This document shows, one piece after another, positions 1 to 64,000 of a stretch of 64,000 nucleotides of DNA. This DNA comes from Alphaproteobacteria bacterium (GTDB taxonomy: Bacteria; Pseudomonadota; Alphaproteobacteria; Bin95). The DNA lies in NCBI GenBank assembly GCA_965205265.1, contig CBDBGH010000003.1, positions 4,512,001-4,576,000 on the forward strand. The letters run 5' to 3'. The stretch's first letter is position 1, and every line of letters begins with the position of its first letter. Both the position numbers and the translations under genes were made by a program. The notes under the pieces were generated by a model. That model searched no databases, was not told the DNA's origin, and saw only the letters and a program-made list of their open reading frames with translations.

Positions 1-43
1 CGGGGCCGCCCGGAGCGCTCTCCCTGTCGGCGGAAGCCGCCGT

Positions 44-679
44 TCAGCGGCCCGGCTGCGGGACCACGCGCAGATAGGGCTTCTGCTCGTCCCAGCCGTC
101 GGGGAACAGCTCCTTCGCCTGTTCGTCGGTGAGCGCCGGCAGGATGATGACATCGTCGCCCTGCTGCCAGTTCACCGGCGTCGCCACCTTGTGCGCGGCG
201 GTCAGCTGGAGCGAATCGAGCGTGCGCAGGATCTCGTCGAAATTGCGCCCGGTGGAAGGCGGGTAGGTGATCGTCGCCTTCACCTTCCTGTCCGGCCCGA
301 TGAAGAACACGGAGCGCACCGTCACCGTCTCGGCGGCATTGGGGTGGATCATGTCGTAGAGCGTGGACACGTTCCGGTCGTGGTCGGCGATGATCGGGAA
401 GTTGACCGCCTGGCCCTGGGTTTCCTCGATGTCGCTGGCCCATTCCCTGTGGCTGCCCAGCGGATCGACGGACAGGCCGATGATGCGGCAATTGCGCTTC
501 TCGAACTCGCCCTTGAGGCGCGCGGCGGCCGCGAGCTCGGTCGTGCAGACCGGCGTGAAGTCGGCGGGATGGGAGAAGAGGACGCCCCAGCCGTCGCCGA
601 GATAATCGTGGAAGGAGACTTCGCCGTCGGTGGTTTCCGCGGTGAAGTCCGGAGCATCGTCGCCAAGACGCAGAGACAT
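44..679 (-). CDS. 1-Cys peroxiredoxin (Prx6 family)
   Basis: Motifs FSHPADFTPVCTTE and YPPSTGRNFDEILR. Confidence 0.93.
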   Translation of the reverse strand: MSLRLGDDAPDFTAETTDGEVSFHDYLGDGWGVLFSHPADFTPVCTTELAAAARLKGEFEKRNCRIIGLSVDPLGSHREWASDIEETQGQAVNFPIIADHDRNVSTLYDMIHPNAAETVTVRSVFFIGPDRKVKATITYPPSTGRNFDEILRTLDSLQLTAAHKVATPVNWQQGDDVIILPALTDEQAKELFPDGWDEQKPYLRVVPQPGR

Positions 680-726
680 GGTGTTTCCCGTATGGTTTTC
701 GGTTGACCGGCTTTGCCGCAGCGGCT

Positions 727-1509
727 TCAGGACGCCCCGGCCGCCGTGCCGCTCATGTAGGTCTGGCGATGCGCTTCGTAAAGGGCGATGCCGGCCGCGA
801 CGGCGACATTGAGGCTGTCGGCGCCGCCGCTCATCGGTATCGCGGCCTCGAAGTCGCAGGCGCGGCGCACCAGGCGGCGGATGCCGGCGCCTTCCGCTCC
901 CAGCACCAGGCCGATTCGGCCGGTGAGGTCGAGGCGTGCGAGCGGCAGGTCGGCCGTCCCGTCAAGGGCGGCGAACCAGTATCCGGCCGCCTTGAGCCGC
1001 TCGAGCGTGCGGGCGAGATTGACGATGCGCGCCAGCGGCACGCGCTCCAGCGCCCCGGCCGCGGCCTTGGCGAGCGCGGCGGTTTCCGCCGGTGCGCCGG
1101 CGGCCGGCATGATGACGGCGCGCACGCCGAAAGCCGCGGCCGAGCGGAGGACCGCGCCCACATTGCGCGGGTCGCTCACCCGGTCGAGCAGCAGCAGGCG
1201 CGCCGGGCCGGGCGCCGCCGCGATGGCGTCGAGGTCGGGCGGGGGCAGCGGCTCGCAGTGGAGCGCGACGCCCTGGTGGACGGCGCCGGTGCCGAAACGC
1301 CGGTCGAGCAGGCGGCGCTCCACCGTTTCGACGGGAATGCCGCGCCGGCGGGCTGCAGCCTCCGCTTCCCCGGCCTCCGCCTGGAGGAGCCGGCGTACCT
1401 TGCGGGAAGGGTTCGCCAGGGCCGCGGCCACGGTGTGGCGGCCATGGAGCCAGAGTTCGCCGGCGGCGGGCGGTTTGCCGCGATTTTGCGTCCGATGGGC
1501 CATTGACAT
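727..1509 (-). CDS. rlmB: 23S rRNA (guanosine-2251-2'-O)-methyltransferase, SpoU/TrmH family; start may be the second ATG (1503)
   Basis: HQG, DPRNVGAVLRSA, GAEGAG and SLNVAVA SPOUT motifs; divergent from tRNA-Tyr as usual in Alphaproteobacteria. Confidence 0.88.
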   Translation of the reverse strand: MSMAHRTQNRGKPPAAGELWLHGRHTVAAALANPSRKVRRLLQAEAGEAEAAARRRGIPVETVERRLLDRRFGTGAVHQGVALHCEPLPPPDLDAIAAAPGPARLLLLDRVSDPRNVGAVLRSAAAFGVRAVIMPAAGAPAETAALAKAAAGALERVPLARIVNLARTLERLKAAGYWFAALDGTADLPLARLDLTGRIGLVLGAEGAGIRRLVRRACDFEAAIPMSGGADSLNVAVAAGIALYEAHRQTYMSGTAAGAS

Positions 1510-1531
1510 TCCGACGCGACCATACCATTTT
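1503..1531 (+). promoter_or_regulatory. Candidate sigma70 promoter for the tRNA-Tyr-tRNA-Gly-tuf unit
   Basis: TTGACA at 1503-1508; weak -10 (CATTTT at a 17-bp spacer) about 25 nt before tRNA-Tyr. Confidence 0.45.
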
Positions 1532-1555
1532 CGCCCGCCGTTTCGGGGACGGAAC

Positions 1556-1640
1556 GGAGGGGTGCCCGAGTGGCTAAAGGGGACGGGCTGTAAACCCGTT
1601 GGCGTTGCCTACGTTGGTTCGAATCCAACCCCCTCCACCA
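1556..1640 (+). tRNA. tRNA-Tyr (GTA)
   Basis: Acceptor GGAGGGG/CCCCTCC, anticodon loop CTGTAAA, long variable arm, GGTTCGAATCC, encoded CCA. Confidence 0.97.
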
Positions 1641-1723
1641 TTCGGACGGCCCGGACGACGGTCGAACGGCGGGGTATGAGCGCAGCGCAGGACTGCACGG
1701 ACGGAAACCGGGACGGAGCGCCG

Positions 1724-1797
1724 GCGGGTGTAGCTCAATGGTAGAGCCCCAGCCTTCCAAGCTGGTTGTGCGGGTTCGATTCCCGTCACCCGCTCCA
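1724..1797 (+). tRNA. tRNA-Gly (TCC)
   Basis: Acceptor GCGGGTG/CACCCGC, anticodon loop CTTCCAA, GGTTCGATTCC, CCA end. Confidence 0.97.
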
Positions 1798-1863
1798 GCT
1801 TCGGCCGGGACGAACGGAACCGACTAGAAACCAGAACCCAGGTATCGCAGCGGGACGAGGTCG

Positions 1864-3027
<1,164 letters not shown>

Positions 3028-3054
<27 letters not shown>

Positions 3055-3135
3055 GGCGTCGGCGCCTCGAACGACGACTGAGGCGACGACGCCTCGAACG
3101 ACGACTGAGGCGACGACGCCTCGAACGACGACTGA
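3028..3135 (+). repeat. Four tandem copies of a 27-bp unit equal to the last 9 codons of tuf, including TGA
   Basis: ggcgtcgtcgcctcaatcgacgactga / ggcgtcggcgcctcgaacgacgactga / ggcgacgacgcctcgaacgacgactga x2. Confidence 0.95.
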
Positions 3136-3171
3136 ACGGCGGAGGATCGACAGAACGCCATGGATCTCAGT

Positions 3172-3247
3172 AGGAGCATAGCTCAATTGGTAGAGCACCG
3201 GTCTCCAAAACCGGGGGTTGCGGGTTCGAGTCCTGCTGCTCCTGCCA
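3172..3247 (+). tRNA. tRNA-Trp (CCA)
   Basis: Acceptor AGGAGCA/TGCTCCT, anticodon arm CCGGT-CTCCAAA-ACCGG, CCA end; sits before secE. Confidence 0.97.
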
Positions 3248-3259
3248 TCTGAGGCTGTC

Positions 3260-3457
3260 ATGGCGCGAACCAGCCCCGGCGCTTTCATCCGCCAGGTCCG
3301 CCAGGAGGCGGCGAAGGTCACCTGGCCTTCCCGCAAGGAGACCGGCGTCTCCACGGCCATGGTGTTCGTCATGGTGACCCTGGCGGCGCTGTTCTTCTTC
3401 GTCGTGGACCAGGCGCTGGCGTGGATCGTGCGCGTCGTTCTCGGGTTCGGGGGATAG
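3260..3457 (+). CDS. secE: Preprotein translocase subunit SecE
   Basis: FIRQVRQEAAKVTWPSRKE plus one TM helix; between tRNA-Trp and nusG. Confidence 0.95.
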   Translation: MARTSPGAFIRQVRQEAAKVTWPSRKETGVSTAMVFVMVTLAALFFFVVDQALAWIVRVVLGFGG

Positions 3458-3461
3458 CGTC

Positions 3462-4037
3462 GTGACCGCGCTCTGGTACGTCATCCATGTGCATTCGGGC
3501 TCCGAGCAGAAGGTCGCGGCGGCGATTCGCGAGCAGGCGGACCGGCAGGGCGTGGGCGGGCTGATCGAGGAGATCAGCGTGCCCATGGAAAAGGTCGCCG
3601 AAATCCGGCGCGGGCGGCGCGTGACCGGGGAGCGCAAGTTCTTCCCCGGCTATGTGCTCATCAAGATGGAAACGCAGCAGAACGCCGAACGGCCCGAGCG
3701 GACAGGCAGCCGCCCGGACGACCGCGTCTGGCATCTGGTCAAGAACACGCCGAAGGTCACGGGCTTCCTCGGCGGCGGCGGCAACCGGCCTCTTCCGATA
3801 TCCGAGCCCGAGGCCAACCGCATCCTCTACCAGGTCAGCGAAGGCGTCGAACGCCCGCGGCCGTCGGTCATCTACGATGTCGGCGAACAGGTCCGGGTCT
3901 CGGACGGCCCGTTCACCTCCTTCACCGGCGTGGTGGAAGAAGTCGATGAGGAACGCGCGCGGCTCAAGGTTTCGGTGTCGATTTTCGGGCGCGCGACGCC
4001 CGTCGATCTCGAATATTCGCAAGTGGAAAAAACCTGA
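3462..4037 (+). CDS. nusG: Transcription termination/antitermination factor NusG
   Basis: WYVIHVHSGSE, FFPGYVL, KOW motif DGPF...SIFGRATPVDL; GTG start. Confidence 0.97.
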   Translation: MTALWYVIHVHSGSEQKVAAAIREQADRQGVGGLIEEISVPMEKVAEIRRGRRVTGERKFFPGYVLIKMETQQNAERPERTGSRPDDRVWHLVKNTPKVTGFLGGGGNRPLPISEPEANRILYQVSEGVERPRPSVIYDVGEQVRVSDGPFTSFTGVVEEVDEERARLKVSVSIFGRATPVDLEYSQVEKT

Positions 4038-4124
4038 CCGCAAACAGCAACGAGGCGAAGGCGGGAGGCCGACCCCGGCCGTGACCGCCGGCGGCAGAAG
4101 CGCCGCCGCATCTGGGGAGCCGAA

Positions 4125-4556
4125 ATGGCAAAGAAAATCAGCGGCTACATCAAGCTGCAGGTTCCGGCGGGGCAAGCCACGCCGCAGCCGCCCATCGGTC
4201 CGGTTCTGGGACAACGCGGACTGAACATCATGGAGTTCTGCAAGGCGTTCAACGCCGCAACGCAGGCCCAGGAACAGGGCGTGCCGCTTCCGACGATCAT
4301 CACCGTCTATGCGGACAAGTCCTTCAGCTTCACGATGAAGACGCCGCCGGCGAGTTTCCTGCTGCGGCGCGCGGCGGGGCTCGACAAGGGCAGCCAGACG
4401 CCCGGCCGGGAGAGTGCGGGCCAGGTCACGCGCGCGCAGCTGCGGGAGATCGCAGAGACGAAGATGGAGGACCTGAACGCCAACGACCTCGACGCCGCCG
4501 TGGCCATGCTCGCGGGCTCCGCCCGGTCCATGGGCCTCGAAGTGACGGAGGGCTGA
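4125..4556 (+). CDS. rplK: 50S ribosomal protein L11
   Basis: [23 protein letters not shown]. Confidence 0.98.
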
Positions 4557-4560
4557 GGCG

Positions 4561-5265
4561 ATGGCGAGCCGCAAGGGCAAGCGGATGCGCGCCGCGTGGG
4601 ACGGCGTGGACCGCACCGTCGAGCACGAACTCGCCGAAGCGGTGCGCCTGGTCCGGGAGCGCGCCGGCGCCAAATTCGACGAAACGGTGGATATCGCGAT
4701 CAATCTCGGCGTCGATCCGCGCCATGCGGACCAGATGGTGCGCGGGGTTTGCGACCTGCCGCACGGCACCGGCAAGCCCGTGCGCGTGGCGGTGTTTGCG
4801 CGCGGCGCGAAGGCCGACGAGGCCCGGGAGGCAGGCGCCGACGTGGTGGGCGCAGAAGATCTTGCCGAGACGATCAACGGGGGCGAGATCGCCTTCGACC
4901 GCGCCATCGCCACGCCGGATACCATGCCGGTGGTGGGCCGGCTCGGCCGCATTCTGGGCCCCCGCGGCCTGATGCCGAACCCGCGCCTCGGCACCGTGAC
5001 CATGGATGTGGCGGACGCCGTGCGGGCGGCCAAGGGCGGGCAGGTGCAGTTCCGGGTCGAACGGGCCGGAATTGTGCATGCCGGCATCGGCAAGGCGAGC
5101 TTCGAGCAGGAGGCGCTGGAAGGCAATGCCCGCGCTTTCTTCGACGCCATACTGCGCGCCAAGCCCACCGGCGCCAAGGGAACCTATATCAAGCGCGTCA
5201 CGCTCAGCTCCACGATGGGGCCGGGCGTGCGCGTGGATGCAAGCGCTCTCGGCGGAGCGGGCTGA
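4561..5265 (+). CDS. rplA: 50S ribosomal protein L1
   Basis: [24 protein letters not shown]. Confidence 0.98.
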
Positions 5266-5284
5266 ACCGAACCGCCGAAAGAAA

Positions 5285-5357
5285 CCTGTCCGAGACCGTC
5301 GGTGTCCGCGCCTGCCCGCAGGCCGGACCTAAAGCGAAAGCGCCGGCGCTAGACGGG
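5285..5357 (+). promoter_or_regulatory. L10 leader (rplJ autogenous control RNA)
   Basis: CCTGTCCGAGAC...GGTG...TAAA...TAGACGGG in the long rplA-rplJ spacer, resembling the known proteobacterial L10 leader. Confidence 0.7.
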
Positions 5358-5467
5358 AGGAAGACGCCGGGCTGCCGGCGTCCGCTTCCGGGACAGGGTC
5401 CGACGCCGCCTGCAAGGGCGGTCAACACCAACCGGGGCCGCAAAGGCCCCACCCAGGAGAGGACCCC

Positions 5468-5977
5468 TTGCTCAAGAAGCAGAAAGAGGAATTGGTCCGG
5501 AACATGACCGAGAGCTTCGGCGGCGCCGAACTCATGGTCGTGACCCGGCATTCCGGACTGACGGTGGCCGAGATGACGGACCTGCGCCGGCGCATGCGCG
5601 CGGCGGGCGTCACGTTCAGGGTCACCAAGAACCGGCTGGTGAAACGCGCGCTGGAAAAGACCTCCTTCGCCGATATCCAGCCCCTGTTCTCCGGCCCTAC
5701 GGCGGTCGCGTTCTCGACCGACCCGGTGGCGGCGGCCAAGGTGGCCGTCGACTACGCCAACGAGAACGACAAGCTCTCCGTGCTGGGCGGCATGCTCGGC
5801 GCCGAGACGCTGGACCAAGCGGGGGTGGACGCGCTCGCGAAGCTGCCTTCGCTGGACGAGTTGCGCGGCAGGATCGTGGGGCTGCTTCAGGCGCCGGGAA
5901 GCAAGATTGCGCGCCTGCTGGGAGAACCCGGCGCGCAGCTTGCGCGCGTCTTCTCAGCCCGCGGCGACTCGGGCTGA
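5468..5977 (+). CDS. rplJ: 50S ribosomal protein L10
   Basis: GLTVAEMTDLRR, VTKNRL, LAKLPSLDELRG; TTG start after AGGAGAGG. Confidence 0.96.
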   Translation: MLKKQKEELVRNMTESFGGAELMVVTRHSGLTVAEMTDLRRRMRAAGVTFRVTKNRLVKRALEKTSFADIQPLFSGPTAVAFSTDPVAAAKVAVDYANENDKLSVLGGMLGAETLDQAGVDALAKLPSLDELRGRIVGLLQAPGSKIARLLGEPGAQLARVFSARGDSG

Positions 5978-6042
5978 CCGCCCGCAGCCGGCAGATATTG
6001 AGCCAAACACGAACCGGAAAGCGAACCCAGGAGTAACAACAG

Positions 6043-6417
6043 ATGGCCGATCTACAGAAACTCGCCGACGAACTCTCGGAACTGACCGTCATCCAGGCGG
6101 CCGAATTGTCGAAAATGCTCGAAGAGAAGTGGGGCGTATCCGCCGCCGCGCCGGTCGCGGTCGCCGCGGCGTCGAACGGCGAAGCCGCCGCCGCCGTGGA
6201 AGAGCAGACCGAATTCGACGTCATCCTGGCGTCCTTCGGCGAAAAGAAGATCAATGTGATCAAGGAAATCCGGGCCATTACCGGCCTCGGCCTCAAGGAG
6301 GCCAAGGAGCTGGTCGAGTCCGCGCCGAAGCCCGTCAAGGAAGGCGTGAGCAAGGAGGAAGGCGAGGAGTTGAAGGAAAAGCTCGAAGGAGCGGGCGCCA
6401 CGGTAGAACTGAAGTAG
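6043..6417 (+). CDS. rplL: 50S ribosomal protein L7/L12
   Basis: [31 protein letters not shown]. Confidence 0.98.
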
Positions 6418-6601
6418 CCGGATTGGCCGGCCGAATGGACAACGGCCCGGGCGCCGGGCCGGAAATCGGGAGCAGGCGCGGCCGCGGGCCCGGGAGACGG
6501 GCGCGCGGCTCCGTCGCCGTTTGCCATTTTCGTGCCGCAACCCAGTTAAACAATGATCTTGCCGCCGGCCGCCGGCCGGCGTGGAACAGGGTGGATCGGA
6601 C

Positions 6602-10753
<4,152 letters not shown>

Positions 10754-10796
10754 CGGCGCGTCCGCCGCTGTCCCCAACCCGCTCTGGAGTCACCGC

Positions 10797-14966
<4,170 letters not shown>

Positions 14967-15013
14967 AGCAGGGCTGGCGGTGCGAAAACCGGCGGGCAGG
15001 CGTCTTTCGGCGC

Positions 15014-15042
15014 TTGACGCCCTCCGGCCGCACCGTTAAAAG
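15014..15042 (+). promoter_or_regulatory. Candidate sigma70 promoter of the str operon
   Basis: TTGACG-17 bp-TAAAAG; -10 lacks the final T, common in Alphaproteobacteria. Confidence 0.6.
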
Positions 15043-15259
15043 CCCGCCAACCTTATTCGGGGAGGCGGCGGTAAGCTCGCTTGCGGCGGGTTTAGACGCG
15101 TCTTCGAGCCGGTCTGGGGCCGAGCGGAGTTCGATTTTCCGGACACTCGAACGCTCAGGCGAGCCTGCGCGCGATACGCGGAGGCGGTCGGTTCGTTTTC
15201 GGTCCTGCGGGGTCCGCAGGCCGCTTCTCCGGATGGGGCAGAAGGTGCAAGGAGGCGCA

Positions 15260-15631
15260 ATGCCGACGATCAACCAGCTGATCCGCAAGTCGCGGACCGC
15301 GCCCAGGGCGCGCAATAAGGTGCCGGCGCTGGAGGCTTGTCCCCAGAAGCGCGGCGTCTGCACGCGCGTCTATACGACCACGCCGAAAAAGCCGAACTCG
15401 GCGCTGCGCAAGGTGGCGCGCGTGCGCCTGACCAACGGCTTCGAGGTGACGAGCTACATCCCGGGCGTCGGCCACAACCTCCAGGAGCACTCGGTCGTCC
15501 TGATCCGGGGCGGGCGCGTGAAGGACCTGCCGGGCGTGCGCTACCACATCATCCGCGGCACGCTGGACACGCAGGGGGTCGCCGACCGCCGCCAGCGCCG
15601 GTCGAAATACGGCGCCAAGCGTCCGAGGTAG
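15260..15631 (+). CDS. rpsL: 30S ribosomal protein S12
   Basis: [33 protein letters not shown]; GGAGG RBS. Confidence 0.99.
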
Positions 15632-15645
15632 GGAGACCGGAAGCC

Positions 15646-16116
15646 ATGTCGCGCCGCCGTGCAGCAGAAAAACGCGAGCCGATTCCCGATCCGCGATACG
15701 GGGATGCGGTGATCTCCAAATTCGTCAACTGCCTGATGCTGGACGGCAAGAAGTCCACGGCCGAGCGCATCGTTTACGGAGCTCTGGAGAGGGCGGAACG
15801 GCGCGCCGGCGTCGATGCGCTGCAGGTCTTCCACGCCGCGCTCGACAATGTGCGCCCCAATCTCGAAGTGCGGTCCCGCCGGGTGGGCGGCGCCACCTAC
15901 CAGGTGCCGGTCGAGGTGCGCCCGGACCGGGCGCAGGCGCTGGCGATCCGTTGGTTGATCGACGTGGCGCGCAAGCGCTCCGAAAAGACCATGATCGACC
16001 GGCTCAGCGGCGAGCTGATCGACGCCATCAACCAGCGCGGCGCGGCGGTCAAGAAGCGCGAGGACACCCACCGGATGGCCGAGGCCAACCGGGCGTTCTC
16101 GCACTACCGCTGGTAA
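15646..16116 (+). CDS. rpsG: 30S ribosomal protein S7
   Basis: [29 protein letters not shown]. Confidence 0.99.
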
Positions 16117-16140
16117 CGGACAGAGCCGGAGCACCCTCCC

Positions 16141-18216
<2,076 letters not shown>

Positions 18217-18247
18217 CGGCAGGGAAGAAAAGAGGGGCACGGGAATC

Positions 18248-19438
<1,191 letters not shown>

Positions 19439-19482
19439 ACGACGCCCAGCCGCCGGGACGCCGGAACGAGAGACCGAGTGCC

Positions 19483-19791
19483 ATGGATCACCAGAATATC
19501 CGCATACGCCTGAAGGCGTTCGACCACCGGGTTCTCGACCAGTCCACCGGCGAGATCGTGAGCACGGCGAAACGCACCGGCGCCCAGGTGCGCGGGCCGA
19601 TTCCGCTGCCCGTGCGCATCCAGCGCTACACCGTGCTGCGCGGCCCGCATATCGACAAGAAGAGCCGCGAGCAGTTCGAGATGCGCACCCATCGCCGGGT
19701 GCTCGATATCGTCGATCCGACGCCGCAGACCGTGGACGCGCTGATGAAGCTCGATCTCGCGGCCGGCGTCGATGTCGAGATCAAGGTCTGA
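19483..19791 (+). CDS. rpsJ: 30S ribosomal protein S10
   Basis: [28 protein letters not shown]. Confidence 0.99.
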
Positions 19792-19807
19792 GGGAGGCTC
19801 GGGGTCG

Positions 19808-20527
19808 ATGCGAACCGGCGTCATTGCCCGCAAGCTCGGCATGATGCGCATGTTTGCGGAAACGGGCGCGCATGTACCGGTCACGGTGTTGTCGCTCGAC
19901 CGCTGCCGCGTGGTCGCGCAGCGCCGCGAGGAGCCGGACGGCTATACGGCGCTGCAGCTCGGCGCCGGTATGGCGCGCACCAAGCGGATCACGCGCCCGA
20001 TGCGCGGCCATTTCGCCAAGGCGAAGGTCGAGCCGGCGAGGCGGCTCGCCGAGTTCCGGGTTTCGGAAGACGCGCTGGTCGAGGTGGGCGCGGAGCTTTC
20101 CGCCGGCCATTTCGTCAAGGGCCAGCATGTCGATGTCTCGGGCACGAGTATCGGCAAGGGCTTCGCCGGGGCGATGAAGCGGCACAATTTCCGCGGCCTC
20201 CGGGCCTCGCACGGCGTCTCCATCTCGCACCGTTCGCACGGCTCCACCGGCAACAGCCAGAATCCGGGCAAGGTCTGGAAAGGCAAGAAGATGGCCGGCC
20301 GTATGGGCGATGCGCGGGCCACGGTGCAGAATCTGGAAGTGGTCGATACCGATGTCGAGCGCGGCCTCATCATGGTGAAGGGCGCGGTGCCGGGTGCGAA
20401 AGGCGGCTGGGTGCTGGTGTCCGATGCGCGCAAGCGCAAGCTGCCGGAGGACGCGCCGTTCCCGGCCGGCCTCAAGGCGCCGGAAGAGGCGGAAGCCGAA
20501 GCGCCGGCCGGCGAGAACGGGGAGTAG
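19808..20527 (+). CDS. rplC: 50S ribosomal protein L3
   Basis: [32 protein letters not shown]. Confidence 0.98.
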
Positions 20528-20531
20528 GAAG

Positions 20532-21152
20532 ATGCAGCTCCCGGTCAAGGATTGGGACAACCGCGAAACCGGCAGCATCGAGCTCGCCGACGGCGTGTTC
20601 GGCGGCGAGGTGCGCCGCGACCTGCTGGCCCGCGTGGTGAACTGGCAGCGCGCGAAGAAGCGCGGCGGCAACCACAAGGTCAAGGAACGCAGCGAGGTCG
20701 CGCGCGTCAAATCCAAGATCTACCGCCAGAAGGGCACGGGCCGGGCCCGTCACGGCGCGGCGACGGCGAACATCTTCCGCGGCGGCGGGGTCGTCCACGG
20801 GCCCCGGGTCCGCGACCACGCCCACAAGCTGCCGAAGAAGGTCCGGGCGGCGGGGCTGCGTGCGGCGCTGGCGTCCAAGACCCAGGCCGGGAAGCTGATC
20901 GTGGTCGAGGATCTTGCGCTGGAAAGCGGACGCACGCGCGATCTGGCGAACCGGCTCCGGGAGATGGAACTCGATTCGGCGCTGATTGTGGGCGGCGAGA
21001 CGGTGGATGAGAATTTCCGCCGGGCCGCGGCCAATATCGTCGGGATCGACGTGCTGCCGCGCATGGGCGCCAATGTCTATGACATTCTGCGGCGCGACGT
21101 GCTGGTGCTGACGCGCGAGGCGGCCGCTCATCTTGAGGAGCGCCTGTCATGA
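20532..21152 (+). CDS. rplD: 50S ribosomal protein L4
   Basis: [21 protein letters not shown]. Confidence 0.98.
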
Positions 21153-21481
21153 GCCGCGCCCGCGCCATCGGGCGGCCTCCGCCCCGGATCGGACGCGAGC
21201 GCATGCTCGCCGTTCTGCGCGCGCCGGTCGTCACCGAGAAATCGACGCTGATCGGCGAGCACAACCAGATCACCTTCCGTGTGGCGATGGACGCCACCAA
21301 GCCGGAAATCCTCCAGGCGGTCGAGGGTTTGTTCTCGGTCAAGGTGAAGAAGGTCAACACCATGAGGGTCAAGGGCAAGACCAAGCGGTTCCGGGGCGTT
21401 CCGGGCAAGCGTCCGGACTGGAAAAAGGCGGTGGTGACGCTCGAAGAGGGTCACTCGGTCGATGTGACCACGGGGATCTGA
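21149..21481 (+). CDS. rplW: 50S ribosomal protein L23
   Basis: PVVTEKS, ATKPEI, KKAVVTL; ATGA overlap with rplD. Confidence 0.96.
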
Positions 21482-21485
21482 GGCG

Positions 21486-22325
21486 ATGGCGCTCAAGCAT
21501 TACAAGCCGACTTCGCCGGGCCGCCGCGGGCTGGTGCTGGTGGACCGAAGCGGGTTGCACAAGGGCAAGCCGGTCAAGTCCCTGACCGAGGGGCTGACCG
21601 GCACGGGCGGGCGCAACAACCAGGGGCGCACAACCGTCTTCTGGCGCGGCGGCGGCCACAAGCGCAAATACCGCCGGATCGACTTCAGGCGGCGCAAATG
21701 GGAGCAGCCGGCGGTGGTGGAGCGGCTGGAATACGACCCCAATCGCACGGCCTTCATCGCGCTCATCCGGTATGAGGACGGCGAGCTGTCCTACATTCTG
21801 GCGCCGCAGCGCCTCCAGCCGGGCGACACGGTGGTCGCGGGCCGGGAGGTGGATGTGAAGCCCGGCAACGCCATGCCGCTGCGCCGGATTCCGATCGGCA
21901 CCATCGTTCACAATGTCGAGCTGAAGCCGGGCAAGGGCGGGCAGGTCGCGCGCGCCGCCGGGACCTATGTGCAGCTCGTCGGGCGCGATGCCGGCATGGC
22001 CCGGCTGCGTTTCAAGTCCGGCGAAACCCGCATGGTGCCGCATGAGTGCATGGCCTCCATCGGCGCGGTCTCGAATTCGGACCACGGCAACCAGACGCTC
22101 GCCAAAGCGGGGCGCAACCGCTGGCTCGGCCGGCGCCCGCATGTGCGCGGCGTGGTGATGAACCCCGTGGACCATCCTCATGGCGGCGGCGAGGGCAGGA
22201 CCTCGGGCGGGCGCCATCCCGTGACGCCCTGGGGCAAGCCGACCAAGGGCCGGCGGACGAGGAAGAAGAAGGCGTCCGACAAGATGATCCTGCGCAGCCG
22301 GCACCGCGCCAAGACGAGAGGCTAG
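21486..22325 (+). CDS. rplB: 50S ribosomal protein L2
   Basis: [25 protein letters not shown]. Confidence 0.99.
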
Positions 22326-22329
22326 ATCC

Positions 22330-22608
22330 ATGTCGCGTTCGGTTTGGAAAGGCCCCTTCGTGGACGGCTATCTGCTCAGGAAGGCCGAGGCGGTGCGCGG
22401 CTCGGGCCGCAAGGAGGTGATCCGCACCTGGTCGCGGCGGTCCACGATCCTGCCGCAATTCGTCGGGCTCACCTTCGGCGTCCATAACGGGCAGAAATTC
22501 CTGCCGGTCCTGGTGACCGAAGACATGGTCGGACACAAATTCGGCGAGTTCGCGCCGACCCGCACCTTCTACGGGCATGCGGCGGACAAGAAGGCGAGGC
22601 GGGGCTGA
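22330..22608 (+). CDS. rpsS: 30S ribosomal protein S19
   Basis: [29 protein letters not shown]. Confidence 0.99.
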
Positions 22609-22612
22609 GGCG

Positions 22613-23173
22613 ATGGGCAAACCGAAGGCAGAACCCCGCCTGGCCGAGAACGAGGCGCTGGCCTACGTGAAATATATCCGCACCAGCCCGCGCAAGCTCA
22701 ACCTGGTCGCGCAGAGCATTCGCGGCCTGAGCGTCGAAGCGGCGCTCGATACGCTCGCCTTCTCGAAGAAGCGCGTGGCGGAGGATGTCCGCAAGGCCGT
22801 GCAGTCGGCGGTCGCGAATGCGGAGAACAACCACGAGCTCGACATCGACCGGCTGGTGGTGGCCGAGGCGACGGTCGGACGGACAATCGTGATGAAGCGC
22901 ATGCGGCCCCGCGCCAGGGGCCGGGTCGGGCGGCTGGAGAAGCCGTTCAGCAATCTCCGCGTCGTGGTGCGGGAACTGCCCGACGAGGACGACCTTTTCG
23001 TCCTGGACGACGAGGATGAGGCGGCCGTCGCCGACGACGGGGATGAAGTTGCCGTCGCCGACGACGGGGATGAAGTTGCCGTCGCCGACGACGGGGATGA
23101 AGTTGCCGTCGCCGACGACGGGGATGAAGTTGCCGTCGCCGACGACGGGGATGCGGTCGAGGAGCGCGTGTGA
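22613..23173 (+). CDS. rplV: 50S ribosomal protein L22 with a 65-aa acidic repeat tail
   Basis: [26 protein letters not shown] core; then AVADDGDEV repeats; stop overlaps the rpsC ATG. Confidence 0.97.
23024..23153 (+). repeat. In-frame 27-bp VNTR: 4 perfect copies plus a 22-nt partial copy
   Basis: Unit gccgtcgccgacgacggggatgaagtt starting at 23024, 23051, 23078, 23105 and (partial) 23132. Confidence 0.97.
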
Positions 23174-23856
23174 TGGGCCATAAAGTCAACCCGATCGGGC
23201 TCCGGCTCGGCATCAACCGGACCTGGAACTCGCGCTGGTATGCGGACCGCGACTATGGCGACCTGCTGCACGAGGATCTGCAGATCCGCGACTTCCTGGA
23301 GAAGCGGCTCCAGAATGCGGGCCTTTCCAAGATCGTCATCGAGCGCCCGGCGAAGAAGGCGCGCGTCACTATCCACACGGCCCGCCCGGGCGTGGTGATC
23401 GGCAAGAAGGGCGCCGATATCGAGCGGCTGCGCACGGCGCTCGGCAAGATGACCAACAGCGATGTCAACCTCAACATCGTCGAGATCCGCAAGCCCGAGA
23501 TCGACGCGCGGCTGGTGGCCGACAATATCGCCCAGCAGCTCGAGCGCCGCGTCGCGTTCCGCCGCGCGATGAAGCGGGCGGTGCAGTCGGCGATGCGGCT
23601 CGGCGCGCTCGGCATCCGCATCAATGTGGGCGGGCGCCTCGGCGGCGCGGAGATTGCGCGCACCGAATGGTACCGCGAGGGCCGGGTGCCGCTGCACACG
23701 CTCCGGGCCGATATCGACTATGGCGAGGCGACCGCGAACACGACCTACGGCTCCTGCGGGGTGAAGGTCTGGGTGTTCAAGGGCGAGATCATGGCGCACG
23801 ACCCGATGGCGCAGGACAAGCGGCTGGCCGAAGAGCGCGCCGCGATGGGCCGCTGA
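23173..23856 (+). CDS. rpsC: 30S ribosomal protein S3
   Basis: [36 protein letters not shown]. Confidence 0.99.
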
Positions 23857-23868
23857 GGAGGCGGGGCT

Positions 23869-24282
23869 ATGCTGCAACCGAGGCGCACGAAATACCGCAA
23901 GCGGCAGAAGGGGCGCATCCACGGCATGGCGAAGGGCGGCACGGCGCTGACTTTCGGCAGCTACGGCCTCAAGGCCGCTGCGCCGGCCAGGATTACCGCC
24001 CGGCAGATCGAGGCGGCCCGGCGCACGATCACCCGCCGGATGCGCCGCGCGGGCAAGGTGTGGATCCGCATCTTCCCGGATGTGCCGGTCTCGACCAAGC
24101 CGGCCGAGGTGCGCATGGGCAAGGGCAAGGGCTCGCCGGAATACTGGGTGGCGAAGGTCAAGCCCGGACGGATCATGTTCGAGCTCGACGGCGTGCCCGA
24201 GACCGTGGCCCGCGACGCCTTCGCGCTCGCTTCCGCGAAACTGCCGATTGCGACCCGTGTGGTCGTCCGCGACGGGATCTGA
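23869..24282 (+). CDS. rplP: 50S ribosomal protein L16
   Basis: [16 protein letters not shown]. Confidence 0.99.
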
Positions 24283-24286
24283 GGCC

Positions 24287-24490
24287 ATGAAGGCGATCGA
24301 TGTGCGCGCACGCACCGCCGACGAGCTGTCGGAGCTTCTGGAGGACCTCCAGAAGGCAGCCTTCAACCTGCGCTTCCAGAGAGCGTCGGGCCAGCTCGAA
24401 AACACTGCCGAGATACGCAAGGTGCGCCGGGACATCGCCAGGATCAAGACGATCCTCGGCGAGAAGAGCCGCGCGGCGGCCGGGGCCTGA
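24287..24490 (+). CDS. rpmC: 50S ribosomal protein L29
   Basis: [14 protein letters not shown]...[10 protein letters not shown]. Confidence 0.97.
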
Positions 24491-24503
24491 GGACGACACC
24501 GCC

Positions 24504-24770
24504 ATGCCGAAACGAATCCTTCAGGGCGTCGTGGTCAGCGACAAGATGGACAAGACGATCATTGTCCGCGTCGACCGCCGCGTGCGCCATCCGCTCTACA
24601 AGAAGTTCATCACGCGCTCGAAGAAATTCGCCGCGCATGACGAGGAGAACCTGTATCGCGAGGGCGATACCGTGAGGATCGAGGAGCACCGCCCGATCTC
24701 GAGGCGCAAGCGCTGGATGGCGCTCGCCCGCGTGGGCGAAGAGCGGGCGTCCGGGGAGGCCGCGGCATGA
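24504..24770 (+). CDS. rpsQ: 30S ribosomal protein S17
   Basis: [26 protein letters not shown]. Confidence 0.98.
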
Positions 24771-25135
24771 TCCAGGTCGAGACCAATCTGGATGTCGCCG
24801 ACAACTCCGGGGCCCGCCGGGTGCAGTGTATCCGGGTGCTCGGGGGCACCGGCCGCCGGACGGCGTCTGTGGGCGACATCATCGTCGTGTCCGTGAAGGA
24901 GGCGATCCCGCGCGGCCGTGTGCGCAAGGGCGAAATCCGCCGCGCCGTGGTGGTGCGCACCAAGAAGGAAGTGACGCGGCCCGACGGCACGGCGATCCGG
25001 TTCGACCGCAATGCGGCGGTGATCCTGAGCCCGCAGAACGAGCCGGTCGGCACGCGGATTTTCGGCCCGGTGACGCGCGAGCTGCGCGCCAAGCGGTTCA
25101 TGAAGATCATCTCGCTGGCCCCGGAGGTGCTGTGA
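24767..25135 (+). CDS. rplN: 50S ribosomal protein L14
   Basis: [22 protein letters not shown]. Confidence 0.99.
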
Positions 25136-25452
25136 TGGCGGCGCGTATTCGCAAGGGCGACCGGGTGGCGGTGCTGACCGGCCGCGACCGGGGCAAGCGC
25201 GGGGAAGTGCTGCGCGTGCTGCCGGACAAGGAGCGCGCGGTGGTCCAGGGCGTCAACATGGTCACCAAGCACCGCCGCGACAGCGCGCAGGGTTCGGGTG
25301 GCGTCGAGGAGATCGAGGCGACGGTCCATCTCTCCAATCTCGCCCATATCGACCCCGAAACCGACAAGCCGACCCGCGTGGGGTTCCGCTTCCTCGAAGA
25401 CGGCCGCAAGGCCCGTTTCGCGCGGGGCTCCGGCTCGGTGATAGACCGCTAG
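25135..25452 (+). CDS. rplX: 50S ribosomal protein L24
   Basis: [22 protein letters not shown] motif, HLSNL. Confidence 0.97.
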
Positions 25453-25465
25453 GAGGCCCTGCATC

Positions 25466-26005
25466 ATGCCCCGTCTCCATGACATCTACCGCGAAACAGT
25501 GCGCCCGGCGCTGATCGAGCAGTTCGGCTACGCGAACCCGATGCAGGTGCCGGCGCTCGACAAGATCGTGCTGAACATGGGCGTCGGCGAAGCCGTGGGC
25601 GACAGCAAGAAGATCGAGGCCGCGGTTGCGGACCTCACGGCCATTTCCGGCCAGAAGCCGGTGGTGACGAAGGCCCGGAAATCGATCGCCAGCTTCAAGC
25701 TGCGCGAAGGGATGACGATCGGCTGCAAGGTCACGCTGCGCCGGACGCGGATGTGGGAGTTCTTCGACCGCCTGACGACCATCGCGCTGCCGCGCGTGCG
25801 CGATTTCCGCGGCGTGTCGCCGAGAGGCTTCGACGGGCGCGGCAACTATTCGCTCGGAATCCGGGAGCAGATCATCTTTCCCGAGATTTCCTACGACAGG
25901 GTCGATGCAATTCGCGGGATGAACATCGTCATCTGCACCACGGCTCGCACGAACGAGGAAGCGCGGGCCCTGCTCGGCGGCCTCAACATGCCGTTCGAGC
26001 GCTAG
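25466..26005 (+). CDS. rplE: 50S ribosomal protein L5
   Basis: [25 protein letters not shown]. Confidence 0.99.
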
Positions 26006-26029
26006 GCGCAAGGGAGGACAGGAACGCCC

Positions 26030-26335
26030 ATGGCCAAGGTCAGCATGGTGGAGCGGGAAAAGAGACGCCGCCGGATCGTGGCGCAGTATGCGAAGAGGCG
26101 CGCGGCCTTGCGCGCCGCAGTACGGGACAACTCGCTTGCGCCGGACGAGCGCTTCGCCGCGTCGCTGAAGCTTGCGACCCTGCCGCGCAACGGCGCCAAG
26201 GTGCGGTTGCGCAACCGTTGCGAGGTGTCCGGGCGGCCGCGGGGTTATTACCGCAAGTTCCGCCTGTCGCGGATTGCGCTTCGCGAATTGGCGTCGCGGG
26301 GGCAGGTGCCCGGCGTCGTCAAGGCGAGCTGGTAG
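26030..26335 (+). CDS. rpsN: 30S ribosomal protein S14 (long, zinc-independent type)
   Basis: [22 protein letters not shown]; 101 aa with a single Cys. Confidence 0.98.
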
Positions 26336-26354
26336 GAAAGGAGGTGCCCATCCA

Positions 26355-26750
26355 ATGACGATGAGCGATCCTCTCGGCGATATGCTCACCCGTATCCGCA
26401 ACGGCCAGCGGGCCGGCAAGCCGCATGTCGTGTCGCCGAAATCGAAGCTGCGCATGAACGTGCTGCAGGTGCTGGCGCGCGAGGGCTATATCCGCAGCTA
26501 TCAGGAAAGCCATGAGGGGCCGGCCGGAGAGCTGCGCATCGAGCTGAAATATTACGAGGGCCAGCCGGTAATCCGTTCGATCCAGCGGGTTTCGAAGCCG
26601 GGCCGGCGGGTCTATTCCCGGATCAAGGACCTCAAGCCCTACAATAACGGGCTCGGCATCCAGATCCTGTCGACGCCGCGCGGCGTGATGTCGGACCACG
26701 AGGCGCGGTCCTTCAATGTCGGCGGCGAAGTGCTCTGCCAGGTGTTCTGA
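26355..26750 (+). CDS. rpsH: 30S ribosomal protein S8
   Basis: [26 protein letters not shown]. Confidence 0.98.
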
Positions 26751-27286
26751 TGTCGCGCGTTGGCAAGAATCCCGTTGCAATCCCGGACGGGGCCGAGGTC
26801 CGCTACGAAAGCGCCGTGCTGAGCGCGAAGGGCAGACTCGGCGAACTCAGCTTCCCGGTTTCCGAGGAGTTCGTCGAAATCGAACTCGCGGACGGCCTGA
26901 TTACGGTGCGGCCGCGCGACGAGTCCAAGCGGGCCCGCGCCATGTGGGGCACGACCCGGTCGCTCGCGCAGAACATCGTGACCGGCGTGAGCCGGGGCTT
27001 CACCCGCAACCTGGAGATCTCCGGGGTCGGCTACCGCGCCGAGGTGAGGGGCCGGGTGCTGGTGCTCTCGCTCGGCTACAGCCATCCGGTCGAATATCCG
27101 ATCCCGGAGGGCATCGAGATCGTCTGCGAGCGCCCGACGACGATTGCCGTCAGCGGCGCCGACCGGCAGCGCGTCGGCCAGGTCGCGGCCGAGATCCGCG
27201 CCTGGCGCAAGCCCGAGCCTTACAAGGGCAAGGGTGTGAGGTATGAGGGCGAATACATCTTCCGCAAGGAAGGCAAGAAGAAGTAG
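26750..27286 (+). CDS. rplF: 50S ribosomal protein L6
   Basis: [20 protein letters not shown]. Confidence 0.99.
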
Positions 27287-27295
27287 AGGCGGGCG

Positions 27296-27649
27296 ATGCT
27301 GACGACACAGGAACTCTTCGAGCGGCGCAGGCGGCGCGTGCGCTACGGCCTGAGAAAGGCCGGCGGCGGGTGCCCGCGCCTGTCGGTGTTCCGTTCCAAC
27401 CGCTATATCTATGCGCAGATCGTGGACGACCGGCAGGGCAGGACGCTGGTTGCCGCCTCGTCGCTGGAAAAGGACCTGCGCGAGGGCGCGGGCAACAAGC
27501 AGGCGGCGCAGGCGGTGGGCGCAAGGCTGGCCGAGCGCGCGGTTGCGGCGGGCGTGACGGACGTGGTCTTCGACCGCGGCGGCTACAAGTATCACGGACG
27601 GGTCAAGGCGCTTGCCGACGCGGCCCGCGAGGGCGGCCTCTCGTTCTGA
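27296..27649 (+). CDS. rplR: 50S ribosomal protein L18
   Basis: [22 protein letters not shown]. Confidence 0.98.
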
Positions 27650-27690
27650 CGGGAGGCCTGGGCAGGAGCTGGGAAGGAAGGCGGGGCAGC

Positions 27691-28278
27691 ATGGCACGGG
27701 GACCGAGATCGGACCGCGGGCGGGACCGCGAAGAGAGCGAGTTCATCGAGAAGCTCGTCTCGATCAACCGCGTCGCCAAGGTGGTGAAGGGAGGCCGGCG
27801 GTTCGGCTTCTCGGCGCTCGTCGTGGCGGGCGACGGCCAGGGACGGGCGGGCGTCGGCGCCGGCAAGGCGCGCGAGGTGCCGGAAGCCATCCGAAAGGCG
27901 ACCGAACGCGCCAAGCGCACGATGCGCCGGGTGCCGCTGAAGGACGGGCGCACCCTCCACCACGATGTGGATGGGCGTTTCGGCGCGGGCCGGGTGGTCC
28001 TTCGCGCGGCGCCGCAGGGCACCGGCGTCATTGCCGGCGGGCCGATGCGTGCGGTTTTCGAGGCGCTCGGCATTCAGGATGTGGTCGCCAAGTCGCTGGG
28101 CTCCTCCAACCCGCACAATATGGTCAAGGCCACCTTCGAGGCGCTTTCCCGCACGGCGAGCCCACGCATGGTCGCACAGAGGCGGGGCAAGCGGCCGTCC
28201 GACCTGTTCGGACCGCGCATGCCGGCCGGCGGGTCCGCGGAGACCGACGCGCCGGCCGAGGTTGCAGCCGATGAATGA
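27691..28278 (+). CDS. rpsE: 30S ribosomal protein S5
   Basis: [21 protein letters not shown]. Confidence 0.98.
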
Positions 28279-28468
28279 CGGGGCTGCAAAGCGCGTGAAG
28301 GTCACGCAGACCGGCTCGCCGATCCGGCGGCCCAAGGTGCAGCGCGAGACGCTGATCGGCCTCGGGCTGAACAAGATGAACCGGTCGCGCATCCTGGAGG
28401 ACACCCCGGCCGTGAGGGGCATGATCGCCAAGGTGCGGCACATGGTGCGCGTGGAAGAGGTTGAATAA
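28271..28468 (+). CDS. rpmD: 50S ribosomal protein L30
   Basis: [23 protein letters not shown]. Confidence 0.96.
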
Positions 28469-28514
28469 GGGCTGTCCGCCTCCGATTTCAGGAGCGAGCG
28501 AGGACGAAGACGCG

Positions 28515-28994
28515 ATGAAGCTGAACGAACTCTCGGACAATCCGGGCGCGCGCAGGACGGCCAAGCGGGTCGGGCGCGGCATCGGCTCCGGCAAGGGCAA
28601 GACCTCCGGGCGCGGCGTAAAGGGCCAGAAGTCCCGCAGCGGCGTGGCCCTCGACGGGTTCGAGGGCGGGCAGATGCCGCTCTACCGCCGGTTGCCGAAA
28701 CGGGGTTTCAACAACCACCGGTTTCGCGCCCGCTACCAGGCGGTCAATCTCGGCCGCCTCCAGCTTGCGGTGGACGCCGGCAAGCTCGATCCGGCAGAGC
28801 CGGTCGATGCGGCCGCGCTCGTCGCTTCGGGCGTCGTGCGCCGGGCGCGGGACGGCGTCAGGCTGCTTGCGGGCGGTGGGCTCAAGGCGGGGCTCGACAT
28901 CCGGGTGGCCGGGGCCTCGAAGGCGGCGGTGGCGGCGGTCGAGGCCGCGGGCGGCAGTGTGACCCTGCTGAACGCGGCACCGGCGGAAGGGTAG
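28515..28994 (+). CDS. rplO: 50S ribosomal protein L15
   Basis: [30 protein letters not shown]. Confidence 0.98.
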
Positions 28995-29003
28995 CCGGCT
29001 GCC

Positions 29004-30358
<1,355 letters not shown>

Positions 30359-30362
<4 letters not shown>

Positions 30363-31033
30363 TCCTGATCCTGCTGGGCCCGCCCGGTGCGGGCAAGGGA
30401 ACGCAGGCCAGGCGACTGACGGAAGAACGGGGGCTGCCGCAGCTCTCCACCGGTGAGATGCTGCGGGCGGAAATTGCCGGCGGCGGGGATCTCGGCAGGC
30501 AGGCCGCGGCGGTGGTGGAAGCGGGCCGACTGATGCCGGACGAGATCATGACCGGGATCATCTCCAAGCGGATCGATGCGAAGGACTGCGCCGGCGGGTT
30601 CATCCTCGACGGCTTCCCGCGCACGACCGCGCAGGCCGAGGCGCTCGACGCCCTTCTCGCCAGCAAGGAAATCGCGCTCGACGCCGTTCTGCTGCTGGAG
30701 GTGGACGAGGAGGCGCTGGTCGAACGCATTTCCGGCCGGTCCACCTGCAGGAAATGCGGCGAGGGATATCACGACAGTTTCAAGCCGCCGGCGGTCGCGG
30801 GGCGTTGCGACAAATGCGGAGCCTCGGACTTCGAGCGCCGGCCCGACGATAGCGCCGAGACGGTGCGGGAGCGGCTCAGGGTCTATCGCGGCCGGACCGA
30901 ACCCGTCCTGCCCTATTACGAATCGAAGGGCCTGCTGCGCCGGGTTGACGGCATGGCGGAAATCGGCGAGGTTGCCCGCCAGATCGATGTCGCGCTTGGC
31001 GGGGAAGCCGGCGGCCGGCCTTTGGACGGTTGA
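30359..31033 (+). CDS. adk: Adenylate kinase with Zn-binding LID
   Basis: [16 protein letters not shown], CxxC...CxxC LID. Confidence 0.97.
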
Positions 31034-31058
31034 CGGTTTTCGCGGTAGGGCGTATGTT
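31030..31058 (+). promoter_or_regulatory. Candidate sigma70 promoter of the alpha operon
   Basis: TTGACG-17 bp-TATGTT, about 40 nt before rpsM. Confidence 0.7.
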
Positions 31059-31097
31059 GCGCTGTTTCAGCGATCCAGCCTAAAGGGAGTCCCAGGA

Positions 31098-31466
31098 GTG
31101 GCGCGAATTGCCGGCGTCAACATTCCGACGCAGAAGCGCGTCGAGATTTCGCTGACTTATATCCACGGCATCGGGCGGGCCAAATCGCGGGAGATCTGCG
31201 AGAAGGCGGAGGTGCCGCTGGAGTACAGGGTCAACCAGTTGACCGAGGACCAGGTCATCCGCATCCGCGAGACGATCGACCGCGACTACATGGTCGAGGG
31301 CGATTTGCGGCGCGAGGTTGCGATCAACATCAAGCGGCTGATGGACCTCGGCTGCTATCGCGGCCAGCGCCACCGCAAGGGACTCCCCGTGCGCGGCCAG
31401 CGCACCCACACCAATGCGCGCACCCGCAAGGGCAAGGCGCGGCCGATCGCCGGCAAGAAGAAGTAA
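31098..31466 (+). CDS. rpsM: 30S ribosomal protein S13
   Basis: [34 protein letters not shown]; GTG start. Confidence 0.98.
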
Positions 31467-31488
31467 GCCAGGAAGGAGCCGGTAGAGG

Positions 31489-31881
31489 ATGGCGAGGCCA
31501 GCTGCCGCCCGCGTGCGCAGGCGCGAGCGGAAGAACATTTCCTCCGGCGTCGCGCATGTGAATGCGACGTTCAACAACACGATGATTACCATCACCGATG
31601 TCCAGGGCAATGCGATCGCCTGGTCGTCGGCGGGCGGGCAGGGCTTCAAGGGTTCCCGCAAGTCCACCCCGTTCGCAGCCCAGATCGCCGCCGAGGACTG
31701 CGCCCGCAAGGCGCAGGAACACGGCGTAAAGACACTGGATGTCAATGTGCGCGGACCGGGCTCGGGGCGCGAATCCGCGTTGCGCGCACTTCAGGCGGCC
31801 GGCTTCACGATCACGTCGATTCGCGATGTGACGCCGATACCGCATAACGGCTGCCGTCCGCCGAAGCGTCGGCGCGTTTGA
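31489..31881 (+). CDS. rpsK: 30S ribosomal protein S11
   Basis: [31 protein letters not shown]. Confidence 0.99.
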
Positions 31882-31939
31882 CCGCAGCACCCGATCGAAA
31901 CCAGCGGGCCGGCTCTCCCGGCAGGGGTTGAACGAAACG

Positions 31940-32968
31940 ATGTCCACATCGTTCACGCACAAGAATTGGCAGGACCTCATCAAGCCCGGCAAGCTCGACC
32001 TGCAGGCCGGGGGCGATCCCGGCCGGTCGGCCGTCATCGCGGCCGAGCCGCTCGAGCGCGGCTTCGGCATCACGCTCGGCAACGCGCTTCGGCGGATCAT
32101 GCTGTCCTCGCTGCAGGGCGCGGCCGTGACGCGGGTGCAGATCGACGGCGTGCTGCACGAATTCTCCTCGATTGCGGGCGTCCGGGAGGACGTCACCGAC
32201 ATCGTCCTCAACATCAAGGGGCTGGCCCTGCGCAAGCATTCCGAGGGCCCGAGGCGGATGGTGCTGGACGCGACGGGACCGGGCGTGGTGACCGCCGGAC
32301 GCATCCAGGCCGGCTCCGACATAGAGATCATGGACCCCGACCATGTCATCTGCACGCTCGACCGGGGCGCCAGCCTGCGCATGGAAATGACGGTCGAGAA
32401 CGGCAAGGGCTATGTCCAGGCGGCAGACAACCGGCCCGAGGACGCGCCCATCGGCATGATTCCGGTGGACGCCATATACAGCCCGGTCCGCCAGGTGTCT
32501 TACCGCATCGAGCAGACCCGCGTCGGCCAGGCCACGGACTATGACAAGCTGCTGCTCGACGTGCAGACGGACGGCTCCGTCTCGCCGGAGGACGCCGTCG
32601 CCTTCGCCGCGCGCATCCTGCAGGACCAGCTGCAGTTGTTCGTGAATTTCGAAGACCTCCAGCAGTCGCAGCCGGAGGGCCGGGCCGTCGATCTGCCGTT
32701 CAACCCGCATTTGCTGCGCAAGGTCGAGGAACTGGAACTGTCGGTCCGCTCGGCGAACTGCCTGAAGAACGACAACATCATCTATATCGGCGACCTGGTG
32801 CAGAAGACCGAGAACGAAATGCTCCGCACGCCCAATTTCGGCAGGAAGTCGCTGAACGAGATCAAGGCGCTGCTGAAGCAGATGGAGCTGGACCTCGGGA
32901 TGGAAGTGCAGAACTGGCCGCCGGACAATATCGAAGAGCTGGCCAAGCGGCTCGACGAGCCGTTCTGA
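31940..32968 (+). CDS. rpoA: RNA polymerase alpha subunit
   Basis: [36 protein letters not shown]. Confidence 0.99.
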
Positions 32969-32984
32969 GCGGGAGGGGCAAGCG

Positions 32985-33413
32985 ATGCGCCATCGCAAAC
33001 AGGGCCGGCGGCTCAACCGGAGCTGGGCTCACCGCAAGGCGATGTTCTCCAACATGGCGAACGCGCTCATCAAGCATGAGCAGATCCGCACCACCCTGCC
33101 GAAGGCCAAGGAGCTGCGCCCCGTAGTGGAAAGGCTGGTCACGCTGGCCAAGCGCGGCGACCTCCACGCGCGCCGGCAGGCCTTCGCCCGGCTCCGGGAC
33201 GACGCCATGGTCGCAAAGCTGTTCTCGACCCTGCGGGAGCGCTATGCGGACCGCCCCGGCGGTTATACGCGCGTGCTCAAGGCCGGCTTCCGCAAGGGCG
33301 ACATGGCGCCGATGGCGCTGATCGAATTCGTGGACCGGGACGTCGCCGCCAAGGGTCAGGACAGCGGTCCGACCCAGGAGCGCGAGGACGCCGCCTTGGA
33401 CGACGCCGCGTAG
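32985..33413 (+). CDS. rplQ: 50S ribosomal protein L17
   Basis: [20 protein letters not shown]. Confidence 0.99.
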
Positions 33414-33450
33414 CGCCCGGCCGGGCCGCGGCGCCGCCGTCCGGCCTCCC

Positions 33451-34326
33451 ATGCGCTCGCATTACGCTCGCGGCCTTGCGCTGACATTTGCCGGCGTCCT
33501 CGCCGTCACGCCCGATACATTGCTGGTGCGCCTGGTCGATGCCGACCCTTGGACCCTGGTGTTCTGGCGGGGGCTGGGCATTGCCGGCGCCCTTGCCGTT
33601 ATCGTCGGGGCGGTCGAGGGACGGGCGGGGCTGCGCAACATTTTCCGCTTCGGCCCGCGCCGGCTGCTGGGGGCCGCGCTTATGGTCGCGGTCAGCCACT
33701 GCTTCGTCTGGGCGCTGGCGCTCACCGCCGCGGCGAATGTGCTGGTGGTGCTTGCCGCCTCGCCGCTCGCCGCTGCGGTCATCGGGCGGCTCTTCCTGGG
33801 CGAGCCGGTGCCGGCCCGGACATGGGTGGCCGCCATTGCCGTGGCCGGCGGGGTCGCGGTCATTTTCGCGGACGACCTGGAGAGGGGGCGGCTTGCCGGC
33901 AATCTCTGCGCCGCCATAGCGACCGTCGCGCTCGCCGCCTATTTCGTGCTGCTGCGCTCGATCCGGGCGGCGAGCACGCTTCCGGTGCCCATCTGGGGCA
34001 ATCTGGCGGCGGCGCTTGTGGCGCTTCCCTTCGCCTCGCCCTTCGCAGTGTCGGAAACGGGGGTGCTCTGGCTGGTGCTCATGGCCGGCCTGCTGCTTCC
34101 GGCGGGGATCGGCCTCATCAGCACCGGGCCCCGCTACATTCCAGCTGCGGAGGTGGGTCTGCTGCTCCTGCTCGAAACCCTGCTCGGGCCGCTATGGGTG
34201 TGGCTCGGCACGGGCGAGGCGCCGACAAAGGCCGTGCTGGCGGCGGGCGCGGTGATCGTCGCGGCGCTCGCCATGAACTCCGCTCTTGGGCTACGCTCCG
34301 CCGCCCCGAGGGAGATGCCGCCATGA
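33451..34326 (+). CDS. EamA/DMT family transporter
   Basis: About 10 hydrophobic segments in two repeats, each ending with LGE/GE motifs; LLETLLGPLWVW. Confidence 0.85.
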   Translation: MRSHYARGLALTFAGVLAVTPDTLLVRLVDADPWTLVFWRGLGIAGALAVIVGAVEGRAGLRNIFRFGPRRLLGAALMVAVSHCFVWALALTAAANVLVVLAASPLAAAVIGRLFLGEPVPARTWVAAIAVAGGVAVIFADDLERGRLAGNLCAAIATVALAAYFVLLRSIRAASTLPVPIWGNLAAALVALPFASPFAVSETGVLWLVLMAGLLLPAGIGLISTGPRYIPAAEVGLLLLLETLLGPLWVWLGTGEAPTKAVLAAGAVIVAALAMNSALGLRSAAPREMPP

Positions 34327-35930
34327 CCCGCCCCGCCATGATCGTCGCCGCCCAGCCCGAGGCCGCGGAGGCCGGCGCCCGCGTGCTGCAGCGCGGCGGC
34401 AATGCCGTGGATGCGGCCATCGCCGCCGCCCTCGTGCAGGGCGTGGTCGATCCGCAGATGTGCGGCATAGCCGGCTTCGGCTCCTGTCATCTCTTCCTGC
34501 CGTCCCGGGGCGTTCATTGCTGCATCGACTTCCACGGAAAGACGCCGCTCGCCGCGCATCCGGCGATGTGGGAGGACCTGCTCGAAGGCGAGACGCGGGA
34601 CGGCTTCGGCTTCATCCTGAGGGGTCGCGTCAACGATCTCGGCTACCAGTCGATCGCCACGCCGGGCGCGCTCAAGGCCTATTTCGAGGCCGCAACGGAG
34701 TTCGGAAGCTGGGACTGGGCGGATATCTGCGCCCCTGCCGTGGCCCGGGCCCGCGAGGGCTTCACCGTGCGCCCGCATGTCGATTTCTGGTGGCGGCAGA
34801 CGGAGCAGCTCGGCCGCACCGCCAACCGGGAGCGCAATGCGTTCTCCGCTACGGGCCGGGCCGTCTATTTCCACGAGGACGGACGCCCGAAGGGCACGGG
34901 CGACCGGGTCGTCAATCCGGACCTCGCGCACACGCTGGAGCGCGTGGCCAGGAACGGCTCGGATATCTTCTACACCGGCGAGATCGCCGAGGAGATCGAC
35001 GCCGACATGCGCGCCAATGGCGGGCTGATGACGGCCGCCGACCTCGCCGCCTACCGCACGATCCGCACGGAGCCCATCTGGACGGGTTACCGGGGTCGGC
35101 GCGTCGCCTCCAACCGCCCGCCCGGCGGCGGCGTGCAGGTGTTGCAGATTCTGAACCAGCTCGAGCATTTCGACCTGGCCGCCATCGGGCACAACAGCAC
35201 GGAATATCTGCGCGTTGTCAGCGAGGCGATGAAACGGGCGACGCGCGACAAGGACGCCCATGTCGGCGACCCGGCCTTCTACGACGTGCCGCTGGACTGG
35301 CTGCTTTCCGGGGACTACGGCGCGGAACTCGCGGGCGAGATCGGGCGCGGCGAACAGGCGTCGGTCGCCCGGATTGCGCCGGAGCCGCCGGACACCACCC
35401 ATGTCGCGGTCGCGGACCGCGACGGCGGCATCGTCACCATGACCCACTCGCTCGGCATGCCGTCGGGCGTCATCACGCCGGGGCTGGGCTTCATGTATAA
35501 CGGCTGCATGGCGGTCTTCGATCCGCGCCCCGGCCGGGCCGGGTCCATCGCGCCCGGCAAGAGCCGGTTTTCCTCGCTCTGTCCGACAATCGTCTTCGAG
35601 GGCGACCGGCCCTGCCTCGCGCTCGGCGCGCCGGGCGGCACGCAGATCGCGATGGGCGTGACGCAGGCGATCCTGAATGTGCTCGACCACGGCATGACCA
35701 TGACCGAGGCGGTATCGGCGCCGCGTTTCTCCTCGACCTCGAACGCCATCGACATCTCGAACCGCATTCCGGGCTATGTCGTCGAGCCTCTGGAGCGGAT
35801 GGGCTATGAGATCGTCCGCAGCCCGCTCACCTTCGGCTTCGCGGCCGTCCATGGCATCAGGCTGCTGGCCGACGGCAGTCTCGACGGCGGGGCCGATCCG
35901 GGCCATGACGGCGTGGCGCTGCAGGTCTGA
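34323..35930 (+). CDS. Gamma-glutamyltransferase-family (Ntn hydrolase) protein, no signal peptide
   Basis: GGNAVDAAIA, autocleavage Thr in DTTHVAVAD, GAPGG oxyanion loop; ATGA overlap with EamA. Confidence 0.9.
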   Translation: MTRPAMIVAAQPEAAEAGARVLQRGGNAVDAAIAAALVQGVVDPQMCGIAGFGSCHLFLPSRGVHCCIDFHGKTPLAAHPAMWEDLLEGETRDGFGFILRGRVNDLGYQSIATPGALKAYFEAATEFGSWDWADICAPAVARAREGFTVRPHVDFWWRQTEQLGRTANRERNAFSATGRAVYFHEDGRPKGTGDRVVNPDLAHTLERVARNGSDIFYTGEIAEEIDADMRANGGLMTAADLAAYRTIRTEPIWTGYRGRRVASNRPPGGGVQVLQILNQLEHFDLAAIGHNSTEYLRVVSEAMKRATRDKDAHVGDPAFYDVPLDWLLSGDYGAELAGEIGRGEQASVARIAPEPPDTTHVAVADRDGGIVTMTHSLGMPSGVITPGLGFMYNGCMAVFDPRPGRAGSIAPGKSRFSSLCPTIVFEGDRPCLALGAPGGTQIAMGVTQAILNVLDHGMTMTEAVSAPRFSSTSNAIDISNRIPGYVVEPLERMGYEIVRSPLTFGFAAVHGIRLLADGSLDGGADPGHDGVALQV

Positions 35931-35983
35931 CCCGGACGCCCTATACTGGCGTTGTTGCGGGACCTGCAGGAGAGGAGGGCGCC

Positions 35984-36889
35984 ATGTGCGGCATCGTCGG
36001 GCTGTATCTGAAGAACCCCGCCCTGGGCCCGCATCTGGGCCGCCTGTTCGCGCCGATGATGGGCGAGATGACCGAACGCGGCCCGGACAGCGCCGGTTTC
36101 GCGGTCTATCGCGAGGACGGCGGGAGGGAACGGGCGAAGGTCACCGTTTGCTCTTCCGTCCCCGGCTATGACTGGACCGGGCTCGCGGAGCGGGCCGGGC
36201 GCGAGCTCGGCGTCGAGGCGGCGGTCGAGCCGGCGTCGAACCATGCCGTTCTGAGCGCCGCCACCGACTCCGCCACCCTCCGCGACTGGGTCGAGGCTGG
36301 CCATCCCGAGCTCAGCGTCACGAGCTCCGGCGCGGCGCTCGAAATCTACAAGGATGTGGGCCTGCCGGCGGATGTCCTCGAACGCTTCGGGGTGAGCCAG
36401 ATGGCCGGCTCGCACATGATCGGCCACACCCGCATGGCGACCGAGAGCGCCGTGACGACCGAGGGCGCCCATCCCTTCAATACCGGCGACGACCTCTGCC
36501 TCGTGCATAACGGCTCGCTCTCCAACCACCACCGCCTGCGCGACTGGCTCCGGGACCGGCAGGGCGTGCGCTTCCGGACGGACAACGACACCGAGGTCGC
36601 CGCAGGCTACCTGACCTGGCGGATCGGCGAGGGCGCCAGCATCGCCGAGGCGCTGGAGGCCGGCATCCGGGACCTGGACGGCTTCTACACCTTCGCCGTC
36701 GGCACGAGGGACGGCTTCTCTGTGCTGCGCGACCCGATCGCCTGCAAGCCCGCCGTGATGGCCGAGAACGACGACTGGGTGGCGATGGCGTCCGAGTTCC
36801 GGGCGCTCGCCTGCCTGCCGGATGTCGAGGCCGCTTCCGTCTGGGAGCCGGAGCCGGGCAGGGTCTATAGCTGGGGCGGCGGCGCGTGA
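35984..36889 (+). CDS. mgsA: Class II glutamine amidotransferase, N-methylglutamate synthase subunit A (GlxB-like)
   Basis: MCGIVG, RGPDSAG, GHTRMATES, VHNGSLSN; linked to GltB-domain genes and gmaS. Confidence 0.85.
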   Translation: MCGIVGLYLKNPALGPHLGRLFAPMMGEMTERGPDSAGFAVYREDGGRERAKVTVCSSVPGYDWTGLAERAGRELGVEAAVEPASNHAVLSAATDSATLRDWVEAGHPELSVTSSGAALEIYKDVGLPADVLERFGVSQMAGSHMIGHTRMATESAVTTEGAHPFNTGDDLCLVHNGSLSNHHRLRDWLRDRQGVRFRTDNDTEVAAGYLTWRIGEGASIAEALEAGIRDLDGFYTFAVGTRDGFSVLRDPIACKPAVMAENDDWVAMASEFRALACLPDVEAASVWEPEPGRVYSWGGGA

Positions 36890-37575
36890 CGGCGGAGACC
36901 ATAGACCTCGACGCGGCCGGCGTCCGGGCGCTGAACCGGCGCCTCCAGGGGCGCGAGGGGCCGGTGGCCGGCAGGCGTTTCGTCGTGACCAATGCCAAAG
37001 GGCGCCATGCGATCGCCGCCGGGCTGACGGAACGGATGGACGTCCGGATCCACGGCCATGTCGGCTATTACTGCGCGGGCATGAACCAACTTGCCGATGT
37101 GACGGTGGACGGCAATGCCGGCACCGGCGTCGCGGAGAACCTGATGTCGGGCGCCGTCCGGGTGACGGGCGACGCCAGCCAGTCGGCCGGTGCGAGCGGG
37201 CGCGGCGGCCTGCTCGTGATCGAGGGCAGCGCCAGCGCCCGCTGCGGCATAACGATGAAGGGCATCGACATCGTGGTGGGCGGTTCCATCGGGCATATGT
37301 CCGCCTTCATGGCGCAGGCCGGGCGGCTCGTGGTCTGCGGGGACGCGGGCGCCTATCTCGGCGACTCGATCTACGAAGCGGAGATTTTCGTCCGGGGCCG
37401 GGTGGAGAGCCTGGGCGCGGACTGCATCGAGAAGGAGCTGAGCGCGGAGGACGCAAGCGCGCTGGAGGCGCTGCTGGCGGAGGCCGGCATGGACGGCGAT
37501 GCGAGCGGGTTCCGCCGCTACGGCTCGGCGCGCCGGCTCTACAATTTCCGTATCGACAATGCGGCGGCCTATTAG
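36886..37575 (+). CDS. mgsB: GXGXG-domain protein, N-methylglutamate synthase subunit B (GlxC-like)
   Basis: GHVGYYCAGMN, GVAENLMSG, MKGIDIVV, YGSARRLYNF. Confidence 0.87.
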   Translation: MTAETIDLDAAGVRALNRRLQGREGPVAGRRFVVTNAKGRHAIAAGLTERMDVRIHGHVGYYCAGMNQLADVTVDGNAGTGVAENLMSGAVRVTGDASQSAGASGRGGLLVIEGSASARCGITMKGIDIVVGGSIGHMSAFMAQAGRLVVCGDAGAYLGDSIYEAEIFVRGRVESLGADCIEKELSAEDASALEALLAEAGMDGDASGFRRYGSARRLYNFRIDNAAAY

Positions 37576-37585
37576 GGAAGACATC

Positions 37586-38899
37586 ATGGCAGGCGATTAC
37601 CCGGAGCGGTCCTGGGCCACCTTCCCGCCGCATGTCATCTCGGAGATTCACCGCGCGGCGGACCAGGGCCTCTATTACATCCGCGGTGCGGGCGCGCGCC
37701 GGGCGCTGCCGACATTCGACGACCTGGTTTTCCTCGGCGCCTCCGTCTCGCGCTACCCGCTGGAGGGCTACCGGGAGCGCTGCGACACGAATGTGACCAT
37801 AGGCGCCCGCCATGCGTCGCGGCCGGTCGAGCTCAAGATCCCGATCACCATTGCCGGCATGAGCTTCGGCGCGCTCAGCGCCAATGCCAAGCGCGCGCTC
37901 GGCCTCGGCGCGAGCGCCATGGGCACCAGCACGACCACCGGCGACGGCGGCATGACGATGGAGGAGCGCGAGGCGTCGGAAACGCTCGTCTATCAGGTGC
38001 TGCCGTCCCGTTACGGCATGGACCCGGACCATCTGCGCCTCGCCGACGCGATAGAGGTCGTGGTCGGGCAGGGCGCCAAGCCCGGCGGCGGCGGGATGCT
38101 GCTCGGCCAGAAGGTGACCGAGCGGGTGGCGGAGATGCGTACCCTTCCGGCCGGCATCGACCAGCGCAGCGCCTGCCGGCATCCCGACTGGACGGGACCG
38201 GACGACCTCGCGATCAAGATCCTGGAACTGCGCGAGATCGTGAACTGGGAAAAGCCGGTCTATGTGAAGGTCGGCGCGACGCGGACCCAGTATGACGTGG
38301 CGCTCGCGGTGAAGGCCGGCGCGGACGCCGTTGTGGTGGACGGCATGCAGGGCGGCACGGCCGCCACCCAGGAAGTGTTCATCGAGGATGTCGGCATCCC
38401 GACGCTGCCCGCAGTCCGCCTCGCCGTGGAGGCGCTCAAGGAGCTCGGCGTCCACCGCGAGGTGCAGTTGATCGTGTCGGGCGGCATTCGCACGGGCTCC
38501 GATGTCGCCAAGGCGCTCGCGCTCGGCGCCGATGCCGTCTCCATCGGCATGGCCGCGCTGATGGCGCTCAATTGCAATGCCCCGCTCCATGTCGAGGACT
38601 ACGAAGCGCTCGGCACCCGGCCGGGGGCGTGCAATATGTGCCAGACGGGCCGCTGCCCCGTCGGGGTCGCGACCCAGGACCCGCTTCTGGAAGCGCGGCT
38701 CGACCCGGAAGAGGCCGGGCGGCGCGTGCGCAACTACCTGTCCACCCTTACCATGGAATGCCAGACCCTCGCGCGCGCCTGCGGCAAGAGCCATGTCCAC
38801 AATCTGGAGCCCGAGGACCTTGCCGCCCTCACTGTCGAAGCGGCGGCGATGGCGCAGGTGCCTCTGGCCGGCACCGACTGGATTCCGGGCCGGCGCTGA
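37586..38899 (+). CDS. mgsC: FMN-binding glutamate synthase-family protein, N-methylglutamate synthase subunit C (GlxD-like)
   Basis: IAGMSFGALS, GQGAKPGGGGMLLG, RHPDWTGPDDL, C-x2-C-x4-C in CNMCQTGRCP. Confidence 0.87.
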   Translation: MAGDYPERSWATFPPHVISEIHRAADQGLYYIRGAGARRALPTFDDLVFLGASVSRYPLEGYRERCDTNVTIGARHASRPVELKIPITIAGMSFGALSANAKRALGLGASAMGTSTTTGDGGMTMEEREASETLVYQVLPSRYGMDPDHLRLADAIEVVVGQGAKPGGGGMLLGQKVTERVAEMRTLPAGIDQRSACRHPDWTGPDDLAIKILELREIVNWEKPVYVKVGATRTQYDVALAVKAGADAVVVDGMQGGTAATQEVFIEDVGIPTLPAVRLAVEALKELGVHREVQLIVSGGIRTGSDVAKALALGADAVSIGMAALMALNCNAPLHVEDYEALGTRPGACNMCQTGRCPVGVATQDPLLEARLDPEEAGRRVRNYLSTLTMECQTLARACGKSHVHNLEPEDLAALTVEAAAMAQVPLAGTDWIPGRR

Positions 38900-38932
38900 A
38901 AGCGCCCGCCCCTGCAGACCGAAAGGACGACC

Positions 38933-40237
38933 ATGACCGGCAAGCTGGAAGCCTTCGCGAAGGCGAACGACGTCAGGTATTTCCTGTTCAACTTCACCGA
39001 CATTCGCGGCATGCAGCGCTCAAAGCTGGTGCCGGCGGCCGCCGCGCCGGCGATGGAGGAGGCGGGCGCGGGGTTTGCGGGCTTCGCCACCTATCTGGAC
39101 ATGACGCCCGCCCATCCCGACATGCTGGCCGTACCCGATACCGCGAGCGTCATCCGCCTTCCTTGGCAGCCGGACGTGGCGTGGGTCGCCGGGGACCTCG
39201 TGATGGACGGCCGGCCGGTCGGGCAGGCGCCGCGCGTCGTGCTGAAGAACCTCGTCGCCAGGGCTGCGGCCGAGGGCTTCCGGATGAAGACCGGCGTCGA
39301 GGCTGAATACCACCTGATCGACGCCGACGGCGCCGGAATTTCGGACCCGCGCGATATCGACGCGAAGCCCTGCTACGACCAGCAGGCGCTGATGCGCCGC
39401 TACGATGTCGTCTCCGAGATCTGCGACGCCATGCTGGAGCTCGGCTGGGGGCCCTACCAGAACGACCATGAGGACGCCAACGGCCAGTTCGAGATGAACT
39501 GGGATTATGACGACGCGCTGGTGACGGCGGACCGGCACGCCTTCTTCAAATTCATGGTGAAGTCGATTGCCGAGAAGCACGGGCTGCGCGCGACCTTCAT
39601 GCCGAAGCCGTTCCTGAGCCTCACAGGCAACGGTTGCCACGCGCATGTGTCGGTGTGGGATACGGACGGGCGGACCAACCTGTTCCACGATCCGGACGGG
39701 GAGCTCGGCCTCTCGGAACTGGCCCTCAACTTCCTCGGCGGCGTGCTCCACCATGCCGAGGGGCTCTGCGCCATCACCAACCCCATCGTGAACTCCTACA
39801 AGCGTATCAACGCGCCGGTGACGGCCTCGGGTGCCACATGGTCGCCCAACACCGTGACCTGGACGGGCAACAACCGCACCCACATGGTGCGCATCCCCGA
39901 CGAGGGCCGCTTCGAGTTCCGGCTCGCCGACGGCGCGGCCAACCCCTATCTGCTGCAGGCGGCCTGCCTGGCGGCCGGCCTCGACGGAATCGCGAACAAG
40001 CGCGACCCGGGCAGGCGCAGCGACCTCGACATGTATGCCGAAGGCCACAGGCGCCGGGTCAGGCGGCTGCCGAACTACCTGCTCGATGCGGTCCGGGCGT
40101 TCGACCGGAATACGGTGCTGAAAGACGCGCTCGGGGCGGAGTTCTCGTCCGCCTATGTGAAGCTGAAGATGCAGGAATGGGACGCCTATTCCCGCCATCT
40201 GAGCGACTGGGAGCGGGAGACCTCGCTGGACATCTGA
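38933..40237 (+). CDS. gmaS: Gamma-glutamylmethylamide synthetase (GlnT-type glutamine synthetase homolog)
   Basis: GAGFAGFA, KPCYDQQALMRRYD, DHEDANGQFEMNW, SGATWSP, NNRTHMVRIP. Confidence 0.88.
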   Translation: MTGKLEAFAKANDVRYFLFNFTDIRGMQRSKLVPAAAAPAMEEAGAGFAGFATYLDMTPAHPDMLAVPDTASVIRLPWQPDVAWVAGDLVMDGRPVGQAPRVVLKNLVARAAAEGFRMKTGVEAEYHLIDADGAGISDPRDIDAKPCYDQQALMRRYDVVSEICDAMLELGWGPYQNDHEDANGQFEMNWDYDDALVTADRHAFFKFMVKSIAEKHGLRATFMPKPFLSLTGNGCHAHVSVWDTDGRTNLFHDPDGELGLSELALNFLGGVLHHAEGLCAITNPIVNSYKRINAPVTASGATWSPNTVTWTGNNRTHMVRIPDEGRFEFRLADGAANPYLLQAACLAAGLDGIANKRDPGRRSDLDMYAEGHRRRVRRLPNYLLDAVRAFDRNTVLKDALGAEFSSAYVKLKMQEWDAYSRHLSDWERETSLDI

Positions 40238-40270
40238 ACCGGAGGTCCGCAGCAGATTCGGGGCAACGGC

Positions 40271-41020
40271 ATGGACCGGATGGAGCGCGAATACGGGCCC
40301 GGCGGCTGGGTCGGGGTGGGGGTGCCGCAGGCGAACCCGACGGTCGAGGCGGAGATGCGCCGGCTCATGCCTGCCGATGCGGAAATCCTGACCGCCCGCC
40401 TCGTGAGCCGCGCCCCGACTTCGGTGGAGCGGCTGGTTGACTACTATGACGGGCTGGACCGCACGCTGGACAGCTACGACGTGCTGCGGCTGGACGTGTT
40501 CGGCTTCGCCTGCACCGGGTCCTCCTATCTCGTCGGCGCGGAGCGGGAGGCGGAGTTCGTCGCCGAAGCGGAGGCGCGGCTCAGTTGCCCCTTCGTCACG
40601 GCCGCGCAGGCCATTCTGGATGCGTTGGCGGCGCTGGCCGTCGAGCGCGTCGCGCTGCTGGCGCCTTATCCGGCCGATATCGTCGAGGCGGGGGTCGCCT
40701 TCTGGCAGGCGGCGGGGCTGTCCATCGTCCAGGTCATGGCCATCGACCTCGGCTCGAAGGACACGCGCCGGATTTACGGGCTGCGAAGCGCCGACGCGCT
40801 CGCCGCGCTGGATGGCGGCGTATCCGGGCAAGCCGAGGCGCTGCTGATGAGCGGCACCGGCATGCCGACCCTGGCGGCTCTGGCGCCGGCTGCGGCGCAG
40901 CTTGGCAGGCCCGTGCTGTCGTCCAACTACTGCCTCGCCTGGGCGCTGCGCCGGGCGCTGGGCGAGGATGTCGGCCTCTGGTCGGCGGACGGTCCCGAAC
41001 TTCTCCGGGCTGCTCCCTGA
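40271..41020 (+). CDS. Maleate isomerase/arylmalonate decarboxylase (Asp/Glu racemase superfamily) protein
   Basis: PQANPTVEAE, FACTGSS, LLAPY, LMSGTGMPT, PVLSSN. Confidence 0.8.
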   Translation: MDRMEREYGPGGWVGVGVPQANPTVEAEMRRLMPADAEILTARLVSRAPTSVERLVDYYDGLDRTLDSYDVLRLDVFGFACTGSSYLVGAEREAEFVAEAEARLSCPFVTAAQAILDALAALAVERVALLAPYPADIVEAGVAFWQAAGLSIVQVMAIDLGSKDTRRIYGLRSADALAALDGGVSGQAEALLMSGTGMPTLAALAPAAAQLGRPVLSSNYCLAWALRRALGEDVGLWSADGPELLRAAP

Positions 41021-41221
41021 TGCGCCGCTAGACCCGGTCGCCTTGCGGGGCAGTCGGCTGCGGGAGCGCGGCATGGCCGGGCAGGCGGGCGCACTGCGAA
41101 CAAGCCGGAACGGGATGTGCATCCGGTAGCCGCCCTGCGGGAGGGGGGCAGGCAGGCAGGACGGAGGGCCGCGCGAAGCGCGGAAGACGGTTCCCGCCAA
41201 TTCGGGTGCAGCCGCCTTCCC

Positions 41222-42538
41222 TCAGAACAGCGCGCCGTAGGTGTCCAGAATATCCTCGAAGGCCGCCGTCAGGCCGTCGAATTCCTCCGGGCCCATGGGG
41301 AGCGAGAGAACCATCATGCCGCGGCGCGAGACATAATGGGCGCGGGCCATCATCTCCAGGTGGAAGAGGGCGCGGGCTTCCTTCGGCGCGGCGTCGGTGT
41401 CCTTCGGGCCGGTGAGCTCGGCGTCGGTCGGGTGGAACATCATCATCGAGCCGCAGCCGGTCACCTGCGCGGGCAGGTTGCGGGCCTCGATGGCGCCGTT
41501 GAGGCGCTGGCGCAGCAGGTCCCCCTCGGCGTTGATCTCCACCGCTGCCTGCTCGGTGAACACCTCGCTCATCCCCGCAATCGCAGCCTGCATGGTCAGC
41601 ACATTGTTGTTGAAGGTGCCGGCATGGCCGAAATGCCCGGCCTCGCGCGGGTCGAAGCGCGACATCACCTCCGCCTTGCCGCCGAACGCGCCGAAAGTGA
41701 GCCCGCCGCCGATATACTTGCCGAAGGACGTCATGTCCGGCGTGATGCCATGCACCTTCTGCAGGCCGCTGGGGCCGAGCCGCGAGGTCATCACCTCGTC
41801 GAATTGCAGCAGGATGCCGTGCTCGTCGGCCGCGTCGCGCAGCATTTGCAGGAATTCGGGCTCGGCCGGGATGCAGCCGCCGCTGCCGGTCATCGGCTCG
41901 ATGATGATGGCGGCCAGATTGTCCCTGTTCTCCTCGATGAGCGCGCGCGCGCCTTCCATGTCGTTGTAGCGCCCCATCACCCACTCGAACGGCACGTTCA
42001 TCCGGTTCCCGTAGGCGCCGAAGGAAAGCACGCTGCCGTGGTAGCTGCCCTCGAAGGCGAGAATGGCGGTGCGCCCGGTGAAGGCGCGCGCCGCGGAGAG
42101 CGCCATCAGGTTCGCCTCGGTGCCGGAATTGGTGAAGCGCACCATGTCGAGCGAGGGGAAGCGCTCGCACATGATCTCCGCGAGCCGGCCCTCGCGCGGG
42201 GTCGGGCCGCCGAGCGTGATGCCCTGGGCGAGCGCGGAGGAGATCGCGCGCTGGATCGCCGGCTCCGAGTGGCCGTAAATGCCGGCGGTCTGCTCGACGA
42301 CGAAATCCGCATAGCGATGGCCGTCGGCATCCTCGACATAGCAGCCGTCGCCGCGCGCGAGCGAGACCGGGAAGGGCGGGTAGTAGAGCACGGTGCGGGT
42401 GTTGCCGCCCGGCATGGCGCGGCAGGCCTGTTCATAGAGGCCGGCGCTGGTCGGGTTGGCCTCGGCGAAGCGGGCCTCGGCATCCTCCAGGGCGGCGGCG
42501 AGGTCGAAATTCGTGCGGTCGGCGGGTGTGTCCGGCAT
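41222..42538 (-). CDS. Class III PLP aminotransferase resembling beta-phenylalanine aminotransferases
   Basis: MPGGNTRTVL, RFTNSGTEAN, FDEVMTSR, FGKYIGGG (PLP Lys), HAGTFNNN; GGAG RBS. Confidence 0.85.
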   Translation of the reverse strand: MPDTPADRTNFDLAAALEDAEARFAEANPTSAGLYEQACRAMPGGNTRTVLYYPPFPVSLARGDGCYVEDADGHRYADFVVEQTAGIYGHSEPAIQRAISSALAQGITLGGPTPREGRLAEIMCERFPSLDMVRFTNSGTEANLMALSAARAFTGRTAILAFEGSYHGSVLSFGAYGNRMNVPFEWVMGRYNDMEGARALIEENRDNLAAIIIEPMTGSGGCIPAEPEFLQMLRDAADEHGILLQFDEVMTSRLGPSGLQKVHGITPDMTSFGKYIGGGLTFGAFGGKAEVMSRFDPREAGHFGHAGTFNNNVLTMQAAIAGMSEVFTEQAAVEINAEGDLLRQRLNGAIEARNLPAQVTGCGSMMMFHPTDAELTGPKDTDAAPKEARALFHLEMMARAHYVSRRGMMVLSLPMGPEEFDGLTAAFEDILDTYGALF

Positions 42539-42595
42539 GGGCGTGTCTCCGGGAATGGCTGCCGCGGCGGGGCGCATTCAACCCCGTTCGCCGCC

Positions 42596-43468
42596 TCAGG
42601 GCAAATCGCGCAGGAAGCGGATGATAGCGGTGTTGAAGGCGTCGTTCCGGTCGCCGGCGACCATGTGGCCCGCGCCCGAGACATCGACGAAACGGGCATG
42701 CGGCACGAGGTCGAGGAAGGCGCGCGCTTCCGCTTCGGTCACGAGGTCGCTGCTGCCGCCGCGCACCAGCAGGGTGGGGGTGCGCCGCCGGGCGAGCACA
42801 AGCGCGCAGGCCTCCAGCCGCTCGGGGTCGCGATCCTCCTGCCGGTCGCGCATATCGGTGATGAAGGCCGGGTCCCAGTGCCAGTACCAGCGCCCGTCCG
42901 TACCCTCGCGGAGGTTCTTGCGCAGCCCCGAGAGGTCACGCGGGCGGCGCCGGTTCGGCAGATAGGCGGCGACGGCATCGGCCGCCTCTTCCAGCGAACC
43001 GAAGCCGGTCTCGACATGGGCCTTCATGAAATCGACCACGCGCGCCGCCCCCTCCGGGCGCACGCGGGGCGTGATGTCCACCAGCACGACGGCGCGCAGC
43101 ACCGCCTCCGGCGATTCACCCTCGGCGATGAGCGAGGCGATGCCGCCGAGCGAGGCGCCGACCGCGACCGGGCGGTCGAGCCCGCGGGCGACGGCGCGCA
43201 GGTCCGCGCCGAAATGCCCGATCAGGTAGTGGCCTTCCGGCGAGCGGTCGCTGTCGCCATGGCCGCGCTGGTCGATGCTCACCGCCCGCCAGCCCCGAAG
43301 CGCAAGCGCCAGCGCGGCCGCGCCCCAGGCATGGCGCGTCTGCCCGCCGCCATGCGCGAGCAGCACGGTCGGGCGGTCTTCGTCGCCCAACACATCGGCG
43401 GCGAGCGAAAGCCCCTCCGTGCCTTCGAAACGCTCGAAGCGCGGCGGGATCGGTCCGGGATCGGTCAT
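42596..43468 (-). CDS. Alpha/beta hydrolase
   Basis: HGGGQ, DQRGHG, nucleophile elbow GASLGG, AGHMVAGDRN. Confidence 0.88.
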   Translation of the reverse strand: MTDPGPIPPRFERFEGTEGLSLAADVLGDEDRPTVLLAHGGGQTRHAWGAAALALALRGWRAVSIDQRGHGDSDRSPEGHYLIGHFGADLRAVARGLDRPVAVGASLGGIASLIAEGESPEAVLRAVVLVDITPRVRPEGAARVVDFMKAHVETGFGSLEEAADAVAAYLPNRRRPRDLSGLRKNLREGTDGRWYWHWDPAFITDMRDRQEDRDPERLEACALVLARRRTPTLLVRGGSSDLVTEAEARAFLDLVPHARFVDVSGAGHMVAGDRNDAFNTAIIRFLRDLP

Positions 43469-43508
43469 CGGGCCTCGGTCGGGTGACGGTCGGGTGCTGC
43501 TGCGGCGG

Positions 43509-43982
43509 TCATCCGGCACGGAGCGGGGCGAGCGCCTGCCGGAGCGCCTCCGCGACCTCGACCCGCTCCCAGGGCGCGAGAAACGCGCCCACGGTCTCGC
43601 GCCGGCCGTGGGTGGCGAGCGTCAGCGGCCCCGGCCGCTCGCCGCTCCGGTCGATCTCGACCCGGAGCCACCAGGGCGGCAGGCGCACCTGTTCGACCCT
43701 GCCGGCGGGGCTTATGCGCTCCACGGTCAGCGCGTCGGGCGTGAGCCGGAGCCGTTCGCGCCGCCGCCCCTGGCGGTAGTTCGCATGGAAGCACCAGGCG
43801 AGCAGCGCAATGTCGAGGCCGAAGAAGCCGAGCACCGGCCAGGCGCCGAGCATGAGGAAGGCAACCCCCGCTGCCAGGCCGATCAGCGTGAGCGCGCCGA
43901 TCAGCAGCCGGAAACCGGCAGGCGGCAGGGAGCGGTGCGGCGTCAGCACCGCGTCGAACAGCACGGGTTCGGCGGCGGACAA
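43509..43982 (-). CDS. DUF2244-type membrane protein; start uncertain (TTG)
   Basis: LTPHRSL, GAWPVLGFFGLD, GAFLAPWER. Confidence 0.75.
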   Translation of the reverse strand: MSAAEPVLFDAVLTPHRSLPPAGFRLLIGALTLIGLAAGVAFLMLGAWPVLGFFGLDIALLAWCFHANYRQGRRRERLRLTPDALTVERISPAGRVEQVRLPPWWLRVEIDRSGERPGPLTLATHGRRETVGAFLAPWERVEVAEALRQALAPLRAG

Positions 43983-43996
43983 GGGCGCGGAGCCGG

Positions 43997-44761
43997 TCAG
44001 AAATTGTCCTTGCGGCGGCGGATTTCCGCAAAGACGGCCTCGGGCGCCTCGCCCTCCATGCCGACCAGGCGCTGCATTTCCGGCAGGTCGGCGCGCAGGA
44101 AGGGGTTGGCGAGTTTCTCCTCGCCGAGCTCGGAGGGGATGGTACGCTCGCCGCGCGAGCGCAGCTCGTCTATGCGCCGGCAGGCCGCCTGGAGCGCCTC
44201 GTTGTCCGGGTCCACCGAAATGGCGAAGCGCGCATTGGACTGGGTGTATTCGTGCCCGCAATAGACGCGCGTGTCGTCGGGAAGCGCACGCAGCTTGCCG
44301 AGCGAGGACCAGAACTGCTCCGGCGTGCCCTCGAACATCCGCCCGCAGCCGAGCGCGAACAGCGTGTCGCCGCAGAACAGCGCCCGGCTTTCCTCGAACC
44401 AGAAGGCGATATGGCCGCTGGTATGGCCCGGCACGTCGAAGACCCGCGCGGTCTGCGTGCCGACCGTGTAGCTGTCGCCCTCGCCGACCTCGACATCGAG
44501 CCCCGGAATGCGCGCCGCATCCGCCCGCGGCCCGATCACCGGCGCGCCGTAGCGCTCGACCAGCTCCGCATTGCCGCCGATATGGTCGAAATGGTGGTGG
44601 GTGTTGAGGATATGGGTGAGCTTGAGGCCCCGACGCTCCAGCGCCGCGAGCACGGGTGCGGCCTCGGCCGGGTCCACCACGGCGGTGGCGCCGGCGGCGG
44701 CGTCATGCGCGATATAAACATAATTGTCCGACAGCGCGGGGACGATCTCGATCTCGAACAT
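43997..44761 (-). CDS. gloB: Hydroxyacylglutathione hydrolase (glyoxalase II)
   Basis: DNYVY, THHHFDHIGG, GHTSGH, GDTLFALGCGR, CGHEYT. Confidence 0.93.
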   Translation of the reverse strand: MFEIEIVPALSDNYVYIAHDAAAGATAVVDPAEAAPVLAALERRGLKLTHILNTHHHFDHIGGNAELVERYGAPVIGPRADAARIPGLDVEVGEGDSYTVGTQTARVFDVPGHTSGHIAFWFEESRALFCGDTLFALGCGRMFEGTPEQFWSSLGKLRALPDDTRVYCGHEYTQSNARFAISVDPDNEALQAACRRIDELRSRGERTIPSELGEEKLANPFLRADLPEMQRLVGMEGEAPEAVFAEIRRRKDNF

Positions 44762-44896
44762 GGGCGGCAACACCTCCGGCACAGGGTCTTGCGGATGCTA
44801 AAGCGAAAGTCCCCTGGGCGGAAGGACCCGGAAGCCTGCCGGACCGCTTTGCCGCAGCCGCGTGACGAGGCGTCCGGGCTGCGATATGGAGGGGCG

Positions 44897-45544
44897 GTGA
44901 CGCTCCGCCTCGCCCTTTTTGCCGCCGCGCTCTTCGCCGCCCTGCCGGTCCGGGCCGAGCCGCTTGTAGTGGGCCGCTTTTCGGCCGGCGATCTGGAAGG
45001 CTGGCAGGTCCGGCATTTCGAGGGCGAGACGCGCTACCGGATCGTAGAGGACGGAGGCGCGAGCGTGCTGGAAGCCGAGAGTTCGTCCGGTGCGTCGAGC
45101 CTTTATCTGGAGCGCGAAATCGACCTCGCCGCGCGCCCGGTGCTGGAATGGCGCTGGCGGGTGGAGGCGCCGCTCAGCGTGCCGGACGAGCGCGTCAAGG
45201 CGGGCGACGACTTCGCGGCGCGCGTCTATGTCGTGGCGCCGGGCGAGGGGCTGTTCGCGCTGCCGATCGCGATCTCCTATGTCTGGGCCGGGAACGCGCC
45301 GGTGGGCGCGGACTGGCCGAACCCCTTCACTTCCAAGGTGCGGATGGTCGCGGTCGAGTCCGGCCCGGACCGTGCCGGCGCATGGCGCACCCATCGCCGC
45401 AATCTCCGGGAGGATTTCCGCCGCCTGTTCGGGCGCGAGGTGGACGAACTGGAGGGCATCGCGGTGATGACGGATGCCGACAACAGCCGCCAGCGCGCCC
45501 GCGCCTGGTACGGCGACATCCTGCTGCGCGCGGAGGGCGGCTGA
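44897..45544 (+). CDS. Exported DUF3047-type protein
   Basis: Signal peptide; LEWRWRV, GDDFAARVYV, YVWA, AVMTDADN; GTG start after GGAGG. Confidence 0.75.
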   Translation: MTLRLALFAAALFAALPVRAEPLVVGRFSAGDLEGWQVRHFEGETRYRIVEDGGASVLEAESSSGASSLYLEREIDLAARPVLEWRWRVEAPLSVPDERVKAGDDFAARVYVVAPGEGLFALPIAISYVWAGNAPVGADWPNPFTSKVRMVAVESGPDRAGAWRTHRRNLREDFRRLFGREVDELEGIAVMTDADNSRQRARAWYGDILLRAEGG

Positions 45545-45558
45545 TGGGCGTTCGGGCT

Positions 45559-47896
<2,338 letters not shown>

Positions 47897-47909
<13 letters not shown>

Positions 47910-48415
47910 GCCTTGTCGATCGCCTTGTAGGCGGCGGTAAAGCCCCTGAGCGAATAGCTGTCGGTGACCACGGTGCCGCGCGCCGAAGTCGCCGTAAAGG
48001 CCATTGTGCTGCCGGCCTTCATCGCCTCCACCACCGGCGCGTTCTTCTGATCGACCACCCAGGCGGAGCTGTCCTTCACGAAGAAGCGGAAATCCTGCCT
48101 CTTCTTCTTGATCCTGACGCGCGCGCGGGGCCGGCTGTTCGGCTTCAGCGGATAGCCGACCTCGACATGGATCTCGCCCCTGAGGTTCCGGCCCGGAAAA
48201 TGCGCTACCTGGAAATAGGCCGGGTCCCGGTTGATGCCCTTCGGTTTCCAGCTTGTCGGACTGGACGCGATGTAGCAGATCTTGTCGTCGCCAGACCCGT
48301 ACACATAAGCCACCCAGTCATGATGCGCGGCAATGCGCTTCGGCTCCTGCGCCGCAGCGGGGCCGGCCAGGATCACTGACAAAACGATCAGCGGGCGCGC
48401 CAACATTCTAGACAT
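47897..48415 (-). CDS. Invasion-associated locus B family exported protein
   Basis: Signal peptide; DW..Y, CY, AMKAG, S.RGT...[10 protein letters not shown]...C; usual neighbour of rlmN in Alphaproteobacteria. Confidence 0.75.
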
Positions 48416-48467
48416 TCCGATTGGTATTTCCGCACACTCCGGATTGCGGACCATAGCGCCGTTCGCC

Positions 48468-49706
48468 CTACGGGCCAAGACTTCCGGGCCCGTTGTCGGG
48501 CCCCCTGACCACGCCGTCGTCATGCAGGCGGCCGATCTCGGAATCGGGCAGGCCGAGTATGCCGGCCAGAATCTCGTCCGTGTGCTCGCCAAGGCGCGGC
48601 GCGGGCTGCGGCCGGCCGCGCGCGAGCCCGGCGAAATCGAGCGGCGCGCCCGGCACCGGCCAGGCGCCCATGCCCGGCTGCTCGATGCGCTCGAAGAGCG
48701 GATTGTCCCCGACAAGCCCCGGGTCGTCCGCCATCTCGCGGAACGTCCGGTAGGGCCCCCACAGCACGCCATGCGCATCGAAGGCTTCGGCCGCCGCGGC
48801 GAGCGGCCGCGCGGCGATCCAGGGCTCGACGACAGCGGCGATCTCCTCGCGCAGGCGCCAGCGGTCCGCCTCGTCGTTCAGGTCTGCGCCTTGCTCCGCC
48901 TCGATCCGGCTGAAGGCGAGGCCGAGGTCGGCCGCCTCCGCAATACCCCGGAGATTGCGCGAGGTGAACAGGCAGACCATGACGTCGCGCCCGTCGGCGG
49001 TGCGGAAATCGCGGCCGAAGGTGCCGAAGATATGGTTGCCGACCCGCGCCCGGTCCTCGCCATTGACCGCGGCCTCGCCGACATAGCCGAGCGTTGCCGT
49101 CGCCCAGAGCGCGACATCGAGCAGCGGCAGGCGGATGAGCCCGCCCTCGCCCGTGCGCACCCGGCGGCGTTCGGCCGCGAGCAGCCCGGCGGCGGCGGTC
49201 ATGCCGGTCGCGATGTCCCAGGCGGGAAGCACGTTGTTGACCGGGCCTTCCCGGCCTTCCGGCCCGGTGACATAGGGGAAGCCCACAGATGCGTTGACGG
49301 TGTAGTCCACCTGCGGGGCGCCGCTGCGGGCGCCGAGCACGTTCAGCAGGATGAGGTCCGCCCGCATGGCCGAAAGCGTCTCGTAGCCGAGCCAGCCGCG
49401 CGCGGGCAGGTTGGTGAGGAAGATGCCGCCCCCCGGGCCCGGCGCGGCAATCAGCGCCTGCACCAGTTCGCGCCCGCGCGGGCTGCGGATATCGACGCGG
49501 AAGGACCGCTTGCCCTTGTTGAGGCCGGCCCAGTAGATGCTGTCGCCCTTGTCGGTCACGGGCCAGCGGCGGTAGTCGAGCCCGCCCTCCAGCGCATCGA
49601 AGCGGATCACATCGGCGCCGAGCTGGCCGAGCGCCATGCCGCCGAGCGGCGCGGCTACGAAAGCCGAGCCCTCCACGATGCGCAGGCCTTCCAGCAGGTC
49701 GTACAT
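48468..49706 (-). CDS. mct: Family III CoA transferase closely resembling mesaconyl-CoA C1-C4 CoA transferase
   Basis: EGSAFVAAPLGGM, GGLDYRRWP, WAGLNKGKRS, VDYTVN, VLPAWDI, APRLGEHTDEIL match Chloroflexus Mct as recalled. Confidence 0.8.
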   Translation of the reverse strand: MYDLLEGLRIVEGSAFVAAPLGGMALGQLGADVIRFDALEGGLDYRRWPVTDKGDSIYWAGLNKGKRSFRVDIRSPRGRELVQALIAAPGPGGGIFLTNLPARGWLGYETLSAMRADLILLNVLGARSGAPQVDYTVNASVGFPYVTGPEGREGPVNNVLPAWDIATGMTAAAGLLAAERRRVRTGEGGLIRLPLLDVALWATATLGYVGEAAVNGEDRARVGNHIFGTFGRDFRTADGRDVMVCLFTSRNLRGIAEAADLGLAFSRIEAEQGADLNDEADRWRLREEIAAVVEPWIAARPLAAAAEAFDAHGVLWGPYRTFREMADDPGLVGDNPLFERIEQPGMGAWPVPGAPLDFAGLARGRPQPAPRLGEHTDEILAGILGLPDSEIGRLHDDGVVRGPDNGPGSLGP

Positions 49707-49783
49707 GCCTCTCCCCTCCGGGCAACGGGCGCGGGACGGCGGAACCGATATATCGCCGGCGGCGGAAAGGGAAGCGGGCAAGG

Positions 49784-49812
49784 AAAACCCCGGAGGCGAC
49801 CCTCCGGGGCTT
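49784..49812 (-). terminator. Intrinsic terminator
   Basis: Minus strand reads CCCCGGAGG-GTCG-CCTCCGGGG followed by TTTT. Confidence 0.8.
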
Positions 49813-49840
49813 CGCAGGTTTCCGTGCAGGTGCGGGGCGG

Positions 49841-50536
49841 TCAGGCCGCGGGTTCGATGCGGATGAGCTCGCGGCGGTAGCGGCTGCTCTTCTTGCCCGG
49901 CAGCGGCGCCTTGGAGGATATGACCGTGAACCCCAACTCCGGCGCGAACCAGTAGTCGTAGCGCGCCGAGTTTTCCCTGCAGACCACATGATAGGCGTCG
50001 AAATTGCCTGCCGGGACTGTGACATTGGCCGTTCCCGCCACCTTGCAGCTCCTCATGTTGGACCAGGTCTTTCCCTTGCTGTTCCGGCCGGTGAATTGCC
50101 AGCTTTCGGTATTGCCCACGGCAAGCGGGAACAGACCGCCGGCACGTTTTTCTATCTTTCGGGAACCGGTGCTTCCCGAACAATCGCGCCAACTCAACGC
50201 GGGCGAGTAGCTGGACAGGTCGAGTACGACCTTGCAGCCCCCTGGGCCGTGAAATTCCGCAATCGAGCCGTTCAGCTTCACGGTTTCCCAGACCACTTCC
50301 TTGCCGTCTTGTTTCCAGACACCCTTGTCGCCGACCGCGGAAGGCCGACGAACGCCGGGAGGCAGTTCGGCCTTGGCTGGCGCAGTTGCCACCTTGGCGG
50401 CGGGAGCCCGCTCGGACTTGACCACGGCCTTGGCGGCCGTTTTCGGCGCCTGCCCGCTCGGGCCGCAGCCGGAAAGCGCCAACGCCAGAACGGCGGCGGC
50501 AAGCGCGGAGGTGCGCACAAATGGAATGGAGAGCAT
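49841..50536 (-). CDS. Hypothetical lipoprotein
   Basis: Lipobox LALSGC, Ala/Lys/Pro linker, C-terminal VTVPAGNF...YWFAPELG beta-rich domain. Confidence 0.75.
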   Translation of the reverse strand: MLSIPFVRTSALAAAVLALALSGCGPSGQAPKTAAKAVVKSERAPAAKVATAPAKAELPPGVRRPSAVGDKGVWKQDGKEVVWETVKLNGSIAEFHGPGGCKVVLDLSSYSPALSWRDCSGSTGSRKIEKRAGGLFPLAVGNTESWQFTGRNSKGKTWSNMRSCKVAGTANVTVPAGNFDAYHVVCRENSARYDYWFAPELGFTVISSKAPLPGKKSSRYRRELIRIEPAA

Positions 50537-50580
50537 GGATCGTATCCCCCTTAATTCGGTCAGTTCGCAGAGTGAGGAGC

Positions 50581-50619
50581 CGGCCGGACGGGGAGGCGGG
50601 TCCGCCCTTCATCCGGCCG
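50581..50619. other. Intergenic stem-loop between the fasciclin and lipoprotein genes
   Basis: CGGCCGGA...TCCGGCCG with an imperfect inner stem; no U-tract. Confidence 0.5.
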
Positions 50620-50631
50620 TCTCGGCGGCGG

Positions 50632-51417
50632 TCAGCCGCTCTTTTCTGCCATCTCCATGGCGGGCTGGGGCAGGGCCACCAGCGGGCTGGCAATGATGTG
50701 GATGACGCTGCCGTCCGGCGCGGTCACGGTCCGGTCGAGCACGACGCCGTTAACCCTGACGCTGCCGTCGCCGCTGAGCGCGTAGAACGAAAGCGGCGCC
50801 GCCGCTGTCTGCCAGCCGCCGGCGAGGGTCCACACCTTGCCGTTGGCGTTCCGGAAGGCGCCCTTCGCCATCGGCTCGTTCAGGGCGTGGGATCCGACCG
50901 CCGCTGCGACTTCGGCCATGACCGCATCGCGCATCTCCTCGTTCTTCATGGCCTCCGACAGGGCCGCCACGACAGGGGCCAGAACGGAGTCGGGAATCGC
51001 GAACACCGTCCCCGGCGTGCTCTTGAGAGCGTCGCCGAAGCCTCCCGCCTCGATGAGGGTCGCCATCAGGGAGAAGGTTTCCGCCTTCGCTTCCATGACG
51101 ACCTCGCCCGATTCCGACATGACCGGATTGCCGTTTTCGTCCAATTTGGCCGCCTCATACGGAATACTGTAGGCGCGCAGGGTAGAGAGCACATCCGTCG
51201 GGCATTCTGCGCCCTCGGCTTTGGGGACCTCAACGCCCGCCAGCATGCACATGGCGGCTTCCTGCATTTCCGCCTTCATCTCAGCCTTGGCCTGGGTCTG
51301 GGCCGCAGCCGGCGTTCCCAGGGCCAGGGCCGTCATGGCCGACGCAGCGACGAGGCCGCCCAGCAGCTTCCGGGAACGGTTTGCCGCATTGGCGGGAGAT
51401 GAGGAGAGGGTTTGCAT
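50632..51417 (-). CDS. Exported protein with a divergent fasciclin (FAS1)-like domain
   Basis: Signal peptide; TFSLMATLIEAGG...TVFAIPDS (H1-like) and GSVIHII (H2-like). Confidence 0.65.
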   Translation of the reverse strand: MQTLSSSPANAANRSRKLLGGLVAASAMTALALGTPAAAQTQAKAEMKAEMQEAAMCMLAGVEVPKAEGAECPTDVLSTLRAYSIPYEAAKLDENGNPVMSESGEVVMEAKAETFSLMATLIEAGGFGDALKSTPGTVFAIPDSVLAPVVAALSEAMKNEEMRDAVMAEVAAAVGSHALNEPMAKGAFRNANGKVWTLAGGWQTAAAPLSFYALSGDGSVRVNGVVLDRTVTAPDGSVIHIIASPLVALPQPAMEMAEKSG

Positions 51418-51485
51418 GTTTCACGTCTCCTTTCTTGCTCCAGAGCACGGCGCGTCCGGGTGGTGGCCGTATTGCCGACAGAAAT

Positions 51486-51518
51486 GACAAGGATATATTG
51501 TCCATCTACCATGGTCAA
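51486..51518 (-). promoter_or_regulatory. Sigma70 promoter of the fasciclin-like gene with an overlapping inverted repeat
   Basis: Minus strand TTGACC-17 bp-TATCCT; GACAA-N7-TTGTC (51486-51502) covers the -10. Confidence 0.65.
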
Positions 51519-51909
51519 TAAGCAAATACCGCTTCGGGATCGCCCGGTATATGAGCGGATATTGAGGGTTGTTCAGCTCGGCGGCCGGCGTACTTCTGGA
51601 CGGGTCGGGGCCGATAGCGAAATGGCGCCGACCCTCTTCAACTTTCGCGCAGGCGGCCTACAAGTGTTTTCAAGCAGGAAATGGATGCCTTTCCCCGTTG
51701 CTGTTGGAAGTTGGCGGCAGCGGGCAGCCGGGGCGAACTAGGATTAGCCAGTCATTCATCCAGCTGCGCCCAATTGCCTGACTTGGTGGCCTGCCGAGAC
51801 GATAAATATCTGGTCTAATTTTGACTAAGCTATTGAAATAACTTGCTATTCTCTCCAAATGCATATACTTGGAGTTGAAGTTGCAACTGCAAAACCGAGG
51901 AACCCGGGT

Positions 51910-52770
51910 TTGGCGAGGCAGCAGGCAGCCCATTCGCGCATCCACGACCATTTCGTCGAGCAGATCCGGCAGGGCAAATTCGGGGATGGCAAGCGACTGC
52001 CGACGGAAGCGGAGATCGCGGACGAGTTCGGCGTCAGCCGGGCGACGGTGCAGTTCGCCATGTCGCGGCTGGCGTGGGATGGGTGGATCGAGAGGTTTCC
52101 AGGCAAAGGCACGTATGCCAGCGCTACGGGCGGGGAGCGCGGGTCCCTTGCTCGTGACATTCTGGTCCGTGGAGTGATCCGCCCAGACGGTTCGGCGGAG
52201 CCGCGCGATCCCGATAATCCATTTGAAGGTCTGGAGGATTTTGCAAGGGGCCCAAAGATTACCCGGCATACATTGGATGCCATAACCGGAATTCTGGACG
52301 AGTATCGAGCAACGCCGGTCGAGGGGTATATCGGCGAATCGGAATCCGGTGTGCACTATCAGTTGATGTCCTATGGAATAGTCGGCGCGTCGGGGTATCT
52401 TGCTGAGCAATTGGGAACTGAGAAACATGTGATTGTATCGAGCTTCGAAAGAACAAAAGTCGTAAATGGACATGTAACGGAAATTGAGCGACATTACTTT
52501 GCTCCCGATGTAGCGCCGCAATTTGGTCCAAAAGACATGGAATCCCTTTCCATGGAAGAACTTTTTGTCGAAAGCCGAATAGGAGAAGAAGTGGATTGTG
52601 TGGAGGTCACAATGGATACATTAAGGATACCGATGGTTGGATTAACTTTAACGTCTATTTTGTCGGAAAACCCCAAGTTTACTGCTAAGTGGATTTCCAA
52701 GGAAGGAAGAGTGGTTGTTGTTACAAACTGGACCATCAACAGCTTACCGCAAGTGAACTTGGTAGGGTAA
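51910..52770 (+). CDS. GntR-family regulator (wHTH plus divergent, possibly UTRA-like C-terminus); TTG start preferred over ATG 51859
   Basis: RLPTEAEIADEFGVSRATV...GKGTY; GAGGA upstream of TTG 51910. Confidence 0.8.
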   Translation: MARQQAAHSRIHDHFVEQIRQGKFGDGKRLPTEAEIADEFGVSRATVQFAMSRLAWDGWIERFPGKGTYASATGGERGSLARDILVRGVIRPDGSAEPRDPDNPFEGLEDFARGPKITRHTLDAITGILDEYRATPVEGYIGESESGVHYQLMSYGIVGASGYLAEQLGTEKHVIVSSFERTKVVNGHVTEIERHYFAPDVAPQFGPKDMESLSMEELFVESRIGEEVDCVEVTMDTLRIPMVGLTLTSILSENPKFTAKWISKEGRVVVVTNWTINSLPQVNLVG

Positions 52771-53001
52771 ACCTGCTGACTTCGGGTAATCTTGCAGACG
52801 GGACCGGGCGCAGTTGCCCCCGCCCTCACTCGGTGACTGTATGGGGCGGGATTGGCCCCGCGAGGGGGGCAGAGGTCCCCGGTGCCCTGGCGGAACGGGC
52901 ACCATACGCCTCGGACCTTGGCGCAGAGGGTCGGGCCGCTTAAGCTTGGATATGGGGAGTCGCCGCCCGCGCCTGGCGGCTGAGCCGGAGACCTGTCTTT
53001 C

Positions 53002-54492
53002 ATGCTTTCGCTCGCCACAATTCTCGAGACGAGCGCGCGCGACCTGCCGGACAAGGCGGCGATCGTGCAGGGGCCGGCGCGGATCAGCTACCGGGAGCTG
53101 GACGCCCGGGCGCAGGCAGTTGCGGCGGACCTGGCGGGGCGCGGGATCGGGCCGGGCGACATCGTGGCGCTCGCCTGCCCTAATGTGCCGGCCTTCCCGG
53201 CCTTCTATTTCGGCGTGCTGAAGGCCGGCGCGACGGTGCTGCCGGTCTCCATCCTGCTCAAACGCGACGAGATGGCCTATCTGCTGAACGACAGCGGGGC
53301 GAAGGCGCTGGTCTGCCACGAGGGCTCGGCCGAACTGCCGCTGGGCGAGGTCGGCCGCGCCGCCTTCGACGATGCGCCGGCCTGCAGGCATTTCATCGAG
53401 GCGGATGCGCCGGTGGCGGAGGCTTCCTTCGACACCGTGCAGCGCGGCCCCGACGAGGTGGCCGTCGTGCTCTACACCTCCGGCACGACGGGGCGGCCCA
53501 AGGGCGCGATGCTGACCCACTCCAACCTGCTGATGAACGCCGAAATCTGCGTGGAGCTCGGCGAGGTGCGCCCGGAGGACGTGGTGCTGGTGGCGCTGCC
53601 GCTGTTCCATGTGTTCGGGCAGGTGGTGCAGATGCTGGCGGCGTTCCGCAAGGCGGCGACCGTGGTGCTGGCGCCCCGGTTCGAGCCGGGCCTCTGCCTC
53701 GGCCTCATGGAGAGCGAGAAGGTGACGCTGTTCTCCGGCGTGCCGACCATGCTCTGGGCGCTGCTGACCTATCCTGACGCGGAGAAGCACGACCTTGCCG
53801 CCATCGCCGCCAGTCTCAGGCAGGTCACGGTGGGCGGCGCCTCGACGCCGGTCGAGATCCTGCGCGGCTTCGAGACGAAGTTCGATGTGACGGTGCTGGA
53901 AGGCTACGGCCTCTCGGAAACCTCGCCGGGCGTGAGTTTCAACCGGCGCGACCGGGAGCGGAAGGTGGGTTCCGTCGGCCTGCCCGTCTGGGGCGTCGAG
54001 GTGCAGGTGGTGGACCCGGAGGACAATCCCGTGCCCGTCGGCGAGCCGGGCGAGGTGGTCGTGCGCGGCCATTGCGTGATGAAGGGCTATCTGGGCCGCC
54101 CGGAGGAAACCGCCGAGACGCTGCGCGGCGGCTGGTTCCACACCGGCGATATCGGCCGCTTCGACGAGGACGGCTACCTCTATATCGTGGACCGGCTGAA
54201 GGAGATGATTATCCGCGGCGGGTTCAACGTCTATCCGCGTGAGGTGGAGGAACTGCTGGCGACACACCCCGAGATTTCGCTCGCTGCCGTGGTCGGCGTG
54301 CCGGACGAGCAGTATGGCGAGGAGGTCAAGGCTTTTGTCGTGCCCGCCGCCGGAGCCAGCCCGGAACCGGAGGCCATTGTCGCCTGGGCGCGCGAGCGCC
54401 TGGCAGGGTATAAGTATCCCCGGATCGTCGAGCTGCGCGAAAGCCTGCCGCTGGGCGCGACCGGCAAGATTCTGAAACGCGACCTGAACTAG
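53002..54492 (+). CDS. Acyl-CoA synthetase (AMP-forming, FadD-like)
   Basis: YTSGTTGRPKG, EGYGLSET, HTGD, GKILKR. Confidence 0.92.
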   Translation: MLSLATILETSARDLPDKAAIVQGPARISYRELDARAQAVAADLAGRGIGPGDIVALACPNVPAFPAFYFGVLKAGATVLPVSILLKRDEMAYLLNDSGAKALVCHEGSAELPLGEVGRAAFDDAPACRHFIEADAPVAEASFDTVQRGPDEVAVVLYTSGTTGRPKGAMLTHSNLLMNAEICVELGEVRPEDVVLVALPLFHVFGQVVQMLAAFRKAATVVLAPRFEPGLCLGLMESEKVTLFSGVPTMLWALLTYPDAEKHDLAAIAASLRQVTVGGASTPVEILRGFETKFDVTVLEGYGLSETSPGVSFNRRDRERKVGSVGLPVWGVEVQVVDPEDNPVPVGEPGEVVVRGHCVMKGYLGRPEETAETLRGGWFHTGDIGRFDEDGYLYIVDRLKEMIIRGGFNVYPREVEELLATHPEISLAAVVGVPDEQYGEEVKAFVVPAAGASPEPEAIVAWARERLAGYKYPRIVELRESLPLGATGKILKRDLN

Positions 54493-54507
54493 AGGAGGAG
54501 CGGAGCG

Positions 54508-55296
54508 ATGCAACTCACCCCCGAACAGGTCTCCCGCTACCACCGGGAGGGCTACCTCTTTCTCGAAGGCGTGTTCAGCGCCGAAGAAGCCGCGCTGCTG
54601 CGCCGCGAGGCCGACACCGTGTTCGCCAGCGGGCGCGAGGAGGTCTGGCGCGAGGACAACGGCGCGCCGCGCACCGCGTTCGCCGCGCACCGCTATAACG
54701 GCATGTTCGGGCGCCTCGGCGCGCATCCGCGGCTCATCCGCCCGGTCGAGCAATTGCTGGGCGAGCCCGTCTATATGCACCAGTACAAGGTCAACGCCAA
54801 AGCGGCCTTCGACGGCGATGTCTGGCAGTGGCACCAGGATTTCGGCACCTGGCACCGCGATGACGGCATGCCCGAGCCGCGCGCCATGAATATCGCCGTC
54901 TTCCTCGATCCGGTGACGGCGGCTAACGGGCCGCTGATGTTCCTCGTCGGCAGCCACCGGGATGGCGTCTTCGAGGCCGGGCACGACCTGGAGACTACAA
55001 GCTACCCGCTCTGGACGCTGGATCGCGGGACGGTGAAGCGGCTGGCGGATGAGGGCGGCATTGCGGCCCCGACCGGCGCGCCGGGCTCGGTGGTGATGTT
55101 CCACGGAAACCTCGTCCATGCGAGCCCACCCAATATCAGCCCGTGGGACCGGGTGATCGTCTATCTCAGCCTCTGCGCGGTCTCCAACCGCATCACGCGC
55201 TTCAAGCGCGCCGAGTGGATCGCGCACCGCGATTTCGACCCCATCCGCGTGCTGCCCGACGACTGCCTGATGCAGCAGGCGGTCGCGGCGGAATAG
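54508..55296 (+). CDS. Fe(II)/2-oxoglutarate dioxygenase, PhyH family (proline/ectoine hydroxylase-like)
   Basis: HQYKVNAK, WHQD (HxD), NGPL...GSH, LVHAS..N.S..R. Confidence 0.88.
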   Translation: MQLTPEQVSRYHREGYLFLEGVFSAEEAALLRREADTVFASGREEVWREDNGAPRTAFAAHRYNGMFGRLGAHPRLIRPVEQLLGEPVYMHQYKVNAKAAFDGDVWQWHQDFGTWHRDDGMPEPRAMNIAVFLDPVTAANGPLMFLVGSHRDGVFEAGHDLETTSYPLWTLDRGTVKRLADEGGIAAPTGAPGSVVMFHGNLVHASPPNISPWDRVIVYLSLCAVSNRITRFKRAEWIAHRDFDPIRVLPDDCLMQQAVAAE

Positions 55297-55335
55297 ACGG
55301 CTCCGATCCGCGCCCCGGAACAGCGCGGAGAAGGC

Positions 55336-56292
55336 ATGAGTCCCAGCCTGCGCCTCGTCTTCGAGGACGGCACGGAGCGGGAGATCGCGGGCCTGCCCTG
55401 GCAGACGGTGTTCCAGGCGGCCCAGGCCCACGGCATCGAGCTGGCGACCGACTGCCGGGAAGGCGCCTGCGGTACCTGCAAGGCGCGCTGCACAGAGGGC
55501 GAATACGATGTGGGCGACGCCAGCCCGGAGGCGTTGACCGCCGAGGAGGAAGCCGCCGGCCTTGTGCTGACCTGCCAGATGCTGCCGCTCGGCGATTGCA
55601 CGCTCCGTTTCCCCTATCCCTTCTCGCTGACCGGCGGACCGCTGCGCCGGCAGGCCGTGCTGGAGGCCGTGGAGCGCGTGGCCGAGGACACGGTCCGGTT
55701 CGAGTTTGCGCTCGATGCGGAGCTGCCGTTCCTGCCCGGCCAGTATGCGCGCATCGGCGTGCCCGGTACGGGGGCGGAACGGGCCTTCTCTTTCTCCCGC
55801 CGGGACCGGGCCGAGTTCCATGCGCGCCTGCTGCCGGACGGCCTGATGTCGAACTATCTGGCGGCGCGCGCGAAGCCCGGCGACCGGCTCGACCTGTCGG
55901 GGCCCTTTGGCGGGTTCTTCCTGCGGGAGCCTGTGCGGCCCGTCCTGATGGCGGCGGGCGGCACGGGCCTCGCCCCGATCCTCGCCATGCTGGAGGCGCT
56001 GGACGGCCGCCAGCCGGCGGTCGTTCTCTTCGGCGCGGCTGCCGAGGGGCGCCTGTTTGCGCTCGACCGCCTGGCTGCGACCGGCGCGGAGCTGCGCATC
56101 GCCGTGGAGGAGCCGGGCGAAGACCCGTCCTTCCATACGGGCTTCGTCACCGACCTGATCGACCCGCCTGCGGGCGACATGGACGCCTATGTCTGCGGGC
56201 CGCCGGCGATGATCGACGCGGCCCGCATGCGGCTCCGCGCCGCGGGCATGGCCGAAGAGTGCATTCATTGCGAACGCTTCCTGCCGAGTTGA
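55336..56292 (+). CDS. 2Fe-2S ferredoxin-FAD/NAD(P)H reductase (BenC/XylZ-like)
   Basis: CREGACGTC...LTC, RAFS, GLMS, GGTGLAP, YVCGPP, terminal ERF. Confidence 0.88.
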   Translation: MSPSLRLVFEDGTEREIAGLPWQTVFQAAQAHGIELATDCREGACGTCKARCTEGEYDVGDASPEALTAEEEAAGLVLTCQMLPLGDCTLRFPYPFSLTGGPLRRQAVLEAVERVAEDTVRFEFALDAELPFLPGQYARIGVPGTGAERAFSFSRRDRAEFHARLLPDGLMSNYLAARAKPGDRLDLSGPFGGFFLREPVRPVLMAAGGTGLAPILAMLEALDGRQPAVVLFGAAAEGRLFALDRLAATGAELRIAVEEPGEDPSFHTGFVTDLIDPPAGDMDAYVCGPPAMIDAARMRLRAAGMAEECIHCERFLPS

Positions 56293-57716
56293 GGCAAGCG
56301 GGCCGGCGGCGCCTGGCGGCGCTGGCGCTCTCCGCCGCGCTGGCGCTGGCGCCCCTTTCGGCCGCGCAGCCGGAAACGCTGCCGCCCGCCGAGGCGTCGA
56401 TCGCCGCCGCCGGGCTCGAAGGCGCCAGCACCGGCTATATCGTGGCCGACCTCGACGGCGGCGCCGTGCTGGCGTCGCGGCGGGCAGACGAGGCCTTCCT
56501 GCCCGCCTCCACCGCCAAGATCGCCACCGCCGTCGCGGCGCTCGAGATCCTGGGCGGCGAGCACCGCTTCGAGACGAGCCTCCGGCTTTCCGGCGACCGG
56601 CTCTATCTGGTGGGCGGCGGCGATCCGCTGCTCGCCGTGGAGGACCTGATGTCGCTCGCGCGGGCCGGCGCCGAAGCCGGCATCGGCCGGGCCCGCTTCT
56701 TCCACGACGACAGCCTGCTCGCGCCCGCCGCCGAAATCGACGCCGGGCAGAGCGACCGCGCGACCTACAATCCGGGCGTTTCGGCGCTCTCGCTGTCCTT
56801 CAACCGGCGGCGCCTGGTCTGGGGCGCGAAACCGGGCGGCGGGTTTGCGGCCTTCGCCCTGCCGGACGGCGACCTGGCGCCGCTGCGGGCTGCCCTGGGC
56901 AAGGGCGAGCCGCTCTTCCACCGCCTGGAAACGCCGGACGGGCCGAGCTGGCGCGTGACGGCCCGGAGGCCCGGCCGGACATGGGTGCCGGTGCGCCGGC
57001 CGTCGCGCTTCACGGCCTCCCTCTTCCGCGAGCTTGCGGCCTTTCAGGGGCTCGCGCTGACCGAACCGGAAGCAGGAACCGCGTCGGCGGATGCCCGGCC
57101 CGTCGCCCGCCATCTCGGTCCGCGGCTGGTCGATATCGCAGCTCTTTCCCTGCAATACAGCAACAATCTCGTCGCCGAGCTGATGGGCCTCGGAGCCTCC
57201 CGCAGGCTGGCCGGCCGGCCCGAGACGCTGGCGGCCTCCGCCGCCCGCCTGCAGGCGGAGCTCGACCGGCGCCTCGGCGGCGGCGGGGCGGGCTGGCTGC
57301 TCGACCGCCATTCCGGCCTCAGCAGCCGGTCGCGCGCCTCGCCCCGGCGGATGGCGGCGCTGCTGCGCTATGCCGACGGCCGACGCTACGGGGGCCGCAG
57401 CTTCGGGTCGCTCCTGCCGGTCTCCGGCTGGAAGGGCTCGCTTGCCGGCTGGGAGGAGGAGCCCGCGCTGGCGTTCCGCGTCTGGGCCAAGACCGGCAGC
57501 ATGTATTACGGGCGCGGACTCGCCGGCTACCTCCACGCGGCGTCCGGACGACGGCTGGTCTTCGCACTGTTCACGAGCGACCTCGACGAGCGCCGGCGCC
57601 TCGACGCGCTCGGCCCGGAGCCGGGAGAGGAGGAGCGCGACCGGGGCGAGGCCTGGCTCGAACGGGCGCGGGACTTGGAGCGGGCCCTGCTCAAGCGCTG
57701 GGCGTCGGCGTTTTAG
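56289..57716 (+). CDS. dacB: D-Ala-D-Ala carboxypeptidase/endopeptidase (PBP4, peptidase S13); TTG start inferred
   Basis: Signal peptide; PASTAK (SxxK), GGGDP, SNN (SxN), SGLS, KTG. Confidence 0.85.
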   Translation: MRQAGRRRLAALALSAALALAPLSAAQPETLPPAEASIAAAGLEGASTGYIVADLDGGAVLASRRADEAFLPASTAKIATAVAALEILGGEHRFETSLRLSGDRLYLVGGGDPLLAVEDLMSLARAGAEAGIGRARFFHDDSLLAPAAEIDAGQSDRATYNPGVSALSLSFNRRRLVWGAKPGGGFAAFALPDGDLAPLRAALGKGEPLFHRLETPDGPSWRVTARRPGRTWVPVRRPSRFTASLFRELAAFQGLALTEPEAGTASADARPVARHLGPRLVDIAALSLQYSNNLVAELMGLGASRRLAGRPETLAASAARLQAELDRRLGGGGAGWLLDRHSGLSSRSRASPRRMAALLRYADGRRYGGRSFGSLLPVSGWKGSLAGWEEEPALAFRVWAKTGSMYYGRGLAGYLHAASGRRLVFALFTSDLDERRRLDALGPEPGEEERDRGEAWLERARDLERALLKRWASAF

Positions 57717-57851
57717 GGCGCGAGCCGTTCCGACAGCGCCGCATTCCGGCCTCGCGCCTTCTCCCCGGGTATGACGGAAGAAATGTCGTTGGTTTATTCC
57801 GTCAACCTATCTTTGTTATCCCCATCCGTTTCAACCCGGACGGACCGGCCG

Positions 57852-58823
57852 CTATGCTTCTTCGGTCAGTTCCGGCACGACCCATAGCGGGTCGGAGCCG
57901 CGCGCGACGCGCTGGACATTGTCGAAGGCGTTGCGCACCCGCGCCGTATTGCTCTCGAAGGTCGGGCCGGCGAGATGCGCCGTGAGCGTGACGTTCTCCA
58001 TGTTGAAGAGCGGGTTGTCGGCCGGCGGCGGCTCCTGGTCGAACACGTCCAGACCCGCTGCCGCGACAGTCCCGTCCGCCAGCGCCGCGCATAGCGCCGC
58101 CTCGTCCACGACCGGCCCGCGCGACGTGTTCACGAGGATTGCCGAGGGCTTCATCAGCGCGAGTTCCCCGGCGCCGACCAGATGACGGGTCGATGCGTTC
58201 AGCGGCACATGCAGGGACACGATGTCCGCCTCGCGGAGCAGCTCCCGCAGCAGGCGGAAGCGCACATTGAGCGCGTCCTCCCGGTCCTCCGGCAGCCGCT
58301 CGATGTCGTAGTAGACCACCTCCATGCCGAAGGCGAGCGCAAGCCGGGCGGTCTTCTTGCCGATGGTGCCGAGCCCGACGATGCCGAGCGTGCGCCCGCG
58401 CATCTCATGCAGGCGCGGCGTGCTGTTGCCCCGCCAATTGCCGGCCGCCACCGTCCGGTGCTGGCGGACGAGCTGGCGCGAGGCGGCCAGCGCGAGCAGG
58501 ATCGCATGTTCGGAAACGGCGGTGGAGTTGGCGCCGCCATTGTTGCAGAGCGGCACGCCGGCACGCCTTGCGGCGGAGAGGTCGGCCTGGTCGTAGCCGG
58601 CGCTCAGCAGCTGGATCAGCTTCAGGTTCGGGCCGGCCTCGAACAGCGCGTCGTCCACGAGCCCGTCCACGAAGCCCACGAGATATTCGGCGTCCCGCAT
58701 CGCGTCCAGATATTCGGCGCTCTTCGCCGGCACGACGGCCAACTCGAAGCCCGAAGGCGCCATGTCCCGCGCGACATCGGCGGCGTCGGGAAACATGGTG
58801 ACGAAAACGATCCTGGGCTGCAT
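57852..58823 (-). CDS. D-isomer-specific 2-hydroxyacid dehydrogenase
   Basis: GIVGLGTIG, LHVPL, NTSRG.VVDE, AGLDVF..EP, H. Confidence 0.9.
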   Translation of the reverse strand: MQPRIVFVTMFPDAADVARDMAPSGFELAVVPAKSAEYLDAMRDAEYLVGFVDGLVDDALFEAGPNLKLIQLLSAGYDQADLSAARRAGVPLCNNGGANSTAVSEHAILLALAASRQLVRQHRTVAAGNWRGNSTPRLHEMRGRTLGIVGLGTIGKKTARLALAFGMEVVYYDIERLPEDREDALNVRFRLLRELLREADIVSLHVPLNASTRHLVGAGELALMKPSAILVNTSRGPVVDEAALCAALADGTVAAAGLDVFDQEPPPADNPLFNMENVTLTAHLAGPTFESNTARVRNAFDNVQRVARGSDPLWVVPELTEEA

Positions 58824-58905
58824 GGGCTCCGTCCGTTCCTGCTTGTGTCGGGGGCGGCCGCCGCTGCGGGCCGCCGAAGGGTTCGGGGCGAAAAACGGTA
58901 GCGGC

Positions 58906-58937
58906 GGCGGGACGGCCTGTCCATCCGCCGTCCCGCC
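58906..58937 (-). terminator. 11-bp stem-loop right after the ThDP enzyme stop codon (terminator or mRNA stabiliser)
   Basis: GGCGGGACGGC-N10-GCCGTCCCGCC; the T-run lies about 10 nt beyond the stem. Confidence 0.45.
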
Positions 58938-60635
58938 TCAAGCGTGCTGCTTCGCCTCGAACGCGGCGACCTCGCTCATGAACGGGGCGGCGACATCGGC
59001 ATTGATCTTGCAGTCCAGAAAGACCGGGCCGTCCGGCGCCGCCAGCAAGGGGCCGAGCGCCTCCAGGTCATCGGGCGTGCGCACCGTGCGGGCGTCGTAA
59101 CCGAACGCCTCGGCGACCGGCGCGAAATCGACATCGGGGAAGACCGACTTGGCGACCGGGAGCTGGCGCAGCCTCAGATGATGAAGTTCGGCGCCATAGG
59201 CGCAGTCGTTCATCAGCACGATGACCAGCGGCAGGTCCTCGCGCACGACGGTTTCGAGCTCGCCCATCGTCATCAGGAAGCCGCCGTCGCCCACCACGAA
59301 GACCGTCGGAATGTCCGGACGCGCCCGGGCGAAGCCGAGCGCCGCGCCGAAGCCGAGCCCGATGGAGGCGAAATCGTTGGTCATCTTGAAATGCGCCGGA
59401 TCCGGGACGGACAGGTAGGGCACGACGCCGAGGAAATTGCCTGCGTCGTAAACGACATTCCGGGCGTCGGGCAGCATCCGGTCCAGCATGGCGGCGAGCG
59501 AGCGCGGGTCGATCGTGCGCGCCGTGTTGGCCGGCTGGAAGTCGTTCGCGATGGAGAAGCCGTCGAGCGCGGCCATGCTCCCGGCGCTGTGCCAGGGCTT
59601 GTCGGCGGCCGCCTTTTCCGCCGTTGCTTCGAGAAGCTGCTCGGCCGCCAGCTTCGCGTCGCCCACCACGGCGATATCGGCCGTGGTCCAGCGGCCGATG
59701 CTGGCCCGCGAGGCGTCGATCTGGATCAGCGGCGCATCGGGCAGGGATTCGCCGAAGCTCATGGTGAGGATGTTCAGCCCTGCGCCGACCGCGAGCACGC
59801 AATCGACCTCGGCCGCCATGCGCCGCGCCGCGGAATGCGAGAACGAGCCGATGATGCCGAGGTTCAGCCGGTGGCCGCGGAACATGTCCTTGCCCCTGGC
59901 CGTCGTGGAGAGCATGGCTCCCGTCCTTTCCGCCAGGCGGACCAGCGCCTCGCGCGCGCCCGACTTCCAGGCGCCGTGGCCGGCCAGGATGAGCGGCCGC
60001 TTCGCCCTGTCGAGCAGGGACGCCGCCGCCCGGACGGCATGCGCGCGCGCCGGCTCGGCCCGCCGCGCGGGAACCGGCCCGGCGTCCAGCGGCTCCGGCG
60101 CCGCCTCGTCCGGATCGACGGCGATCTCCCTGTGTTGCACATCGACCGGCAGGAGCAGCGCAACCGCCTGCCCCGTCCGCGCCAGGGCGGCCGCATCCGC
60201 CAGGGTGGCGCGGGCCGTCGCGGCGCCGGTCGGCGCAAACACCCGGACCCCGGCCGCCTTCAGCACGCCGGCGCCGTCCAGTCCCTTGTAGTCGGGCCCG
60301 AGCGCATTCGCCGGCCCGGTCGGCAGCGCCGCCTCGCCATAGACGATGAGAACGGGATTGCCGGTCCGCGCGGCGAAGGACGCGGCCTGCAGGCCGTTGG
60401 CGAGCGCCGGCCCCCGCCCGACCAGGGCCACGCCGAGGCGCCCGGTCGCGGCCGCATAGCCGTCCGCCATGCCGATGGCGACATTCTCGTGCCGCGCGCC
60501 GAGAAGCGCGATCCCCATGGCGTCCAGGGTCACGGCGAACGCCGCCGTGTCGTCGCTCATCAGCCCGAACACCGTGTCGACGCCCATCGCCGCAATGTCT
60601 TCGGCCAACGCCTGGTAGATCGGAACAGTCCGCAT
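58938..60635 (-). CDS. Thiamine diphosphate-dependent enzyme (acetolactate synthase-like superfamily)
   Basis: ARHE catalytic Glu, GDGGFLM...NDCAYG ThDP motif. Confidence 0.88.
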   Translation of the reverse strand: MRTVPIYQALAEDIAAMGVDTVFGLMSDDTAAFAVTLDAMGIALLGARHENVAIGMADGYAAATGRLGVALVGRGPALANGLQAASFAARTGNPVLIVYGEAALPTGPANALGPDYKGLDGAGVLKAAGVRVFAPTGAATARATLADAAALARTGQAVALLLPVDVQHREIAVDPDEAAPEPLDAGPVPARRAEPARAHAVRAAASLLDRAKRPLILAGHGAWKSGAREALVRLAERTGAMLSTTARGKDMFRGHRLNLGIIGSFSHSAARRMAAEVDCVLAVGAGLNILTMSFGESLPDAPLIQIDASRASIGRWTTADIAVVGDAKLAAEQLLEATAEKAAADKPWHSAGSMAALDGFSIANDFQPANTARTIDPRSLAAMLDRMLPDARNVVYDAGNFLGVVPYLSVPDPAHFKMTNDFASIGLGFGAALGFARARPDIPTVFVVGDGGFLMTMGELETVVREDLPLVIVLMNDCAYGAELHHLRLRQLPVAKSVFPDVDFAPVAEAFGYDARTVRTPDDLEALGPLLAAPDGPVFLDCKINADVAAPFMSEVAAFEAKQHA

Positions 60636-60702
60636 CCCGCCTCTCCCGCACCGGTTCGCCGGCCATCATACCCGATATCGGCAAACCCGCTGCCGGGGCG
60701 GT

Positions 60703-61407
60703 TCAGCCCTGCTCGTCCATGGCCTCCGTGCCGCTCATCAGCCGGGAGAAACGCACCGGCAGTATCTCCGTCGTCTGCAGCCGCCCGCCCGCCTCCCTGG
60801 CGACCAACATCAGGCGCTGGTCGTCGTCCAGGCCCGCCGGGACGACCATCCGCCCGTCCGGCTTCAGCTGCTGCAGCAGCGCCGGCGGGATGAGGTCGGG
60901 CGCCGCGGTGACGATGATGCGGTCGAAGGGCCCGTGCTCGGGCCAGCCCAGGCTGCCGTCGCCGATGCGGAAGCTCACATTGGCGTAGCCCCGCTCCGCG
61001 AGCCGGCGGCGGCCGTCCCGCGCCAGCTCTCCGATCACCTCGACGGTGAACACCTCGCCCGCGAGCTCCGCCAGCAGCGCCGTCTGGTAGCCGAGACCCG
61101 TGCCGACCTCCAGCACCCTGTGCCCGGGACCGATCCCGAGCAGGTCGGTCATCAGGGCGACGATGAAGGGCTGCGAGATGGTCTTGCCGCTGCCGATGGG
61201 AAGCGGCCGGTCGAGATAGGCGTAGGGCGCCATCTCGACCGGCACGAAGGCATGGCGCGGAACCCGCCCGACCGCCTCCAGCACCGGTGCGGAGATCGCG
61301 GCGCGCCCAGTCCTGTCGGCGACGCGCTCGGCGTGGCGCTCGATCTGCTCGACCATCGCGCGGCGCAGGGCCGCAAACGCATCGTCCTTGCCTTCCGCCG
61401 CCGTCAT
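60703..61407 (-). CDS. pcm: Protein-L-isoaspartate O-methyltransferase
   Basis: VPRHAFV, TISQP, VLEVGTGLGY, GDGSLGW, PFDRIIVTAA. Confidence 0.92.
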   Translation of the reverse strand: MTAAEGKDDAFAALRRAMVEQIERHAERVADRTGRAAISAPVLEAVGRVPRHAFVPVEMAPYAYLDRPLPIGSGKTISQPFIVALMTDLLGIGPGHRVLEVGTGLGYQTALLAELAGEVFTVEVIGELARDGRRRLAERGYANVSFRIGDGSLGWPEHGPFDRIIVTAAPDLIPPALLQQLKPDGRMVVPAGLDDDQRLMLVAREAGGRLQTTEILPVRFSRLMSGTEAMDEQG

Positions 61408-61453
61408 GTCCGCCGCCCGGCCATCGCCCCGCCGGTCTAAACGCCCGTGGACG

Positions 61454-62572
61454 CTAATTCAATGTCTGGAAGAGCCGCCGCAGCAGCATCATGCGGGGAA
61501 CCAGCGAGGAGACGTAGAGATGCTCCTCCAGCGTGTGCGCGCCGGCCCCGTCCACTCCCAGACCGTCCAGCGTCGGTGCGACCGGCGCGGTGAAATTGCC
61601 GTCGCTGCCGCCGCCGGTGAAGGTCTCGCCCAGCTCGAACCCGATCTCGGAGGCCAGCCCGCGCGCATGTTCGTAGAGCGAGGCGATGGCGTTCGATTTC
61701 CGGTAAGGAGGCCGGTTCATCCCTCCGCTGACGGTCAATTCGACCGCGGGATTGTAGGGCCTGATCCCCTGCACCCTGGCGACCGCGGCCGCGCCGTCCT
61801 CCGGCCGGGTCATGCGGATGTCCAGTTCCGCCGTGCAATGTTCCGGCACGACATTGACGCCCGTGCCGCCGGAAAGCAGCCCGACATTGACGGTCACGCC
61901 GGTTTCGTAGTCCGTCATCGCCTCCAGATCGACGATCTGCCGGGCCATCTCCAGCACCGCGCTCTCGCCGTCGCTGTGCGACACGCCGGAATGGGCGGGT
62001 TTCCCGCGCGCCACGATCTTCATCCGCGCCGCCCCCTTCCGGCCGGTCACGCAGCATCCGCCATCGCGGGCGGGTTCCGTCACCAGCACGTATTTCGCCC
62101 GCTCCGCCGCCGCGACGATACGGGATTGCGAAGTGGGAGAGCCGACCTCCTCGTCGGACACCACGAGGAAGCGGACCGGCAGCGGCGTCTTCTCCCCCGC
62201 ATCGGCAATCGAGCGGATCGCCGACAGCGCGATCCACACACCGCCCTTCATGTCGTAGATGCCGGGGCCGTAGGCCCTGTCGCCTTCGGTGCGCAGCGGG
62301 TTGGCGGCCAGCGTCCCGGCCGGGTGGACCGTATCGAGATGGCAGAGCACAAGGATGCCCTCGCCATCGCCGCCCCAGGGCGCGCGCGCCGCCAGATGGT
62401 CCCCGAAGCCGTCCCGGGCGGGTATCGTCTCCGTGACCAGCCCGGCCGCGCGGAAGTCCGCCTCCGCCACCGCCATCATCCGGGCGATGCCGTCGCGGTC
62501 GTCCGTCTTGCTCTCGATGGCGGCCCAGCGGTTGATGCCGTCGAGCAGCTCTTCGGTGTCCGGGATCGTCAT
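61454..62572 (-). CDS. M20 metallopeptidase (glutamate carboxypeptidase-like)
   Basis: HLDTV, GPGIYDMKGG, DEEVGS, GGGSDGN, GAHT. Confidence 0.9.
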   Translation of the reverse strand: MTIPDTEELLDGINRWAAIESKTDDRDGIARMMAVAEADFRAAGLVTETIPARDGFGDHLAARAPWGGDGEGILVLCHLDTVHPAGTLAANPLRTEGDRAYGPGIYDMKGGVWIALSAIRSIADAGEKTPLPVRFLVVSDEEVGSPTSQSRIVAAAERAKYVLVTEPARDGGCCVTGRKGAARMKIVARGKPAHSGVSHSDGESAVLEMARQIVDLEAMTDYETGVTVNVGLLSGGTGVNVVPEHCTAELDIRMTRPEDGAAAVARVQGIRPYNPAVELTVSGGMNRPPYRKSNAIASLYEHARGLASEIGFELGETFTGGGSDGNFTAPVAPTLDGLGVDGAGAHTLEEHLYVSSLVPRMMLLRRLFQTLN

Positions 62573-62712
62573 CGGGTCCGGGGCTCCTGTCCGTCCGGTG
62601 GCCGGCAGAGCATAGGCGCGCGCCCTCGCGCCGCAAGCGCGCGGGCCCTAGAATGAAACGGAGTTCGCGAAACCTGTCCGCGAACCGCCGGCGCAGCAGG
62701 GAGGAGGCAGCC

Positions 62713-63462
62713 ATGCCGTTTTACGAGAAGGGCGATGTCCGCATCCGCTACGAGGAGGCCGGCAGCGGCTTTCCGCTTCTGGTCACCCCGGGGGGCGGCC
62801 TCAACTCCCGTATCGGCAACTGGCCGACGGCGGTCATCAACGCGATGGATGTCTTCAAGGACGACTTCCGCTGCATCACGATGGACCAGCGCAACGCCAA
62901 TGGCGGCGAGAGCACGGGGCCGGTCGCCGTGGACGACCCGTGGGGCGCCTTCGCCGACGACCAGCTCGGGCTGATGGACCATCTGGGCATCCGCGAATTC
63001 GCCTTCATGGGCTACTGCATCGGCGGCTGCTTCGCCGGGTCGCTGCTCGACCGGGCCCCCGAGCGCGTCGCCGCCGCGGTATTCTGCCAGACGGTGGGGC
63101 ACCGTCCGGAAGACCCCGATGTCATGTACCGGTCCGGCCGGGACGGGTGGGCTCCGGGGCTGCTCGCGGAGCGGCCCGACGTGACGCAGGACGAAATCGA
63201 GCGCTACCTGCACAATCTCTACCGGGTGAACCCCGACTTCCTCTACAGCGTCTCGCGCGACGTAATCCGCAACTGCCGCACGCCGATCCTCGTGCTGCCG
63301 GACGACACCCCGGCCCACCCGCACCGGACCTCGGTCGAGGTCGCCTCGCTGGCGCCGAACGCCGAGATCACGGTCTTCCCCTGGACCTCCCCGCCCGAGC
63401 TGAAGGAACGCACGGTCGAGCGGGTGCGCCAGTTCATCCGCAAGCACGGCGCGGCGCCGTAG
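62713..63462 (+). CDS. Alpha/beta hydrolase-fold protein with Cys at the nucleophile elbow
   Basis: PGGG, MDQRN, GYCIGG, late His (AHPH); GGAGG RBS. Confidence 0.8.
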   Translation: MPFYEKGDVRIRYEEAGSGFPLLVTPGGGLNSRIGNWPTAVINAMDVFKDDFRCITMDQRNANGGESTGPVAVDDPWGAFADDQLGLMDHLGIREFAFMGYCIGGCFAGSLLDRAPERVAAAVFCQTVGHRPEDPDVMYRSGRDGWAPGLLAERPDVTQDEIERYLHNLYRVNPDFLYSVSRDVIRNCRTPILVLPDDTPAHPHRTSVEVASLAPNAEITVFPWTSPPELKERTVERVRQFIRKHGAAP

Positions 63463-63464
63463 GG

Positions 63465-64000
63465 TCAGCCCTTCAGCCGCTCTGCCGTTTCCGCGTCCGC
63501 TTTCACCGCCGCCGCGTAGGACGGCAGCGCCGTCACCCTGTCGAACCAGGCCTGAGTCGCCGCGGGCAGCGTTTCGCCGACCATGCGGCGGTATCCGCGC
63601 ATGGTGTAGCAGGTGCTTATATCCACCGCGCTCATCGCCTCGCCCAGCAGCCAGGGCCGGTCCGACAGCGCCGCATCGAGCGCCGCGACGCAAGCCGTCG
63701 CCCGGCCCTTCATCTCCGCCACCACGGCATCGAGCTCCGGGTCGAACTCGCGGCGGTGATTGACGATCTCGCCCAGCGGCCGGGCGAAGGTCGCCTCCGC
63801 AAACCAGCTCCATTGCAGGTAATGCGCGTAGCCGGGGTCGTCCCTCGGCGGCTGCAGCCGGCCGCCGCCATAGCGGTCCAGGACGTATTGCAGCATGGCG
63901 CAGGACTCGAACATGACCATGTCGCCATCGGCCATGACCGGCACCTTGCCGACCGGGTTGAGCGCCCGCCATTCCGGCGTCGCGCGATACTCGGCGGCGA
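63465..64000 (-). CDS. Glutathione S-transferase (N-terminus beyond the window)
   Basis: Frame open to the window edge: LNPVGKVPV, FES.A...Y, WLLGE..SAVDI. Confidence 0.88.
   Translation of the reverse strand, partial: AAEYRATPEWRALNPVGKVPVMADGDMVMFESCAMLQYVLDRYGGGRLQPPRDDPGYAHYLQWSWFAEATFARPLGEIVNHRREFDPELDAVVAEMKGRATACVAALDAALSDRPWLLGEAMSAVDISTCYTMRGYRRMVGETLPAATQAWFDRVTALPSYAAAVKADAETAERLKG

Follow-up and report, generated by a model that had tools for sequence, protein, structure and literature searches.

Few proteins are as constrained as ribosomal proteins, and the extensions that these carry are usually basic and bind RNA. Within rplV, the gene of uL22, small tandem duplications and deletions alter macrolide susceptibility; these are located in the tunnel β-hairpin inside the domain, which corresponds to about residues 92–111 of the protein described here. 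Flexible acidic tails are known as docking elements for partners, examples being the C-terminal DDDIPF tip of SSB and the tails of the ribosomal stalk P-proteins.

Extensions of uL22 itself have been described in particular lineages. The available text of PMC10085706 reports a solvent-directed C-terminal extension of 43 aa in C. acnes and a disordered extension in M. smegmatis, and mentions mutations in the C-terminal region of uL22. In chloroplasts of the Caryophyllales, the extension of uL22c forms a surface domain adjoining the exit tunnel, according to the available text of bioRxiv 10.64898/2026.07.03.736309. Published work places the globular part of uL22 on the ribosome surface and makes uL22 part of the PDF site. 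A separate body of work concerns the in-frame coding VNTRs of bacteria, whose copy number changes by strand slippage and which are used in MLVA typing. For S. agalactiae, the available text of PMC3163538 describes coding VNTRs that lie in ORFs, dnaJ and fbsA among them, and the sole ribosome-linked VNTR that it reports is intergenic, upstream of the S10 gene.

The locus described here, rplV of an uncultured alphaproteobacterium, resembles each of these systems in part. Like the uL22 extensions of C. acnes, M. smegmatis and the Caryophyllales, it has an extra segment after the L22 domain, present in one lineage and expected on the solvent side near the exit. Unlike them, its tail is strongly acidic (46% D/E, net charge −29), modular and of different length in sister species, and it is inserted before a retained ancestral C-terminus, without a match to solved chains. 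Like bacterial in-frame coding VNTRs, the repeat runs head to tail with a period divisible by three; its copies are identical, and their number is not the same in close relatives. It departs from the VNTRs in the available S. agalactiae text in that the array lies inside a core ribosomal protein gene and its variation is seen between close relatives. As with the macrolide-related changes in rplV, in-frame length changes are tolerated by the ribosome; however, the array starts 11 codons past the end of the domain and is not expected to contact the tunnel. The start of the tail, PDEDDLF, recalls the SSB tip and the stalk P-protein tails in having an acidic run followed by hydrophobic residues within a disordered segment, a resemblance of composition only, but unlike the SSB C-terminal tip it is internal. 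Lineage-specific uL22 extensions and coding VNTRs are thus each known, whereas their combination with strong acidity in a core ribosomal protein was not found described: a search of open-access papers and bioRxiv, a scope that leaves subscription journals outside, returned no account of an L22 tail that is acidic or varies by repeats.

The rplV gene and its acidic tail

The window, the whole 64,000-nt stretch of DNA that was analysed, lies on a 5.46-Mb contig of a genome of 5.70 Mb in three contigs with 66–68% G+C. On its forward strand the genes for S19 (22330–22608), L22, S3 (23173–23856) and L16 (23869–24282) follow one another as read from ORF translations, and the order rpsS-rplV-rpsC is that of the S10 operon, the position expected for uL22. 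Profile libraries were applied to L22, and the names of S19, S3 and L16 come from reading of the translations. The features of the locus are as follows.

22613..23173, + strand: rplV (uL22), 186 aa and stop, from translation, Pfam and TIGR01044
22661..22972, + strand: L22 domain, aa 17–120, Pfam PF00237 (Ribosomal_L22), profile positions 1–104 of 104
22976..23170, + strand: acidic C-terminal tail, aa 122–186; 65 aa with 30 D/E and one R, net charge −29
22979..22999, + strand: motif PDEDDLF, aa 123–129, at the start of the tail, conserved across the genus
23006..23032, + strand: older diverged unit DDEDEAAVA, the first TRF copy, common to the 150-aa congeners (codon comparison with L002, L003 and L007)
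23024..23153, + strand: perfect 27-bp periodicity over 130 bp, four identical units of GCCGTCGCCGACGACGGGGATGAAGTT and 22 bases of a fifth (script and TRF)
23025..23148, no strand assigned: 16-nt quasi-palindrome CCGTCGCCGACGACGG, present once in each unit and thus in five copies (inverted repeats I1–I10, 88% complementary)
23156..23170, + strand: ancestral C-terminal pentapeptide VEERV; other Alphaproteobacteria end in ...VRE-VEERA, REERV or VEESA
23159..23164, + strand: GAGGAG, the likely rpsC Shine-Dalgarno sequence by sequence and spacing, 8 nt before the rpsC ATG
23173..23856, + strand: rpsC (uS3), from the ORF list; its start shares one base with the rplV stop (TGATG)

The frame at 22613–23170 encodes 186 aa without an internal stop. 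Its protein belongs to the bacterial uL22 family by both profiles, matching PF00237 with an E-value of 9.2e-36 (122.6 bits against a cut-off of 28) and TIGR01044 rplV_bact with 96.5 bits (cut-off 73.65). It is the sole L22 match in the genome, which is 98.98% complete. There is no tail-less L22 paralogue, so the tailed copy is the working copy, and rplV is the single, functional uL22 gene of this bacterium. Two minus-strand ORFs overlie the array (22663–24447, 594 aa; 22947–23216, 89 aa) and were taken as antisense artefacts of a 68% G+C genome. Elsewhere in the window, the ORF read as L3 (rplC, 19772–20527, 251 aa) has an N-terminal stretch of 12 residues and a mildly acidic C-terminal end rich in Pro, Ala and Glu, which may reflect a further extension specific to the lineage or a start codon placed too far upstream.

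The tail begins at L122 (CTG at 22976) and consists of 16 residues, four copies of AVADDGDEV and a further 13 residues. The original prediction had counted 30 Asp/Glu and one basic residue in these 65 amino acids by hand, and a recount gives identical numbers, the one K/R of the tail being R185. The core of the protein has a net charge of +11 (pI 10.71) and the tail −29, which leaves the whole L22 at −18 (pI 4.44). For comparison, the 141-aa L22 of the congener L011 has a net charge of +2 and that of one tail-less relative +9. The shift from +2 in a 141-aa form to −18 in the 186-aa form might alter the behaviour of the protein in assembly.

Conservation within the tail is uneven. At its start, P123, D124, E125 and D126 are invariant in all 17 genomes of the genus, L128 is kept in 16 and F129 in 15. 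The codons of the four invariant residues vary (CCC/CCG/CCT, GAC/GAT, GAG/GAA), and because these residues are fixed while their codons vary synonymously, the comparison shows selection on the peptide itself at the start of the tail, PDEDDLF. Sequence in the middle varies freely among the genomes of the genus, acidity aside, and peptide-level selection is visible at the start alone.

The far end of the tail is constrained in another manner. The two GAG codons of VEERV are without synonymous variants in all 17 genomes, unlike other codons of the tail, and the string GAG GAG CG(T/C) GTG TGA TGG is essentially fixed in the DNA of the genus. GAGGAG likely serves as the Shine-Dalgarno sequence of rpsC. 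The rplV stop (TGA, 23171–23173) and the rpsC start (ATG, 23173–23175) have one base in common, and TGATGG is found at all 17 loci; the overlap of the two genes, which had been described as preserved from the window alone, is thus kept throughout the genus. Since L22 proteins of relatives end in VEERA or REERV and those of the genus end in ...AVEERV, sequence comparison indicates that the acidic segment is an insertion between the end of the L22 domain and the ancestral VEERV and not a simple C-terminal addition. The extension would have arisen upstream of VEERV because the codons of this pentapeptide contain both the ribosome-binding site of rpsC and its TGATG coupling.

An AlphaFold2 model built with an alignment of 41 sequences predicts that the tail is disordered. 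Block-mean pLDDT is 69–88 over residues 21–90 and falls below 50 in the hairpin at 92–111, as expected off the ribosome. In the tail, 10-residue blocks have mean pLDDT values of 48–61, and the sole secondary structure is a four-residue helix at residues 125–128. Among 56 distinct PDB chains matched at E ≤1e-10, none aligns past query residue 129. No homology to the actinobacterial-type uL22 extension was found, including in comparison with extension-bearing PDB chains of 152–197 aa. By analogy with solved ribosomes, the tail should hang into solvent beside the tunnel exit.

The 27-bp array and its copy number

TRF reports a period of 27 with 5.5 copies, 96% matches and no indels at 23006–23153, with the units head to tail and in frame as in a coding VNTR. 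The four full units are the same at all 27 bases, which bears out the claim that the copies are identical even at silent sites, and perfect periodicity holds exactly over the range given for it, 23024–23153. The original prediction had the tail built by this VNTR, and as worded this is not supported: 36 of the 65 residues come from the repeat, not the whole tail, and an acidic tail of 20–30 aa is present genus-wide and predates it.

An array of this kind is rare in the genome. Of 85 non-overlapping TRF arrays scoring at least 80, only eight have at least four copies at 95% matches or more; the rplV array has the longest period among these, the others having periods of 7, 7, 7, 8, 9, 21 and 21. 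It is far beyond chance. When the 27-bp unit was sought elsewhere in the genome none was found, and all five matches at up to four mismatches lie at the rplV locus. As the unit is unique to this locus, a mobile or dispersed repeat was ruled out. Several arrays elsewhere in the genome, at C3:3251249–3252494, 3411557–3412320, 4049571–4050006 and 5447070–5450142, and others, have conserved repeats of ~32–37 nt with variable spacers in the TRF output, GTCGCCCCCCGCGCGGGGGGCGCGGATTGAAAC being one example. All lie outside the window, and they resemble CRISPR arrays with repeats of more than one type.

Each unit contains one copy of the quasi-palindrome CCGTCGCCGACGACGG (23025–40, 23052–67, 23079–94, 23106–21 and 23133–48), and every copy is able to pair with itself or with any other copy. 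The quasi-palindrome owes its existence to the reverse complementarity of the codons Val GTC and Asp GAC. Folded as DNA, two units reach −15.4 kcal/mol (z −2.82), and the RNA of 22976–23190 folds at −105.8 kcal/mol against −87.45 ± 4.07 for shuffled sequences (z −4.51, with 0 of 200 shuffles as good). A GC-rich quasi-palindrome of this type would favour slippage, and hairpin-assisted slipped-strand mispairing is the obvious candidate route for changes in unit number.

These folds could also be taken to mean that the element acts as RNA or DNA, with hairpins formed by the palindromic units at the rplV-rpsC junction adjusting the stability of the mRNA or its translational coupling, the peptide being a by-product. 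The strength of the RNA fold, the quasi-palindrome in every unit and the second 27-bp array of hairpin units directly after the tuf stop are all consistent with such an element. However, a strong fold at this locus follows trivially from a repeating palindrome, all 17 genomes retain the reading frame, and residues stay the same at positions with variable codons. In a consensus fold from 16 congeners, the covariation term is −0.17 kcal/mol and one pair in 23 is compensatory, and on these figures a conserved RNA structure at the junction was rejected. A role at the nucleic acid level is accordingly regarded as very improbable.

The second array, at 3036–3135 of the window, has a period of 27 bp, 3.7 copies and 94% matches. 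It begins in the last codons of tuf (EF-Tu, 1864–3054) and precedes the tRNA-Trp gene (3172–3247). Each of its copies repeats the 3' end of tuf with the TGA stop, together with a GAGGCG...CGCCTC hairpin. Because every copy includes TGA the EF-Tu protein is unchanged, and three extra stop-plus-hairpin units follow the gene.

The number of units in the rplV array was compared with public sequencing data. The stretch is present in whole or in part in 23 of 24 listed public runs from 12 studies, which include sponge and marine metagenomes according to the run labels; in the RNA runs X15–X20, 17–45% of its sampled words are present. Runs X1, X4, X7 and X8 were compared as Logan contigs at k=31, a word length too short to resolve a 27-bp array of perfect copies. 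In X1 and X4, from two studies, the contigs end at 23052/23053 and resume at 23124. These are the points at which a k=31 de Bruijn graph has to branch given two or more identical GAAGTT junctions. Repeat-only contigs of X4 have depths of 6 and 8 against 2 in the flank, which fits three to four copies of the junction, and the depths in X1 are inconsistent (flanks 1307 and 157, repeat pieces 2250–3167) and were left out of account.

Other runs hold shorter forms. An X8 contig of depth 69 and 98% identity to the window (13 differences in 635 bases) is unbroken and has 81 bases, or three units, fewer, which corresponds to a 159-aa protein. X7 has two low-depth contigs (2.66 and 2.7) with the same unit type as the window, corresponding to 159- and 150-aa forms. 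Contigs ~98–99% identical to the window thus carry three or four fewer units of its unit type. This is taken as variation among very close relatives, whose distance from the window is about that of the sister species.

These shorter contigs could be read as a sign that the 5.5 copies are an assembly artefact and that the real gene resembles those of its relatives in having one or two units. The unit count rests on the assembly and on k=31 contigs, not on raw spanning reads, and the contamination of the bin is 7.28%. Weighing against an artefact, the array lies on a 5.46-Mb contig of a three-contig assembly that was probably made from long reads, the X1 and X4 graphs break exactly where at least two identical junctions require it, and repeat words in X4 have three to four times the depth of the flank. 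In addition, the exact 186-aa protein is on record from two contigs, although these may be one assembly filed twice. Taken together, a miscounted array is hardly credible as an account of the locus.

Gain and loss of units in the genus

L22 was sought in 41 genomes, the window's own and 40 relatives, and found in 38, including all 16 other species of the genus. Within the genus its length is 141 aa in four genomes, 142 in four, 143 in one, 150 in six, 151 in one and 186 in the window's genome. All 17 genomes have an in-frame acidic tail, of 20–30 aa in the others and 65 aa here, with 35–53% D/E and one or two basic residues (K, R and H counted). This agrees with the expectation that relatives would conserve frame and charge. 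The family- and class-level relatives in the loci compared have an L22 of 126–133 aa without the tail.

A wider comparison added 80 further alphaproteobacterial loci, giving 110 loci and 102 distinct L22 proteins. Most of these proteins (83 of 102) have 4–14 residues past the domain. Outside the genus only two of the 102 have long tails, both non-acidic. One, from MAG contig JAQUYN010000027.1 (L050), is a Lys-rich tail of 41 aa with 14 K/R, and the other, from CAVZAL010000006.1 (L049), is an Arg/Ser-rich tail of 47 aa that looks like a frameshift or assembly error. The original prediction described L22 extensions of mycobacteria and Helicobacter as mostly Lys/Ala-rich, and extensions that are not acidic are indeed present in other lineages, as in the L050 tail and the solvent-exposed 43-aa extension of C. 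acnes. In a neighbouring L22 lineage at ~73–75% identity, proteins P0014, P0019 and P0021 (137–138 aa) have a different, shorter acidic tail ending in ...DDIGYDDDEGGIRDGA. On this comparison, acidic ends of L22 may have had at least two origins in this part of the class.

Acidity of this degree is not a general property of the proteome. Stop-to-stop frames of at least 80 aa that contain a 30-aa window with at least 15 D/E number only 24 genome-wide, and rplV is the sole one inside the window. A general acidification of the proteome or of the ribosomal proteins was ruled out on these counts. Other acidic coding repeats of the genome are long Gly-Asp dipeptide repeats (GDGDGD...) at C3:4173288–4173673 and C3:3631830–3631969, which are arrays of 42 bp × 9 and 12 bp × 11.7, respectively.

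A module of 9 aa has repeatedly come and gone in the genus, which produces the length classes. In a DNA alignment of the 16 congeners, a clean indel of 24–27 nt separates the forms of 141–143 aa from those of 150–151 aa. L22 forms of 149, 159, 160 and 170 aa come in addition from metagenome proteins. In P0003 the additional units are almost the same as one another, and those of P0002, P0004, P0005, P0135 and P0136 have diverged. The 90% cluster that holds the window's L22 has 78 members, and the 15 listed are of 141 (two), 142 (two), 150 (ten) and 186 aa (one). The length classes between species, the metagenome proteins and the contigs of the public runs all agree that unit number varies among close relatives, as had been proposed from the array.

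A maximum-likelihood tree was made from 3.35 kb of operon DNA on either side of the tail, which was itself excluded, for 17 genus rows and three family outgroups, all of which were kept. On this tree 150- and 141-aa forms are sisters twice, as L008/L013 (SH-aLRT 100) and as L006/L011 (94). Because such sister pairs recur on a tree of flanking DNA, the number of units has changed several times independently. The window's genome (G000, 186 aa) has G014 (150 aa) as its sister, at a support of 99 and with branch lengths of 0.008 and 0.013. With four identical units here and a sister species of 150 aa at ~2% divergence of the flanking operon, the expansion is recent, as had been suspected from the silent sites. 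Sequence comparison places the gain of about four identical units after the split from the 150-aa sister species, and so indicates that it is younger than the ~2% divergence of the conserved operon. Elsewhere, tails with two or three diverged units (P0002, P0004, P0135 and P0136) have lasted long enough for their units to diverge, which fits selection as well as tolerance.

Tolerance and selection at the exit site

The most probable account of these data is a genus-specific, disordered acidic linker near the exit, of which the start is constrained and the unit number drifts by tolerated slippage. Under this account, an acidic segment of ~15 aa, for which disorder is predicted, would have been inserted in the genus between the globular domain of L22 and VEERV. 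The pentapeptide would have had to stay, its codons holding the rpsC ribosome-binding site and the TGATG coupling. A module of 9 aa and 27 bp, consisting of an acidic run and then V/L/A, V and A, would then be gained and lost by replication slippage, aided by the GC-rich quasi-palindrome in each unit. The expected outcome is proteins of 141 + 9n aa across the genus, and in the window's genome one unit would have expanded from one to four identical copies very recently. Changes in length would be tolerated if the tail projects into solvent from the uL22 globular domain beside the exit. Selection would act on the PDEDDLF start and on overall acidity, not on unit number. The slippage mechanism, the solvent exposure, which is drawn by analogy with solved ribosomes, and the near-neutrality of unit number are the steps of this account that we infer.

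It has also to be considered whether the number of units is itself adaptive. The acidic arm would then be a selected, tunable polyanionic tether at the tunnel exit whose length sets its interaction with positively charged partners. Candidate partners are PDF's C-terminal helix, in the uL22/bL32 groove, other factors at the exit site, and free basic L22 before assembly, for which the arm would be a built-in chaperone. As candidate functions of the arm, the original prediction named a chaperone or rRNA mimic for L22, a cation sink, and a modulator of exit-site factors. Several observations point in this direction: the peptide-level conservation of PDEDDLF, with P123–D126 invariant in all 17 genomes despite synonymous changes; the retention of acidity in all 17 tails; the persistence of diverged two- and three-unit tails; the lack of a general trend in the proteome; and the contribution of uL22 to the PDF site in published work. 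However, sister species differ in the number of units without a visible pattern, and the middle of the tail varies freely. No fold is predicted for it, and the family-level relatives in which L22 was found lack the tail. An adaptive unit number is thus unlikely.

A more specific version is an electrostatic arm at the exit under selection, in which PDEDDLF docks with or competes with a basic factor such as the PDF helix, or shields the basic L22 hairpin before assembly, while slippage-prone modules retune reach and charge. We consider this quite doubtful. If true, it would be a mechanism like that of a contingency locus inside a core ribosomal protein.

Returning to the linker with a constrained start and a drifting number of units, the locus bears on what a ribosomal protein can accommodate. 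A whole genus tolerates a polyanionic uL22 tail and conserves its N-terminal motif. The tail converts a very basic ribosomal protein (core pI 10.7) to an acidic one (pI 4.4), in length steps of 9 aa that separate sister species. The locus also indicates that a downstream start that overlaps, here the likely Shine-Dalgarno sequence and TGATG, can compel an extension to emerge inside the protein and not at its C-terminus. If the tail is merely tolerated, it points out a place on the bacterial 50S surface that accommodates large, disordered acidic insertions without harm, which would be useful for ribosome tagging, and the repeat could be a strain marker for these symbionts. If it is functional, it would be a rare case of rapidly tunable ribosome heterogeneity at the exit site.
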